From an uncultured Chloroflexia bacterium (GTDB lineage: Bacteria > Chloroflexota > Anaerolineae > CG2-30-64-16): a stretch of 64,000 nucleotides of DNA. How positions within the stretch are numbered: position 1 is the stretch's first letter; the number at the start of each line of letters is the position of its first letter. Of the stretch, positions 1 to 64,000 are shown one piece after another. Location: NCBI GenBank assembly GCA_963774265.1, contig CAVZDU010000001.1, forward strand, positions 160,001 to 224,000, in the 5' to 3' direction. The notes below the pieces were generated by a model that was not told the origin of the DNA, did not search any database, and worked only from the letters and a program-made list of their open reading frames with translations. A program made the position numbers and the translations under genes.

Positions 1-651
1 CGCGGTGAGGATCAACTCGGCCTCGGGCGCGATCTCGCGCAGCCGGGCGCGCAGCCGCTTGACCGCGGAGTCCACGGCCCGGGTATCGCCGTAGTAGTCG
101 TAGCCCCACACCTGGTTGAGCAGCTCCTCGCGCGAGAAGACCCGGCCGGGCCGCGCCATGAAGGTCCGCAGGAGATCGAACTGGGCAGTGGTCAGTTCAA
201 ACGGTTGCCCGCGCCACGACGCCTCGCGGCGCTCGAGGTCCAGGGTGAGCTCGCCGGCCCGCAGCGCAGTCTGGGGTTCCACGACTCGCGGGGCCGTGCG
301 ACGGAGGACGGTTTTGACGCGCGCCATGAGCTCGCGCACGCTGAAGGGCTTAACCACGTAGTCGTCAGCGCCCACTTCGAGCCCGACGACCCGGTCGATC
401 TCCTCGTCGCGCGCAGTGAGGATGATGATGGGCAGGTCGCCGTCGCGACGCAGCGCGCGACACACGTCCAGCCCGTCGACGCGCGGCAGCATGAGGTCGA
501 GGATGACCAGGTCGGGGCGTTCCGCGCGCGCCAGGCGCAGGGCCTGCTCGCCATCGCGCGCGACGAGGAGCTCGTGCCCGGCCTTCGCCAGGTTATAGGC
601 CAGCACGTCCACGATTGCCTGCTCGTCGTCGACCACGAGGATCCTGCTCAC
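1..651 (-). CDS. OmpR/PhoB-family two-component response regulator (3' end runs off window)
   Basis: Own translation from GTG at 651 (SD GGGGAG): MSRILVVDDEQAIV...PDLVILDLMLP...LTARDEEIDRVVGLEVGADDYVVKPF, then winged helix PGRVFSREELLNQVWGYDYYGDTRAVDSAVKRLR. Confidence 0.93.
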   Translation of the reverse strand, partial: MSRILVVDDEQAIVDVLAYNLAKAGHELLVARDGEQALRLARAERPDLVILDLMLPRVDGLDVCRALRRDGDLPIIILTARDEEIDRVVGLEVGADDYVVKPFSVRELMARVKTVLRRTAPRVVEPQTALRAGELTLDLERREASWRGQPFELTTAQFDLLRTFMARPGRVFSREELLNQVWGYDYYGDTRAVDSAVKRLRARLREIAPEAELILTA

Positions 652-761
652 CTGTCTCCCCCTTGCGGGGCATTATAGCACGGGAATATGGCAGCCATGT
701 GGCAGGAGAGTGGCGGGGACGGGACGCGGATGACGCAGATTTGAAGTATAATCAGCCCGAA

Positions 762-2494
762 ATGCGCACGCTACTGATCAGTCTGAGCGAACATCCCCTG
801 GCCATGCTCCGCGGCATTGCGGAGTTGCGCGGCGTCGAGCTGGCGTCGAACGGCCGCGACGAGGCCGCCGTGCAGTTGGCCGCGGCACTGGGAGATGAAT
901 CGGCGACTGCATCGGCGGTGGACACAGCCTCCGCTGAGGCGCAGACCGCCTGGGCCGCATTGCGCAGGGCTGGCGGCCGGATGAAGACCTCTGTGTTCGC
1001 GCGCCAGCACGGCGAGATCCGCCCTGTCGGGCCGGGCCGGCTGGAGCGGGAGGCGATTTGGCGGCAGCCCGAAAACGCGGCCGAGGAGTTATGGTACCGC
1101 GGGTTGATTTTCCGCACGTTCGCCGATTTCGGCGACGGCCCAATGGAGTACATTTATATCCCGGAGGATTTGCCCCTGCCGCCCCATGCAGGGGGGGCGC
1201 TGGCGGGGGCGCCTCACGCACGCGAGGCGCCCCTGAAACCGGCCGCGCAACCGCACCGCGGCCGGCATGCCCTCAACAGCCTGGCCGTCGATGCCTGCAC
1301 GCTTCTGGCCGCGCTGCGCGAGGATCCCCTCGGGCTGGATGAGCGGGGCCGGGCCGATCAGGGCCGGGTGGCACAACTCCGCGCCGCGTTGCTCCTGCCC
1401 GACGCGACCCGTTTCGACCTGCTGCTCACCCTTGCGCAGGGCAACGGCTGGCTCGCCCCGGACCGCGGCCGATGGGTGCTCGACAACCAGCGCGCCGGCG
1501 AATGGCTGCGACTCACGCATTGGGAGCAGATGTCGCTGCTCTACTCGGCCTGGCGCGACGGCACGGCCTGGAACGACCTGCGCCGGACGCCCGGCCTCCT
1601 TGCCGAAGGCGAATGGTACAACGATGCCCCATTGGCACGGCGCCGGCTGTTGCGACTCCTGGGGCGGCTCGACGCGAAAGGCTGGTACGAGCTGTCCGAT
1701 CTGATCGGCCTCATGAAAAAGGCCGACCCGGATTTCCAGCGGCCGGATGGGAACTACACGGGGTGGTATCTGCAGGAAGCTGGCTCAGGCCGGTATCTCT
1801 CGGGCTTCGAGAACTGGGACGCGGTTGAGGGCCGTCTGCTCCGCTTCCTGATCGAGGGGCCGCTATTCTGGCTGGGCGCCGTTGCGCTGGATGAGGGGGC
1901 CGGCGACAGCGGGGCGGCGCGCGAGGCGGGGCGCGAGGCGCAGCTGTTCCGCCTGACGCCCGCAGGCGCCGCGTGGCTGGCCGCGCGCATGCCGCAGGCC
2001 CCGCCTCGCCCCGCGCGCCTGGCCGTCGCCGACGATTTCAGCGTCACCGCGCCCCTGCTGCTGCCGCTGCTGGACCGTTACCGCCTGTCACGTTTCGCCG
2101 ATCCCGTGGGGGCAGCGCTGGGAGCTGCGCCGGGACACGCTCGTCCCTGCACCCACGCAGCACCGCATCACCCGATCCAGCCTGGCCCGCGCCCGCGCCT
2201 CGGGGCTCAAGGGCCAGGATGCATTATCATTCCTGAGAAAGGCTGCGGGCGGCCGGGTCCCGTCCAGGGTCGCGGCTGCCATCCAACGCTATGACCAGCT
2301 TGGCGGCCAGGTGCGCCTGACTCGCGGCGCGGTCCTGCGCGTTGCCGACGCCGGCACCCTGACTTCCCTGCGCTCTGACCCCCTGATCGCGCCGCTGCTC
2401 GGCGATCTGATCTCCGCCCAGGCCGTCCTCGTCCCTGAGCGCCACCTCGACCGCCTTATCGCCATCCTCCGCGACAGCAGCTACACCGTGGATA

Positions 2495-2502
<8 letters not shown>
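762..2502 (+). CDS. Helicase-associated (Helicase_C_3/XPB-associated-like) domain protein; frameshift near 2130
   Basis: [12 protein letters not shown]...[14 protein letters not shown]...[21 protein letters not shown]...RYRLSRFAD, continuing in another frame ([14 protein letters not shown]...[11 protein letters not shown]) to TGA 2502; TATAAT at 747-752. Confidence 0.65.
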
Positions 2503-3591
<1,089 letters not shown>

Positions 3592-3597
3592 AGTACG

Positions 3598-3626
3598 ATT
3601 ATAACCGCGGTTGGGGGCCGGTTCAA
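3598..3626 (-). promoter_or_regulatory. Sigma70-type promoter for the radical SAM gene (probably leaderless mRNA)
   Basis: TTGAAC-N17-TATAAT-N6-ATG on minus strand, no SD. Confidence 0.7.
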
Positions 3627-3642
3627 TTGGCGAGGTTACGAT

Positions 3643-3738
3643 TCACGCCGGGATCAAAATCGCGACCATCGTGAACGCCACCAGGGTGGCCAGGGTCATC
3701 AGCCCCGCGACCGTCGCCTCGGAGGTGAGATAGATCAT
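3643..3738 (-). CDS. 31-aa hydrophobic small protein MIYLTSEATVAGLMTLATLVAFTMVAILIPA
   Basis: ATG 3738 to TGA 3643, SD-like GCGGAG, upstream TTGAAA-N16-TAGAAT; one TM-length hydrophobic stretch; below the ORF-track length cutoff. Confidence 0.55.
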   Translation of the reverse strand: MIYLTSEATVAGLMTLATLVAFTMVAILIPA

Positions 3739-3860
3739 GGGCTCCGCTTTCTGGTCAGGATTGCGGAGCCCATTCTAGCCCGCCGCGGCGCGATTTCAAT
3801 GAAAGGCGGGGTCGCCGCTCCAGCGCTGGCCGGAGGGCTGCTGCTGGAACAGGCGCGCCT

Positions 3861-6501
3861 TCAGCTGCCGGGCGCGGTCGTCACGATGTTCACCAGGCGA
3901 CCGGGCACGTAGATGATGCGGCTGATCGTTCGGTCGGTTGTCCCGCCGTGCAGGGCGCGCTGCACCGCAGGGCTGGCCAGGGCCAGGCTGCGGACTTCAG
4001 CCTCGCCCGCGCCGGGCGGCAGCGCCAGGCGATCGCGCACGCGGCCATCCACCTGCACGACCAGGGTCACGTCTTCGCCAACGGTTGCGTCTCCGGCGGG
4101 CGAAGCCTCGGCGGGCGAGGTCGCTGCAACCGCCCCCGCAGGCCACGGCTGATCGTGCACGCTGTACGGCCCGCCCAGGCGCTCCCACAGCTCCTCGGCC
4201 ATGTGCGGGGCGAACGGCGCCAGCAGCAGCACGAAATCAGCCACCGTGCGGCGCAGCGCGGGGGTGACGCCCCGGCTGGTGCGATAGCTGCTCATGGCGT
4301 TCAGGCACTGCATCAGCGTCGACACCGCCGTGTTGAACTCCAGCCGCTCGATTTTGCCCGCCACGGCGCCGGACGCCCGGCGCACGACCCGCGCCAGGTG
4401 CTCGTCGGGGATGCCGGCCTGGCCATCGTGACGGCTCGCCGCCTCGATTGCAGCCGCGGGACTGCCCCCGCCCAGCCCTGCCACCTCGTTCGCCAGGCCG
4501 CCAGATCCGCTCCAGGAAGCGCCGCGCGCCGGTGATCCCCTCTTCCTCCCACACCGTGTCGTTCTCGAAGGGGGCCATGAACAACAGGTAAATCCGCAGC
4601 GCGTCCGCGCCGTGCGTCTCGGCCACGCTGTCGGGTGTGACCACGTTGTTCGCCGACTTGGACATGCGCCGCAGCTCGCCGGTCAGCGGATCGCGTGCGT
4701 GCATGGTGCCCTGGCTGCGCAGGACGGGGAACGGCTCGCGGAACGGCACGATCCCGGCGTCGGCCATTACCTTGGTCCAGAACCGGGCATACAACAGGTG
4801 CATCACGGCATGCTCCGCGCCGCCGACGTACAGGTCCGGGCTGCCCCACTCCGCCAGGGCCGCCGGATCGAAGGGGCCGCCGGCAAAGTGCGGGCTGACG
4901 AAGCGCAGGTAGTACCAGCTCGAGCAGGCGAAGCCGTCCATGGTGTCGGTCTCGCGGCGCGCCGGTCCGCGGCATTGCGGGCAGCGCGTCTCGACGAATG
5001 CCGGCAGGCTCGCCAGCGGCGACCGCGGCCCCTCCGCGGCATCCTCGCCTGGTAGCCAGTGCTCGATCGCCGGCAGCAGCACCGGCAGCTCCGCCTCGGG
5101 CACGGGCACCGTGCCGCAGGCAGCGCAGTGGATCATGGGGATGGGCGCGCCCCAGTAACGCTGCCGCGAGATCAGCCAGTCGCGCATCCTGGTCTGCACG
5201 CTGCGCCTCCCGATGCCGCGCTCCACCAGCCAGGCCGTGATGCCCGCAGCCGCTTCGGTGGAGGGCAGCCCGGTCCACGCCCCCGCATCGATCATGACGC
5301 CGGGTCCGGTATACGCGGCCTCAGGCGCGCCGTCGCGCACCCCCGGCTGCTCCACCACCACCTTGACCGGTAGCCCGTGCCGGGTGGCAAACTCGAAATC
5401 GCGTGCATCGTGCGCGGGCACGCCCATGATCGCGCCGCTGCCGTGCGCTGCCAGCACATAATCGGCCACGTACACGGGCACACGCTCGCCGTTCAGCGGG
5501 TTGGTTGCGTATGCGCCGGTGAAGGCGCCGTCGCGCGGCCCGGCGCCGGCTCGGTCGCCCCGAATCCGGTCGATGTCGCTGCGCCGCGCGGCCTGCTCAC
5601 GATACTCTGCCACCGCAGCCCGCTGTCCGGGGGTCGTGATGCGATCCACCGCCGGATGCTCCGGCGCCAGCGCGACGAAGGTCACGCCGGGAATGGTGTC
5701 GGGCCGCGTGGTGTAGACGTCCAGGCGGGTCTCAGCTCCCCCGGCCGCGTCGCCCGCGACCGCCATGCCGAACGCCACGCCCTCGCTCCGCCCGATCCAG
5801 TTGCGCTGCATGGCGACGATATGCTCGGGCCAGTCCAGCGTCGCCAGGTCGTCCAGCAGCTGGTCGGCATAGGCCGTAATGCGGAAGTACCACTGCTTCA
5901 TCTCGCGCTTGTAGACGCCCTCGTGGCCGCGCCAACAGACCCCATTGGCATCGATCTGCTCGTTGGCCAGCACGGTCTTGCAGCCGGGGCACCACCACTG
6001 CCTGCCGGACGCGCGGTAGGCCAGGCCGCGGCGCCACAGCAGCAGGAAGAACCACTGCGTCCAGCGGTAGAACTCGGGGTCGCTCGAGTTGATCTCCCGC
6101 TCCCAGTCATACGAGCAGCCCATCAGCGTCAGCTGGCGTCGGTAGTTGGCCGCGTAGCGCGTCGTGGTCTCGCGCGGGTGGATGCCGCGTTTGATCGCCT
6201 CGTTCTCCGCGGGCAGCCCGAACGCGTCCCACCCCATGGGATGCAGCACGGCGCGCCCCTGCATGCGATAAGCGCGCGCGATCACGTCGCTGGGCACGTA
6301 GTTGCGCCCATGGCCGACACTCAACCCGCTCCCTGACGGATAGGGGAAGAACTCCAGGCAGTAGAACTTGGTCCGGCCTGGGCCGGGCAGCCGCGTCCGG
6401 TACAGCGCGTCGTCCGCCCAGCGCGTCCGCCACTTGCTCTCGACCGCAACGTGGTCGTACGCGGCGCTGGGGCGGGTCTGCGCCCTCGCCTCTCGGTTCA
6501 T
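3861..6501 (-). CDS. leuS: Leucine--tRNA ligase; one frameshift near 4500
   Basis: FPYPSG.GLSVGH (HIGH-like), MGWDAFGLPAEN, YTTRPDT/VPAHD editing domain, DWLISRQRYWG, ETDTMD, GGAEHAVMHLLYARF, RMSKS, C-terminal VVQVDGRVR...IYVPGRLVNIV. Confidence 0.95.
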
Positions 6502-6559
6502 CGCTTCATCGGTGTCTGCGCGAGCCCCATGTGAATCGCTCCTTTCGTGCGTACCCGGC

Positions 6560-6760
6560 TCAGCCGCCGCTGATCAGGTGGATCGCCTGCATCTCCGTGC
6601 CGTCGGGCACGGGGGTCGTCCCAAAGTCGCGGCGCAGCACGACCTGGCCGTCGATCTTGACGACGATCATCCTGAAGCTGAACTTGAGCGCGTCAAGAAC
6701 GTCCTGCACGGTCATGCCGTCCCGGTGCTCGACTTCGTATTGACCGTTAACGCGAATCAT
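6560..6760 (-). CDS. MoaD/ThiS-family sulfur carrier protein
   Basis: 66 aa ending in ISGG; TATAAT 6 nt before the ATG. Confidence 0.88.
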   Translation of the reverse strand: MIRVNGQYEVEHRDGMTVQDVLDALKFSFRMIVVKIDGQVVLRRDFGTTPVPDGTEMQAIHLISGG

Positions 6761-6832
6761 GCCTCGATTATATCTCACCCGCTCGGTTCGCCAACACAAG
6801 GCGGAACCGAGTCCGCTTCTCTGTGGGCTTCT

Positions 6833-9800
6833 CTATTCCGATCGCCAGTACAGATAGGCGTCATTCGCATAGTCGAAGAAGCAATCAGAACCTTCGCAGC
6901 GGACGCGGAATTCGACCTGCTGTCCCGGGCGGACTGGCCAATGCACTGGCCCATTTTCACCCAGGTCGATGACGGACTGCGGCAGGCGCAACGTGATCGC
7001 GCTCTGGCTATAGCCCGAGGCTCCTGTGAAAAGAAGGCGCAGGCCATCGATGGTGATGTCATAACCTGGCTGATCGCCTTGATCGGATGGGTTTACATCT
7101 GCTCGTTGCACCACTTCATCGACTATGCCCTGGCCGATCACCTCCGTGTCTCCCAAAATAGGGGCGCCTGCAAACAAAGCGATCTCCTTGATGGTGGCTG
7201 TTCCGGCCGTGTCTGTAATCTCTAGGGTGTAGTATTGGGTGTCCATAGGGCAGACCTGTCGGGTGCCCACACCTGCGACGCCTTCACCATCCAGATAGAC
7301 GGTCAGAACGTTCACCACCCGCCAATGCAGAGTTGTGCATCCTCCTGCAGGCAGCGTGTACTGCTCAGCCCAGAAGGCCGCGTCGACATCGCCCCCTGGT
7401 GTCACGATGATAGCCAGGCGCCTCGTGATGGTCATGCCCGAGCGGATCACAGTCAAGAAATACTCGGTGGTGGCGGCCGGACACACGAGTCGCGTGCCCT
7501 CTCCTGTCACCGCCTGTCCATCCAGGTAAATCGCCTGGGCATTTGTCACAGACCAGTGAATGCTCGTACACTCGCCGGGCTCCAACTGATAACGATCCGC
7601 CCAGAAAGAGTCAATCGTGGAAGGCTGGGGTGCGAAGACCAGGGGCAGGTAGACACCGGTCAGGGCCGGGATCCCCAGCCAGTTCAACACCCGCTCCATC
7701 ACCGCGATGCGATCGGCCGCGCTGTTGATTGCTTCAAAGCCGAAGGCGAAGTAGACCACCTTGTAGGCGCCGGCGTCGAAGCGTAAGCCCGCGGTGCCTG
7801 AGCCGACATTGCCCGCGGGCGCCGACGCTGCACTCGCCGCGGGCGTGGCCGGCGCATGGGGCTGCGGCTGGCGATTCGCGTCAAGTGGTGCAGCCGGCGC
7901 AGCTTCTGCGGGCCGGATCGGTTCGGCCAGCATGGCGCTTGCGCCCGCCCGATAGGTGAAGACGACCTCGGCCGGCGCGATGGGATCGATCTCGTCCTTC
8001 GAGTACTGGTTGTTGGCGCCGTCGCCGCCCGAGATATTCAACGCCAGCCCGCCCCCGATGGGATCATCGGCCGCGCCGGCCAGGGCGTACAGGCCCGTGT
8101 CCTCCTGCCGGAAGGTCGCATGCAGATAATTCTTAAGGAAGTCCTCGCCGTACCAGTAAGCTTGGAATTGGGCGATGTTCTGGCCGGTGATGAACAGCTT
8201 ACCGCCTGCATCCAGGTACGCCTGCAAATGGAGAACGCTTTCAAACCTGCTGTCCGTGGCGTGACCCGAGTAGGGCACAGCCCAGATCACCCCGCCGGCT
8301 GTGTATTGGTTCAGGATGGCGCTGCCCGGCTCGCCACGGAGCCCCGTGTCCCAGGGGTCGTAGCGGTAGCCCAGGGCCTCCAGGGCCCGGGTATAGTAAG
8401 GCCGAAACCAGGTGGTGTCGGAAGGGGTGTCGTTGCCGCCGGCATCCGCCACAAAGAGGATGGCGGCCGTCTTGACAAACTTGGGCAACACCCTAAAGGA
8501 GTTCTGACCCGGACAGCGGTAGCTGTTGCCTTCATCATCCGTGGCGCGGGCGCGATAGGTGACCTGGCTGCCCACCGGCAGCGGCCCGTGTTGAATGCCC
8601 CACATCCCATCGCCGGCCGCCCCGTCGTCGTGCATACCATCGTCGAACATCCGCAGATCCGCCTGCGCGACGCCGTCCAGCGTCCACATGAGGTGAACAC
8701 TGGCCACCCCCGTCTCATCCTTCGCATAGGCGCGGAAGGTGATGGTGTCATCATCCTCCGGGTTTGGCCAGGGCCGATGTTCAATCACCAACACATAAGG
8801 GGGTGGATTGAGGTCTTTACGCTCATCGGGGCTGCCAAACCAGATGTCCGGGTTGTCGCTGCGGTCCGACTGCCAGGCGATGCCAACGCGCCCTGACGCC
8901 AACTCGACTGCCGCAGGCGCACCGTCATCCCCTACGAAGCGCGTGAATTGCGCCTCATCTGACCAGGTCTCTCCCTGATCCACGCTGGTGCGATACCAGA
9001 TGTCCCCACCCCATTCATACACAAGCCAAAGGACCCCGTCGACCGCTGCCAGGCCGGGCCTGTCGCGCCCCACGTCAGTAATGGGCGTCGGGTCCGACCA
9101 GGTGTCGCCGCCATCTGTGCTGCTGCTCTGGTGCAGCCAGTTGTAGCGATTCCAGACCACCACCAGCCGGCCGGCTGCCGCTTGCGTTATGGCAGGCGCG
9201 GTGTCGCGAGCGTCACGGGTGAGTTGAATATCGCTCGACCAGGTGCTGCCGCCGTCCGCGCTGGTCTTGTACCAGATAGAGGAGTAGTAATAAAAGGGGC
9301 GATCGGACTGCCACACCACCCACAACGTGCCGCCGGCCGCCTGAAAAACAACGGGGTCGGAGTCGCTGGTGGGGTCCCCGGCGGGATCGCTGGTGAGCTG
9401 TCGTTCCGCCGACCACGTGACGCCATGGTCGAGACTGGTCCGGAGCCAGATGTCGCCGTCGCGGTCATACGCGAGCCACAAAGTTCCATCCACCACGCGC
9501 GCCAGGCTAGGATTGTAGCGGCAGCAACCGTCGATCCGTATCTCAGCCGCCCACGTCGCACCGCCATCCGTGCTGGCGCGCGACCACAGGCTGGCATTCC
9601 GCACGAACACGGTCAGCAGCCTGCCGTCGGCCGTCTCCACCAGAGCAGGCGAAGTGTCATCCCCCTGGTCCGTCGTCACCTGCACCACGCCAGCGGCGAT
9701 GGAGAAAGGCCGGGCCGCGGTCCAGTCGCCCCAGGCGCCGTCGAGTAAGGCACGCACGCGCCAGTAACGCGTGCCGATGGTCGCCAGGCGGTAGGTGAAG

Positions 9801-12214
9801 CTGGTGCCGTTTTCGGCCTCATTGATCAGGTCGGGCGAGTCGAAGGCCGGCACGGTGTCGATCTGAATCTCGTAGCCTGTGGCGCCGGGCACGTTGAGCC
9901 AGGCAAAGTTGACATCGCCGGCCGGAACCACCTGCCCCCTGGCGGGCGTGAGTTGTACCGGCTGCGGTGGTCTGGCTTCAAGCCAGGCCAGGGCGCGTTC
10001 CATGACACCCGCGCGGTCCGCTGCGTTGTTGATGGCTTCAAAGCCGAAGGCAAAGTAAACCACCTTATAGATGCCTGTGTCGACGTGTAACCCCGCAGTA
10101 CATGAGCCGTTACAGGCCGCCGGCGTAACAGGCGGCGCGGTCGGCGTAGGCCGGGCGGTCGGCGCAGGTGGCGGGGTCAGCGCAGGCACAGCGGTCGCTG
10201 CCGGCGCGGGCAGAGCGGTGGGCGCAGGCGCAACGATCGGGGCTGCGGTCGGCGCAGGCGGCGTAGCGGACGCATCCCCTTGCAGCGGAGCGCCGGTCCG
10301 GTAGGTGAAGGCGACCTCGGCCGGCGCGATGGGATCGATCTCATCCTTGGAGTGCTGGTTGTTGGCGCCGTCACCGCCCGAGATGTTCAGTGCCAACCCG
10401 CCGCCGATGGCATCACCGGTGCGGCCAGCGATGCCATACAGTTCTGTGTTCTGATTCCGAAAGATCGCGTGCAGGTAGCCATTGAGGAAGCCGGCGCCAG
10501 AGTACCAGGAAACACGCTGCGCGATATCCTGCCCGGTGATGAACAGCTTGCCCCCCGCGTCCAGGTAACTCTGCACCGCCGCGCGCTGACTGTCCTCTTC
10601 GGTGAGGTAGCCCTCGAAGGGCGCGGCCCAGATGACGATGCCGCCGGTGTACTGGTTCAGGATCGCGCTGCCCGGTTCGCAGCGGCGCCCCGTGTCCCAG
10701 AGGTCGTAGGCGTAGCCCAGGTGGTCCAGGGCGTTGGTGTAGTGGAGGCGGAACCAGTCAGTATCGTAGCCTCGGTAATCCGGCACGAAGAGGACGTCGG
10801 CCGTCTTGGCAAACTGCGGCAGCACCATGAAGGAGTCCTGATGCGGATGGAGATAGGTATTGCCATCCGTATCCGTGGCGCGGGCGCGATAGGTGACCTG
10901 GCTGCCCTCCGGCAGCGGGCCGACTCGGACGCCCCACACGCCGTCGCCGGCCACATCGTCGTCGTGCGCGCCGTCGTCGACCATCAGCAGGTCGTCCTGC
11001 GCGACGCCACCCAACATCCACACCAGGTGGACGCTGGCCACGCCGGTCTCATCATGGCTGAAAGCACGGAGAGTGATCATGTCGTCGCTCTCCAGGTTGC
11101 ATCGCGGCCGACGCTCGACCCATTCGATGTAGGGCGGTGGGTTATCATCCTCCCGCGCGCCGGGGCTGCCGAACCAGATGTCCTGGTTGCCGCTGCGGAT
11201 GGAGTGCCAGACGAGACCTACCTTGCCGGTCGCCAACGCGGCCAACGTCACCCCGCCGTCGCTCGTGACGAAGCGCGTGAAGACCGTCGCATTTGACCAG
11301 GTGGCGCCCCCATCCGCGCTTGTGCGATACCAGATGTCTTGCTCCTGTTCGTACGCCAGCCACAGGTCTCCGCCGGCCGCCGCCAGGCTGGGCCTGTACC
11401 GGCAACATGGGGCGATCTGCCTCTCGACCGACCAGATCGCGCCGCTATCCGCGCTGCTGCGCTGCAACAGCACACCCTCCCCCCGGTTCCAGGCAACCAC
11501 AATCCGGCCATCTGCGACTTGCGTTATGGTAGGTGCGCGGTCGTCTGCGACGTTGGTCGTGAGCTGGGTATCAGCCGACCAGGTGGCGCCGGCGTCTGCA
11601 CTGGTCTTGTACCAGAGATCAGAGTTGCCCGCGCGATCAGACTGCCACACGATCCAGAGCGCGCCATTGGCCGCCTGTAAGCCCACTGGGTCATAATCTC
11701 TATCGGAATCGGTGGTAAGCGGGTGCTCTGCCGACCAGGTGACGCCTCCGTCGGTGCTGGTGCGGAGCCGAATCTCGCGCTTGACGACCACATAGCCCGG
11801 TTCGACCTCGATCACGCTTTCGAGGTCATAGGCCAGCCACAAGGTCCCATCCGCCGCGCGCGCCAGGCTGTGATTGTTGCGGCAGCAGCCGGCGACATAA
11901 GTCTCATCCCCCCACGTCGCGCCGCCGTCCGTGCTGGTGCGCAACCACAGGGCGCCGTAGCGCGAGAACACCGTCAACAGCTTGCCGCCGGCCGTCTCGA
12001 CCAGCGCGGGCGAGGTGTCATCCGCCTGGTCCGTCATCACCTGCACCACCGGCAAGGATTGTGGTCCCGCCGGTGACCGGGCTGCCGCGCCCGGCGCAAC
12101 CGATAGCGTGGCCGCGTCGGCTTCGAAACACAATAACAGCGTTGCAGCGACTACGAGGCGTAATGCGCAGGACAGAGAGTGCTTGGAGAGGGAGCCGGGC
12201 CTTAGCAATAACAT
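6833..12214 (-). CDS. ~1790-aa secreted protein: two BNR/Asp-box propeller + DDGxHDD + alpha/beta modules, FN3-like linker, VYLPLV motif, C-terminal Ig-like repeats
   Basis: SD AAAGGAGG, signal-like N-terminus, many S-x-D-G-G-x-T-W boxes, internal duplication visible in DNA and protein. Confidence 0.8.
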   Translation of the reverse strand: MLLLRPGSLSKHSLSCALRLVVAATLLLCFEADAATLSVAPGAAARSPAGPQSLPVVQVMTDQADDTSPALVETAGGKLLTVFSRYGALWLRTSTDGGATWGDETYVAGCCRNNHSLARAADGTLWLAYDLESVIEVEPGYVVVKREIRLRTSTDGGVTWSAEHPLTTDSDRDYDPVGLQAANGALWIVWQSDRAGNSDLWYKTSADAGATWSADTQLTTNVADDRAPTITQVADGRIVVAWNRGEGVLLQRSSADSGAIWSVERQIAPCCRYRPSLAAAGGDLWLAYEQEQDIWYRTSADGGATWSNATVFTRFVTSDGGVTLAALATGKVGLVWHSIRSGNQDIWFGSPGAREDDNPPPYIEWVERRPRCNLESDDMITLRAFSHDETGVASVHLVWMLGGVAQDDLLMVDDGAHDDDVAGDGVWGVRVGPLPEGSQVTYRARATDTDGNTYLHPHQDSFMVLPQFAKTADVLFVPDYRGYDTDWFRLHYTNALDHLGYAYDLWDTGRRCEPGSAILNQYTGGIVIWAAPFEGYLTEEDSQRAAVQSYLDAGGKLFITGQDIAQRVSWYSGAGFLNGYLHAIFRNQNTELYGIAGRTGDAIGGGLALNISGGDGANNQHSKDEIDPIAPAEVAFTYRTGAPLQGDASATPPAPTAAPIVAPAPTALPAPAATAVPALTPPPAPTARPTPTAPPVTPAACNGSCTAGLHVDTGIYKVVYFAFGFEAINNAADRAGVMERALAWLEARPPQPVQLTPARGQVVPAGDVNFAWLNVPGATGYEIQIDTVPAFDSPDLINEAENGTSFTYRLATIGTRYWRVRALLDGAWGDWTAARPFSIAAGVVQVTTDQGDDTSPALVETADGRLLTVFVRNASLWSRASTDGGATWAAEIRIDGCCRYNPSLARVVDGTLWLAYDRDGDIWLRTSLDHGVTWSAERQLTSDPAGDPTSDSDPVVFQAAGGTLWVVWQSDRPFYYYSSIWYKTSADGGSTWSSDIQLTRDARDTAPAITQAAAGRLVVVWNRYNWLHQSSSTDGGDTWSDPTPITDVGRDRPGLAAVDGVLWLVYEWGGDIWYRTSVDQGETWSDEAQFTRFVGDDGAPAAVELASGRVGIAWQSDRSDNPDIWFGSPDERKDLNPPPYVLVIEHRPWPNPEDDDTITFRAYAKDETGVASVHLMWTLDGVAQADLRMFDDGMHDDGAAGDGMWGIQHGPLPVGSQVTYRARATDDEGNSYRCPGQNSFRVLPKFVKTAAILFVADAGGNDTPSDTTWFRPYYTRALEALGYRYDPWDTGLRGEPGSAILNQYTAGGVIWAVPYSGHATDSRFESVLHLQAYLDAGGKLFITGQNIAQFQAYWYGEDFLKNYLHATFRQEDTGLYALAGAADDPIGGGLALNISGGDGANNQYSKDEIDPIAPAEVVFTYRAGASAMLAEPIRPAEAAPAAPLDANRQPQPHAPATPAASAASAPAGNVGSGTAGLRFDAGAYKVVYFAFGFEAINSAADRIAVMERVLNWLGIPALTGVYLPLVFAPQPSTIDSFWADRYQLEPGECTSIHWSVTNAQAIYLDGQAVTGEGTRLVCPAATTEYFLTVIRSGMTITRRLAIIVTPGGDVDAAFWAEQYTLPAGGCTTLHWRVVNVLTVYLDGEGVAGVGTRQVCPMDTQYYTLEITDTAGTATIKEIALFAGAPILGDTEVIGQGIVDEVVQRADVNPSDQGDQPGYDITIDGLRLLFTGASGYSQSAITLRLPQSVIDLGENGPVHWPVRPGQQVEFRVRCEGSDCFFDYANDAYLYWRSE

Positions 12215-12370
12215 AGTACCTCCTTTGCCAAGGGGCCAGACAATCACGTGTGAGGGCAATGCTATTCTAGGACGACGAGGATTCGACGTCAAGGGGGAAT
12301 TGATTACAAACAACGTGCCAGGCAACGCTGGCGCGCGCCTGGCACGTGAGACTGAGCCGTCCTGCAGCTG

Positions 12371-14538
12371 CTACAGCTTCGCCTTCACGACCTCCACCAC
12401 CTCCGGGAAGTCGATCCCCAGCTCTCGCAGCTTCTCCAGCGTCGGGACGCCGTTCGCGTTCCAGCCGCGGCGCTTGTAGACCGCGTCGATCAGCTCCTCG
12501 TACTGCGCCTCACGATACCTGCGCAGCGCCGCGACCTTCTCAGGCGTGCTCATTCCCGCCGGATCGATGCCGGCCTTCTCGCGCAGTTGCTTGTCGTAGC
12601 GCTCGACACGGCTCTCGTATTCCTCCATCGTCACCGGGCCGGCCGAGCGGTAGGGGATCGCATCGTCCGCGCGCGTGCCATGGCCCATCTTCAGGTTGAA
12701 GACGCGCTGGAAGTTGTAGACCCGCTCCGACATGAAGATCAGGTCTTCCTTGGTCACTTCCCGGCCGGTCGTGCCGGAGAAGAGCGCGACGTAGTTCGCC
12801 ACGTGCTCGGGCACCTTGGCCGGCTCGGCGGTGAGCGCGTTGTCTGCCGGCTCGATGTCGTTCCACGGCAGCTTGCACAGCCCGTTCAGCCCGAACCAGG
12901 TGCGCCACATGGGGAAGTAGTGCAGCGCCTCGGCCTTGTCCTCGAACGTGGGGATGTGGTTGTTCACCATGTCCATGAAGATCAGCCAGGCCTCGTCATG
13001 CTGCGCACCCTTGTTGGTCATGCCGTAGCCGCCCTGCTGCGCCAGGCTCTCCTTGGTCATGTACTCGGAGTACTCCATCCCCTTGTTTTCCATGCCGATG
13101 TCCTGGACGAACGCCGGGTCCGCGCCGTAGTGCTCGGCAAAATACTGCTTTCATTGCGCGTACACCCATGCCCGCGATCAGGCCGAACCCCTCGCCCGCG
13201 CGCCATCCGGTGCAGCAGCTCGAGCGCGGCCGCGGCATTGCCGAAGCGCAGCTCCAGCCCGCCCGTCTTCGTCTCGTCGAGGATGCCCGCCTCGTAGCAC
13301 TCCATGCAGAACGCGGTCAGGGTGCCGAAGGAGATCGAGTCGATGCCGTAGGTGTCACAGTAGAAGTTCAGCTCGATGATATCAGGCGGGTTGAAGATGC
13401 CCAGGTTCGAGCCGCAGCCTGCGACGGTCTCGTACTCCGGCCCATCCACCGTGACCTCCTGACCCATATACGGTCCCGTGCGCACGTGATAGCCATCCAC
13501 ACCCTTGGAGCACGCCATGGTGCAGCCGTAGATGCACGAGTCGGGATGGGTCTGGGTGAAGAGGTTATCCCAGACCGTGGACCGGATCTTGGGTGTATCG
13601 GGGTGCTGGCCGAATTTGAAGTTGTGCACAGGCAGCAGGTCGTAATCGTCCATGATCTCGACCAGGTGCGCGGTGCCCACGCGGCGCATCTTGTTCTGCT
13701 CGTCGTCGAGATCGACGATCTCTTTGTTGATGCGCTGGCCGACCGCGCGGATGCGCTTGATGTCGACCGGGTCGTTGGCCTCGGCCTTGAGGCCGGTGCG
13801 GCGGACCACGATGGCCTTGATCTTCTTGTCGCGCAGCACGGTGCCCAGCCCGCCGCGGCCGGCCTGCTTCACGCGCACCTTGCCTCGCTTCGGGTCGTAC
13901 CAGCTCACGTTCAGGCAGCCGATGCTGGTGTGCTCGCTGCCCTGTCCGGCCGAAACCACCGAGATATTGCGCTTGTCGCGCTCGTCCTTCGCGTACATCT
14001 CGGTGAGCTGCTCGGTCACCAGGTGGGTGTCCACCGCCTCCAGCGCCGCGGACTCGATGGTCACGCGGCCCTCATCGCCGTCGATGAAGATGACCACTTC
14101 TTCCGCAGCCTTGCCCTGCACCTCCAGCGCATCCCAACCCGCGATCTTCAACAGCGGCGCGAAGTAACCGCCGACGTTGCTGTCCACCACGATGTTGGTA
14201 AGCGGCGAGATGCCCACCACCAGCGACTTGCCGGTGCCGGGGTAGAGGATCGCGCCCGCCAGGGGGCCGGATGCGATCACGAGCTCGTTCTCGGGATCGT
14301 TCCATTTCGTCTGCCCCGTGACCGCGTGCCACAGCCGCCACAGCCCGAAGCCCTTACCGCCGACGAAGATCTCCTTCATCTGCTCGGTGACAGGCCGCGA
14401 CTCGATCTGGCCGGACGAGATGTTCACGTAGAGGGTCTGGCCCGCGTACCCGTGCTGGACCTTCGGGACCGCATAGGTGTATTCGGCCAGGATGTAGTGT
14501 GCTTTCCTGATGTCGCTAACTGATCCCAGGGTCGACAT
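12371..14538 (-). CDS. Aldehyde:ferredoxin oxidoreductase family (W/Mo-pterin); frameshift near 13150-13200
   Basis: GGKGFG, DSNVGGYF, GWDALEVQGKA, QAGRGGLGTV...KKIKAIVV, C..GC...C, GPEYET, C-terminal YKRRGWNANGVPTLEKLRELG. Confidence 0.9.
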
Positions 14539-14662
14539 TGACTCCTCCTGAAAAGATGGGGCTGGCGCCCACGCCTTGAGAGGCGATAGATTGCTGAAAC
14601 CATTATAGTCACATTCGGCCGCGCCGCCATGACATAGGTCATGGCCCATGCCTTACGGCATG

Positions 14663-16282
14663 CAGCAATTCTAAATATGGCGGGGAGTGGTAGACTGGGA
14701 GGTGAGCCAGCGAATCCGGCGTGAGGTGGGGCGAGGCATGGGTGGGAAACAGGTAAGGTTCAGCGAGTTGCTGCGGTTTTTGCGGGCCAGCCTGGAACGG
14801 ATTCCGGAGCACCGGCGGGGTGAGAACGGGCACTATGCGATTGCGGATGCCGGGCTAGCGGCTTTCTCGGTGTTCTTCATGCAGGAGCCCTCCTTTCTGG
14901 CCTACCAAACGAACCTGCAGGAGAACCACGGGCGCAATAACGCCAAGAGCCTGTTTGGCGTGGCGGAGATTCCCAGCGATGGGCAGACTCGCAATCTGCT
15001 CGATCCAGTCGATCCGGTCCTGCTGGGCGAACCCTTTTGGGCGAGCTACGAACTGCTGGCCCGGCGTGGGGCGCTGCGGGACTATCACGGTGCGACTGGT
15101 AGTCAGTTGGTGTCGCTGGACGGCACGCAGTCCTTTGCATCCCAGAAGGTGCACTGTGACAACTGCCGGGTGACGGTACGCGACGGACGTACCTATTATG
15201 CGCATCAAGTGTTGCTTGCAGTAGTGGGCGCGCCCGCGCAGCCGCACGTGGTCTGTCTGCCGCCGGAGTTCATCACGCCGCAGGACGGGGCAGACAAACA
15301 GGACTGCGAGCAGCGGGCCATCAAGCGCTGGGTCAAGCAGCATGCCGGGCGCTTTGCGCCTTGGAGTACGACCGTCTTGACCGACGATCTGCATGCGCAC
15401 CAGCCGGTCTGTCAATTACTCTTGGATCACCACCTGCACTTCATCCTCACCTGCAAACCCGACTCGCACCCGACGCTGTACGAAGAGTTGCAGCTTCTGG
15501 AGCGGGTCGAGGGGGCAGTGGGAAGCAAGCGCATCCGGCGCTGGAACGGCCGCCATCATGAGGTCTGGCAATATCGTTGGGCGAGTGAGTTGCCGATCCG
15601 CGAAGGGCAGGACGCACTCAAGGTCAACTGGTGTGAGTTGCGGCTGATCAACCAGGAGAGCGGCGAGCAGCTGTATCACAACGCCTGGCTCACCGACCAC
15701 GCTTTGGACGAAACTTCAGTCGAGGCCGTCGCCCAGGATGGGCGGAGCCGCTGGAAGGTCGAAAACGAAGGCATCAACGTGCTCAAGCAGCGCGGCTACC
15801 ATTTCGAGCACAACTACGGACATGGCGACCAGCACCTGGCCGCTGTGCTTTTGAGTTTGCTGCTGCTGGCCTTCCTGTTCCACACGGCGCTGGACCTGGC
15901 CTGCCTGATGTACCAGGCCATCCGCCAGAAGCTGCGCACCCGCCGCAAGTTCTTCGATGACCTGCGCGGCTTGACGACCTATCTCTACTGGCGCAGCTTC
16001 CAGCACCTGCTCAGCTTCATGTATCGCCAACTGGAGTTGGGTCCGCCAGCCCCAGCCTAATGCCCGATGGGCCTGACCGCCCATTGATCCCGGCCCCGGT
16101 CGGAGGCTGTCGCCTGTCCAGCGCCAGCGCCCAGTGCCGCCAGCTCCACTCCCGGCCGCCCGACCCGCCTCTTTCCGGCCCTCAATCTGCCACCGCGGCT
16201 GTCCACCCGCACGCAGGCAGCCCCCGGCTACCTCCGACCTTGACTTCACCGGCTTGGAGCCATGCCAAATTCAGAATTGCTG
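14663..16282 (+). mobile_element. IS element (ISNCY-like DDE), 1620 bp
   Basis: TIRs CAGCAATTCTAAATATGGC / rc CAGCAATTCTGAATTTGGC; 9-bp TSD TACGGCATG at 14654-14662 and 16283-16291. Confidence 0.9.
14738..16060 (+). CDS. Transposase (ISNCY-like)
   Basis: SLDGT, KQDCE, TDDL, GRSRWKVENEG.NVLK..GYHFEHNYGHG. Confidence 0.88.
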   Translation: MGGKQVRFSELLRFLRASLERIPEHRRGENGHYAIADAGLAAFSVFFMQEPSFLAYQTNLQENHGRNNAKSLFGVAEIPSDGQTRNLLDPVDPVLLGEPFWASYELLARRGALRDYHGATGSQLVSLDGTQSFASQKVHCDNCRVTVRDGRTYYAHQVLLAVVGAPAQPHVVCLPPEFITPQDGADKQDCEQRAIKRWVKQHAGRFAPWSTTVLTDDLHAHQPVCQLLLDHHLHFILTCKPDSHPTLYEELQLLERVEGAVGSKRIRRWNGRHHEVWQYRWASELPIREGQDALKVNWCELRLINQESGEQLYHNAWLTDHALDETSVEAVAQDGRSRWKVENEGINVLKQRGYHFEHNYGHGDQHLAAVLLSLLLLAFLFHTALDLACLMYQAIRQKLRTRRKFFDDLRGLTTYLYWRSFQHLLSFMYRQLELGPPAPA

Positions 16283-16390
16283 TACGGCATGGGGCTGAGT
16301 TGCAGGGTCGCGCGTTGTATGATAGTCTTGCAACGTTATTTATTGGTTGCAGTGAGCGTTCTTGTCGTTCATCTGGCAAGGAGCAATTCA

Positions 16391-17551
16391 ATGGCCTCTT
16401 TCCTGCAACGCAAGTGGGTGCGCATCGTGCTCTTGGCCCTCGCCTTGGCGGCCGGATTAGCGATCGGTTTGGTCGGGATCGGTTGGGGGCTCTGGCCTGT
16501 GCAATGGTCCGACGCGCTGGCCGTGGATCTCGCGCCCGCCGAGAAGGAGAAGTACCTCGACGTCGTCGCTGAATCCTATACGATCAAGCGCGACGTGACC
16601 GCGGCCCAGGAGCAGCTTGCTACATTTGCGCCTGAGGAGCAGCCCGCACTGCTGGCAGACGTCCAGACGCGCGTCGCGCGCCGACTGCAGAAAACCGAAA
16701 ACATCCTCGTGCTCGGCGACGACAGCCACCACAACTACGCGATCTGGCGCACCGACTCGATCATGGTCATCGCGATTGACCGGGAGAACCGGCAGGTTGG
16801 CGTCGTCAGCATCCCGCGCGATCTCTACGTGGACATCCCCGATTACGGCATGGAACGCATCAACGTGGCCGACTACATCGGAGAAATCAGGGAGTATCCC
16901 GGGGGTGGGCCCGCGCTCGCGGGCCGCGTGATCTCCGACACGTTGGGCATCCCGACGCAGCACTATATCCGCGTCCACCTGCAAGGCCTCGTCAAACTGG
17001 TCGACGCGCTCGGCGGTATCACGGTCAAGCTGGACTGCCCGCTATACGAGATGGAAGCCTTTCAGAACAAGACGACCGACGCGATCGAATACACCACCTG
17101 GACCTTGCCGGCGGGTGAAGTCCACCTCAACGGCGCCGATGCCCGCAGATTCGCCACCTACCGCTATGCGACGAGCGACTTCAGTCGCAGTGCGCGCCAG
17201 CAGCAGATCATCTGGGCGCTGCGTAACCGGGCGCGCGAGATCAATCTCATCCCGCGGCTCCCGGAGCTGTGGACCGCCCTGGGCGATCTTTACTCGACCG
17301 ATCTCACCCTGGTTGACGTGGCCAAGCTGGCCCAATTCGGCATGGACCTCGACTCCTCGAATGTCCACAGCCTCTCGCTCAACATGGAGGTGTTGGACAA
17401 CTTCGAAAACCCTGCAGGCGCCTCGTTGTTAGTCATCGGCGACAAGGAGTTGTTCGAACTGAAGAAGGAACAGCTCTTCATGCAGAAGCCGATGGAACGG
17501 CTGGGGAAAAAGGACGCGGGCGAAGAGTGCCCGCCTCCGCCGGCGCAGTAA
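16391..17551 (+). CDS. LCP (LytR-CpsA-Psr) family cell-envelope phosphotransferase
   Basis: N-terminal TM; NILVLGDD, RTDSIMV, SIPRDLYV, LVDALGGITV, DFSRSARQQ. Confidence 0.9.
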   Translation: MASFLQRKWVRIVLLALALAAGLAIGLVGIGWGLWPVQWSDALAVDLAPAEKEKYLDVVAESYTIKRDVTAAQEQLATFAPEEQPALLADVQTRVARRLQKTENILVLGDDSHHNYAIWRTDSIMVIAIDRENRQVGVVSIPRDLYVDIPDYGMERINVADYIGEIREYPGGGPALAGRVISDTLGIPTQHYIRVHLQGLVKLVDALGGITVKLDCPLYEMEAFQNKTTDAIEYTTWTLPAGEVHLNGADARRFATYRYATSDFSRSARQQQIIWALRNRAREINLIPRLPELWTALGDLYSTDLTLVDVAKLAQFGMDLDSSNVHSLSLNMEVLDNFENPAGASLLVIGDKELFELKKEQLFMQKPMERLGKKDAGEECPPPPAQ

Positions 17552-17571
17552 GTGACGGCCACAACCAAGCT

Positions 17572-17696
17572 GCCGGACGATAAATCACCCGGCTACCTCG
17601 CAACGCTCGGTCAACCGGGCTATTTCGGCGTAACCACCTCACGTAAGCCCGCTTCAACGGGCGCTGTTGGGTAGCCCGGCGACTTTAGCGCCGGGC
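17572..17696. repeat. Inverted pair of composite REP-like palindromes between convergent genes
   Basis: rc of 17572-17621 (AGCCCGGTTGACCGAGCG...GTAGCCGGGTGATTTATCGTCCGGC) aligns with 17646-17696 (AGCCCGCTTCAACGGGCG...GTAGCCCGGCGACTTTAGCGCCGGGC). Confidence 0.65.
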
Positions 17697-17703
17697 GGTG
17701 GCT

Positions 17704-18477
17704 TCATTCATGCGCACGCTCGGTCCGGATGACCAGCACCTGGCTCGCTTCGCCCGCACCCAGCGCCACCCGCCTGTCGCGCAGGAGCACGATCAGCGGC
17801 CCGTGGCTGGTGGCCTGCAGCACCTTGAGCCCGGTCCCCGGCGCAAAGCCGAGGCCTGCCAGCCGCCCCCCAAGGCCGGAACCTCCGGTCAGGCCCGCGA
17901 CCACCCCGGCGTCTCCTGCCTGCAGGCTGCTAAGGGGTATCACGGCGCCGGACACCCCGGCGGCGCCGGCTGCCCCAGCGGCGCCGGCCGCGCCGCCGCG
18001 CGGCGCCTCTGCGCCTTTGGGGTGCGGGGTTTTCCCTCCCACCTCTTGCTCCTGCGCTTCGCGGCACTCGGCACAGAGGCCCGTCAGATCGATGCGGACC
18101 TCCTGCACGTCGTAGCCGTACTCATCCCCCACGGAGGCCGCCAGCTCTTCTACCAGGAAGGTCGAAAACTCGGTCACCCGGCCGCAGCCGCGGCAGATCA
18201 GGTGGTGATGCGCGGCCGCCGCCTTCAGCTCATAGTGGTGGTGATCCTCGCCCAGGTGGACCTCATCCACCAGCCCCAGGTCGCGCAGCAGGCTCAGCGT
18301 GCGGTAGACCGTCGAGAGGCTCAGCCGCGGGTTCTGCTGGCGCGCGAGCGTGTAGATCTGGTCCGCGTCGAGGTGCTCCCCGTGTGCGCGGATGATCTCC
18401 AGAAGCAGGCGGCGCTGCTCGGTGACGCGGCGCCGCGTGGCGTGCAGGGTGGTTTCCAGTGGGAGCGGAGCGGGCAT
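17704..18477 (-). CDS. Fur-family transcriptional regulator fused to a C-terminal FeoA (SH3-like) domain
   Basis: RRVTEQRRLLL, HLDADQIY, LSLSTVYRTL, HHHLICRGC, CAEC; Gly/Ala linker; PLSSLQAG...RLAGLGFAPG...GPLIVLLRDRRVALG. Confidence 0.88.
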   Translation of the reverse strand: MPAPLPLETTLHATRRRVTEQRRLLLEIIRAHGEHLDADQIYTLARQQNPRLSLSTVYRTLSLLRDLGLVDEVHLGEDHHHYELKAAAAHHHLICRGCGRVTEFSTFLVEELAASVGDEYGYDVQEVRIDLTGLCAECREAQEQEVGGKTPHPKGAEAPRGGAAGAAGAAGAAGVSGAVIPLSSLQAGDAGVVAGLTGGSGLGGRLAGLGFAPGTGLKVLQATSHGPLIVLLRDRRVALGAGEASQVLVIRTERAHE

Positions 18478-18488
18478 GGCGGCCTCGG

Positions 18489-18542
18489 TTATTGAGAATG
18501 GGATGCAATTGCAATCCTACCGCCGCCGGCGAAGGTTGTCAA
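18489..18542 (-). promoter_or_regulatory. Sigma70 promoter of fur-feoA with an overlapping Fur-box-like operator
   Basis: TTGACA(18542-18537)-N17-TAGGAT(18519-18514), followed by TGCAATTGCATCCCATTCTCAATAA (one strong half-site). Confidence 0.6.
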
Positions 18543-18595
18543 CACTGCGCACCGATGATACCATCTCACCTGTTCCGAAAAGGAGAGACCTCAGC

Positions 18596-19929
18596 ATGAA
18601 ACGGGCCTTTTCTCGGGCAGCCATTGCCCTGATCGCGATACTGACCATTTCCGGCGTGCGGGCTTCAGCGGACGAGCGCGTTCTCCCCACCGCTGGCGTC
18701 AGAACCATCGCGCTCGAGGATGGCTCCCTGGTGGACGAGACCATCATCGATGGCCCGCCGCGCCCTCCCCCCGGCTACGAGCTGGAGCGTGCATCCGTGG
18801 CGCTGCCCGCACCCGACACGGTCGCGGGAACCAATGTGCTGACTGTCCCCGCGTATGCGTGGTCTTTCGGATGCACTGCGACCTCCGGCGCGATGATCGC
18901 CGGGTATTATGACCGGACGGGTTATGGGAACATGTATGCCGGTCCCACCAACGGCGGCATGATGCCGCCGGACAGCAGCGCCTGGCCGCGGTGGATCGAC
19001 GGGAACGGCGACACGTACGACCAATGCCCATTGACCGCCTCCCGCCTGGGGCTGGATGGCAGAGCAGGCCGCGGCTCCATCGACGACTACTGGATCGCCT
19101 ATGGCAGCACCGCGAGGATCCCTACATAACAGGCGGCTGGACCCAACACACATGGGGCGATGCGATCGGCGACTACATGAAAACCAGCCAGTCCGCCTAC
19201 GGCAACAGCGATGGATCGACGCTCTACTACACCTGGACGTCCTCGCCTGGGCAGCTCACCTGCGCTTACCTGGCAGCGAACGACCTGATACAGGATGTGG
19301 CCTTAGGGATCAAAGCCTTTTATGAAGCCAGGGGCTATACGGTCACGGACTGCTATAACCAAAAGACCAACAATATTGTGAGTGGAGCATTCTCATTCGC
19401 CCTGTACAAGGCGGAAATCGATGCGGGCCGGCCCGTGATGCTTCACCTTAATGGCCATACCGTCGTCGGCGTCGGTTATAGCGACGCTGCCAACACGGTC
19501 TACCTCCACGACACCTGGGACTACGGCACTCACACGATGACCTGGGGGGGCAGTTATTCGGGGCGTGCGATGATGGCAGTCAGCATTGTGAAGCTTCTGG
19601 GGCCGCTGCCGGCAGTTGGCGAGCTGGCCGTCGCCCGCGTTGACGACACGACGATAGAGTTGACGTGGGTCGCGGTCACAGGCGCGACCGGTTACGAGGT
19701 CTGGTATGCGACCGGCGAACCGTACTTCACCCCCGGCGACGACTGCAATAACCCCGGCCGCTTCGGGTGTGCGGCAGTCACAGGCACGAGCTTCGAACAC
19801 GCCTCGCTGGGCAGTGCGGCCGGCAACATCACCTACGCCGTGCGTGCGGTGAGCGCCTCCGGCGCCCCCCCGTCCCTCTCAGCAGGCCGCGTGGGCGAAT
19901 TTGTGTATGACTTGGCGCCGGGAGGCTGA
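18596..19929 (+). CDS. Secreted papain-like cysteine peptidase (C39/C10-like) with C-terminal FN3-like domain; frameshift near 19110
   Basis: Signal peptide; WSFGCTATSGAM (Cys), EIDAGRPV.LHLNGHTVVGVGY (His), HDTW; LTWVAVTGATGYEVWY. Confidence 0.7.
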
Positions 19930-19967
19930 AGCCTCGCTCCACCAGCATTCGTTCGCGCGAGTGGCCC

Positions 19968-22148
19968 CTATCCCTTGTGCAGGCCTCTCCAAACCGCCTC
20001 GGGCACGAGCGGAAGACGGTCGAACCATACCCCGGTCGCATCATGAACCGCGCAGACGATGGCCGGGGCAAGGGGGCCAAACGGCGCTTCACCCACGCCC
20101 CGCACGCCAAACGGGCCTTGGGGATCGGGCTTTTCCAGCAGGTGTGTCTCCACGCTTGCCGGTATATCGGCCACCGTGGGAATCAGGTAGGTGCTCAGCC
20201 GGTCGGTCAGGATGCGGCCGTCCTCGGTGACGAGATTCTCCATCACCGCCCAGCCCTGGGCCTGCACGACAGCTCCCTCAATCTGCCCCTGCACCTGTTG
20301 CGGGTTGACCGCGCGGCCGGGATCCTGGACCGCGATCACGCGCTCCAGCCGGACGAAACCCGTCTCGGTGTCTACTTCGACCTCAACGGCTTGGGCAACA
20401 TAGGAGAAGCTGACCGAGTTCACCGACGCGCCGGTCTCCGGATCGAAGGGTGTAGTCACTGGCGCCCGGTAACGGTACTCGGCCACGGCCGGGCGATCCT
20501 CGTCGCGCCAGCGGGCGAGCGCCATGTCGGCCGCGGTCACCACCGCGTTACCGGCGAAGAATGTCAGCCGGGAAGCCGAGGCCGGCCCCGCATCGCCGAT
20601 ATTGGCCGTGTCAGATGCGATCACCGACACGCGTTCTACGGGAATGCCCAGCCTCTCGGCCGCAAGCTGCGCCAAGGCCGAATGCGCACCCTGCCCCACC
20701 TCCGCGGCCGCCGTATGGACTTCTGCGGCCTCGATGGTCGTATCACCGTGCAGCACCACGCGCGCCGTGCTACCCTCCGGGAACCCAAAACTGAAACCGG
20801 CGTTTTTCATGCTCACTGCCAGGCCCAGCCCGCGGCGCTTTCCCGTCGCGCACCCTCCGGCGGCGCCGGCCAGCGAGGGAAACTGCCAACCCGTTGGGGT
20901 TTCGATAACGCCGGCCTCCCTGGCGCAGGCTTCGAGCAGCTCCGCCACGCTGACACCGCCCGGTATCGGCGATTGAGTCGCCAGCAAATCGCCATCGCGC
21001 AGGCAGTTGCGCAGCCGAAGCGTGACCGGGTCAATGCCCAGCGCCTCCGCCAGGTGCGCCATCTGCAGTTCTGAAGCGAAGGCCGCCTGGGGCGCGCCGA
21101 AGCCGCGCAGGGCGCCGGTGGAAATGTTGTTGGTGTAGACGGCCCGGCCGTCGATGCGCACATTCGGGATGTTGTAGGGGCCGGTGGCGGCGAAGAGGAA
21201 GTTGTCCAACACCGAGGTGCTGGTCGAGGCGTACGCGCCGGCATCAGAAACGATGTCCATCTCTGCGGCCACCAGCGTGCCATCGCGGCGCGCGCCCCAC
21301 TTGTAGTGCAGGCGGATCGGGTGGCGCTTATGGTGGGCGGTGATGGATTCCGTACGGGTCCATTCGATCTTGACCGGCCGGCGCAAGCGCCAGGCAGCCA
21401 GGGCCAGGACGAGCTGCACTGAGATGTCCTCGCGTCCGCCGAAGGCGCCGCCAATCGGGCCATAAATGATGCGCACCTGCTCCAGCGGCAGGCCCAGCGC
21501 CTCGGCGATCTGGCGCTGGTCGTCATGGGTGTTCTGGCCCGCGCCGTGGACCGTAACCCGGCCTTGCTCATCGATGTAGCCGAGGCCGGCCTCCGGCTCC
21601 ATGAAGGCGTGTTCCTGGTACGATGTTTGGTAAGTACGCTCCACCACAACGTCGGCCGACGCCATCGCCGCGCTCGCGTCGCCACGGCGCAGGCGGATGG
21701 TGCGCAGCACGTTGTCGGGGTGTTCGGCGTGGAGGATCGGCGCGCCGGGGCCGAGGGCCTGGTCCGGATCGGCCAGCACGGGCAAATCCTCGTACTCCAC
21801 CGCCACCAGCGCGGCAGCCGCAGCAGCTTGCTCCGGCGTCTCAGCGACCACGGCCGCGACCCGGTCGCCCACGAATCGCACCACATCAGCGCAGAAGACG
21901 GGCTGATCGGCGATCATCAGGCCGTACAGGTTGTGCGGCACATCGCGGGCAGTGAAGACCGCGTGAACGCCGGGGCAGGCCAGGGCGCGGCTCGTATCCA
22001 GGCTCACGATCCGCGCGTGGGGACGGCCGGCGAACACCAGCTTCATGTGCAACATGCCGGCCGTGCGCAAGTCCCTTGCGAACACTGCGGTTCCGGTGAC
22101 CTTGGACACCGCATCCCCACGGACGACCGACTTCCCGACTGACGTCAT
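19968..22148 (-). CDS. Xanthine dehydrogenase-family molybdopterin-binding subunit
   Basis: VGKSVVR.DAVSKVTG, QEHAFMEPE, IGGAFGGRE, RGFGAPQ, GQIEGAVVQAQG, GVRGVGE. Confidence 0.92.
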   Translation of the reverse strand: MTSVGKSVVRGDAVSKVTGTAVFARDLRTAGMLHMKLVFAGRPHARIVSLDTSRALACPGVHAVFTARDVPHNLYGLMIADQPVFCADVVRFVGDRVAAVVAETPEQAAAAAALVAVEYEDLPVLADPDQALGPGAPILHAEHPDNVLRTIRLRRGDASAAMASADVVVERTYQTSYQEHAFMEPEAGLGYIDEQGRVTVHGAGQNTHDDQRQIAEALGLPLEQVRIIYGPIGGAFGGREDISVQLVLALAAWRLRRPVKIEWTRTESITAHHKRHPIRLHYKWGARRDGTLVAAEMDIVSDAGAYASTSTSVLDNFLFAATGPYNIPNVRIDGRAVYTNNISTGALRGFGAPQAAFASELQMAHLAEALGIDPVTLRLRNCLRDGDLLATQSPIPGGVSVAELLEACAREAGVIETPTGWQFPSLAGAAGGCATGKRRGLGLAVSMKNAGFSFGFPEGSTARVVLHGDTTIEAAEVHTAAAEVGQGAHSALAQLAAERLGIPVERVSVIASDTANIGDAGPASASRLTFFAGNAVVTAADMALARWRDEDRPAVAEYRYRAPVTTPFDPETGASVNSVSFSYVAQAVEVEVDTETGFVRLERVIAVQDPGRAVNPQQVQGQIEGAVVQAQGWAVMENLVTEDGRILTDRLSTYLIPTVADIPASVETHLLEKPDPQGPFGVRGVGEAPFGPLAPAIVCAVHDATGVWFDRLPLVPEAVWRGLHKG

Positions 22149-22159
22149 GGCGGCCTCCA

Positions 22160-23104
22160 CTATTTATCCCCGCGCGAGTAGGGCACGGCGAACGCGGCCG
22201 GGAACTCAGCGCGACGGGAGACTCCGACCAGGACGATGATCGTGATCACGTAAGGCAGCATCAGCAGAAGCTCGGACGGGATCGGCAGTTTGAGCGTTTG
22301 CAGCGACAACTGGAGAGCCATGGCGCCGCCGAAGAGCAGCGCGCCCCAAAGCGCACGCACGGGATCCCAGCGCGCAAACACGACCACGGCCACCGCAATG
22401 AAACCCCGGCCCGCGGTGATCTGGGTCCAGAAGATGCCGAGGCTGGCCAGCGGCAGGAATGCACCGCCCAGGCCAGCGAGCGCCCCGCCGATGATCAGGC
22501 TGATGTAGCGCAACCGATCCACGCTCAGCCCGCGCGTGTCCACCGCGTCGGGCCTCTCGCCGACTGCGCGGAGCGCCAGCCCGAAGCGCGTGCGGTACAA
22601 GACGACCCAGGCCACCGGCACCAGGATCAGGGCCAGGTAGACAAGGATGTTGTGAGTGAAGACCATCTCGCCCAGCACAGGGAGCCGGCTAAGCCCCGGG
22701 ATCGGCTGCACCGGGAACATTGTGATGGTCGGCGGCGTGCTGCGCAGCCCAAAGAACAGGCGGAAGAGCAGGGTTGACAACCCGCTGCCCAGAATGGTGA
22801 TCCCCAGGCCCGCGACCACCTGATTCACCTTGGCGGTAACGCTCATAAAGCCCATCAACAGCCCCATTGCGGCCCCGCACAGCATCGCCAACAGCACGCC
22901 GAGCCACAGGCTGCCGGTTGCGTAGGCGCCGACAAAGCCCGCCAACGCACCCATGAGCATGATTCCCTCCAGGCCCAGGTTCAGGATGCCGGCCCGTTCT
23001 GTGAAGGTCTCCCCGAGAGCCGCGAAAAGAATCGGCACGGCCAGCCGCACGGCGGCCCCCAGCAGACCAACTATGAACGGAAAGGTGATCAGTTCGACGT
23101 TCAT
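22160..23104 (-). CDS. Nucleoside/purine ABC transporter permease
   Basis: ERAGILNLGLEGIM, TRFGLALRAVGE, AGRGFIAVA, MLPYVITI. Confidence 0.9.
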   Translation of the reverse strand: MNVELITFPFIVGLLGAAVRLAVPILFAALGETFTERAGILNLGLEGIMLMGALAGFVGAYATGSLWLGVLLAMLCGAAMGLLMGFMSVTAKVNQVVAGLGITILGSGLSTLLFRLFFGLRSTPPTITMFPVQPIPGLSRLPVLGEMVFTHNILVYLALILVPVAWVVLYRTRFGLALRAVGERPDAVDTRGLSVDRLRYISLIIGGALAGLGGAFLPLASLGIFWTQITAGRGFIAVAVVVFARWDPVRALWGALLFGGAMALQLSLQTLKLPIPSELLLMLPYVITIIVLVGVSRRAEFPAAFAVPYSRGDK

Positions 23105-24168
23105 CGGGCGCCCCTCCTGAACCTGAAGATGTAGCCGCGCGCCAGAATCAGCAAGATGATGCACCCCTGGATGACGTCCACCAGGGCGAATGGGACGCCG
23201 GCGTTGCGCTCCATCGCATTGCCGCCCACCACCAGTGCGCCGAACAGGAACGCGGACACCACCATGCCCAGCGGGTGCAGCTCACCCAAGAGCGCCACTA
23301 CGACGCCCAGAGATCCCATGCCGCGCGCAAACTCCTCGATCAGGCGGAAGTGCAGGCCGAACATCTCGCCCCAGCCGGCAATGCCGGCCAACGCACCGGT
23401 GAGCATCGAGACCAAAGCAATGGTGCCGGCTACGCCAAGGCCAATCTGGCGGGCAACCCGGCGGCTGGCGCCGACGATCTCGGTGCGCTGACCCAGCGTG
23501 GTCCGCCAGTAGAGGAGGGCAGCCCCCACCATCAGCAGCGCGACCAGGAACGAGACATTCAGGCGCGTGCCGGCCACCAGGCGCGGCAGCTCGAGCGCGC
23601 GGGCGATCAGCGGCGACTGCGGGAAGTTGAAGCCGGCCGGGTCCTTCATCGGGCCGTGCACCAGGTATGCCAGCAGATACACCGCAATGTAGTTGAGCAT
23701 CGAGGTCGTGATGACCTCGTTGGCCTGGGCGTAGGCTTTTAGCAGCCCGGCGATCAGGCTCCACAATGCCCCCGCCAGCGCGCCGCCGATGAGCGTCAGG
23801 GGCAACAGGATGGCCGGGGGCAGCTCGGAGAATGTCAGCGCAACCCAGATCGAAGCGATGCCGCCCAGGATCACCTGCCCCTCCGCGCCGATGTTCCAGA
23901 TCTGGCAGCGAAAAGAGAGCGAGACCGAGATAGCGACCAAAAGCAGGGGGGTGGCCTGGACCAGCGTTTCGGTGAACCGGTTCACCGACCCAAAGGCGCC
24001 ATCCCACAGGCTCTGGAATGCCAGCAGCGGGTTCTGGCCACTGATCAGCAGCAACAGGGCGCCGATCAACAGGGAGAGCGCCACGGAAAGGACCGCCTGG
24101 TAGGCGCTCCGCCCCAGCGCACGCCAATCGATGCTTCGCCGTAGGATCACCTGCTCACGCGTGGTCAT
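23101..24168 (-). CDS. Nucleoside/purine ABC transporter permease
   Basis: WNIGAEGQ, NEVITTSMLNY, VALLGELHPLG. Confidence 0.9.
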   Translation of the reverse strand: MTTREQVILRRSIDWRALGRSAYQAVLSVALSLLIGALLLLISGQNPLLAFQSLWDGAFGSVNRFTETLVQATPLLLVAISVSLSFRCQIWNIGAEGQVILGGIASIWVALTFSELPPAILLPLTLIGGALAGALWSLIAGLLKAYAQANEVITTSMLNYIAVYLLAYLVHGPMKDPAGFNFPQSPLIARALELPRLVAGTRLNVSFLVALLMVGAALLYWRTTLGQRTEIVGASRRVARQIGLGVAGTIALVSMLTGALAGIAGWGEMFGLHFRLIEEFARGMGSLGVVVALLGELHPLGMVVSAFLFGALVVGGNAMERNAGVPFALVDVIQGCIILLILARGYIFRFRRGAR

Positions 24169-25754
24169 ACGACACCTCCGGCGCCGTCGCCAGCCAGGGG
24201 TGTGCCGGCCATCATCAACCCCAGGGTCTGTGCATCGGCTGCACGTGCGTCCAGCTCTCCCATGGACTGGCCGTTGTACATGACCAGGATGCGATCGCTG
24301 AGGAGCATGATCTCGTCCAGGTCGGCCGAAATAAGCAGGATGGCAGCCCCCCGGTCGCGTTCCCCCATCAGCCGCTCGTGAACGTAAGCCGTCGCACCGA
24401 TATCCAGGCCGCGCGCCGGCTGGCTGGCAATGATCAGGCGCGGGGTCTGGCTCAACTCGCGCGCCAGGATCAGCTTCTGCTGGTTTCCCCCAGACAACGT
24501 GCTGGCTCGCACGAACGGACCCGGCGCGCGCACGTCAAAATCGTCCATCACTTGGGCCGTGAACTGGTTGATGGCGCGGTCATTCAAGAAGCCGAACGAG
24601 GAAAAAGGCCGGCGCCTGAACAGCTTCAAGGTAGCGTTCCGGGCGACGTCAAAGCCCAGGATGAGGCCGTCGTTTTGGCGATCATCGGGGATGTAACCTG
24701 TACTGCGCTGCAGGAAGTCATAGGCGCCCCAATTCGAGGCATCCTCGTCCGCGATGACAAGCTGGCCGGCCTGCAGGGGGCGCAAGCGAACGATCGTCTC
24801 GGCCAGTTCGCGCTGGCCGTTGCCGTCAACGCCGGCAATGCCCAAAATCTCGCCGCTGCGGAGCGTCAGGCTCACCCCACGCACGGCCGGCAGGCCGCGG
24901 TCATCATTGGCGTGAACCGCCTTCACCTCCAACATCACCGGGCCAGTGGTGCGCTGAGCTGCCGGCGCCTCGACCGGCGCGGCGTCTTGTGCACCGGCCA
25001 GGACCAGCACCTGGTTTCTCTGCTCCGCGCGCAGGGCGACAAGATCGCGGCCGATCATCTCCCGGGCGAGCCGCGCCTTGTCGGTTTCGCGCGTCAAAGC
25101 CTCGAAGACCACCCGGCCGGCCCGGAGCACGGTGACGCGGTCGGTGAGCCGCATCACCTCGTCCAGCTTGTGGCTGATGAAGACGATCGCTTTACCTTGC
25201 TCGGCCATCTGCTTCAGGCTGGCGACCAGGCTGTCGGCTTCCTGCGGGGTCAGGACGGCGGTAGGCTCGTCAAGGATCAAAATCTCCGCCCCGCGATAGA
25301 GGCTGCTCAGAATCTCGACCCGCTGTTGCTGGCCGACCGAAAGATCCTGCACGATCGCGCGGGGATCGATCTGGACCCCATTCTCTTCCGCGACCTGCTG
25401 AACCCGGCGCTCGGCAGCCTTTATGTCAAGTAATCCGCGGCCCTTGAGGCCCAGGATGATGTTCTCAGTAACCGTCAAGGGCGGAACCAGCCTGAAGTGC
25501 TGGTGCACCATCCCGATTCCGTGGTGGATGGCGTCGGCAGGAGAGGCGATCGTCACGGGCTGGCCCCGCACCAGGATCTGGCCGGCGTCCGGTTGGTACA
25601 GGCCGAACAGGATGTTCATCAAGGTGGTCTTCCCGGCGCCGTTCTCCCCCAGGAGGCCGTGAATCTCACCCTTGTGAAGTTCGAGATTGACCTGGTCGTT
25701 GGCAAGCACACCGGGAAACCGCTTGGTGATGCCGGCCATCTGCACGATGCCCAT
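24165..25754 (-). CDS. Tandem-domain ABC ATPase (CUT2/nucleoside type)
   Basis: GENGAGKTT, LSVGQQQRVEI, DEPT, LSGGNQQK. Confidence 0.93.
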   Translation of the reverse strand: MGIVQMAGITKRFPGVLANDQVNLELHKGEIHGLLGENGAGKTTLMNILFGLYQPDAGQILVRGQPVTIASPADAIHHGIGMVHQHFRLVPPLTVTENIILGLKGRGLLDIKAAERRVQQVAEENGVQIDPRAIVQDLSVGQQQRVEILSSLYRGAEILILDEPTAVLTPQEADSLVASLKQMAEQGKAIVFISHKLDEVMRLTDRVTVLRAGRVVFEALTRETDKARLAREMIGRDLVALRAEQRNQVLVLAGAQDAAPVEAPAAQRTTGPVMLEVKAVHANDDRGLPAVRGVSLTLRSGEILGIAGVDGNGQRELAETIVRLRPLQAGQLVIADEDASNWGAYDFLQRSTGYIPDDRQNDGLILGFDVARNATLKLFRRRPFSSFGFLNDRAINQFTAQVMDDFDVRAPGPFVRASTLSGGNQQKLILARELSQTPRLIIASQPARGLDIGATAYVHERLMGERDRGAAILLISADLDEIMLLSDRILVMYNGQSMGELDARAADAQTLGLMMAGTPLAGDGAGGVV

Positions 25755-25840
25755 CGCCGTCCCTCCTGCGCGCTGGCGCACTTCAGCTCCCGATGGGCCT
25801 GACACCCGCCGGGAGTTGAAGTGCGCGGGAAGACGTCCTG

Positions 25841-26924
25841 CTATTCTTCCAGTTTGACGGAGTCCAGGTCGCCGAGGTCGAGCGTTCCGGCTTCGAACTG
25901 CTTCTGGGTCGCTTCGAACTTGGTCAGCGCTTCAGCAGGGATCTTGCTCTTGACTGCTTCGTTGAAGGCGAAGGACACGCCCTTGTTGGCGAACTCGATC
26001 CAGTACGTCTTGTTGCCGAACTGGTTGGCGCCGATCTCGTCGATCATCTGGCCGTAGACCGGGGCCCAGTCGTAGACAAAGCTCGAAATGACGTTGTCCG
26101 GCGCGAGGCTCGTCTGTTCGGCGATGTTGCCGAAGCAGAGCTTGCCCTGCTCCTTGCAGGCGCCCAGGACGGCTATGCCGATGCCGTCGCCGCTCTGCCA
26201 GACGATGTCGGCCCCGGCCTTCATCTGGCTCAGCGCGGCTTCTTTGGCGCCGGCCAGGTCATTGAAGTCGCCGACAAAGTTGTTCACCACCTTGGCATCC
26301 GGGTTCACCAACTTGACGCCCTGCATGAAGGCGACGTGGCCGCGATGAATCTCCGAGACGTCAACGCCGCCGACCGCGCCGATGAGTTTCGTTTTGGTCA
26401 GGTACCCGGCGATGATGCCGGCCAGGTAGCCGCCCTGCTCCATCTTGACATCATACACGCCGACGTTCGCCGCCAGCTTGTACCCGGTGCCGATCGCGAA
26501 GTGGGCTTTGGGGAACTCCGGCGCGACTTTGATGATGGGCTCCTGGAACTGGAAGCCATGGCCGACGATCAGGTCGTAGCCCTGCTGCGCGTAATCCCGC
26601 AAGGCCGGTTCGATCGAGACCGGGTCGTAAACCTGCTCGACGACCTTGAGTTCGACCGGGACCTTGGCGTTCTTGAACGGCGCGCTGCATGCCGTCGTAG
26701 GACGCCTGGTTCCAGGATACATCGTCCGCCCGACCGGGCAGGATCAGCGCCACCTTGAGCGGCTTAACGGCCGGCGCGGCTGTCGCGGCCGGTGCGGCCG
26801 CTGCGGCTTGCGTTGGCGCTGGCGCCTGGGTTGCAGGCGGCGGCGTCACGCATCCGGCCACGAGCACCAGCAGCAGCGACAGGCACACGATTGTACCAAC
26901 GATTTGGACATGCCGAGACTTCAT
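25841..26924 (-). CDS. BMP-family nucleoside-binding lipoprotein; frameshift near 26680
   Basis: Lipobox LVAGC, Ala/Pro linker, DDVSWNQ, GYDLIVGHGFQF, GYLAG. Confidence 0.88.
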
Positions 26925-27083
26925 AGGGAACCTCCTCCGTTTTGTTGAATGAGATGATGGTGTTTCTCGAATCACGAGTTTGGCCTACGGGCAGGTTGAT
27001 ACCGGATGGTGGAAGCTGGCAGTACTATAAGGTGTTCGACGGCTCCCGTCAATATCCCAGGGGCGGTGCCCCGCTTGAATGCA

Positions 27084-28349
27084 TCATGCGCCGATTCTGT
27101 AAACCGTAGTCGGCGACGCGACGTACAATTCACCGTTCGCGTCCTGCCCGAAGGTGCGTGGGTTGTTAAGCACCCCGCCGACCACCAGCATTTTCGTCAC
27201 CGAGGACCCGCCCGCGGTGTGCCGCAAGGTCCACAGCTCTCCGCTGCAGTAGTCGGCAAAGAAATACAGCCCAGCCAGGAGCGGCTGGCTCGACCCGCGG
27301 TGCACATACCCTCCCGTGATCGAGCACCGGCCGCCGGAGTGGTCGTACTCGTGGATCGGCGCAACGACGGGCGGGTTCGACGCGCACGCGGGCGACCGAT
27401 CGGTGGCGTTGGGCAGCGTTCCCTCCCAGCAGTCCCAGCCGTAGTTCTGCCCGCCCGGGTTGAGGGCGGGTTGGAAATCGATCTCCTCACGGCTGGCCTG
27501 TCCGACGTCCGCGATCCACAGGTCGCCCGTCAACCGGTCGAAGCTAAAGCGCCAGGGGTTGCGCAGCCCGTAAGCCCAAATCTCATCGCACGCACCGCCC
27601 GCCCCGTCCGCCAGCGGGTTGCCCGCGGGAATACCGTAATTAAGGCCGGCCGCGCTGCCACACTTTGCACCCCCTGTCGTGTCCACGTCGATGCGCAGGA
27701 TCTTGCCGAGCAGGTTTCCGGTGTTCTGGCTGTTGTTCTGCGGATCGTACGAGCTGCCGCCGTCACCCGTGCTGATATATAAGTAGCCATCGGGACCGAA
27801 ATGCAGCGCACCGCCGTTGTGGTTGTCGAAAGGCTGGCTAAACTCGATGATCACCGTCTCGCTGTTGGGGTCCGCCACATCGGGGTCGCCGCTGAGCGCA
27901 AACCGCGACACCCGCGAGTGGAGCCCGCCGCCCGCGGCTATATAGGTGTAGTTGACGTAGAGATAGCCGTTGGCAGCATGATTCGGGTGGAAGGCCAGCC
28001 CCAGCAAGCCGCGTTCGCCGCAACACGCGATCCGCGTGCTGATGTCGAGGAAGGGGGCTGTCAGCAGGCCGCCGTTCTTGAGGATGCGGATCTGGCCGCC
28101 CTGCTGGACGATGAAGAGGCGGCGATCCTGCGGGTCTCCGTCGCCCGCGTGGGTCACGTCGGTGATGTCGGCCAGTCCCGACGCGACCGGCGTGATGCGC
28201 ACCTGGCTGGGCGCGGCCGTCCCTCCCGCGACGAACGGCAGATAAACGGTGGATGGACCCGCCGCCCTCCCCAGGGCCGGACCCATCATCACGACCAACA
28301 GCAGCGCGAGTAACAGCGCTCTGCGGCCTGCGCTACGGTGACCAGACAT
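27084..28349 (-). CDS. PQQ-dependent sugar dehydrogenase (GSDH family), secreted
   Basis: ERGLLGLAFHP, NHNGG.LHFGPDGYLY, GKILRIDV, YGLRNPWRFSFD, EEID. Confidence 0.9.
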   Translation of the reverse strand: MSGHRSAGRRALLLALLLVVMMGPALGRAAGPSTVYLPFVAGGTAAPSQVRITPVASGLADITDVTHAGDGDPQDRRLFIVQQGGQIRILKNGGLLTAPFLDISTRIACCGERGLLGLAFHPNHAANGYLYVNYTYIAAGGGLHSRVSRFALSGDPDVADPNSETVIIEFSQPFDNHNGGALHFGPDGYLYISTGDGGSSYDPQNNSQNTGNLLGKILRIDVDTTGGAKCGSAAGLNYGIPAGNPLADGAGGACDEIWAYGLRNPWRFSFDRLTGDLWIADVGQASREEIDFQPALNPGGQNYGWDCWEGTLPNATDRSPACASNPPVVAPIHEYDHSGGRCSITGGYVHRGSSQPLLAGLYFFADYCSGELWTLRHTAGGSSVTKMLVVGGVLNNPRTFGQDANGELYVASPTTVYRIGA

Positions 28350-28468
28350 GCGGACCCCCTCCGGGCGCCGCGTCGTGCGCGGCGAACCTGTGCATAATAT
28401 GCACCATTTCCAGGCCCGCCGCAGTCGCGCAGCTTCCGATGCCGGCGCACCACCAGGACGATCCGGTT

Positions 28469-29389
28469 ACTGGTGCACTGGTGCACTTGATTTCGGAGGG
28501 ATATACACACACACACCGCCCTGGCACAATGGACGTGCTCGAAAACGCGGATGACTCTGTAGAACCCCTGCCGCCACTGCCACAAACGTTGGGCTGCCTG
28601 TTGGCACGCGATAAAGCGGCTTACTACCCGAGCAGCGCCGCTCTCCAGACTCCCTGTAACGCCCGATAATCCAGCAGAATGATCCCCTCTTCTTTGACGC
28701 GCTCTTTCGCCTGTTGAGACGTCCAAAAATCAAAGTCCGTCTGGCGTATGTGATTGCCGTCGGGTTCTATGGCCAGCAACTCAGCATTGTCGAGACCGGG
28801 ATGGACCGCCCACTCACTCAGACCAACCGGCAACTCGTGCAGCATCTGTGCATAACGAGCGGCTTTGGTGACTGGATCCAGGCCGTAGCTGTCCAAAAAG
28901 TCGTAATCGCTGGCCGGTAAGCCCTGGCTGTGCACCTTTTCGATCCATGGTCGTCCGCGCACGCGGAGTGCCAGGCCGTATTCTTTGGCCAGCCGAAACA
29001 TCAGATCACGGTAATCGACCCACTCTGAGATGACGGTGAGGTGCACCGCGAAAGGATTTCGGGACGAGCCGCGAGGAAACGCATGGCGCGTAGAGCCCAA
29101 GGGCAGGGGACCATCAAGCTCGTGGAACGGACCACGCCTGCCTGCAACGTTTGAAAGATGGCCTCGTTGACCGCATGGCACATCCCAAAATCATCGGCGT
29201 TGACAATCAACAAAGGCGCATCAACCGGATATCCCAGCAGGCGGTTTGTTTGGCCTTTGTTTGGTGGCGTCATCTCGCTGCACACTCCGTGCGGATAACA
29301 TACCACGCATGGCAAATGCCGGCAATGAGTTACGGTGAGGGAGGTGTGTGTGTCTATCCCCCCGAAATCAAGTGCACTAGTGCACAAGT
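28469..29389. mobile_element. ~0.92-kb segment bounded by ~50-bp imperfect inverted repeats (non-autonomous element or invertible cassette)
   Basis: 28469-28522 ACTGGTGCACTGGTGCACTTGATTTCGGAGGGATATACACACACACACCGCCCT vs rc of 29338-29389 ACTTGTGCACTAGTGCACTTGATTTCGGGGGGATAGACACACACACCTCCCT; no clear TSD, no transposase. Confidence 0.6.
28624..29273 (-). pseudogene. YdjC/ChbG-family carbohydrate deacetylase, frameshifted and apparently internally deleted
   Basis: LIVNADDFGMCHAVN, STSLMVP, VHLT, EWAVHPG; central E..AQI / HLDxH segment absent between EWVDYR and DLMFRLAKEY. Confidence 0.7.
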
Positions 29390-29425
29390 CCGCGTACGGA
29401 CAGTGATCCGGCTGGGCATATGACC

Positions 29426-29746
29426 TCACGCGTCGCTGTGACTCGCCTCCCGCACGACATCCCACACGGCATCTGGATGCTTGGCAGCAACCAGCAGCAG
29501 GACGCGCGCGGGCCCGACCGGCGCGCGCCGGCCTTGCTCCCAGTTACGTAGGGTCTTGACGCTGATGCCCAACAGTGCGGCAAACCGGGTCTGCGACAGC
29601 CTGTAGCCTTCCCGGATGCCCGTCACGTCCAGGGGCTCGCGCTCCACGGTGAAAGTCCGCACTGGCGCGGCTTCCCCGCGTACGATCCGCCCCGCCTCAT
29701 CGATGCTTGTCATGAGCTCCGCAAACAGCTTGTCATTCATTGCCAT
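29426..29746 (-). CDS. HigA-like XRE/HTH antitoxin
   Basis: LFAELMTSIDEA...IREGYRLSQTRFAALLGISVKTLRNWEQGRR.P.GPARVLL. Confidence 0.85.
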   Translation of the reverse strand: MAMNDKLFAELMTSIDEAGRIVRGEAAPVRTFTVEREPLDVTGIREGYRLSQTRFAALLGISVKTLRNWEQGRRAPVGPARVLLLVAAKHPDAVWDVVREASHSDA

Positions 29747-29855
29747 ATCGCCTCCACTGCCTTCTTCAACAGGCGCAACTGCTCAGGAGACAGATCGTCC
29801 TGCTCGTTCTTGCCGTAAATCAGCAGCATATAGAACTGATCGCGGCTGAGGAGGT
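29737..29855 (-). pseudogene. 3' remnant of a RelE/HigB-type toxin
   Basis: DQFYMLLIYGKNEQDDLSPEQLRLLKK overlapping the antitoxin start; N-terminal part not recognisable upstream. Confidence 0.65.
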
Positions 29856-30082
29856 TGTGCTTTCTGACACCCAAATCTACCACAATCGGGATATCACAGG
29901 AAACCGACCAGCGCGGGATGAGACTCAAGATAGTCGTGTGTTTCGACGGCTCGGTGTCAATCACCCTGCCCACGGTCTTGAAATTGCAACAGCAATGCAA
30001 CCAACATACAAATATAGAACAAGCGATACACTTGGTGTAGACCGACTGCATAGTGAGGCCGTTACGCCGCGGAGAAGCACCG

Positions 30083-31130
30083 ATGGTTGCAGAAAAGAAG
30101 TTGCCTTCTGTCCAGCCTTTCAGGCCAAGCAAGATCCATAACTTCTATCGCTGGGTCGACAGGTTACCGGGGCCATCCTGGTTCTATTACGCCGGCATAG
30201 TCGTCGTCGCAGGCCTGCTCAACAATGCTGTCGCCTGGCGGGAGCAGGTGCTCGCCCCAGGCGAGATCAACATGTATTACGGGCTTACGGCTTTCTTTAT
30301 TGGGTACTACCTGTTTGCTAATGACATCCTGCTGCGGGTCGCCCGGGAATCGCTGATCGAGTTCCAGCCGCTGCTCGGTATTCCGGGAGCGAGCGCGATC
30401 GGATTGTGTTCGAGTTTACCCACATTCCTGAGAAGGGCTCGACGGCGGCCTTTGTGGTCGGGGCCGGAATCGGTTTTGTCCTGGCCCTGATGCAGGTGCA
30501 GACCGCGGTTGAGATGAACAATGCCTTTCCAGAATTCGAGGTGACCATTTTCTCCTTGACCTTCGGGATGATTTTCTTCTCGGTCTACCACGTGACCCGA
30601 GCATTCACCCTGATCAAGAGGGTGTTCGATAACCTGAAGACAGTCGACATCTACGACCAAAACTCCATCTATGCCTTGTCCAGGTATTCCGGGTTAGTGG
30701 TCGTGCTAACCGCAGTGGCGATATACCTGACATTTGTCCTTGCCCCCTCCCTGACCGAGCTGGCGAGCTACTACTGGGTGGCCTTCAACGCTGGTGTAGG
30801 AGTCCTTGCCTTGGCGATATTCTGGCTGCCGTTGCGAGCCGTGAACCGCAAATTGGTGTCGGAGAAGCGCAGGCTTCTGAAGAACGTATCTCTCCGCATC
30901 AAGGATACTGTTTGAGCTCATTCACAGCAGGATGGATCAGCACGAGTTGAAAGATATCACGGAACTACGAGAGGCGCTGGATGCGCTGAGGGCGGAGAAG
31001 GAGTACTATTGAGTCCATTCGCACTTGGCCATGGCGGCCGACTACATTGACCGGCGTGCTAACTGCGATTGTCTTGCCTCTTCTCATAGGCTTGCTGCTG
31101 AAGATCGTGACGCGACTGCTCAACTTCTGA
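30083..31130 (+). CDS. Hypothetical multi-pass membrane protein; several frameshifts
   Basis: Joined ORFs 30083-30400, 30406-30915 and tail RTWPWRPTTL...VLPLLIGLLL to TGA 31130; multiple hydrophobic helices; lower GC. Confidence 0.55.
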
Positions 31131-31267
31131 TTTGATACTCTGACGGCCTATCGTTCCGCACCCTTGATCCAGGAACGAGTCAGCTGGGAAGCAGTTGTTG
31201 GAGGAAATCGGCCGGGGAGAAGATCGGAAAACCTATCCCTCTGAATTGGTGTCCAACAGGACGCGGG

Positions 31268-31507
31268 TCACAAATACTTCTCCACCAGATGCTGCGTGTA
31301 CGCGTCTGCCAGGTCATTATCGCTCGGCGCGGGGCCTCCCCCCTTGAGCGCGCCTCGTAGTTGTCCGAAGGGTATGATGCGCCTCCGTTTATGATGAGCA
31401 GGCGGGGGCGCGGACTGGCGCATGCCGCGCAACAGTTCTTCGACCAGGCGAAGCTGCTCGCTCAATGGCAGGCGTTTCGCTTCGGACACAATCTCACGAT
31501 AACCCAT
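31268..31507 (-). CDS. Small hypothetical protein, antitoxin-like
   Basis: SD AGGAGG, TAGAAT upstream; AKRLPLSEQLRLVEELL...LRGALK...YTQHLVEKYL resembles partners of PIN toxins. Confidence 0.5.
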   Translation of the reverse strand: MGYREIVSEAKRLPLSEQLRLVEELLRGMRQSAPPPAHHKRRRIIPFGQLRGALKGGGPAPSDNDLADAYTQHLVEKYL

Positions 31508-31659
31508 ACAAGCCTCCTGTACGCCATTCTACACCAGGAGCCCTGGCCCATCAACCTCAGAAAGTGTGAGGAGAATGGAGAACGCCAGCGGCGCCCCATC
31601 AAGGGGCGCCGCCGGGGGTCGGGTCATTATGGCGTTCGACTCATCAGGCGAGACGCCGC

Positions 31660-33374
31660 CTATCGCTTAGCCTCCCACTTCTCGCACCAGACGAGCTCGT
31701 TGAAGTGTTGGCCCTTGAATTCCGACTCGCCCATGATCTTCCGGATCACCGCACGGATCACGGTCTGGGTGTTCTTGTAAGCATTAATGTACGTCTTGAC
31801 CATCGGCACATCGGTCAGGTGAGTCGTGAAGTTGAGCGATACAAACACCGTCGGCTTCTCCCAGACGAACCAGGGGATGTCGGCGCCCATCGGTGCAAGC
31901 CACTTGATCCGGTAATTGTTCTCCGCAGCGTAGCCCCGGATGTCGGAGAACTCCAGGACGGCATCGAACCTGGCGTTGAAATCCGCGACCTTGCCGCCGA
32001 TGCGCTGGGCGCCGTCCGCGAGGGTGACCTCGAAGCCGACCCGCTCCAGCTCTTCCTTGATCAGGTCCTCGATGCCGGCCTTGGCCTTGTAGATGCCGAA
32101 CTTTTCCTCGAGCTTCAGCACGTGCAGCTCGATGCGCTTGTGCGTCTCAGGCCGAATCGGCAGCTCATTCCTGGTGTTCTTGACCAGCGAGATGCACTTG
32201 TCGGCCGCGTCCTCGGCCAGGGCCAGGTGTTCCGCGCAGCCCACGGTTGCCAGACCCTCCACCGGCGGCGTCAGCTTGCCTTCCCCCTGGGCCTTGTGGA
32301 GGCCGATGGCCGCCTTGACGGCCAGGATGCGCCGCAGCGCGTCGATCAGGCGTTCTTCCGTGATGACGCCATTGCGGTAGCCGTCCAGCATGTAGCCGAA
32401 ATCCTCTTCTTCGTCGCGGAAGAACAGGAACATGTCGCAGCCCGCGGCGATCGCGCCCGGGACGGCATCTCGGCGTTTCATCGCGCCCGCCAGGCCCAAC
32501 ATGTGCGAGGCATCCGTGGTGACCAGGCCGTTGAAATCCAGCTGCGTCTTGAGCAGGCCGTTGATCAGCTCGGGCGCCAGGGTGGCCGGCATCACCTCAT
32601 CATAGGTCATGCCCGGCACGAGCTTGTAGGAGTAATACGGCAGCGCGATGTGCCCGGCCATGATCGACATCAGCCCGTCGCCGATCAGCTTCTTGTAGAC
32701 CTTGCCGAAGGTGGCATCCCATTCCTCGGGGCTCAGCTCGTTGACCCCGAGCACGATGTGCTGGTCGCGCTCTTCGGTGCCGTCGCCGGGGAAGTGCTTC
32801 ACGCAGACGGCGAGACCGCTGTGCTGGATGCCCTTGATGTACTGGGTCGTGTATTTGAGCACCGTGTCGGCATCGGTGCCGTAGGCGCGGGTGTTGACGA
32901 TGGTGTTGCGCCAGTTCGTGAGGATGTCGACGCACGGGTCGAAGTTCCAGTTGACGCCGATGGCTGCCTCTTCGCGGCCGGCCACATAGCCGACGTTATA
33001 AGCCACTTCCTCGCTGCCGGAAGCCTCCACCGCCGCGGCCGACGCGATATACGTGCCATCGCCGCAGCAGCCGTCCCCGCCGTTGTCGCAGTTGGCAGCG
33101 ATCAGGAGGGGATCTTGCTCTCAGCCTGGACGCCCTTCAGAAACTCATAGATCTCTTTCGAGTCGCTCCCCGAGTCCTTGTAGCGCTGCCCGCCGTAGTG
33201 GTATTTCTGGAGGGTTTTCCTGGCCGTCTCGAGGTTGAGGTTGTGATTGTGGCTGATGAAGAGCTGACCGATCTTCTCCTCCACCGTCATGCCGGCGATG
33301 GTCTGTTCCACCCACGCGATCGCCTCGTCATCCAAATAATACGGTTTCGCCTTCAGGTTGACCAACTTGCCCAT
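31660..33374 (-). CDS. Glycoside hydrolase family 3; frameshifts near 33030-33110
   Basis: EEKIGQLF, NTRAYG, CVKHFPGDG, IMAGHI, FNGLVTTDA, AIAAGCDMFLF. Confidence 0.88.
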
Positions 33375-33426
33375 CTGATTCTCCTCCTTCTGTAAGCTGC
33401 ACAAGAACAATCCGCTCCGATACGCA

Positions 33427-34266
33427 CTATTTGAAGGGAGTTGTCTTCATGCCGGTGAAAGCGCGCACCTGGGCGGTGATCCCGCGCTCGACGGGCAGGC
33501 GTTCCATACTGGTCGCGCCGTAGAACCCGTTGATGCCAGGCATGCGCTGCAGCGCCCCGGCCACGTTCTCAGGATCATCAAACGGCCCGCCGTGGCAGAT
33601 CACCAGGATATCCTTGCGGATGCTGCGCGCCGCTGCTGCGATTCGGGTGGTGGTGTCAATAGCCTCGTCCATGGTCATCGCCACCGCCGCGCCGATCGTC
33701 CCGCCTGTCGTCAGGCCGACGTGCGCCACGATCATATCCGCACCGGCCTTGGTCATCGCAATGGCTTCTTCTTCGGTGAAGCAGTACGGTGTGGTCAACA
33801 GATCCATCTCGCGCGCCAGGCGCACCATCTCAACTTCTTTGTCATAGCCCAGTCCGGTGGCTTCCATGTTCGCGCGCATCTTGCCGTCAAACAGACCCAC
33901 GGTGGGGAAGTTCTGCACGCCCGAGAACCCCGTTTCTTTGACCTGCTTCAGGAACACAGGCATCAGGCGGAAGGGGTCAGTGGCATTCACGCCGGCCAGC
34001 ACAGGCGTCTTTTTAACCACCGGCAGCACCTCACCGGCCATCTCCATCACGATCGCGTTCGCGTCGCCATAGGCGAACAGCCCGGTGATCGAAACGCGCC
34101 CGGCCATCCGGTAGCGCCCGGTGTTGTAGATCACGATCAGATCAATTCCGCCGGCCTCTTCACATTTAGCCGAAATACCCGTCCCGGCGCCTCCACCAAT
34201 GATGGGGGTGCCCGCGGCAGCTTTGGCATACAGCTTCTTCAGGATCTCTTCACGCGAAATAGCCAT
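33427..34266 (-). CDS. Tm-1-associated TIM-barrel protein (PEP hydrolase-like family)
   Basis: IIGGGAGTGISAKCEEAGGIDLIVIYN.GRYRMAGR, GVQNFPTVG, CHGGP, GATSMERLP. Confidence 0.85.
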   Translation of the reverse strand: MAISREEILKKLYAKAAAGTPIIGGGAGTGISAKCEEAGGIDLIVIYNTGRYRMAGRVSITGLFAYGDANAIVMEMAGEVLPVVKKTPVLAGVNATDPFRLMPVFLKQVKETGFSGVQNFPTVGLFDGKMRANMEATGLGYDKEVEMVRLAREMDLLTTPYCFTEEEAIAMTKAGADMIVAHVGLTTGGTIGAAVAMTMDEAIDTTTRIAAAARSIRKDILVICHGGPFDDPENVAGALQRMPGINGFYGATSMERLPVERGITAQVRAFTGMKTTPFK

Positions 34267-34292
34267 TCTTGATTCTCCTGTCTGTCGGTTTC

Positions 34293-35519
34293 CTAGCCTT
34301 TTTTCAACATCGCCAGCAGCGTTTCTGCCACCCTGCCCGAAAAGGCCGGATTGTTCACGTCCAGATCGCTGATTTCCACCGGGATATCCGCGCGCAGATC
34401 GGCGGTCAGCGCATCCACGAAGGCCTGGTCGGCTTCCGGCCACCAAAAGGGCTTGCCGGGAAAATCCACCTCGGAAAAGCCGCCCATCGGAATGAACACT
34501 CGCACCGGTCCGCTGGCCGCGTTGAGCTTCTCTGCGAATACGCGCCCCATGCGCCGGTTTTCTTCGATATTCGTGCGCATCAGCGTCACGTTGGGGTTCC
34601 ATTTGTAGAATAGCCGGTCAGAGTACCTGGTCGGGATGGTTTCCGGCGCCCAAAAATTGCACATATCAATACAGGCCGGGGTGACCACCTGCGGCACGCC
34701 CGCGCGACCAGCGGCTTCCAAGCGGTGTGGGCCGGCGCTCAATACGCCCCCGCACACCTCATCCGCCCACTCAGTAGTCGTCAGATCCAGTACGCCGTCA
34801 AAATAGCCACTGTCGGTCAGCATTTCCATCGTCTTGCCGCCCGCGCCAGTGGCATGGAAGACCAGCACCTCGTAGCCGGCCGCTTCCATGATCTGGCGGG
34901 CGTGATCCACCGCCCGGGTGGTGTTGCCAAATTGCGTCGCGGCGATCAGCGGGCGTTCCTGCTCGGCGCCCGCCGTCTCGGCGACTGCCACACCGCTCAC
35001 CAAACCGCAGATGGCCCCGGCCGCGTTGGTAAAGATCGTGCGGCTGATGCGGTTCAGCCCGGCCACATCGACGATCGAGGGCATCATGGTGATGTCAGTG
35101 GTGCCGACATAGGCGCTGGTATCGCCCGAAGCCACCGTGCTGACCATCAACTTGGGCACCCCCACCGGCAGGGAGCGCATGGCGCTGGTGCCCATCACCG
35201 TGCCGCCGCCTCCGCCCATGGAAATCATGCCGTCGAACGCGCCCGTGTCATAATACTTGCGCGCAACGACAGCCACGCCGCGCACCATCACCGCCATGGC
35301 CTCACCGCGGTCTTTCTTCGCGATCAGCTCGGCCAGGGACGCGCCCCCGGCTTCAGCCACTTCAGCCGCGCTGATATCCGGCGCAAACGCCGGCTCGCCC
35401 AACACACCCACGTTGATCACCAGCGTGCGGCAGCCGCGCTTTTCAATCTCCGCTTTGAGAAAAGCAAACTCCGGCCCTTTGGTATCCAGGGCAGCCACGA
35501 TCGCCACGGTTTTTGCCAT
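34293..35519 (-). CDS. UPF0261 / Tm-1-like ATP-binding domain protein
   Basis: LDTKG.E, GGGGGT, LPVGVPKLMVSTVASG, SIVDVAGLNRIS, VFHATG.GG, DLTTTE, TLMRT. Confidence 0.88.
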   Translation of the reverse strand: MAKTVAIVAALDTKGPEFAFLKAEIEKRGCRTLVINVGVLGEPAFAPDISAAEVAEAGGASLAELIAKKDRGEAMAVMVRGVAVVARKYYDTGAFDGMISMGGGGGTVMGTSAMRSLPVGVPKLMVSTVASGDTSAYVGTTDITMMPSIVDVAGLNRISRTIFTNAAGAICGLVSGVAVAETAGAEQERPLIAATQFGNTTRAVDHARQIMEAAGYEVLVFHATGAGGKTMEMLTDSGYFDGVLDLTTTEWADEVCGGVLSAGPHRLEAAGRAGVPQVVTPACIDMCNFWAPETIPTRYSDRLFYKWNPNVTLMRTNIEENRRMGRVFAEKLNAASGPVRVFIPMGGFSEVDFPGKPFWWPEADQAFVDALTADLRADIPVEISDLDVNNPAFSGRVAETLLAMLKKG

Positions 35520-35530
35520 TGGAAAGCCTC

Positions 35531-36233
<703 letters not shown>

Positions 36234-36241
<8 letters not shown>

Positions 36242-36998
36242 AGGAGCTCCCCAGATATACTTCTTGCACTTCCTGATTGGCGCGGATCTCTGCCGGGGTT
36301 CCTTCGGCGATGACCTTGCCACGGTTTAGCACGGTGATGCGGTCAGCCAGGTCGAGCACGATTTCCATATCGTGTTCGATGAGAATCAAGGTCACATCCC
36401 GCGGTAGTTCGCGGATCAATCCGGACAGGATCACCCGCTCGGAGGGAGACAAGCCCGCGGCAGGTTCGTCCAGCATAATCAGGCGCGGGCGCATGGCAAT
36501 CACCATGCCCACTTCCAGCTGGCGCTGCAGCCCGTGCGACAGGTCAGCCACCTTGTGGTCGAGATAATCGGCCAACCCTACCTGTCCGGCGACCTCGCGA
36601 GCCCATTCGCGTTCTGCTTTGCGGCCCTGCCACAGGTTGAGAAAGTGAAATGTCAGTCCCTGGTTGGCCACGCTCGCCAAAAACAGGTTTTCTTCCACTG
36701 TCAGGCTGAGGAACAACTGCGAAATCTGGTAGGTGCGCCCCAGCCCCATGCGGGCGCGCTGTTGGACGGACTTACGGGTGATATCGTGATCAAAAACAAC
36801 GATGCGCCCCTCGTCGGCCGGCAGCTCGCCCGCGATCACGTTAAATAGGGTGGTTTTACCGGCGCCGTTGGGGCCGATCAAAGCACGCCGTTCTCCGATG
36901 GGCACGGACAGATGAACTGACCGCACCGCTTGAACGCCACCAAAGCTTTTGGAGACAGACGTTACCACGAGGGCATGCTTCTGATCGGGCTTATCCAT
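36234..36998 (-). CDS. Liv-type ABC ATPase (LivG-like)
   Basis: GPNGAGKTT, LSHG.QR.LE, DEPAAGL, IEHDM. Confidence 0.92.
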
Positions 36999-37058
36999 TG
37001 GGTTGGCTACTCCTGGTTGCAACTCACTGGCTTCCAACCCCCTCTCCGCGCCGGGGTC

Positions 37059-37092
37059 GCCCTCGCCTCCGGGCATTGCCGGAGGCGAGGGC
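37059..37092. other. GC-rich intergenic stem-loop after the substrate-binding gene (mRNA stabiliser or attenuator)
   Basis: GCCCTCGCCTCCGG-N6-CCGGAGGCGAGGGC, 14-bp perfect stem. Confidence 0.55.
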
Positions 37093-37124
37093 ACGCAAAG
37101 CGGGCGCCGAGGGAGAGCTCGGTT

Positions 37125-38576
37125 CTACTTGCCGAACTGGACGTAGGTGTACGCGCTGTCGGCCTTCAGCATATCCGGCGCCATATCCGAGCACTTGTCA
37201 GGCGGGAAGGTGTTGCCGTCGGGCTTCTGCGCCATGTAGATATCCGGATTGTATGGGCCAAACTGGCTGACATTCGTCACCGTCAACAGACCCTTGTTGT
37301 ATAACGTGCCGTCGGCAGCCTTGGTCACCTCGCGGATATACACGTTCTCGATGGCGGCATGCCACTTGGGATCCAGCTTGACAGGTCCGCGTGGATCGTC
37401 CGTCAGATCGACGGCCAGCATGGCATCCACCAGCGCGGTCTTGTCTGTGATGTCACCCTTGCGAGCGTCGATCGCGCGCAGGATGACGAGCATGGAAGAA
37501 TAGGCGAACTCGGAGGCCGCCGACGGAGAATGGCCCCATTTCGCCATGAACGCGTCCTTGAACTTGGTCCATTCGGGAGTCGCCAGGTCATCGGCCGTGT
37601 GATGTGGCGAGAGCGAACCGGCGATGTCGGCGGGCATGGAATCCAGATCGGGTTTTTCGAAGGTGTTCGACTGCCCGACCAGGGGCATCTTGGCAACCAT
37701 GCCGAGCTCGGCGTACTGCTTGATGAAGTTGACCGCATCGCCGCCCGCGCCGTTATACAGCACCGCGTCGTAGCCCTTATCCAGCGGGATGGACGCGATC
37801 ATCGAGGAGAAGTCAGAGGTGGTGCCCGGAGGGAACCACACGCTGGTCACTTCCTCGCCACCGCCGCGGCAGAAGCCGCGCTTGAAACCGCCGCCCTGAT
37901 TCCAGGGGTAGGAGTAGTCTTCACCGATTTGGTAGATCTTCTTATAGCCCTTTTCCTTGGCCAACCAGTAACCGAACACGTCCATCGACTGGGCGCCGGT
38001 CCAGGTGGTGCGCACGATCATCGGGTAGAACGAGCGCATGGTCATGTCCTCGGAAGCCGAGTACATGGGCACCACCGGAATGCCCTTGTCCTTCATGTAA
38101 TCGCCCACGGCCAGGCCTTCATCGCCCGAGACCATACCGGTCAGGATGTCAACCTTATCCTGCTCGACCAGTTTCTTGGCCTTGGTGACGGCCTGCTCGT
38201 TGTCGAGCTGATCGTCTTCGTAAATGACGGTGATCGTCTTGCCGCCGGCCGTGTACTTGGCCTGCTCCAGCGCCAGTTCCGCGCCTTCCTTCTGCATCTT
38301 GCCGAAAGAAGAGAACACGCCGGTGAACGCGCTGATGAAGCCGATCTTGATTTCGCCGCCCGCCGCGGGAGCCGCCGGGGCCTCAGTGGCTGCGGGGGCC
38401 GCCGCAGGGGCCTGGGTGGCCGCCGGGGCTGCCGCAGGGGCCTGGGTGGCCGCCGGGGCTGCCGCAGGGGCCTGGGTGGCTGCCGGGGCTGCCGGAGCCG
38501 GCGCGGGCGCGCAGCCCGCAAACAGCATCGAGGCCATGAGGATCATGGACAGCACGACAAAGAATTTCTTGTCCAT
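37125..38576 (-). CDS. Liv-type ABC substrate-binding lipoprotein
   Basis: Lipobox FAGC, APAATQAPAA linker, IKIGF, EDD, KKLVEQDKVD. Confidence 0.88.
   Translation of the reverse strand: MDKKFFVVLSMILMASMLFAGCAPAPAPAAPAATQAPAAAPAATQAPAAAPAATQAPAAAPAATEAPAAPAAGGEIKIGFISAFTGVFSSFGKMQKEGAELALEQAKYTAGGKTITVIYEDDQLDNEQAVTKAKKLVEQDKVDILTGMVSGDEGLAVGDYMKDKGIPVVPMYSASEDMTMRSFYPMIVRTTWTGAQSMDVFGYWLAKEKGYKKIYQIGEDYSYPWNQGGGFKRGFCRGGGEEVTSVWFPPGTTSDFSSMIASIPLDKGYDAVLYNGAGGDAVNFIKQYAELGMVAKMPLVGQSNTFEKPDLDSMPADIAGSLSPHHTADDLATPEWTKFKDAFMAKWGHSPSAASEFAYSSMLVILRAIDARKGDITDKTALVDAMLAVDLTDDPRGPVKLDPKWHAAIENVYIREVTKAADGTLYNKGLLTVTNVSQFGPYNPDIYMAQKPDGNTFPPDKCSDMAPDMLKADSAYTYVQFGK
38371..38490. repeat. 30-bp tandem repeat (3 near-exact copies + 1 degenerate) encoding the APAATQAPAA linker
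   Basis: GCCGCAGGGGCCTGGGTGGCCGCCGGGGCT units at 38401, 38431, 38461. Confidence 0.85.
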
Positions 38577-38643
38577 TTTTCTTCTCCTTTAAATCTAGTC
38601 AGTCTGATCGAAGCATAGGGTCACCTCAGGGAGCAGTTACAGC

Positions 38644-39660
38644 TCATCCGCCTCCTTTCTCCTGTGGCCCACTTCCCTGAGCGGGCCGCCCGAAAAAGCC
38701 GCGCAGGAAGGCCAGCTTCTCGCCTTTGCGAATCGAATCCAGCAGCCCCAGGATACCTGTCGGGGAAAACAGCACCGTCAGGACGAAGATGATGCCAATG
38801 ACCGTATTGTAGCGCTCGGTCACCTGGCTGATGAGCACATCCAGCCAGACTGCAATGACGGTGCCCACCACCGGGCCCCAGAAGTAGCTGGCCCCGCCCA
38901 GGATCACCATGAGCAGCACCCAGATGGTGCGGCTGAGTTGGATGGTCGTAGGGGTGATAATGCCGGTGTTGTACGTCGCCAGGATGCCGCCGATCCCGGC
39001 GTAGACCGCGGCGATCAGGAAGGCCACCACGCGGATCCAGTAGACCGGGTAACCCAGCGCAGCCATCCGGCGGGGGCTCTCCCGCACGCCGTTCAGCACC
39101 AGGCCAAAAGGCGAGCGGGTGATGCGCCGCAACAGGACCAACCCCAGCACAAACAGCACCAGCGAAGCCCAGTAATAGTTGCTCGTATTGTTGAAGTTCA
39201 CCCCTAAGATGGTGAAAGGGCGAATGCCGCGGATACCCGCCCAGCCGTGCAGCAATGTAGTGTTCTGCTGCGCAAAGGCCCAGCAGATTTGCCCGAAGGC
39301 CAGGGTGATCATCAGAAATACAATCTTGTGGGTGCGCATGGCGATCATCCCGAAGAACAACGCCAGCAGCAGCACCACGCACACGGCAATGACATCTGCC
39401 AGGGGGAAGGGGATGCCGCGCTCGTAGCCCAGCAGGCCGATCGCATACCCCGCCGTGCCAAAGAATGCGCTCTGCGTCAGGCTGACCATGCCGCCCTGTC
39501 CGATCAAGAAACCCATGCTCAGGGACAGGAAACCGAAATAGATGATGCGGATGAAAGTAGTGATGGTGTATTGCTGCGCATATAGCGGCAGCAATACCAA
39601 CAGCACAGCCGCCACCAACCCTAGTGCCAGCCTGGGGAGATTTGCGCGATTCAGGCTCAT
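38644..39660 (-). CDS. Liv-type ABC permease (LivM-like)
   Basis: GQGGMVSL, FLMITLAFGQ, SPFG.VL.GVRES, MVILGG...WGPVVG. Confidence 0.88.
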   Translation of the reverse strand: MSLNRANLPRLALGLVAAVLLVLLPLYAQQYTITTFIRIIYFGFLSLSMGFLIGQGGMVSLTQSAFFGTAGYAIGLLGYERGIPFPLADVIAVCVVLLLALFFGMIAMRTHKIVFLMITLAFGQICWAFAQQNTTLLHGWAGIRGIRPFTILGVNFNNTSNYYWASLVLFVLGLVLLRRITRSPFGLVLNGVRESPRRMAALGYPVYWIRVVAFLIAAVYAGIGGILATYNTGIITPTTIQLSRTIWVLLMVILGGASYFWGPVVGTVIAVWLDVLISQVTERYNTVIGIIFVLTVLFSPTGILGLLDSIRKGEKLAFLRGFFGRPAQGSGPQEKGGG

Positions 39661-40518
39661 AGCTGCCTCCCAAGCAGACCCTGAGGACGGATCGCCAGCA
39701 CCAACGCCATGGGGATGAAGATCAGGAAGTACGAGTACTGCGGCATATAGGCCAGCCCGAAGGAGATGATCTGCCCCAGGATGAGCGAACTGACAAATGC
39801 GCCTGCCAGGCTGCCCATCCCGCCCAGAATGATCACCACCAGTGAATAGGTCAGGATGGTGGTATCCCCGCCAGGGGAAAGCTGCAGGTACGAACCGCCC
39901 AGCACCCCGGCGAAACCCACCAGCAGCGAGGCCAGCACAAACACGAAGGTGTAGATTACGTTGATATTGACGCCCAGCGCGCTCGACCGTCTCGCGGTCA
40001 TCCACGCCCGCGCGCACCGCCGCGCCCAGCTTGGTCCGATACAGCACCAACCACAGCACGACTGCAATCAATACCGCCAGCCCCATGAGGACATAGCGAA
40101 ACCCGGGATAGGTGACGCCCAGGATGGTGATGGACGGGTTGAACACTTTGGGCACATTCAGCGTCAGCGGGTGGCGTTCCCAGAAGACCAGCGCCAGGTC
40201 TGCGATAATCATCGAAAGTGCCACGGTTAGCAGCGTTTCGGGCAGATCGCCGCCGCGCACGCGCGCCAGCATGGTGCGCTCAAAGACAAAGCCCAGCAGC
40301 GCGATCGACAACCCACCCGCCAGCAGCGCCAGCGGCCAGTTCCCCGTGGCTTTGACCACCGAGTAACCGATGTACCCGCCCAGCATGTAAAACGCGCCGT
40401 GCGCCAGATTGACCACGCGCATCAACCCGAAGGCCAGGGTCAAGCCGCTGCCCAGCACGAACAGGATGGCCGCCTGCGTCAGGCCGTTGAGGATCAAGAG
40501 GGCTAGTTTAAGCTCCAT
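39657..40518 (-). CDS. Liv-type ABC permease (LivH-like); frameshift near 39985
   Basis: GLTLAFGLMRVVNLAHGAFYM, TKLGAAVRA, VVIILGGMGSL, IRPQGLLG. Confidence 0.88.
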
Positions 40519-42036
40519 CGCTTCTTCCAGATCTTCCTTCGGGGATAAGGCCGGCTTGTGCGCGGCTGCCACATTATACAGCAAAATTGTCTGCGCCGCC
40601 CAACCTACCTGCAACGGACTCTTCAACTCTGTACAATGTGGTATCATGTTGGTCAGCCACGGACCAAGTTGAGCCCACTCGTCGACCCTGCCGTAGGAGG
40701 AAGTTCCATGCTCCACGCGTTCGCCATCCCGCTTCTCGCCCGGCTTGGGCTCGTCATAGCACTCCTGGCGCCCCAGGGCCTGCCTATGACCCAACTGGCG
40801 CCCCCGGCGCACCCGAAATCTGCCCCCGCGGTTGAGCGGCCTGCCGTTCCCGCGGCGCCGCAAAGCGAGGTCACCCTCAACCCCGCCGCCGACGCCACGA
40901 TCTCCGTTGGCTCTCCCGACACCAACCTCGGCGGCGACGCGCTCTTGTGGACGCAGATGGGCTCCTTCATGAAGGTCCAGTCAGATCCCGCTGCCGGCGT
41001 CAACACGGGCCCGCGCGAACAGGCGCCGAGGAGCCCGGCCTGGGAGCCGACGCAACGGGCCTTGCTGCGATTTGACCTGCCGGCCGGCGTCGTGATCGAT
41101 GCGGCGCGGCTCCTCCTGAAGCCCGATCAGGCGGGGGGTGCGGATTCCGTGGTGCTGACCGCCTACCAGATCACCTCGGACTGGACGGAGATGGGCGTCA
41201 CTTGGAATAACCAGCCGCCCCGGGGGTCGCTCTACGCGCAAGGCACCGTGGGTGTGGCAACCTCGTGGGTCGCCTGGGACGTCACGGAGATCGCCCGCGC
41301 CTGGCAGGCAGGTCCGAACTACGGCCTGTTGTTGGAGCCCGCGGAACCGACTACCGTCGTCTGGTACCGGTCGTTTCTAAGCCGGGATCGGAATCCCGTC
41401 CAGAACCTGCCGCAGTTGGTGGTCACCTACCATCTTCCCAACGCCACCCTCTACGCGCCTCCCGGCGGACGGCCCGGCGCCGAGCTGCCGGTGGCGGGGC
41501 AGAACTACCCGCCCAGCGCCGCGATCACCCTGCAGCTGGAGCGCGGCGGCAGCAGTTGGTCGTGCGGCAGCGCCAACGCGGATGGCGCGGGCACACTGCA
41601 GTCGCGTTGTACCGTGCCCCTGGCCCTGCCGGTCGGCGAGGCAGTCCTGAGCGCACGTTCGGTGAGTGGCGCCCTGCTGGCCTCAGCCGCGGTGCAGATC
41701 CTGGCGGGCCCCGGCTTGCAGATTTCCCCGGCGTCCGGCCCGCCTGGCACAGTGGTCCAGTACTCCGTCACGAACCTGGTCGCCGGCAGCCTGCGCCTGG
41801 ACTACGACGGTGTGCCGCTGGTCGGCCCGCGGCCCGTCGCGAGTGGCGCCGCCAGCGGCTCGTTCGTCGTGCCGGCCGACCGGCCATCGCCGCTGGGCAG
41901 CGCGACCGCGGTCAAGGCAGTCAACATCGCCGGCCGCCAGTCTGCCGGCGCGGCAGAGGTCGTCTTCCGGTCACAACCTGCCACGGCGCCCCCGAGTTTT
42001 CAGTTCACCTCGGCCAGTGCGTCCGGGGCCCACCTA

Positions 42037-43226
42037 GTGCAGAATCAGGCCACCTTTTCGGTGACAGCAAGATGTGACTCATGATCACAGCCAAAGTGCG
42101 CACAGACCCGGTCGGCCAGTTCCTGCGCCGTGAGCAGGCGAGCCGGCTCGACGACCTTGCGCTTGCCGTGCACCCAGTGCGGCTCGATGCGATTGAGCCA
42201 GGGGCTCTTGCTGGGCAAGTAGCAGGCGACGATGCGCACGCCCTGGCCTTGCTGCCTGACCGCTCGGTTGTGCGTCGCGCATCCAGTGCGCACCTCTTTG
42301 CTGATGTGCCAGGAGGCGTTGTCCCAGATCATGAGCAGCGCCTTCTTGCCCAGCTTGGCCAGCTTCTCGCAGCACCAGGCCAGGTACTGCGTGGTGACCG
42401 CACTGATCGGGCGGTCCTCGACGAAGCGCAGCCAGACCTGTTCCGGCAGGGTCTCGGGCGCCGCCGGACAGGAAACCAGCAGGCCGTAGCAAGCCAGCGC
42501 CTTGCGATCAGGATCATCCTTGGGCGCCGTCTGCTCGATCAGGCGCAAGGCCTGCGTCCTCGTCAGCCCAGGCGTGCAGGCTGCGGTTGCGTCACCCGGC
42601 TCCACCAGACCTCATCCTGAAAGCCCAAGGCGTACTCGGGATGGCGCTCGGCCAGTGCGATCAGTCGGTCGCGGTCGCTTTTTTTCGCGCATACGCCGGA
42701 TCAGGGCTGGTGATCCACTGCTTGGCCCGCTTCCAGCGCACGCCCAGCCGCTGCAGGGCCGTCCGCACCGCTTCCCGGCTGACCCGTTCCGGCGTCAGGC
42801 CCTGCTCGAAGCTGACCTCGGCGGCCAACTCCAGCGTCCACAGGCTGGTCTCTTTGCCGAAGTTGCGCGGACTCTGGTGCAGCAGCGCCCTGCAGTTGCT
42901 CGGCCTGGGCCGCATCAAAGCCACGCTCGATGGTGTGCGCTACCGACGAACCGGCCGTCAAGCGCCTCCAGCCCCGCCCGGTTGAAGGCATTGATGGCAT
43001 TGAGGGCCGTATCGGTGTCACAGCCCAACTCGGCCGCAATCTGCGAGGCCCGCTTGCCGCTCGCACTCGCCAGCAGAATCTGGCAGCGCCGCAGCACGAA
43101 GGCATCACGCGAGCGCAGCCCGGCCGTCAAGGCGGCTCGCTCCTCATCGGTCAATTGTCGAACGTAGATCGGTGCTCTTGCCATGCCGCATAGATAACAC
43201 ACCGATCACCCGATCTGCAACTACAC
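42037..43226 (-). mobile_element. IS630-family element in a CTAG site (TA duplicated)
   Basis: TA|GTG...CAC|TA ends (TA at 42035-36 and 43227-28); IS630-type transposase inside. Confidence 0.88.
42045..43184 (-). CDS. IS630 transposase, split by an A7G slippery site (42679-42685) and extra indels
   Basis: RRCQILLAS, WTLELAAEV, WKRAK.WITSPDP.YARKK, IWDNASWH, LPSKSPWLNRIE.HW. Confidence 0.85.
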
Positions 43227-46200
43227 TAGCGCCCGGCGAAACCTTCACCGTGACCGGCCACATCAGCCCGGCCGCCGGGGCCGCGCTCCAGGGTTACCAG
43301 GTGCTGGCGATGTGGCAGGACAGCGCAGGTCACGCCATCCCCATCAGTCTCCAGCCCGGTACGATCGGCGCCGATGGGCAGTTCCGGGTGCACGCCCGCC
43401 GCGCCCAGCCTGCGCTTGGGCGATGCCTGGTCGAGCGCAGGCTCCGCCGAAGGACTCCACCTGACGTTGTTCGAGCCCGGCTCCGAGAAAAGCGCCGATT
43501 TCCGCACAGCGTACACCGGGTCCTTCTCACTGGCCCTGCAGGTACACGTGACCAGCAGCCTGGACGGGCACGAGATCGAGAATGCCGTGGTGAGGATCGA
43601 GGACTACGGCGGCTTGAAACCCCAAACTCGGGACGAGACGAATCAACTCGGAGGCTGGGCCAAGGCTCAGTTTGGGAACCTCGATCTAAAGAACTACCTC
43701 TGCAGCAAACCGTGGGCGCAGGAGACCACGCCGGCGGGAGAGGCCCTGGTCCAGTTGCCCCATGCCGAGGCGCTGGAAGTCAATCCCTGGTACGGCGACC
43801 TGGAAGCAGATGTCTTTAAGAAGGTGACAGCCCTGTCGGTCCAAGCGAGCAGCGCCACGGCCCCAGGGGGCGCCAGAGAGGCAGACGCGGCAGGCGCTGC
43901 CACCCACGAACCCGCCGACCGGCTCCCAATGGAAGCACAAAACGATCCACGTGAATGCGTTGCTGGCAGGGTTCGGCGTGCTCGGTGCAGATGGCCAATG
44001 GTACGGCTACACCACGGACGTGTACTTCAACACGCAGACCGGCGAAATCGTGGATGCCTGGAGTCACGCCCTCGGCAATCCATTCGAGGTGGTGCTCGAT
44101 CCCATCCCGGCGGGCGAGATTCCCTTCAAGTTCTCTCCCGTGCTGACCGCGGGGATTCCGGAGCCGGGCACGGACCCCACCATCTACGGCAAATTCCTGA
44201 GCTTCACCGGCATCTCGGGCGGGCTTGTGACGCTGCCGTCTGAGCTGGCCAGCGTCCAATTCGCGATCCCCTGGAAGCTGAATGATTACGTCGAGAAGGT
44301 GCGCGTGGAGCTCGCGGGGCAGGTCCTCGTGCAGGCTCCGCCGCTTCAATATCCGACGGCCGGGATGTGCAGCACGTCAGACCCCCAGATCGGCGAATGG
44401 GGGCTTTACGACTTGAAGCTCCCGTACCCGGCGATCGCGGCCGGAGTCCACGAGCTGAAGATGATCGTAAAGCTGAAGACCGGCGCCGAGGTGCCCCGGC
44501 TGCTGAAATTGCGCTTCGTCGATGCGCCGGCATGGTTCCGCATGTCGGCGGCCGGCCGGCGGTGGGCGGAGTGGAAGGGCGGCGGCTACGAGCTCCGCGA
44601 AGAACTGATTGGGCCTGAAGCAGGGACCGTCGACGCCTCGTCTACGGCAGCGGAGACGCCGAAGAGCGGCGCGGTCACCAACAAGGCAACGCTGAAAACT
44701 GTCCACACCGAGCAGATTGGCTTTGGGGGCGACGCCACCGGTGCGGCAGAGTACAGCGCTACCGGCATGAAGGTCCTGAATCAAACGGCCCAGAATGTGA
44801 CGGGCAAGGCGCAGGGGGAGCAGTCCACGGCCCTGGTGTCCGTCCAGGCGGCCAGCTCGCCGGACTCCAACTACACAATCCCGATCAACTTCTCCGAGGA
44901 ACTCTTCGACACCGGCACCCTCCCACTCATGCAAGGCGCACTCAACCTGCTGGACATTGTCGAGGTGACGGTGGGGGCAGAGGGCGGCTCGTCGGCCTGG
45001 TTGGGCATCCAGGGCAGTGTGACCGTTGGGGACGGCGCGCAGGCCATCGATCTCACGATCAAGCCCGAGGCCAGCGTATGGGGCACCTACTCGCTCGGGG
45101 TTTCTTTCCTGACGGTCGTCGCAGCCGCGAAGGCGGAGCTTTCCGCCAATCTGAATTCCCGGCTGACACTAAATGTGCACGACTACGACGTGGGCCTGGA
45201 TGGCGTCTGCTTCACGTACCAGGGTGGGACCAGGTTCTGGGCCGGGCTCATCTGCGTTCCCTACACCGAAGTTTGCCTCCTCGATGGTGAGACTGTCGAT
45301 CAGTGGCCGACATTCAAGGCGCCTTCCGGCTGCACCGGCTCGACCCAGGCGACTGCGGCGACCGCGTCACCGCCAGACTCAACGCCTGGGCCGCCGGTGG
45401 TGGGTGCGGCGCTGGCCAGCGATGGCTTCGGCCACAGCGCGGCCATCTGGCCGGGCGACCGTCAGCGCGTTGACAGCGCAGTTCTTTGACGGCGTCACGT
45501 GGGCCAAGGCCTACACGATCCCCACCGGGGTCGGCCCGGACGGTCCGGCGCTGGCCTTCTTCGCGCCGGACCGGGCAATCGCCGCCTGGTCCGAGAGCTC
45601 GCTTTCCAGCGCCGCGATCCCTCTGCCAACCTCAGCCTACACCGACGTTGTCCGATCCTATCACATCGCCACCAGCGTCTGGGACGGCTCGGCCTGGTCG
45701 GCGCCGCAAGACCTGACGCTGCCCACGACGCCGGCCACCGGCGAGGGTAGAGTGGCGCTGGCTGCCTGCCCGTCGACGGCCGCGGGCTGCCCGGCGGGCG
45801 GCGCGGCCACCGCGGTGTGGGTGCGCGACGTGGCCGGCGAGCCGGCCCAACGCGAGTTCCGTCTGTTCTACGCCACGTTCCAGGGTGGGCAGTGGAGCGC
45901 GCCGCTGCCCGTGGACCCGTCGAGCACGGGCGCCGATATGCAGCCGTCGGTCGCCTACCGGCAGGGCAAGCCGGTGGTCGCCTGGGTGCGCGACGCCGAC
46001 CGCAGCGTCGCCACCGTGTCGGACCGGCGCATCGCCTGGCGCGTCCTGGATGGCTCCAGCCCGGTGGTTGTGCCGGCCGGCCTGCCCGAGGGTATCGTGC
46101 ACCTGGCGTTGGCGGTCGACGGCGCGGGCATTCCCCAGCTCGCCTTCACCCGTGTCGACACACCCGGCGTGGCCCTGATTGACTCGCGCCATCCGCTGCA

Positions 46201-47428
46201 CTATGCCCAGGAGGCCTGCACGGGGATGACCTGCGTCTGGAGCTGGCAGAAGCTGCTGGACAGCCACGGCCGCGCGATCTACGCGGAGCAGCCACGGCTG
46301 ACCATCGACAAGCTCGACCGTCCCACCATCACCTACCGGGCTCTGGGCCTCGGCCCCGACCCGGCGGCCAGCCAGCATGCGTACCCGGAGGACACGGCCG
46401 GCGTGATCGCCCACACGGGTGACCTGGCCCAGGTGGAGCTGCCGGCGGTCACGGCGGGCCCGGCCGTTGAGGCCTCTGCAAGACCTCGCAGGTCTTACGG
46501 AGAGGCAAACGTCGGCCGTCAGCCCCAGCTACCTGACGGCGGACGGCGCGGTGAACTGGGAACCGCTGGCGGCGTACGATGCGCTCAGCGATAGCACAAT
46601 TGCGCTGGCCGTGCGCGGTGCAGCGCCGGCGGGTGCGGCGAGCCTGGCCGCGCAACTGCAAAAGACCAACACCGCGCAGGCGCTGGCCGCCGGGGAGCCG
46701 ATTGTGGCGGCCAATGTGGCGCGGCTGCCCGACTTCGCCGTGGTGACGGCCACGGTCTCGTCACGCTACCCGGCGCCGGGCCAGCCGCTGACGCTGACGG
46801 TTGCGCTGCGCAACGATGGCGTGGGCTGGCAGGGCGCCTCGGGCCAGCCCCTGGACCTGGCCGCCACGTGGGATGGCGGACCGGGCCTGGGCGCCACGGC
46901 CGCCTCCACAACCGTGGCCACGTTGGCTGCCGGTGAGGTTGTGACCCTCACCCTGCCGTTGACAACGCCACCGCCGGTCTCGCCGGGCGCGCCCGCCGCG
47001 TCTTACGCCGCACCGCACACATTGACCGTGACCGCCAACCCGAACCAGGCCGCGGCCGAGCGTAACGGGGCGAACAACGACGTCACGCTGCCCGTCGGCG
47101 GCCTGCCAATCCCGGAGGCGCTGACGGCTGCTGCGACGGGCAAAGGCGCAGTCCTCCTGCAGTGGATGGCGCCACCGGCGGGCGCTGTCGCCGGCTACCG
47201 CGTCTACCGCTCTGCCGACGGCGGTCCCAGCCTGCCGGCCGGCAGCAGCTTCGTCACCGGGTGGGTGGACGTGACGGCACAACCCGGCCACCGCTACCGG
47301 TACACTGTCGTCAGCTACGCCGCGAACGGACTGGAGGGGGAGCCAAGCGCAGGAGCTGAGGCGAGCACGCCGCGGGATTCCGACCGCATCTTCCTGCCGC
47401 TGGTGGAGCGGGGACGCTAAGCCGAACT

Positions 47429-47570
47429 TCAGTCTCGCGTTGTTCCGACCCCGATTGGTTGAAACCTGCTGTTGAGGATCACCTGGACGTCCACCCCGCG
47501 GTTGCGGGCCTGGATGAGCGCATCGACGACGCTGTCTTCGTGCTCGCCGGTCATTTCGCCGATGCGGAAT
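47429..47570 (-). pseudogene. Short PLD-like (phospholipase D/nuclease) fragment
   Basis: SVVDALIQARNRGVDVQVIL motif only; no HKD. Confidence 0.35.
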
Positions 47571-47610
47571 AGGCGTGGATTGAAAGCTCCAAGATAATAG
47601 CACAGCCCTG

Positions 47611-48743
47611 CTATAGCCACTTCCGATACACGCGATACCGTTTGTAAATCCGGCACCCTAGGTGCGCGGCCAGCTCCGGCGTGCGCGGGTTGTCGTCGGA
47701 CGTCAGCGACAGATCGGCCCAGCGGTAACCCCTGGCGGTCGCGCGGCGCGCCATCTCGTCGAAGAGCAGCACGGCCACCCCCGTGTCCCAGTGTTCAGGC
47801 AGCACCAGCACGCTCTTGATGGCGATGCACGCGACCGGCCGGCGCAGGCGCCACAGGAGCGGCAGGTATTGCCACGGATAGCGCAGCCCGCCGGCATGGA
47901 TGAAGGCCTCGTTGAGGTTCGGGATGCCGGGAAACCAGCCCACCGCTTCACCCCCGGTTGTCTCGGCAAACAGGATGAGCTCCGGGTCGGCGATCTCCTT
48001 GAATGGCGCCAGCAGCGCGTCCAGGGCCGACCGCTCCCACGGGATGAAGCCGGGGAGGTGCGCCAGGCACCGGTTCATCAGCGTAAGGATCCGCCCGGTC
48101 TCCTCCTCCCAGTTCGCCAGGTCGGCCCTGCGCACGCGGTAGCGGCCGCGGCCGCGCACCCGCTCGGCCAGCCGGGCCAGCCGCTGCATAGGAGGCGTCG
48201 CCAGGTCCAGGTCGATCGCGAACGCCAGGTTATCCCCCGCGCGGGCTCGAAACCGCACGACTCGAAGAACCCCTGGTAGTAGGGAGGCGTGTGGCCGCAC
48301 AGGATGGCCGGCGGCCGGTCGCGGCCCTCGATCAGCACGCCATACGCATCCTCGTAGTCCAGGTTGAACGGGCCGTGCAGGGCGTCGAGCTTGCGGCCCC
48401 GCGCCCACGCCGTGGCATGGTCGAACAGCGCCCGCGCCACCGTCTCGTCCTCCACGCACTCGAAGAAACCGATGACCGCGTCCTTCCACGGATGCGCCGC
48501 GTGGCTGGCCCGATCCTCCGCGCAGCAGATCGTGCCCACCGGCTCGCGGCCCCGCCAGGCGATGAAAAACTCGGCATCACCCCGCTCGAACCATGCCCCG
48601 CGGCGCGGGTCGATCACCTTCTCCCGCTCGGGCAGCAGCGGCGGTACCCAAAGGGGATCGCCGCGGTAAATCCGCCACGGAAAAGTGAGAAACGTGCGCC
48701 GCTCCCGCGCGCTCGCCACCGGCCGTATTACAACCTCACTCAT
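47611..48743 (-). CDS. YghO/bacterial ceramide-synthase-like GNAT acyltransferase; frameshift near 48235
   Basis: FLTFPWRIYRGDPLWVPPLL.E, GFFEC, GPFN, PPYY, P.LN, KRYRVYRK. Confidence 0.7.
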
Positions 48744-50093
48744 GATGACGAAGCCTTGCGCCGCGACTCCAGCTCCGCCGCGATCTCCGAATACCCTTCG
48801 CGGCCCAGGGGATACACCAGCGCGAAGAGGATCCCGGCGCAGAGCAGGACCGCGGGAATGGGCCCCGCGACGATGCGGATGCCCAGCAGCGCGGCGTCCG
48901 GCTGGACGGCATTGGCCGCGTTGTAACCGGTGAACTTGAGCACCAGCAGCGCCAGCGGCACCGCGACCGAGCTGGCGATCTTCTGCGCCAGCGTGACCAG
49001 GCTGTAGAACATCCCCTCGTGGCGCTCGCCGGTCCGGTATTCGCCCCACTCGATCGCGTCGGGGATGATCGACCAGGGCAGGACGTGCGCGGCCGAGACG
49101 CCGATGCCGGCCAGCACGCACAGCGTGATAATGATGGGCAGGCCGGCCCCCGCGCCGACCGCGGCCAGGACGATCTGCACGACGGCCCAGAACGAAATAC
49201 CAGCGATGTAGGCCAGCCGCTTGTTCAGCCGCCGCGAGGCCCACTGCCACAGCGGCAGCGCACAGATAGCCACCACGAAGATCGTCCCCATGATCATGTC
49301 GCTCTGCGCCTCGCGCCGGAGCACATATTTAATGAAGAACAAGAGGATCGTCTGCAGGATGTCCATTGCCATCCAGGTGAACAGGTAGATGCCGGCGCTG
49401 AAGAGAAAGGGCCGGTTGCCGAGCGCCGCCCGGACCGAGTCCTTCAGGCCCGGCTGCGCCTGCTGCATCAGCTCCGGCCGCTTCGCGCGTGGTGAAAAAG
49501 ACCAGCAGCAGTGGGAGCGCGGATGCCAGGCCGAACGCGACCGCCATCAGCAGCACCCGGCCCGCGTTCTCCGGCCGGAAGCTGCCGACGATCATCAGCG
49601 GGACGGTGAACGCGACCAGGCTGCCCGCGATCGAGAAGAACATGCGGGTGGCGGTGAGGCTGGTGCGCTCGTCGTAATCGGGGGTGAGTTCGGGCGTGAG
49701 CGCGAAGTAAGGCATGTAGACGAAGGTGGCCGCGATGTCGAAAAACACATAGGCGGCCGCGTAATAGATGGCCAGGCCCAGGTCCCCCTGCAGCGGGGGG
49801 CGCCACCACAGCAGCATGAACGCCAGCGCAAACGGCAGGCTGCCGAACAGCAGGAACGGCCGGCGCCGGCCCCAGCGCGTGCGCGTACGGTCCGAGATGT
49901 AACCGATCAGGGGGTCGTTGATATAGTCCGACGAGCGGCCGATAAAGATGGCCGCGGCCGCGATCGCCGGATCGACGCGCACCACATCGGTGAGAAAGAT
50001 GGCGAAGTAGGCACTGACGATGGTCAGGGTCAGGCTGAAACCGGTGTCGCCTGAGCCGTAGATCCAGCGCTGCGAGCGCGAGAGTCTTTGCAT
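48740..50093 (-). CDS. MFS_2 / GPH-family (MelB-like) symporter; frameshift near 49480
   Basis: YGSGD.G, DYINDPLIG..SDRTRTRWGRRRPFLL, ALTPELT.DY.ERT.L, PDAIE...TGER.EGMFY. Confidence 0.9.
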
Positions 50094-50202
50094 GGCGCGC
50101 CTCAAAACCGGGGATAAACGCGTAACAAATGGCTTGCGCGGTATGGTAAGTCACAAGACGAAGGAGCACAACTTGAGGCCGGTCCAAAGTCACTTCGTCA
50201 CG

Positions 50203-50231
50203 TTGACACCATGTGGAAGTGATAGGATAAT
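50203..50231 (+). promoter_or_regulatory. Sigma70-type promoter of the ferredoxin/oxidoreductase/multiheme operon
   Basis: TTGACA-N17-GATAAT. Confidence 0.6.
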
Positions 50232-50261
50232 TGCGCGACCAATCGCGTGGATGGAGGCCGC

Positions 50262-50510
50262 ATGCCCCTCTTCGACCTGTTCCGCCGTGACCGCGCCCGC
50301 CGGCAGGCCGCCGTGTCAGCGCAGGTCGTGCCTGAACAAGGCCGCTGCGTCCAGTGCGGCATCTGCTCGTTCTACTGCCCGATCAACATCGACGTCCGCC
50401 TGCACGCCTGGGAGGGTGCACCCGTGGTGGAAAGCTACTGCCTGACCTGTGGCGAGTGCGTTACGCGCTGTCCGCGCGGTGTCCTTCACTTCGAGCGCTC
50501 GGCGCCATAG
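50262..50510 (+). CDS. 2x[4Fe-4S] ferredoxin
   Basis: CVQCGICSFYCP and CLTCGECVTRCP; SD GGAGG. Confidence 0.9.
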   Translation: MPLFDLFRRDRARRQAAVSAQVVPEQGRCVQCGICSFYCPINIDVRLHAWEGAPVVESYCLTCGECVTRCPRGVLHFERSAP

Positions 50511-50546
50511 AGCGCCTGCGGGCGGCGCCTCCACGAAGGAGCACCC

Positions 50547-51854
50547 ATGCCAACTCGTTACCTCATCATCGGCGCCGGCGTCGCGGCGGTGGCTGCCGCG
50601 GAAGCGATCCGCCAGGCGGATCGCAGTGGTGAGCTCACGCTGCTTTCCGACGATCCCAACGGCTACTATTCACGACCCGGACTCGCCTATTACCTGACCG
50701 GCGAGGTCAACCGGTCGCTCCTCTTCCCCTTTAAGGAAGCCGCCTGGGATCGGCTCCCCGCGCGCCGTGTGCTCGGTCGCGCCGCGAGCATCAACCCCGC
50801 GGCGCACCGCGTCACCCTGGTTGACGGCGCGACGCTCCCGTACGACCGTCTGCTCGTCGCCACTGGTGCGTCGGCCGTGCAACCTGTGCTCCCAGGCATC
50901 GATCTGCCCGAAGTGGTCAAGCTGGACAATCTGGAAGATGCGGATCGGATGATTGCGATCGCGGCCAAGGCGCGCGCCGCGGTTGTGGTGGGCGGCGGCA
51001 TCACCGCGTTGGAGATCGTGGAAGGGCTGCGCAACCGCTGCCGGCGCATCCACTATTTGCTGCGCGGGGATCGCTATTGGGGCAATGTGCTGGACGAGGA
51101 GGAATCGAAGCTGGTCATGTCACGCCTGACGCATGAAGACATCCGGCTCCACACCCGTACCGAGCTGGCCGCGATTGAAGGCACTGGCGGCCATGTCTCC
51201 GCCGTTCTGACGACGGGAGGTGAGCGCATCCCGTGTGGCATGGTGGCAGTCGCCATTGGCGTCAGCCCGCGCGCCGAACTGGCGCGCGCGGCGGGACTGC
51301 CCCTCGACCGCGGCATCCTGGTCGACCAATACCTCGCAGCAGGCCTGCCCGATGTCTTCGCGGCAGGCGACGTAGCCCAGGTGCATGACCCGCGGTCAGG
51401 CAGGGCAATCCTGGACACGCTCTGGAACTCCGCGCGCGGCCAGGGGACCGTCGCCGGCCGCAACATGACGGGCGCGAATGAGCGTTATGTGAAGACGACG
51501 GCGCTGAACGTCACCCGCCTGGCGGGCCTGACTACCACCATCATCGGGGCCGTGGGTTCGGGCCGTGATGCCGACCTGGTGGGCATCGCTCGCGGCGACA
51601 GCGAGGCGTGGCGCCAACTGGGCGACGCGCTGGTTGCCGAGGATCATCATGAGGTCAACCGCCTGCGCCTGTTGGTCGGACCTACAACGCTCGTGGGAGC
51701 AGTGGTCATGGGCGATCAGACACCCTCGCGGCCATTGCAGCGGCTGATCGCCGATGGTGTTGATATCACGCCCGTACGCAGCCGCCTGCTTGCGCCGCGC
51801 GCGCCGCTGGCCCAGATCATCACGGAGTTCGCCCATGCGACCCAGCGCGCGTGA
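50547..51854 (+). CDS. NAD(P)/FAD-dependent oxidoreductase (NirB N-terminal/rubredoxin-reductase-like)
   Basis: IIGAGVAA, YDRLLVATG, VVVGGGITALE, VFAAGDVA. Confidence 0.88.
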   Translation: MPTRYLIIGAGVAAVAAAEAIRQADRSGELTLLSDDPNGYYSRPGLAYYLTGEVNRSLLFPFKEAAWDRLPARRVLGRAASINPAAHRVTLVDGATLPYDRLLVATGASAVQPVLPGIDLPEVVKLDNLEDADRMIAIAAKARAAVVVGGGITALEIVEGLRNRCRRIHYLLRGDRYWGNVLDEEESKLVMSRLTHEDIRLHTRTELAAIEGTGGHVSAVLTTGGERIPCGMVAVAIGVSPRAELARAAGLPLDRGILVDQYLAAGLPDVFAAGDVAQVHDPRSGRAILDTLWNSARGQGTVAGRNMTGANERYVKTTALNVTRLAGLTTTIIGAVGSGRDADLVGIARGDSEAWRQLGDALVAEDHHEVNRLRLLVGPTTLVGAVVMGDQTPSRPLQRLIADGVDITPVRSRLLAPRAPLAQIITEFAHATQRA

Positions 51855-52494
51855 ATTGTGGTGGGCGCTCGCGATCATCGCAGGCGTCACGGCTGTCTAC
51901 CTGCTTGCCGTCCGCGGTCTCGGCCTCGATGCGAAATCGCGGGGCCTGCTGGGCCACGGTATCGGCATCCTTGGGTTCGTATTGATGCTGATGACGGAGA
52001 CCCTCTACTCTCTGCGCAAGCGCTCGCGACAGGCGCGCTGGGGTCGCACGGCGAACTGGCTGCGCTTTCACATCGTGACCGGCCTGGTTGGCCCGTACAT
52101 GGTGCTGCTCCACGCCGCGTGGCGTTATAACGGCCTGGCAGGGCTGGTCACGCTGATGACAATCATCGTCGTGATCAGCGGGTTTGTCGGCCGCTACATC
52201 TATACGCGGGTGCCCCGCAATGCCGACGGGCTGATGCTGGAGGCCGGAGAATTGCAGGCGCAGATCCAGGCGGCCGTCCTGGCGCTAGCTCAGGGGGATC
52301 AGTTGCAGGCGGCTGAAGTCCAACGGCTGACCGCCCGGCGTCGACTGCTTGAACGACAGGCCGCGTCCCTGGTCACCGTCCGCCGCACGATGGGCGTCTG
52401 GACCTCCGTTCATATCCCGATCGGCGTAGCACTGTTTACCGCGGCGTTCGTGCATGTGGGCGCCGCGCTCTACTACGCCACACTGCTACACTAG
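51835..52494 (+). CDS. Integral membrane protein with paired His residues (putative b-type cytochrome)
   Basis: About 5 TM helices; YSLRKR, WLRFHIVTGLVGPYMVLLH and WTSVHIPIGVALFTAAFVH. Confidence 0.6.
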   Translation: MRPSARELWWALAIIAGVTAVYLLAVRGLGLDAKSRGLLGHGIGILGFVLMLMTETLYSLRKRSRQARWGRTANWLRFHIVTGLVGPYMVLLHAAWRYNGLAGLVTLMTIIVVISGFVGRYIYTRVPRNADGLMLEAGELQAQIQAAVLALAQGDQLQAAEVQRLTARRRLLERQAASLVTVRRTMGVWTSVHIPIGVALFTAAFVHVGAALYYATLLH

Positions 52495-52520
52495 ACCGCA
52501 GACCGCGGCAGGCATCAACG

Positions 52521-53963
52521 ATGAACCGACGTCTCGGCTGTCTCACCGGCGGGGGCTTGCTGGCTGCCGGAGTCACGCTCGCCCTGGTGCTGGCGTTCTT
52601 CCTGGCGACCGGCGGCCGCATGTTTAGTCCAGGGCCGCTCAATGTGCTGGGCAATGAACCGCTCGGCCAGGTCCGCTCCCACGCGGAGACGGGCGGCCGC
52701 TGCCAGGCCTGTCACACGTCGCCCTGGTCAAGGATCACCCTGTCCGATCGCTGCCTGGCGTGCCACACATCGGTTGCCGACCAGCTGCAAACCGGCAAGG
52801 GCCTTCACGCAGGGATGCTGAGACAGGACGCCGCGATCGACTGTCGCGACTGCCACACCGAGCATCGGGGGCCAACCGGTGCGCTCACCGAGATCGATGC
52901 GGCTACGTTCCCCCATGCAGCAACAGGCTATGCACTCACCGGCCATCAGAAGATGACCGACGGCCGCGCCTTCGTGTGCAGCGACTGCCACACAGGCGCC
53001 ACCTTCGAATTCGCCGTCGCCGCCTGCACCGACTGCCACCGGCAGCTCGATGCGGCGACTATGACAACCCACATTGCGGATTTCAGTGATGCCTGTCTCG
53101 GGTGTCACGACGGCGCGGACCGGTATAGCCGCAATCGTTTCGATCACAACGCGCTCGCTTTTCCGCTGCAGGGCAAGCATGCGCAAGCCGGGTGCGGCCA
53201 GTGTCATACTGGCGCGGCCACGGTCGAGGACCTGCAAGGCACGCGCAACACGTGCGTGGATTGCCACCTGAAGGACGACACGCACAAGGGACAGTTCGGG
53301 ACGGATTGCGCGGGGTGCCACAACACGACCGCCTGGCCCGACGCGACCGTCGATCATGGTCAGACGGCGTTCCCGCTGACCGGCAAACACACGGGCGTCC
53401 AGTGCCAGGACTGTCACAAAAGTGGCGTGTTCAAGGGCACGTCACAGGCGTGCATGGATTGCCACGAGAAGGACGACGCGCACAAGGGGCAGTTCGGGGG
53501 GGATTGCGCGGGGTGCCACAACACGACCGCCTGGCCCGACGCGACCTTCGATCATGGTCAGACGGCATTCCCGCTGACCGGCAAACACACGGGCATCCAG
53601 TGCCAGGACTGTCACAAAAGTGGCGTGTTCAAGGGGACCGATACAGACTGCGTTTCCTGCCATGCCGACCCCGCTTTTCACCGCGGCGTCTTCGGGACGA
53701 CGTGCGCAGACTGCCACACCGCGCTGGGCTGGACGCCGGCGACCTTCAACCTGCGCCACACTTTCCCCATCGACCACGGCGAAGAGGGACCTGCGGCGTG
53801 CCGCGCCTGTCACCCCGACAGCATCTCAGCCTACACTTGCTACGGCTGCCACGAACACAACCCGGTCGAGATCGCCGCGAAGCACGCGGAAGAGGCGCCG
53901 GGCGACATCTCGAACTGCGTGAAGTGCCACCCCACGGGGCAGAAGGAAGAGGGAGGTGATTGA
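52521..53963 (+). CDS. Membrane-anchored multiheme c-type cytochrome, 18 CxxCH motifs
   Basis: N-terminal TM then FSPGPL; 18 CxxCH counted; repeated (F/V)DH...FPL.GKH....C..CH units. Confidence 0.93.
   Translation: MNRRLGCLTGGGLLAAGVTLALVLAFFLATGGRMFSPGPLNVLGNEPLGQVRSHAETGGRCQACHTSPWSRITLSDRCLACHTSVADQLQTGKGLHAGMLRQDAAIDCRDCHTEHRGPTGALTEIDAATFPHAATGYALTGHQKMTDGRAFVCSDCHTGATFEFAVAACTDCHRQLDAATMTTHIADFSDACLGCHDGADRYSRNRFDHNALAFPLQGKHAQAGCGQCHTGAATVEDLQGTRNTCVDCHLKDDTHKGQFGTDCAGCHNTTAWPDATVDHGQTAFPLTGKHTGVQCQDCHKSGVFKGTSQACMDCHEKDDAHKGQFGGDCAGCHNTTAWPDATFDHGQTAFPLTGKHTGIQCQDCHKSGVFKGTDTDCVSCHADPAFHRGVFGTTCADCHTALGWTPATFNLRHTFPIDHGEEGPAACRACHPDSISAYTCYGCHEHNPVEIAAKHAEEAPGDISNCVKCHPTGQKEEGGD
53253..53648 (+). 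repeat. 198-bp tandem duplication (66 aa, 3 hemes per unit) inside the cytochrome gene
   Basis: Units start at 53253 and 53451 and are near-identical in DNA. Confidence 0.88.
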
Positions 53964-53990
53964 CGAGCGCTGATCGTCCCCTTCATCCCG

Positions 53991-54019
53991 TTGACGAGAC
54001 CCCCCGCTTGCGCTAGAAT
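53991..54019 (+). promoter_or_regulatory. Sigma70-type promoter of the amino-acid ABC genes
   Basis: TTGACG-N17-TAGAAT. Confidence 0.65.
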
Positions 54020-54076
54020 CTGGGTCAGCGTGTCAGCCAGGCGCGCCCAACTCGCGTTTACCAGGGGGAGATGGCC

Positions 54077-55762
54077 ATGCGTAAAGTTCTCACTCTCGCT
54101 TCGCTCGTGCTTGTTCTTGTCCTCGTGATCTCCGCGTGCAGCCCCGCGCCGGCGGCGACCACACCGGCCGCGGCCCCGACTGTTGCGCCCGCGCAGCCAC
54201 CTGCGACCGCTGCCCCCGGGACGAGTGCAACTGCTGAGGTGGCGCCCACGGCCGAGCCTCCACAGGCCGAGGTTGCCGCTGCTCCGCCCACCCTGCGCCT
54301 GCCCGATCTCAAGGGCCGCAAGGTGCGCGCGGTCACCGAAAACGCCTACACCCCGCTGAACTTCGTCGACCCGCTCACCGGCAAGGCAATCGGCTGGGAG
54401 TACGACGCGGTGAATGAGATTTGCCGCCGGTTGAACTGCACGGTGGAATGGGGCATCACCTCGTGGGACGCCATGATCCCCGCGGTCAAGGACGGGCAGT
54501 TCGACGTGGGCATGGACGGCATCACCATCAACGACGAGCGCAAGCAGCAGGTGGACTTCTCCGTGCCTTACATGGTGTCGCAGCAATTCATGCTAGTGCG
54601 CGCGGACGAGACCCGCTTCGCGACCGCCGCAGCGTTTGCGACCGACCCGAAGCTGCTGATTGGCTCGCAGGCGGGCACCACCAACTTTTATACCGCGGTG
54701 TACAGCGTGCTGGATGGCGACGAACAGAACCCGCGTATCAAGCTGTTCGAGACGTTCGGCGCGGCCGTGCAGGCCCTGCTGGGGGGCGATGTCGACACAG
54801 TCCTGATGGACAAAGCCTCGTCGGCGGGCTACATTGGCGCAAACCCGGACAAGCTCAAGATGCTCGACGAGGCGTTGGGGACCGAGCAGTTCGGGTTCAT
54901 CTTCACGCCCAAATCCGATCTGGTCGCGCCCTTCAACCAGGCCATCAACCAGATGAGGGCGGAAGGGTATCTCGACTATCTCAACAGCCGCTGGTTCTTC
55001 TTCACCGACCCGAACGGCGAGGATATGTATGACAAGCTGCCCGACCTGGCGGGCCGCACCGTCCGCGCGGTGACCGAGAACGCGTACACGCCACTCAACT
55101 TCGTGGATCCCGTCACGGGCAAGGCCGCGGGCTGGGAGTATGAGGTCACCGAGGAGATCTGCCGGCGCCTCAACTGCAAGGTGGAATGGGGCATCACATC
55201 GTGGGATGCGATGATCACGGCAGTGAAGGACGGCCAGTTCGACGTCGGCATGGATGGCATCACGATCACCGACGAGCGCAAAGGGCAGGTGGACTTCTCC
55301 GACCCCTATATACTATCGCAGCAGTTCATGCTGGTCCGCGCGGACGAGACCCGGTTCACCACCGCCGCGGCGTTCGCGGCAGACCCGAAGTTGTTGATTG
55401 GCTCGCAGGCGGGCACGACGAACTTCTACGTTGCCGTGTACAACGTACTGGACGGGGACGAGGCGAACCCGCGCATCAAGCTGTTCGAGACGTTCGGCGC
55501 CGCGGTGCAGGCGCTGCTGGGCGGCGATGTTGACATGGTGCTGATGGACGCTGCGTCCTCGCGCGGCTACATCGGCGCAAATCCTGACAAGCTTAAGGTG
55601 CTCGACGAGGCGTTGGGCACCGAGGAGTTCGGCTACATCTTCACGCCCAAGTCTGACCTGGTTGCACCATTCAACGCCGCCATCCAGACGTTGCAGGACG
55701 ACGGATTCCTCAACAAGATGAACATGCGCTGGTTCTACCTGTATAACGCGAGCGCGAAGTAG
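54077..55762 (+). CDS. Polar amino-acid ABC substrate-binding lipoprotein with two tandem SBP_bac_3 domains
   Basis: Lipobox ISAC; LPDL.GR.VRAVTENAYTPLNFVDP...GQFDVGMDGITI.DERK occurs twice. Confidence 0.9.
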   Translation: MRKVLTLASLVLVLVLVISACSPAPAATTPAAAPTVAPAQPPATAAPGTSATAEVAPTAEPPQAEVAAAPPTLRLPDLKGRKVRAVTENAYTPLNFVDPLTGKAIGWEYDAVNEICRRLNCTVEWGITSWDAMIPAVKDGQFDVGMDGITINDERKQQVDFSVPYMVSQQFMLVRADETRFATAAAFATDPKLLIGSQAGTTNFYTAVYSVLDGDEQNPRIKLFETFGAAVQALLGGDVDTVLMDKASSAGYIGANPDKLKMLDEALGTEQFGFIFTPKSDLVAPFNQAINQMRAEGYLDYLNSRWFFFTDPNGEDMYDKLPDLAGRTVRAVTENAYTPLNFVDPVTGKAAGWEYEVTEEICRRLNCKVEWGITSWDAMITAVKDGQFDVGMDGITITDERKGQVDFSDPYILSQQFMLVRADETRFTTAAAFAADPKLLIGSQAGTTNFYVAVYNVLDGDEANPRIKLFETFGAAVQALLGGDVDMVLMDAASSRGYIGANPDKLKVLDEALGTEEFGYIFTPKSDLVAPFNAAIQTLQDDGFLNKMNMRWFYLYNASAK

Positions 55763-55790
55763 AAAGCTCGAACGCCATTTCGGGACAATT

Positions 55791-55840
55791 GTAGAGACGT
55801 AGCATGCTAACTGTAGAGACGTAGCATGCTACGTCTCTAC
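55791..55840. repeat. GTAG-type REP palindrome (partial plus full copy)
   Basis: GTAGAGACGTAGCATGCTACGTCTCTAC, a 28-bp perfect palindrome at 55813-55840, preceded by a truncated copy. Confidence 0.85.
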
Positions 55841-55863
55841 AGTCCCAACCCCTTGGGGGTTTT

Positions 55864-56724
55864 ATGACCTCTCAACGATACGCTGCGCGGGAATCGCGCA
55901 TGCTTCCATTCACGAACCGGCTTGCGCGCCTGCCCTATTGGCTTCTCGCGACGATCCTGCTGGGCGTCATCTTCCTGTGGATCATGCTGGCCAACGCCGA
56001 TTATCGCGTCATCCTGAACGCGGTGGCGCGGGGCGTCGGCACGACCGTTTATGTAACATTTGTTGCATATCTGCTGGCAATCTTTATCGGGCTCGTCATT
56101 GGGCTGATGCGGGTGTCACAGGTTCGGATTGCGCACGAGGTCTCGACGTTTTACGTGGAGATCCTGCGCGGTGTGCCCATGCTGGTGATCCTCTACTACA
56201 TCGCCTTTGTCGGCGCACCGGGCCTGGCCCATGCTATCAACGCCGTCGGACAATTGCTGGCCGGCGCCGGGCCCCTGGCGGGCCTTGGCCGGGCGCTGAG
56301 TGGTTTCCAGGTGCGCGACCTGGATTTCACGACGCGCGCCATCATCGCGCTGACGCTGGGCTACAGCGCCTTCATCGCCGAGATCTTTCGCGCGGGGATC
56401 CAGTCGATCGGCCGGGGGCAAATGGAGGCGGCGCGTTCTCTGGGGATGTCCTACCGGCAAGCCATGGAAAGCATAATCCTGCCCCAGGCCGTGCGCACCG
56501 TGCTGCCGCCGCTGGGCAACGATTTGATCGCCATGTTGAAAGACTCGTCGCTCGTGTCGGTGCTGGGGGTGCAGGACATCACCCAGCTCGGCAAGGTCTA
56601 CTCCGCCAGCACGTTTCGTTTTTTTGAGACCTACAACGTGGTGGCTTTCCTCTACCTGGTCATGACCCTCGGGCTGACGCTGTTCGTGCGCTGGATCGAA
56701 CGACGTATGGCTCGGCGCGCCTAG
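55864..56724 (+). CDS. Polar amino-acid ABC permease
   Basis: [45 protein letters not shown]. Confidence 0.92.
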
Positions 56725-58320
56725 CAGCCTGTCGGGGAGTTGCCACTGTGGGACAGGCTGAATCGTGATACACTGGTCGCATGACCAGAAAATTCAAGAC
56801 GGTTGACTACGAAGCGGCTCTCGATCAGACGGTCAGTCTGCGAGAAGCGTTGCCGGCCAATCATCTGGCTCGGTTCGTGGTAGAGTTGGTGGCCCAGCTG
56901 GATTTAACCAACATCTACCAACGCTATGGAGCACACGGCGGCGAAGCCTATGCGCCGGAGATCCTGCTGGCGCTGTTGTTTTACGGCTACGCCACTGGCG
57001 TGTTCAGTTCCCGCAAGATCGAAAGGGCGACCTACGAGACGTTGCCTTTCCGGTTTGTAGCGGGCGGGCTGCATCCCGATCACGACACGCTGGCGAACTT
57101 TCGCAAGACGTTTCGGGTCGAGATCAAAGAGCTGTTCGTGCAAGTGCTGTTTCTGGCCCAGGCTACTGGCTACTTCAAGCTTGGCAACATCAGCATGGAT
57201 GGCTCCAAGGTGCATGCCAATGCTTCCAAGAGCAAGGCGATCAGCTTCAAACGGCTACTGGAACTGGAAGCCCACTTGCGGGCCGAAGTGGACCAGTTGT
57301 TCATCCTGGCTGAACAGGCGGACCGCCACGAACTGTCGGACGCCATGAATGTCGCCGACGAGATCACTTTACGACAGGAACGTCTTGAGCGGTTGGCCGA
57401 GGCCAAGAAGGTGCTGCAAGCCCGGGCGCAGGAGCGGCAGGCGGCCGAGCAGGCCGAGTACGAAGCCAAGCAACGTGAGCGCGCTGGCCAAAGCCAAGCG
57501 CTCAGGACGCAAGCCGCCGGGACGGCCGCCAACGCCGCCGTCTGGCGAGCCGCAGGACAAGGACCCGTACAACTTCACCGACCCTGAGTCGCGGATCATG
57601 AAGTGTTCCAGCAGCGCCGGGTTTGAGCAAGCCTACAACGCCCAGGTGGCAGTAGACCAGGATAGCTTGTTGATCGTCGCCTATAGCTTGTCCAACCACC
57701 CGAACGACAAAGCCGAGGCTGAACCAACTCTGGAAGCTCTGCCACCGGCCCTGGGCACGCCCGCAGCGGCGGCGCTGGACAACGGCTTCTGGAGCGAGAA
57801 GAATCTCGCTGCTCTGGAAAAGCGGCGCATCGAGCCTTACATCGCCACGGGCCGCGAGCCGCATCACAAGAGTTGGCAAGAGCGCTTCACCGCCGAGCCC
57901 GAGCCGCCAGCGGAGGATGCCAGCCCGCAGGTCAAGATGGCCTACAGGCTGCGTACTGAGATCGGCCAGGCGATCTACCGCTTACGCAAATGCACCGTCG
58001 AGCCGGTGATTGGCATCATCAAAGCGGTGCTCGGCTTCCGCCAGTTCTCGTTACGCGGCCTCAACGCCGCCGATAGCGAATGGGCCCTGGTCTGTTTGGC
58101 CTTTAACCTGAAGCGCATGCATACGTTGAGCTTGGCCTAACCGCGCCCAGCGCATGCTGGAGGCGGCTCGATGCAGCGCCGCCCGCCTGAGTTTGGGATG
58201 TTAAGGATCATTTTCGATACTCGCCTGCCGGAGACCGTCACTACCAGCCGCTAACGTTAGCCCTTTGGGCTTACCGTACCGGCTGTTAGCCAGCCAATAA
58301 CGCTCCTCTCCGACAGGCTG
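56725..58320 (+). mobile_element. IS1182-family element, 1596 bp
   Basis: TIRs CAGCCTGTCGGGGAG / rc CAGCCTGTCGGAGAG; CTAG TSD at 56721-24 and 58321-24. Confidence 0.9.
56781..58140 (+). CDS. IS1182 transposase; frameshift near 57480
   Basis: YGYATGVFSSRKIE, PDHDTL..FR, DGSKV.ANAS, NFTDPESRIM, AYNAQ, RKCTVEPV.G.IK...GFRQF.LRG. Confidence 0.9.
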
Positions 58321-60140
58321 CTAGAGCCACAGCACCAATTGCGCGGGGGAATCCAGCACCAGGTCCGCCTCGTTGAAGTCGCCATCCTGGCCGAAGCCAC
58401 AGCGCACCCCAACGGCCAGCGCGCCGGCCGCCTTCCCCGCGTGGACATCCACGACGGTGTCGCCCACCATGATGCACTGTTCCGCGGGCACGCCGAGCAG
58501 CTCGGCGGCCAGCCGCACCGCCATCGGATGGGGTTTCATGTGCGGAACGTCCTCGCGCGTCACCACTGCACCGAGCAGGCTGCGCACCCCAACCTGGTGC
58601 AGGATGGCTTCGGTTTCTCCGCGCTCGCGATTAGTGACGATCCCCAACAGGTAACCGCGGCTGCGCAACACGCGTAGTGCGTCCGTGACGCCGGCCACGC
58701 TCTCACAACACGGCAGCTCAGCCTCGCCGGTGACGCGGCGGACCCAGCGCCGGACGCGGTATGCGGCATCGTCCAGGTGGACGCGGTCCAGCAGGGTGAT
58801 CGTCAAATTGGCCGGGCCTTCCAACACCATGACGGCCCGGCGGGCGAGCGCGAGCCGCTGCGTTTCGGACAATAACTGCCTGAAGATGGTCATCTTGCTG
58901 GCCGCCCAACGCGAAAGGTAATCGTCCGTCTCGACCAGCGTGCCATCGATATCGAAAAGGATCGCCGCCACCGCGCGCTTCTGGACGGTTTCGCCCCAAA
59001 TCAGCCGGTGGTCGGGCGTTTCAGGCTCGACAAACGGCTCCTGGTCAAACAGCTTGCGCAGGACATACCCGCCCAGCACACGCGTGCCCGCGATGGTCGG
59101 CGCGGCGAGGAGGATGCCGAGGATGCCGCCCAGGGCGCCGCCGGAAAAGGCGCCGATGATCACCACGGCCGGATGCAGGCGAATGCGGGCGCCGACGACG
59201 CGCGGCAGCAGATAGAGGTTCTCAACCTGTTGGACGAGGATGTAAACCAGGGTGACGAGAAGCGCAAACCAGATATTGGGCAAGGGCAGCCACGATGAGC
59301 CCAGCACCAGTGCAAAGGCAACGCCGGGGATCGCGGCGAGCACGGGGCCGATGGATGGCACGAATTCGAGCAATGCAGAAATCACGCCCAGCATCGGGGC
59401 GTTGCGCACCCCCAGGACCGTCATCAGGAGCCAGACGACCACACCGACGATGATGCCGAGCAGCACCTGGCCCCGGACAAACGAGTCCCAGATCAGGGAA
59501 AGCTCACGCCAGAGCCGCCCCAACTCAGGCCGCCAGGGATCGGGAACGCGTTCAGAGATGAACCGGCCGAAGCGCGGTCCGTCGCGCGCCGTGTAAAACG
59601 CGACAACGAGGATGACGAAGAACCAGACGATCCCGTTGACCGCGCCCTGAGCACGGTCGTGAGGCCGCTGGCGAACGGGGTGACCAGGGTCTGCATGTTG
59701 CTGATGTTGCCGAGCTCAGGCCCCACCACCGACTGCAGCCATTGGTTGATCGGCTGGTAGAACGGACCGAGGTTGATGACCAGGTCCGGGGTGATCTCGA
59801 TGGGCTTCGGCGTGACACTCAACAGCTCGTTGACAACCTTGGTAAAGGTGACGCTGAACGCCCCCACCGCATTGACGAGCCGCGGGGCAATGGCGGCCGG
59901 CAGCGCAAATAGCACCAGCACCGCCAGGACCTGCACGACGGCCACCACCGCCGTGCGTGACCAGCCGGTGTTGCGCTGCGCCCACGGAATGGGGACAGAC
60001 ACCAGGTAGGCCAGGAACAGGGCGATGATCAGGGGTGCGATGATCACGCTGACGCGGGATAGCAGGAACACCACCGCGACCAGGAGTGCCACGGTGACGA
60101 GCTGCTTGACAAAAGGCGTCCAGTGCGTGTCCGAATGCAT
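58321..60140 (-). CDS. AI-2E-family membrane protein fused to a HAD-superfamily hydrolase; frameshift near 59645
   Basis: FVRGQV, LEFVPSIGP, QQVEN..L.PRVVG...LHP, GILLAAP; then ILFDIDGTLVET, GIVTN, KPHP, MVGD...D. Confidence 0.85.
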
Positions 60141-60189
60141 GCGCGAAATCTTACCACATGCGTCCCAACCACTCAATTCGGGCGCCATC

Positions 60190-60220
60190 AAAAAAACCTC
60201 CGAGGCGACCTCGGAGGTTT
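60190..60220 (-). terminator. Rho-independent terminator after lepB
   Basis: Minus strand AAACCTCCGAGG-TCG-CCTCGGAGG-TTTTTTT. Confidence 0.85.
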
Positions 60221-60243
60221 ATTGCGATTCTGCTACGACCGGC

Positions 60244-60819
60244 TCAATCCACCGGCCCGATCTCTTCCAGGGGCCAGTAGCGGAAGAGCGCCCTGCCGAT
60301 CAACTCTTCCATCGGCACGGGGCCGAAGGTGCGTGAGTCACGGCTGGCCGAGCGGTTGTCGCCCATGACGAATACATTGAAAGGAGGCACAACCCACGAA
60401 CGGCCGCTGCCCTGCGTCGGTTGATCCAGGTACGGCTCGGAGATCGGCGTGCCGTCGACGTAGACCCTGCCATCGGCAAGGGTCACCCGTTCGCCGGGCA
60501 ATCCGACGATACGCTTGATCAGCAGTTCCGGGCTGCCGCCCGGGTCGCGCAGCACCACCACATCGCCCCGCCTGGGACCGTGGAGGTGGTAGCTGAGCTT
60601 CTCGATCACCAATCGTTCGTTGGTGTGGAGATTCGGCTCCATGCTCTGGCCGTAGACGCGTGTCGCCTGGGCCAGGAACAGATGAATCAAGAGTGCGATG
60701 ACGATGGCAGGCACGATCGTGCCCACCATGTCCCGCAGTACTGCCCCTACCCACGAACCGAATTCAGACTGCGGTTTCGGTTCGTCCGGCGGAGGCAGCA
60801 CCGGCAGCTCATTAGCCAT
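60244..60819 (-). CDS. lepB: Signal peptidase I
   Basis: GQSMEPNL, RGDVVV, LIKRIVGLPGE, FVMGDNR..SRDSR.FG.V. Confidence 0.93.
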   Translation of the reverse strand: MANELPVLPPPDEPKPQSEFGSWVGAVLRDMVGTIVPAIVIALLIHLFLAQATRVYGQSMEPNLHTNERLVIEKLSYHLHGPRRGDVVVLRDPGGSPELLIKRIVGLPGERVTLADGRVYVDGTPISEPYLDQPTQGSGRSWVVPPFNVFVMGDNRSASRDSRTFGPVPMEELIGRALFRYWPLEEIGPVD

Positions 60820-60842
60820 ACATCACCCACGGAGATAGGATT

Positions 60843-63086
<2,244 letters not shown>

Positions 63087-63219
63087 TGAAAACCCTGAAC
63101 CTCTCTCCTGCTCGCGGCAGGATTTGCCATAGTGAGGGCATACGCATCCAGGCGCATTCCTCATAGTATCTGTCCGGAGAAGTTCAGGGACTGGGGACTG
63201 GGGCCTAGGCTGGATCCTT

Positions 63220-63280
63220 GTAGAGACGTAGCATGCTACGTCTCTACCCATGCTACGTCTCTACCCATGCTACGTCTGTG
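63220..63280. repeat. GTAG-type REP palindrome with tandem 17-bp half-copies in the rpsO-pnp spacer
   Basis: GTAGAGACGTAGCATGCTACGTCTCTAC (63220-63247) followed by CCATGCTACGTCTCTAC and a degenerate copy. Confidence 0.85.
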
Positions 63281-63419
63281 CCACCCCTAGGTTCCACTCC
63301 CCAATTCCTGCGCCCTCCGGCCCAATCAAACGTCTAACCACCAAACGAGTAGATACGACAAATCGCATCTACTCGTCAATGGGGCCGCTTACGATTTGGA
63401 TCGCTTCAACCGCTTTCGT

Positions 63420-63690
63420 TTACTTGCGCAGGCCCAGGCGCTCGATCAGCTCCTGGTAGCGCTCCGGGTCCTTCGTGGCTCAGATACGCCAGGTGCCGGC
63501 GGCGCTGGCCGACCAGCTTGAGCAGACCACGGCGCGAAGACTGATCGTGCTTGTGCGTCTTCAGATGATCGATCAGTGCATTGATGCGCGTCGTCAGGAT
63601 CGCAACCTGCACTTCCGGCGACCCCGTATCACTGGCGTGTACGTGGTATTCCTGGATGATGGCGTTCTTTTCAATCTTTGAGAGAGCCAT
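63420..63690 (-). CDS. rpsO: 30S ribosomal protein S15; one frameshift near 63475
   Basis: [41 protein letters not shown]...LGLRK. Confidence 0.96.
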
Positions 63691-63779
63691 TGCAGAACAC
63701 TCCTTTCGTGATAGTGACCGGGGCACCGCTGGAATACCAAGGCGCATGTCCCAGTCGACTTACGGGTGAGAGTATACCA
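63691..63779 (-). promoter_or_regulatory. rpsO extended -10 promoter and 5' leader (likely S15 autoregulatory region)
   Basis: TGgTATACT at 63779-63771, ~75-nt leader with SD AAAGGAG; regulatory role inferred from known rpsO leaders. Confidence 0.5.
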
Positions 63780-64000
63780 CGCGATCCGGCGAGAGGCAAA
63801 ACGGGGCCGCGCGTGCTGCTGCGGGGGCGCGAGGGGGCTACTGCTTCCTGGCCGGGGGCCGCCGGCCGCTGCGCACCCCGCAGACCACAAGAGCTCGCCG
63901 GCCATCGGCCTGCCTGCGCAAGCCCAGCATGTAGGAAAGCGGTGCTGCGTACGCCCTCTGGGTAGAGCCGTTCCTGAGTTGCCTCCGGAACTCCTCCAGA

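Follow-up and report, generated by a model that had tools for sequence, protein, structure and literature searches.

A candidate transmembrane electron conduit encoded by a four-gene cassette of Chloroflexota

The window analysed here, a 64,000-nucleotide stretch of DNA from an uncultured Chloroflexia bacterium, contains four adjoining genes for a ferredoxin, a flavoprotein, a membrane protein and a multihaem cytochrome. This arrangement raises the question of whether the four products form a wire from cytoplasmic NAD(P)H or ferredoxin across the membrane, as a first-pass annotation had proposed from the letters alone. Our literature search found no description of such a four-gene cassette. 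The analysis points to a single membrane complex connecting the NAD(P)H/ferredoxin pool of the cytoplasm with an extracytoplasmic c-haem chain, a reading to which we assign a probability of roughly 0.6, and the cassette probably carries electrons from the inside of the cell to the outside.

Layout and conservation of the cassette

The features of the locus are as follows.

50203..50231, + strand: promoter-like site of the sigma-70 type (TTGACA-17-GATAAT, 11/12) preceding the ferredoxin gene; identified from the consensus only
50262..50510, + strand: 2x[4Fe-4S] ferredoxin, 82 aa from ATG 50262; GTG 50247 opens the reading frame
50547..51854, + strand: FAD/NAD(P)H flavoprotein of the ferredoxin-reductase type, 435 aa
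51835..52494, + strand: five-helix membrane protein, putative dihaem cytochrome b of an unnamed family, 219 aa
52521..53963, + strand: N-terminally anchored 18-haem c-type cytochrome with c7/c3-like units, 480 aa
53251..53635, + strand: tandem duplication within the cytochrome gene, period 198 nt
53991..54019, + strand: second promoter-like site (TTGACG-17-TAGAAT, 10/12), 3' of the cytochrome stop

The four genes are co-directional, in the order ferredoxin, flavoprotein, membrane protein, cytochrome. The successive intergenic distances are 36, -20 and 26 nt, the negative value being a 20-nt overlap of the membrane gene with the flavoprotein gene, and the four would be transcribed together. ATG 50262 lies where the ferredoxin orthologues begin; the start of the membrane protein at 51835 was chosen to match its orthologues, and residue numbers refer to the resulting 219-aa form. 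Between 49900 and 54200 we observed two promoter-like sites, against 0.5 ± 0.7 expected from shuffled sequence. The downstream one heads the next unit, unrelated to the cassette, of which the gene directly after the cytochrome encodes an ABC binding protein (SBP_bac_3). No terminator-like site was found in a search of the cassette region. The flanking genes comprise an MFS_2 transporter, a GNAT-like gene, the ABC binding protein with its permease and a transposase, and none of them encodes a porin or a catalytic reductase. The first-pass annotation had described a promoter-like element, four tightly packed co-directional genes and no porin or catalytic subunit nearby; every element lies where it had been placed, and the flanking genes agree with this description.

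The gene order was compared across 80 Chloroflexota loci, with evaluable subsets that differ for each gene pair, and the four genes proved to be co-conserved. In 74 of 78 evaluable loci the flavoprotein gene immediately precedes the membrane gene, and in 58 of 63 the ferredoxin gene immediately precedes the flavoprotein gene; the remaining five read ferredoxin-cytochrome-flavoprotein-membrane. In 48/73 loci the membrane gene is directly followed by a gene for a cytochrome with 8 or more CxxCH motifs. All 55 fully flanked loci carry such a large multihaem cytochrome on the same strand (downstream only in 26, upstream only in 20, on both sides in 9, on neither in 0), and a same-strand homologue of the window's own cytochrome scores at least 180 bits in 68/80 loci. 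Genes for an ECF sigma factor and a DUF5666 protein (15/80 loci) and for two-component regulators recur as extras; no reductase gene is conserved beside the cassette in the 80 loci. The distribution is patchy: of 401 genomes sampled from the phylum, 58 have a homologue of the membrane protein at E ≤ 1e-10. Other families of Chloroflexota have the trio of ferredoxin, flavoprotein and membrane gene without a multihaem cytochrome in the vicinity (8/8 loci of this type, L083-L090), so the trio does not need one.

Gene fusions join the same parts. In one chain of 644 aa (P0280) ferredoxin, flavoprotein and membrane domain are combined (hhalign probability 99.2%, E 1.5e-19). A 740-aa protein (P0281) appears to be of the same fusion type, on the basis of its source name, which carries thioredoxin-reductase and Fe-S (PreA) labels, and of its confirmed H-x13-H pairs. 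In a paralogue (L098) the C-terminus of the membrane domain runs on into a c-type domain bearing 5 CxxCH motifs, which indicates that the C-terminus of the membrane protein lies outside.

Motifs and models of the four proteins

The eight cysteines of the ferredoxin form the two CxxCxxCxxxCP motifs of bacterial-type 2x[4Fe-4S] ferredoxins. All eight are invariant in 56 orthologues, and the protein matches Fer4 families of Pfam above their cut-offs (E 1.2e-08 and others), in agreement with its original assignment. The flavoprotein, annotated as an FAD/NAD(P) oxidoreductase, matches Pyr_redox_2 (E 2.4e-49, 168.8 bits against a cut-off of 26.1), which upholds that call, and also Pyr_redox (E 9.6e-13). 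Each of 56 orthologues retains G9, G11, G149-G151, E156, G274 and D275, and the window's flavoprotein has only two cysteines, which form no CxxC; the protein thus shows the dinucleotide-binding glycine motifs, the GD motif and the lack of a redox cysteine pair that characterise the ferredoxin-reductase type. Among solved structures it is closest to 8c0z_E (E 4.8e-41), with the ferredoxin reductases of biphenyl dioxygenases next.

The membrane protein carries two histidine pairs, 79/93 and 193/207, both with 13-residue spacing. In a set of 86 diverse homologues that reaches down to 28% identity, H193 and H207 never vary, H79 and H93 show conservation of at least 90%, and both H-x13-H pairs are present in 85; loss of these histidines, which would have told against the annotation, is thus not what we found. 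The protein has the four histidines of the dihaem cytochrome b superfamily (PF01292, PF14358, PF01794), and we infer that it binds two b haems. At E ≤ 0.01, Ni_hydr_CYTB (PF01292) is matched by 26/86 family members (best E 6e-08), DUF4405 (PF14358) by 12/86 and Ferric_reduct (PF01794) by 4/86. The window's protein itself reaches no Pfam gathering threshold and by that score falls outside the superfamily, its sole match being DUF4405 at 19.5 bits against 26.7. Binding of haem b has been shown for purified DUF4405 (PMC11334425).

The AlphaFold2 model of this protein (pLDDT 93.7) contains helices 6-29, 38-63, 72-93, 100-124, 137-152 and 159-216, forming five membrane helices and a helical insert, with very short outer loops. 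Together with the histidine motifs and the 20-nt overlap, the model bears out the earlier description of an overlapping protein with about five transmembrane segments. Its likeness to CybB, STEAP and cytochrome b561 (dihaem-cytochrome Z 8.4-8.9) lies within the background of helical proteins, as does the best dihaem match, E. coli CybB (Z 8.9, rmsd 3.5, 132 residues aligned). Foldseek returned nothing at E ≤ 0.001 with the model, and a sequence search for solved relatives found none. Lysine and arginine are concentrated in loops 59-75 (6) and 123-188 (9), with 0-2 in the other loops, and these two loops are predicted to face the cytoplasm.

The cytochrome has 18 CxxCH motifs and matches Cytochrome_C7 over four stretches (E 7.7e-24, 83.7 bits against a cut-off of 24.8) and Cytochrom_c3_2 (E 6e-21, 75.1 bits against 25), as expected of a multihaem protein of the c7/c3 type. 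Its single hydrophobic segment, residues 11-29, reads as an N-in signal-anchor, so that both the motif count and the N-terminal anchoring given earlier stand. In 29 orthologues with 18 haems, every motif residue is at least 90% conserved and 18 non-motif histidines at least 97%, with no conserved methionine. To judge from the sequence, all 18 haems appear to be bis-His, and with one such histidine for each haem and no conserved methionine the protein looks like a wire rather than an enzyme. Within the gene, a 198-nt tandem duplication (1.9 copies, 94% matches) encodes a 66-aa three-haem unit in each copy; residues 245-310 and 311-376 are identical at 57/66 positions, and this unit has been duplicated recently. 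Haem counts are multiples of three in 35 of the 48 orthologues directly downstream of the membrane gene, and further same-strand cytochromes in relatives have up to 51 haems. A search for solved relatives by sequence gave only a weak c3 match (E 0.0051). The genome encodes the maturation proteins CcmF-like, CcmC-like and CcmE, for which the annotation had advised looking. It also has another 13 ORFs that carry three or more CxxCH motifs. The cytochrome reached no curated equivalog of a known complex: at 28.1 bits (cut-off 400) and 21 bits (cut-off 192), HmcA and DmsE were both rejected.

We modelled the ferredoxin, flavoprotein and membrane protein together with two haems, as the annotation had suggested. 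The model scored 0.80, against 0.33 for the best of three controls; the mark used for such scores is reached by 116 of 157 solved complexes and by 2 of 215 mismatched pairs, a calibration that is only rough here, given the custom alignments and riding ligands. At least 81% of contacts recur between runs, and partner pLDDT is 80 or higher. The two soluble proteins contact the membrane protein at residues 2-3, 62-76, 119-128 and 183-187, on the predicted cytoplasmic loops and beside H79, and the ferredoxin lies against it with residues 42-47, 61-67, 70 and 74, which places its cluster loops on the cytoplasmic face. The model supports docking of ferredoxin and flavoprotein on that face.

Proposed electron path and competing explanations

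In the proposed path, NAD(P)H would reduce the FAD of the flavoprotein, from which electrons would pass to the two [4Fe-4S] clusters of the small ferredoxin, seated at the cytoplasmic side of the membrane protein on its positively charged loops. They would continue to an inner haem b (H79 and H193), an outer haem b (H93 and H207), the 18 putative bis-His c haems of the anchored cytochrome and finally an external or cell-wall acceptor. Outward flow would be favoured by the membrane potential. The complex itself would conserve no energy; it would re-oxidise NAD(P)H and hence act as an electron sink. Co-conservation, the membrane histidines, the predicted signal-anchor and the complex model all support the wire that the first-pass annotation had drawn, and an extracellular end point is what we infer from them. 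Where that annotation had named findings that would speak against it and that computation can reach, our results came out on its side.

An unlikely alternative is that quinones intervene: the trio would be a type-B-like NAD(P)H:menaquinone oxidoreductase, or the b subunit a CbcL-like quinol dehydrogenase, and the cytochrome would receive its electrons by way of the quinone pool. MenA (233 bits, above cut-off) and NuoD-type (complex-I-type) proteins are encoded in the genome, and 26/86 relatives of the membrane protein match PF01292, whose known members are quinone-reactive and commonly bind quinones; a quinone-linked role keeps its place among the explanations for these reasons. The best dihaem structural match, CybB, would suit it too, though within the helical-protein background, as would the combination of flavoprotein, Fe-S protein and five-helix dihaem b, which is that of type-B complex II. 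However, the cytochrome gene adjoins or nearly adjoins the membrane gene in 55/55 fully flanked loci and fused b-c forms exist, which favours direct b-to-c transfer, and the very short outer loops argue in the same direction. The conduit would then work independently of quinones.

The complex might instead work inward, with electrons from Fe(II), a cathode or a partner cell reaching ferredoxin or NAD(P)+. Every cofactor would be a reversible carrier, and bis-His c haems, to which the 18 conserved distal histidines point, are usually of low potential. We nevertheless regard this as quite improbable, since such flow would oppose the membrane potential, most external donors should be far more positive than NAD(P)+, and no energy-coupling subunit is present among the cassette genes or flanks. 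Still less probable is that the cytochrome stores electrons or passes them to another enzyme outside the cytoplasm, a reductase or a repair enzyme, in the manner of MsrQ with MsrP. Acceptors other than a multihaem cytochrome are conceivable given the trios that lack one, the genome has the 13 other multihaem ORFs, and large cytochromes have been proposed to act as capacitors (PMC11495043). Yet the recurrent extra genes are regulators and DUF5666 rather than a conserved reductase, and added cytochromes of up to 51 haems fit an extension in length better than delivery to an enzyme. We consider it very doubtful that the genes are mere neighbours whose flavoprotein and ferredoxin serve a cytoplasmic enzyme, like PadH/PadF-type or AorC-type subunits. 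The best NCBIfam matches are indeed PadH (NF045765; 171.4 bits, E 2.8e-50) and PadF (NF045763; 27.4 bits, E 2.8e-06), and the best solved relative of the flavoprotein is the FAD subunit in 8c0z. Both scores are far below the curated equivalog cut-offs of 475 and 150, so that we rejected these identities; the flanks contain no 2-oxoacid or aldehyde oxidoreductase subunit; and synteny, gene overlap, fusions and the complex model contradict such independence.

Comparison with known electron-transfer systems

As first annotated, the locus resembles neither porin-cytochrome conduits (Mtr, Pcc) nor the flavin-based extracellular electron transfer of Listeria: neighbouring genes include no outer-membrane beta-barrel and DmsE scores far below its cut-off, and Ndh2, EetA/EetB, flavinylated PplA and ApbE are absent from operon and flanks. 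DUF4405, PepSY-like and MsrQ-like cytochromes of flavinylation-associated extracytosolic electron transfer, as well as FezC, are small membrane cytochromes with four central histidines (PMC11334425), a design that the window's putative cytochrome b shares. The window's protein differs in its five helices with a long cytoplasmic helical insert, in scoring below the DUF4405 cut-off, and in its partners, a ferredoxin, a flavoprotein and a multihaem cytochrome with no ApbE or flavinylated protein. The flavoprotein and ferredoxin recall the FAD subunit of 8c0z and PadH with PadF, in which FAD subunits dock on ferredoxin-like subunits, whereas the window has no catalytic oxidoreductase subunit.

On the cytochrome side, poly-c7 proteins of Geobacter sulfurreducens such as GSU1996 consist of tandem c7-type three-haem units. 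The four Cytochrome_C7 stretches, the three-haem multiples and the duplicated 198-nt unit are similar, but the window's cytochrome is membrane-anchored and all its haems appear bis-His. In the Hmc and Tmc operons of sulfate reducers, a multihaem c3-type cytochrome of the extracytoplasmic side is encoded together with a cytochrome b in the membrane and an Fe-S protein in the cytoplasm, three parts that the cassette shares; it lacks an HdrD-like subunit, its cytoplasmic end is an NAD(P)H flavoprotein, and the HmcA score places it outside the Hmc complex. Coupling of b to c domains, seen in the fused form L098, is also found in Geobacter CbcL types, where a PF01292-type dihaem b is joined to an outer-face multihaem c domain. 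These oxidise menaquinol in diderm cells, upstream of porin-cytochrome complexes, and unlike the cassette have no flavoprotein or ferredoxin partner.

In NOX/FRE/STEAP proteins and MsrQ-Fre, electrons pass from cytoplasmic NAD(P)H through flavin, inner haem b and outer haem b to a far-side acceptor. Each haem in these systems is held by histidines of two helices, with the pairs 13 residues apart. The cassette would follow the same logic with the same spacing. Of the structure matches STEAP4 (6hcy) and STEAP1 (6y9b), STEAP4 aligns over residues 4-219 (Z 8.8, rmsd 4.7, 153 residues), within the helical-protein background. We did not place the membrane protein among the NOX or ferric-reductase domains, since it has five membrane helices and an insert rather than six helices, only 4/86 relatives match PF01794, and the flavoprotein is a separately encoded Pyr_redox_2 protein with two dinucleotide domains rather than an FNR-type domain; a 2x[4Fe-4S] ferredoxin is moreover inserted in the path and the acceptor is a multihaem cytochrome. 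Type-B succinate:quinone oxidoreductase and fumarate reductase consist of a flavoprotein, an Fe-S protein and a five-helix dihaem cytochrome b. We liken the cassette to them by this three-part architecture and by transmembrane transfer through two b haems, a likeness of design without shown homology. Here NAD(P)H would replace succinate as the donor, the Fe-S protein is of the small dicluster ferredoxin kind, and at the far end a c-type cytochrome apparently takes the place of quinone. By analogy, the logic of the conduit resembles that of a split NOX or a type-B complex II.

Organisation of the locus

The cassette spans positions 50203–53963, where the first-pass annotation had described a promoter-like element ahead of four tightly packed co-directional genes, and we identified each of these features:

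50203–50231, promoter-like site of sigma-70 type (TTGACA, 17 nt, GATAAT; 11/12 matches)
50247–50510, + strand, ferredoxin ORF (orthologues start at the position of ATG 50262)
50547–51854, + strand, flavoprotein ORF
51754–52494, + strand, membrane-protein ORF (start at ATG 51835, judged from orthologues)
52521–53963, + strand, cytochrome ORF
53991–54019, second promoter-like site, just 3' of the last cassette gene

The intergenic gaps within the cassette are 36, −20 (an overlap) and 26 nt. A scan of 49900–54200 returned two promoter-like sites, compared with 0.5 ± 0.7 in shuffles, and no terminator-like site. The gene products named in the same annotation were confirmed, namely a ferredoxin with two [4Fe-4S] motifs, an FAD/NAD(P) oxidoreductase, an overlapping protein of about five transmembrane helices carrying two His-x13-His pairs, and an N-terminally anchored cytochrome with 18 CxxCH motifs, and its interpretation of the four as an electron conduit is supported by our computations.

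Several flanking genes are spread over two reading frames. Divergent from the cassette and upstream of it lies an MFS_2 (GPH-type) transporter gene (48740–50105, − strand), with positions 1–197 of the Pfam profile matched in the ORF 49329–50105 and positions 208–426 in the ORF 48740–49468; the split marks a frameshifted pseudogene or stems from an indel in the assembly. A GNAT-like gene (47611–49250, − strand) also appears to continue in a second frame, its N-terminal part lying in the ORF 48078–49250 and its Acetyltransf_1 match in the ORF 47611–48489. On the other side, a solute-binding protein of 563 aa with two tandem SBP_bac_3 domains (54071–55762, + strand) is followed by an ABC permease (55864–56724) and by a transposase (56781–58140, + strand) encoded over two overlapping frames, with the DUF772 N-terminal domain at 56781–57587 and the DDE domain at 57349–58140.

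Ferredoxin, flavoprotein and cytochrome

The ferredoxin matches several Fer4 families of Pfam and contains eight cysteines arranged as two CxxCxxCxxxCP motifs, all eight invariant among 56 orthologues. The flavoprotein matches Pyr_redox_2 (E 2.4e-49) and Pyr_redox, and all 56 orthologues retain unchanged the glycine motifs of its two dinucleotide sites and its GD motif. Among solved structures it is closest to the FAD subunit in 8c0z (E 4.8e-41) and to the ferredoxin reductases of dioxygenase systems. The best NCBIfam match, PadH, scored 171, far below the equivalog cut-off of 475. Because the flavoprotein has only two cysteines and lacks a CxxC motif, it is not a disulfide reductase; we also rejected its assignment as a CoA-disulfide reductase or NADH oxidase, its YSRPG region being devoid of the active-site cysteine.

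The 18 CxxCH motifs of the cytochrome fall into six groups of three, with Pfam matches to Cytochrome_C7 (four stretches) and c3 families, and its sole hydrophobic segment is formed by residues 11–29. In the 29 orthologues that also carry 18 haems, conservation reaches at least 90% at every motif residue, and outside the motifs there are 18 histidines conserved at 97% or more and no conserved methionine. This pattern fits a protein with 18 bis-His haems and no open catalytic site. We considered a lipoprotein anchor and rejected it: a cysteine at position 7 lies ahead of the hydrophobic segment, and only 59% of the 29 orthologues retain it. The gene contains a 198-nt tandem repeat (53251–53635, 94% matches) coding for two 66-aa three-haem units with 57/66 identical residues, and the number of haems is divisible by three in 35 of the 48 cytochrome orthologues whose genes immediately follow the membrane gene. 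In the genome of the window, 14 ORFs have at least three CxxCH motifs, the largest being the 18-haem protein. The search for Ccm or Res maturation genes suggested with the original proposal identified CcmF-like, CcmC-like and CcmE genes in this genome (84% complete), with no match for ResB of System II. Genome G000 carries two overlapping ORFs with nine and eight CxxCH motifs (contig C8, 207901–210688, + strand), which may be parts of a single 17-haem cytochrome gene that a frameshift has interrupted.

The membrane protein and its predicted complex

The membrane protein belongs to a large and unnamed family. It stayed below every Pfam gathering score (for DUF4405, 19.5 bits compared with 26.7), and a family-profile search of PDB sequences gave no meaningful match (best E 0.25). 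Family members at E ≤ 0.001 number 3701 among 8000 scored candidates (90% clusters), 2467 as representatives at 50% identity, and species genomes contain 551 matching stretches; among 120 listed matches (90% clusters), six have a precomputed PF01292 hit and none has an informative name. In 86 homologues with identities as low as 28%, H193 and H207 never vary, H79 and H93 show at least 90% conservation, and both H-x13-H pairs are present in 85. When these homologues were scanned singly, 26/86 matched Ni_hydr_CYTB (best E 6e-08), 12/86 DUF4405 and 4/86 Ferric_reduct. A DUF4405 protein was purified with haem b, according to PMC11334425.

The AlphaFold2 model built on the 86-sequence alignment (pLDDT 93.7, pTM 0.86) superseded a poor one from 14 sequences (pLDDT 67) and has five long helices (residues 6–29, 38–63, 72–93, 100–124 and 159–216) and a helical insert at 137–152. 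Foldseek identified nothing in the PDB at E ≤ 0.001, returning BAR-domain and coiled-coil entries only. A wide search with VIA-align matched E. coli CybB (Z 8.9, rmsd 3.5, 132 aligned) and STEAP4 (Z 8.8, rmsd 4.7, 153 aligned over residues 4–219) as well as STEAP1, cytochrome b561 and Dcytb; many coiled coils match with the same Z as these dihaem proteins. The result fits a dihaem b fold and is not decisive.

Modelling of the complex, another check proposed at the outset, combined the ferredoxin, the flavoprotein and the membrane protein and included two haems as accompanying ligands. The complex scored 0.80 and the highest of three controls 0.33; the score mark is reached by 116/157 solved complexes and 2/215 mismatched pairs, a rough guide only, as our alignments and ligands differ from those of the calibration. 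At least 81% of contacts agree between runs, and partner pLDDT is 80 or higher. In the model, ferredoxin contacts (residues 42–47, 61–67, 70 and 74) flank the cluster cysteines, the flavoprotein contributes residues 51–55 and 58, and both partners would touch residues 2–3, 62–76, 119–128 and 183–187 of the membrane protein. As the contacted loops hold six and nine Lys/Arg residues, compared with zero to two in the remaining loops, the contacted segments are assigned to the face predicted to be cytoplasmic, right beneath H79 and H193.

Topology is further informed by L098 (4324–11632, − strand), a paralogous three-protein cassette in genome G298 of the same class. Its flavoprotein is fused to four FHA domains, its Fe-S protein to two cNMP-binding (cyclic-nucleotide-binding) domains, and its membrane domain, at the C terminus, to a c-type domain with five CxxCH motifs. 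Haem is covalently attached outside the membrane, and the C terminus of the membrane protein, hence H93 and H207, is therefore placed at the outer face. G298 also carries a canonical cassette.

Fusions occur in metagenomic proteins as well. P0279, P0280 and P0281 join a thioredoxin-reductase-like flavoprotein to the membrane domain in one chain, for P0281 by its source name. P0280 (644 aa) combines an N-terminal dicluster ferredoxin, a flavoprotein of another subtype and the membrane domain (hhalign probability 99.2%, E 1.5e-19); P0281 (740 aa) has the H-x13-H pairs, and source names suggest the same three parts. Among seven longer matches found, we rejected P0274 and P0276 as fusions, since they look like frameshift or merge artefacts, and P0275 and P0278, in which only part of the flavoprotein is present.

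Conservation, proposed electron route and known systems

Conservation of the gene order across Chloroflexota was assessed in the best 80 loci, all assigned to this phylum by record, with two genus names checked in the taxonomy. The membrane gene is immediately preceded by the flavoprotein gene in 74/78 evaluable loci, and the flavoprotein gene by the ferredoxin gene in 58/63, the five exceptions having the order ferredoxin-cytochrome-flavoprotein-membrane protein. A cytochrome with at least eight CxxCH motifs directly follows the membrane gene in 48/73 loci, and all 55 fully flanked loci have one nearby (26 downstream only, 20 upstream only, nine on both sides). Relatives often encode one or two additional, larger cytochromes on the same strand (up to 51 CxxCH), and the window cassette is the minimal form, each of its four genes being single-copy in the genome. 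Beyond these genes, recurring neighbours are limited to two-component regulators and, in 15 loci, an ECF sigma factor together with a DUF5666 protein. In these 15/80 loci, including L064 (7110–7766) and L082 (4030–5379), the ECF-type sigma factor and DUF5666/DUF5667 protein follow the membrane gene and the cytochromes lie upstream of the other three genes. A membrane-protein homologue at E ≤ 1e-10 was present in 58 of 401 sampled genomes of the phylum, and the distribution is thus patchy.

At eight loci (L083–L090) in genomes of this phylum's families f31 and f34, the ferredoxin, flavoprotein and membrane-protein trio occurs in all eight cases without a multihaem cytochrome nearby. The order there is flavoprotein-ferredoxin-membrane protein (no ferredoxin gene was detected at L084), the flavoprotein has ~510–610 aa, and the membrane protein is longer (~295–350 aa) and keeps the H-x13-H pairs. 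The next gene in 5/8 encodes a conserved protein of ~110–140 aa that contains two hydrophobic helices and matches no Pfam family. Based on these loci, the trio predates its association with multihaem cytochromes and is able to work with other acceptors.

The reading with the best support is a wire leading from NAD(P)H to the c haems, in which electrons would pass through FAD and two [4Fe-4S] clusters to an inner haem b (H79/H193), an outer haem b (H93/H207) and finally the 18 c haems. From established bioenergetics we infer that the membrane potential would favour outward electron flow and that a proton would stay behind in the cytoplasm, so that the complex would draw on the proton-motive force and provide NAD(P)H with an electron sink. 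A quinone-linked role, as in type-B complex II or CbcL, is a live rival because the window's genome encodes MenA and complex-I-type genes and because PF01292 relatives are quinone-reactive; a search for MqnA gave no match. Taking the NAD(P)H-to-haem wire further, we give a probability of roughly 0.4 to a joint reading of the cassette as a self-contained, quinone-independent NAD(P)H:extracellular-acceptor oxidoreductase. This would be a bacterial ‘split NOX’ connected by a ferredoxin and a dihaem b protein of an unnamed family to a modular haem wire that is extended in three-haem units, and it would serve Anaerolineae and related lineages, fermenters abundant in sediments and digesters, as the main electron outlet to minerals, humics, electrodes or partner cells.

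Large multihaem cytochromes of Anaerolineae have been described several times and read as a hint of extracellular electron transfer; passages of two such reports (bioRxiv 10.1101/2021.08.23.457424; PMC7399161) give no electron route across the cytoplasmic membrane to these cytochromes. The cassette offers a concrete, testable and experimentally tractable membrane-crossing answer from only four proteins. If this answer is correct, thousands of unannotated proteins of one membrane family would gain a function, and NAD(P)H would be linked to the cell surface by a route that avoids the quinone pool. The cassette would also supply a compact gene set for tests in heterologous hosts and a genomic marker of electron-exporting fermenters in sediments, wastewater and digesters.

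Full-text searches of openly available articles, covering their main texts, gave no description of the cassette. Our computations support its classification as an uncharacterised system that is, in kind, a transmembrane electron conduit. Membership tests placed it outside each of the established systems that it most resembles: NOX/FRE/STEAP and MsrQ with Fre are nearest to it in logic, type-B complex II in architecture, and Hmc/Tmc and CbcL in composition.
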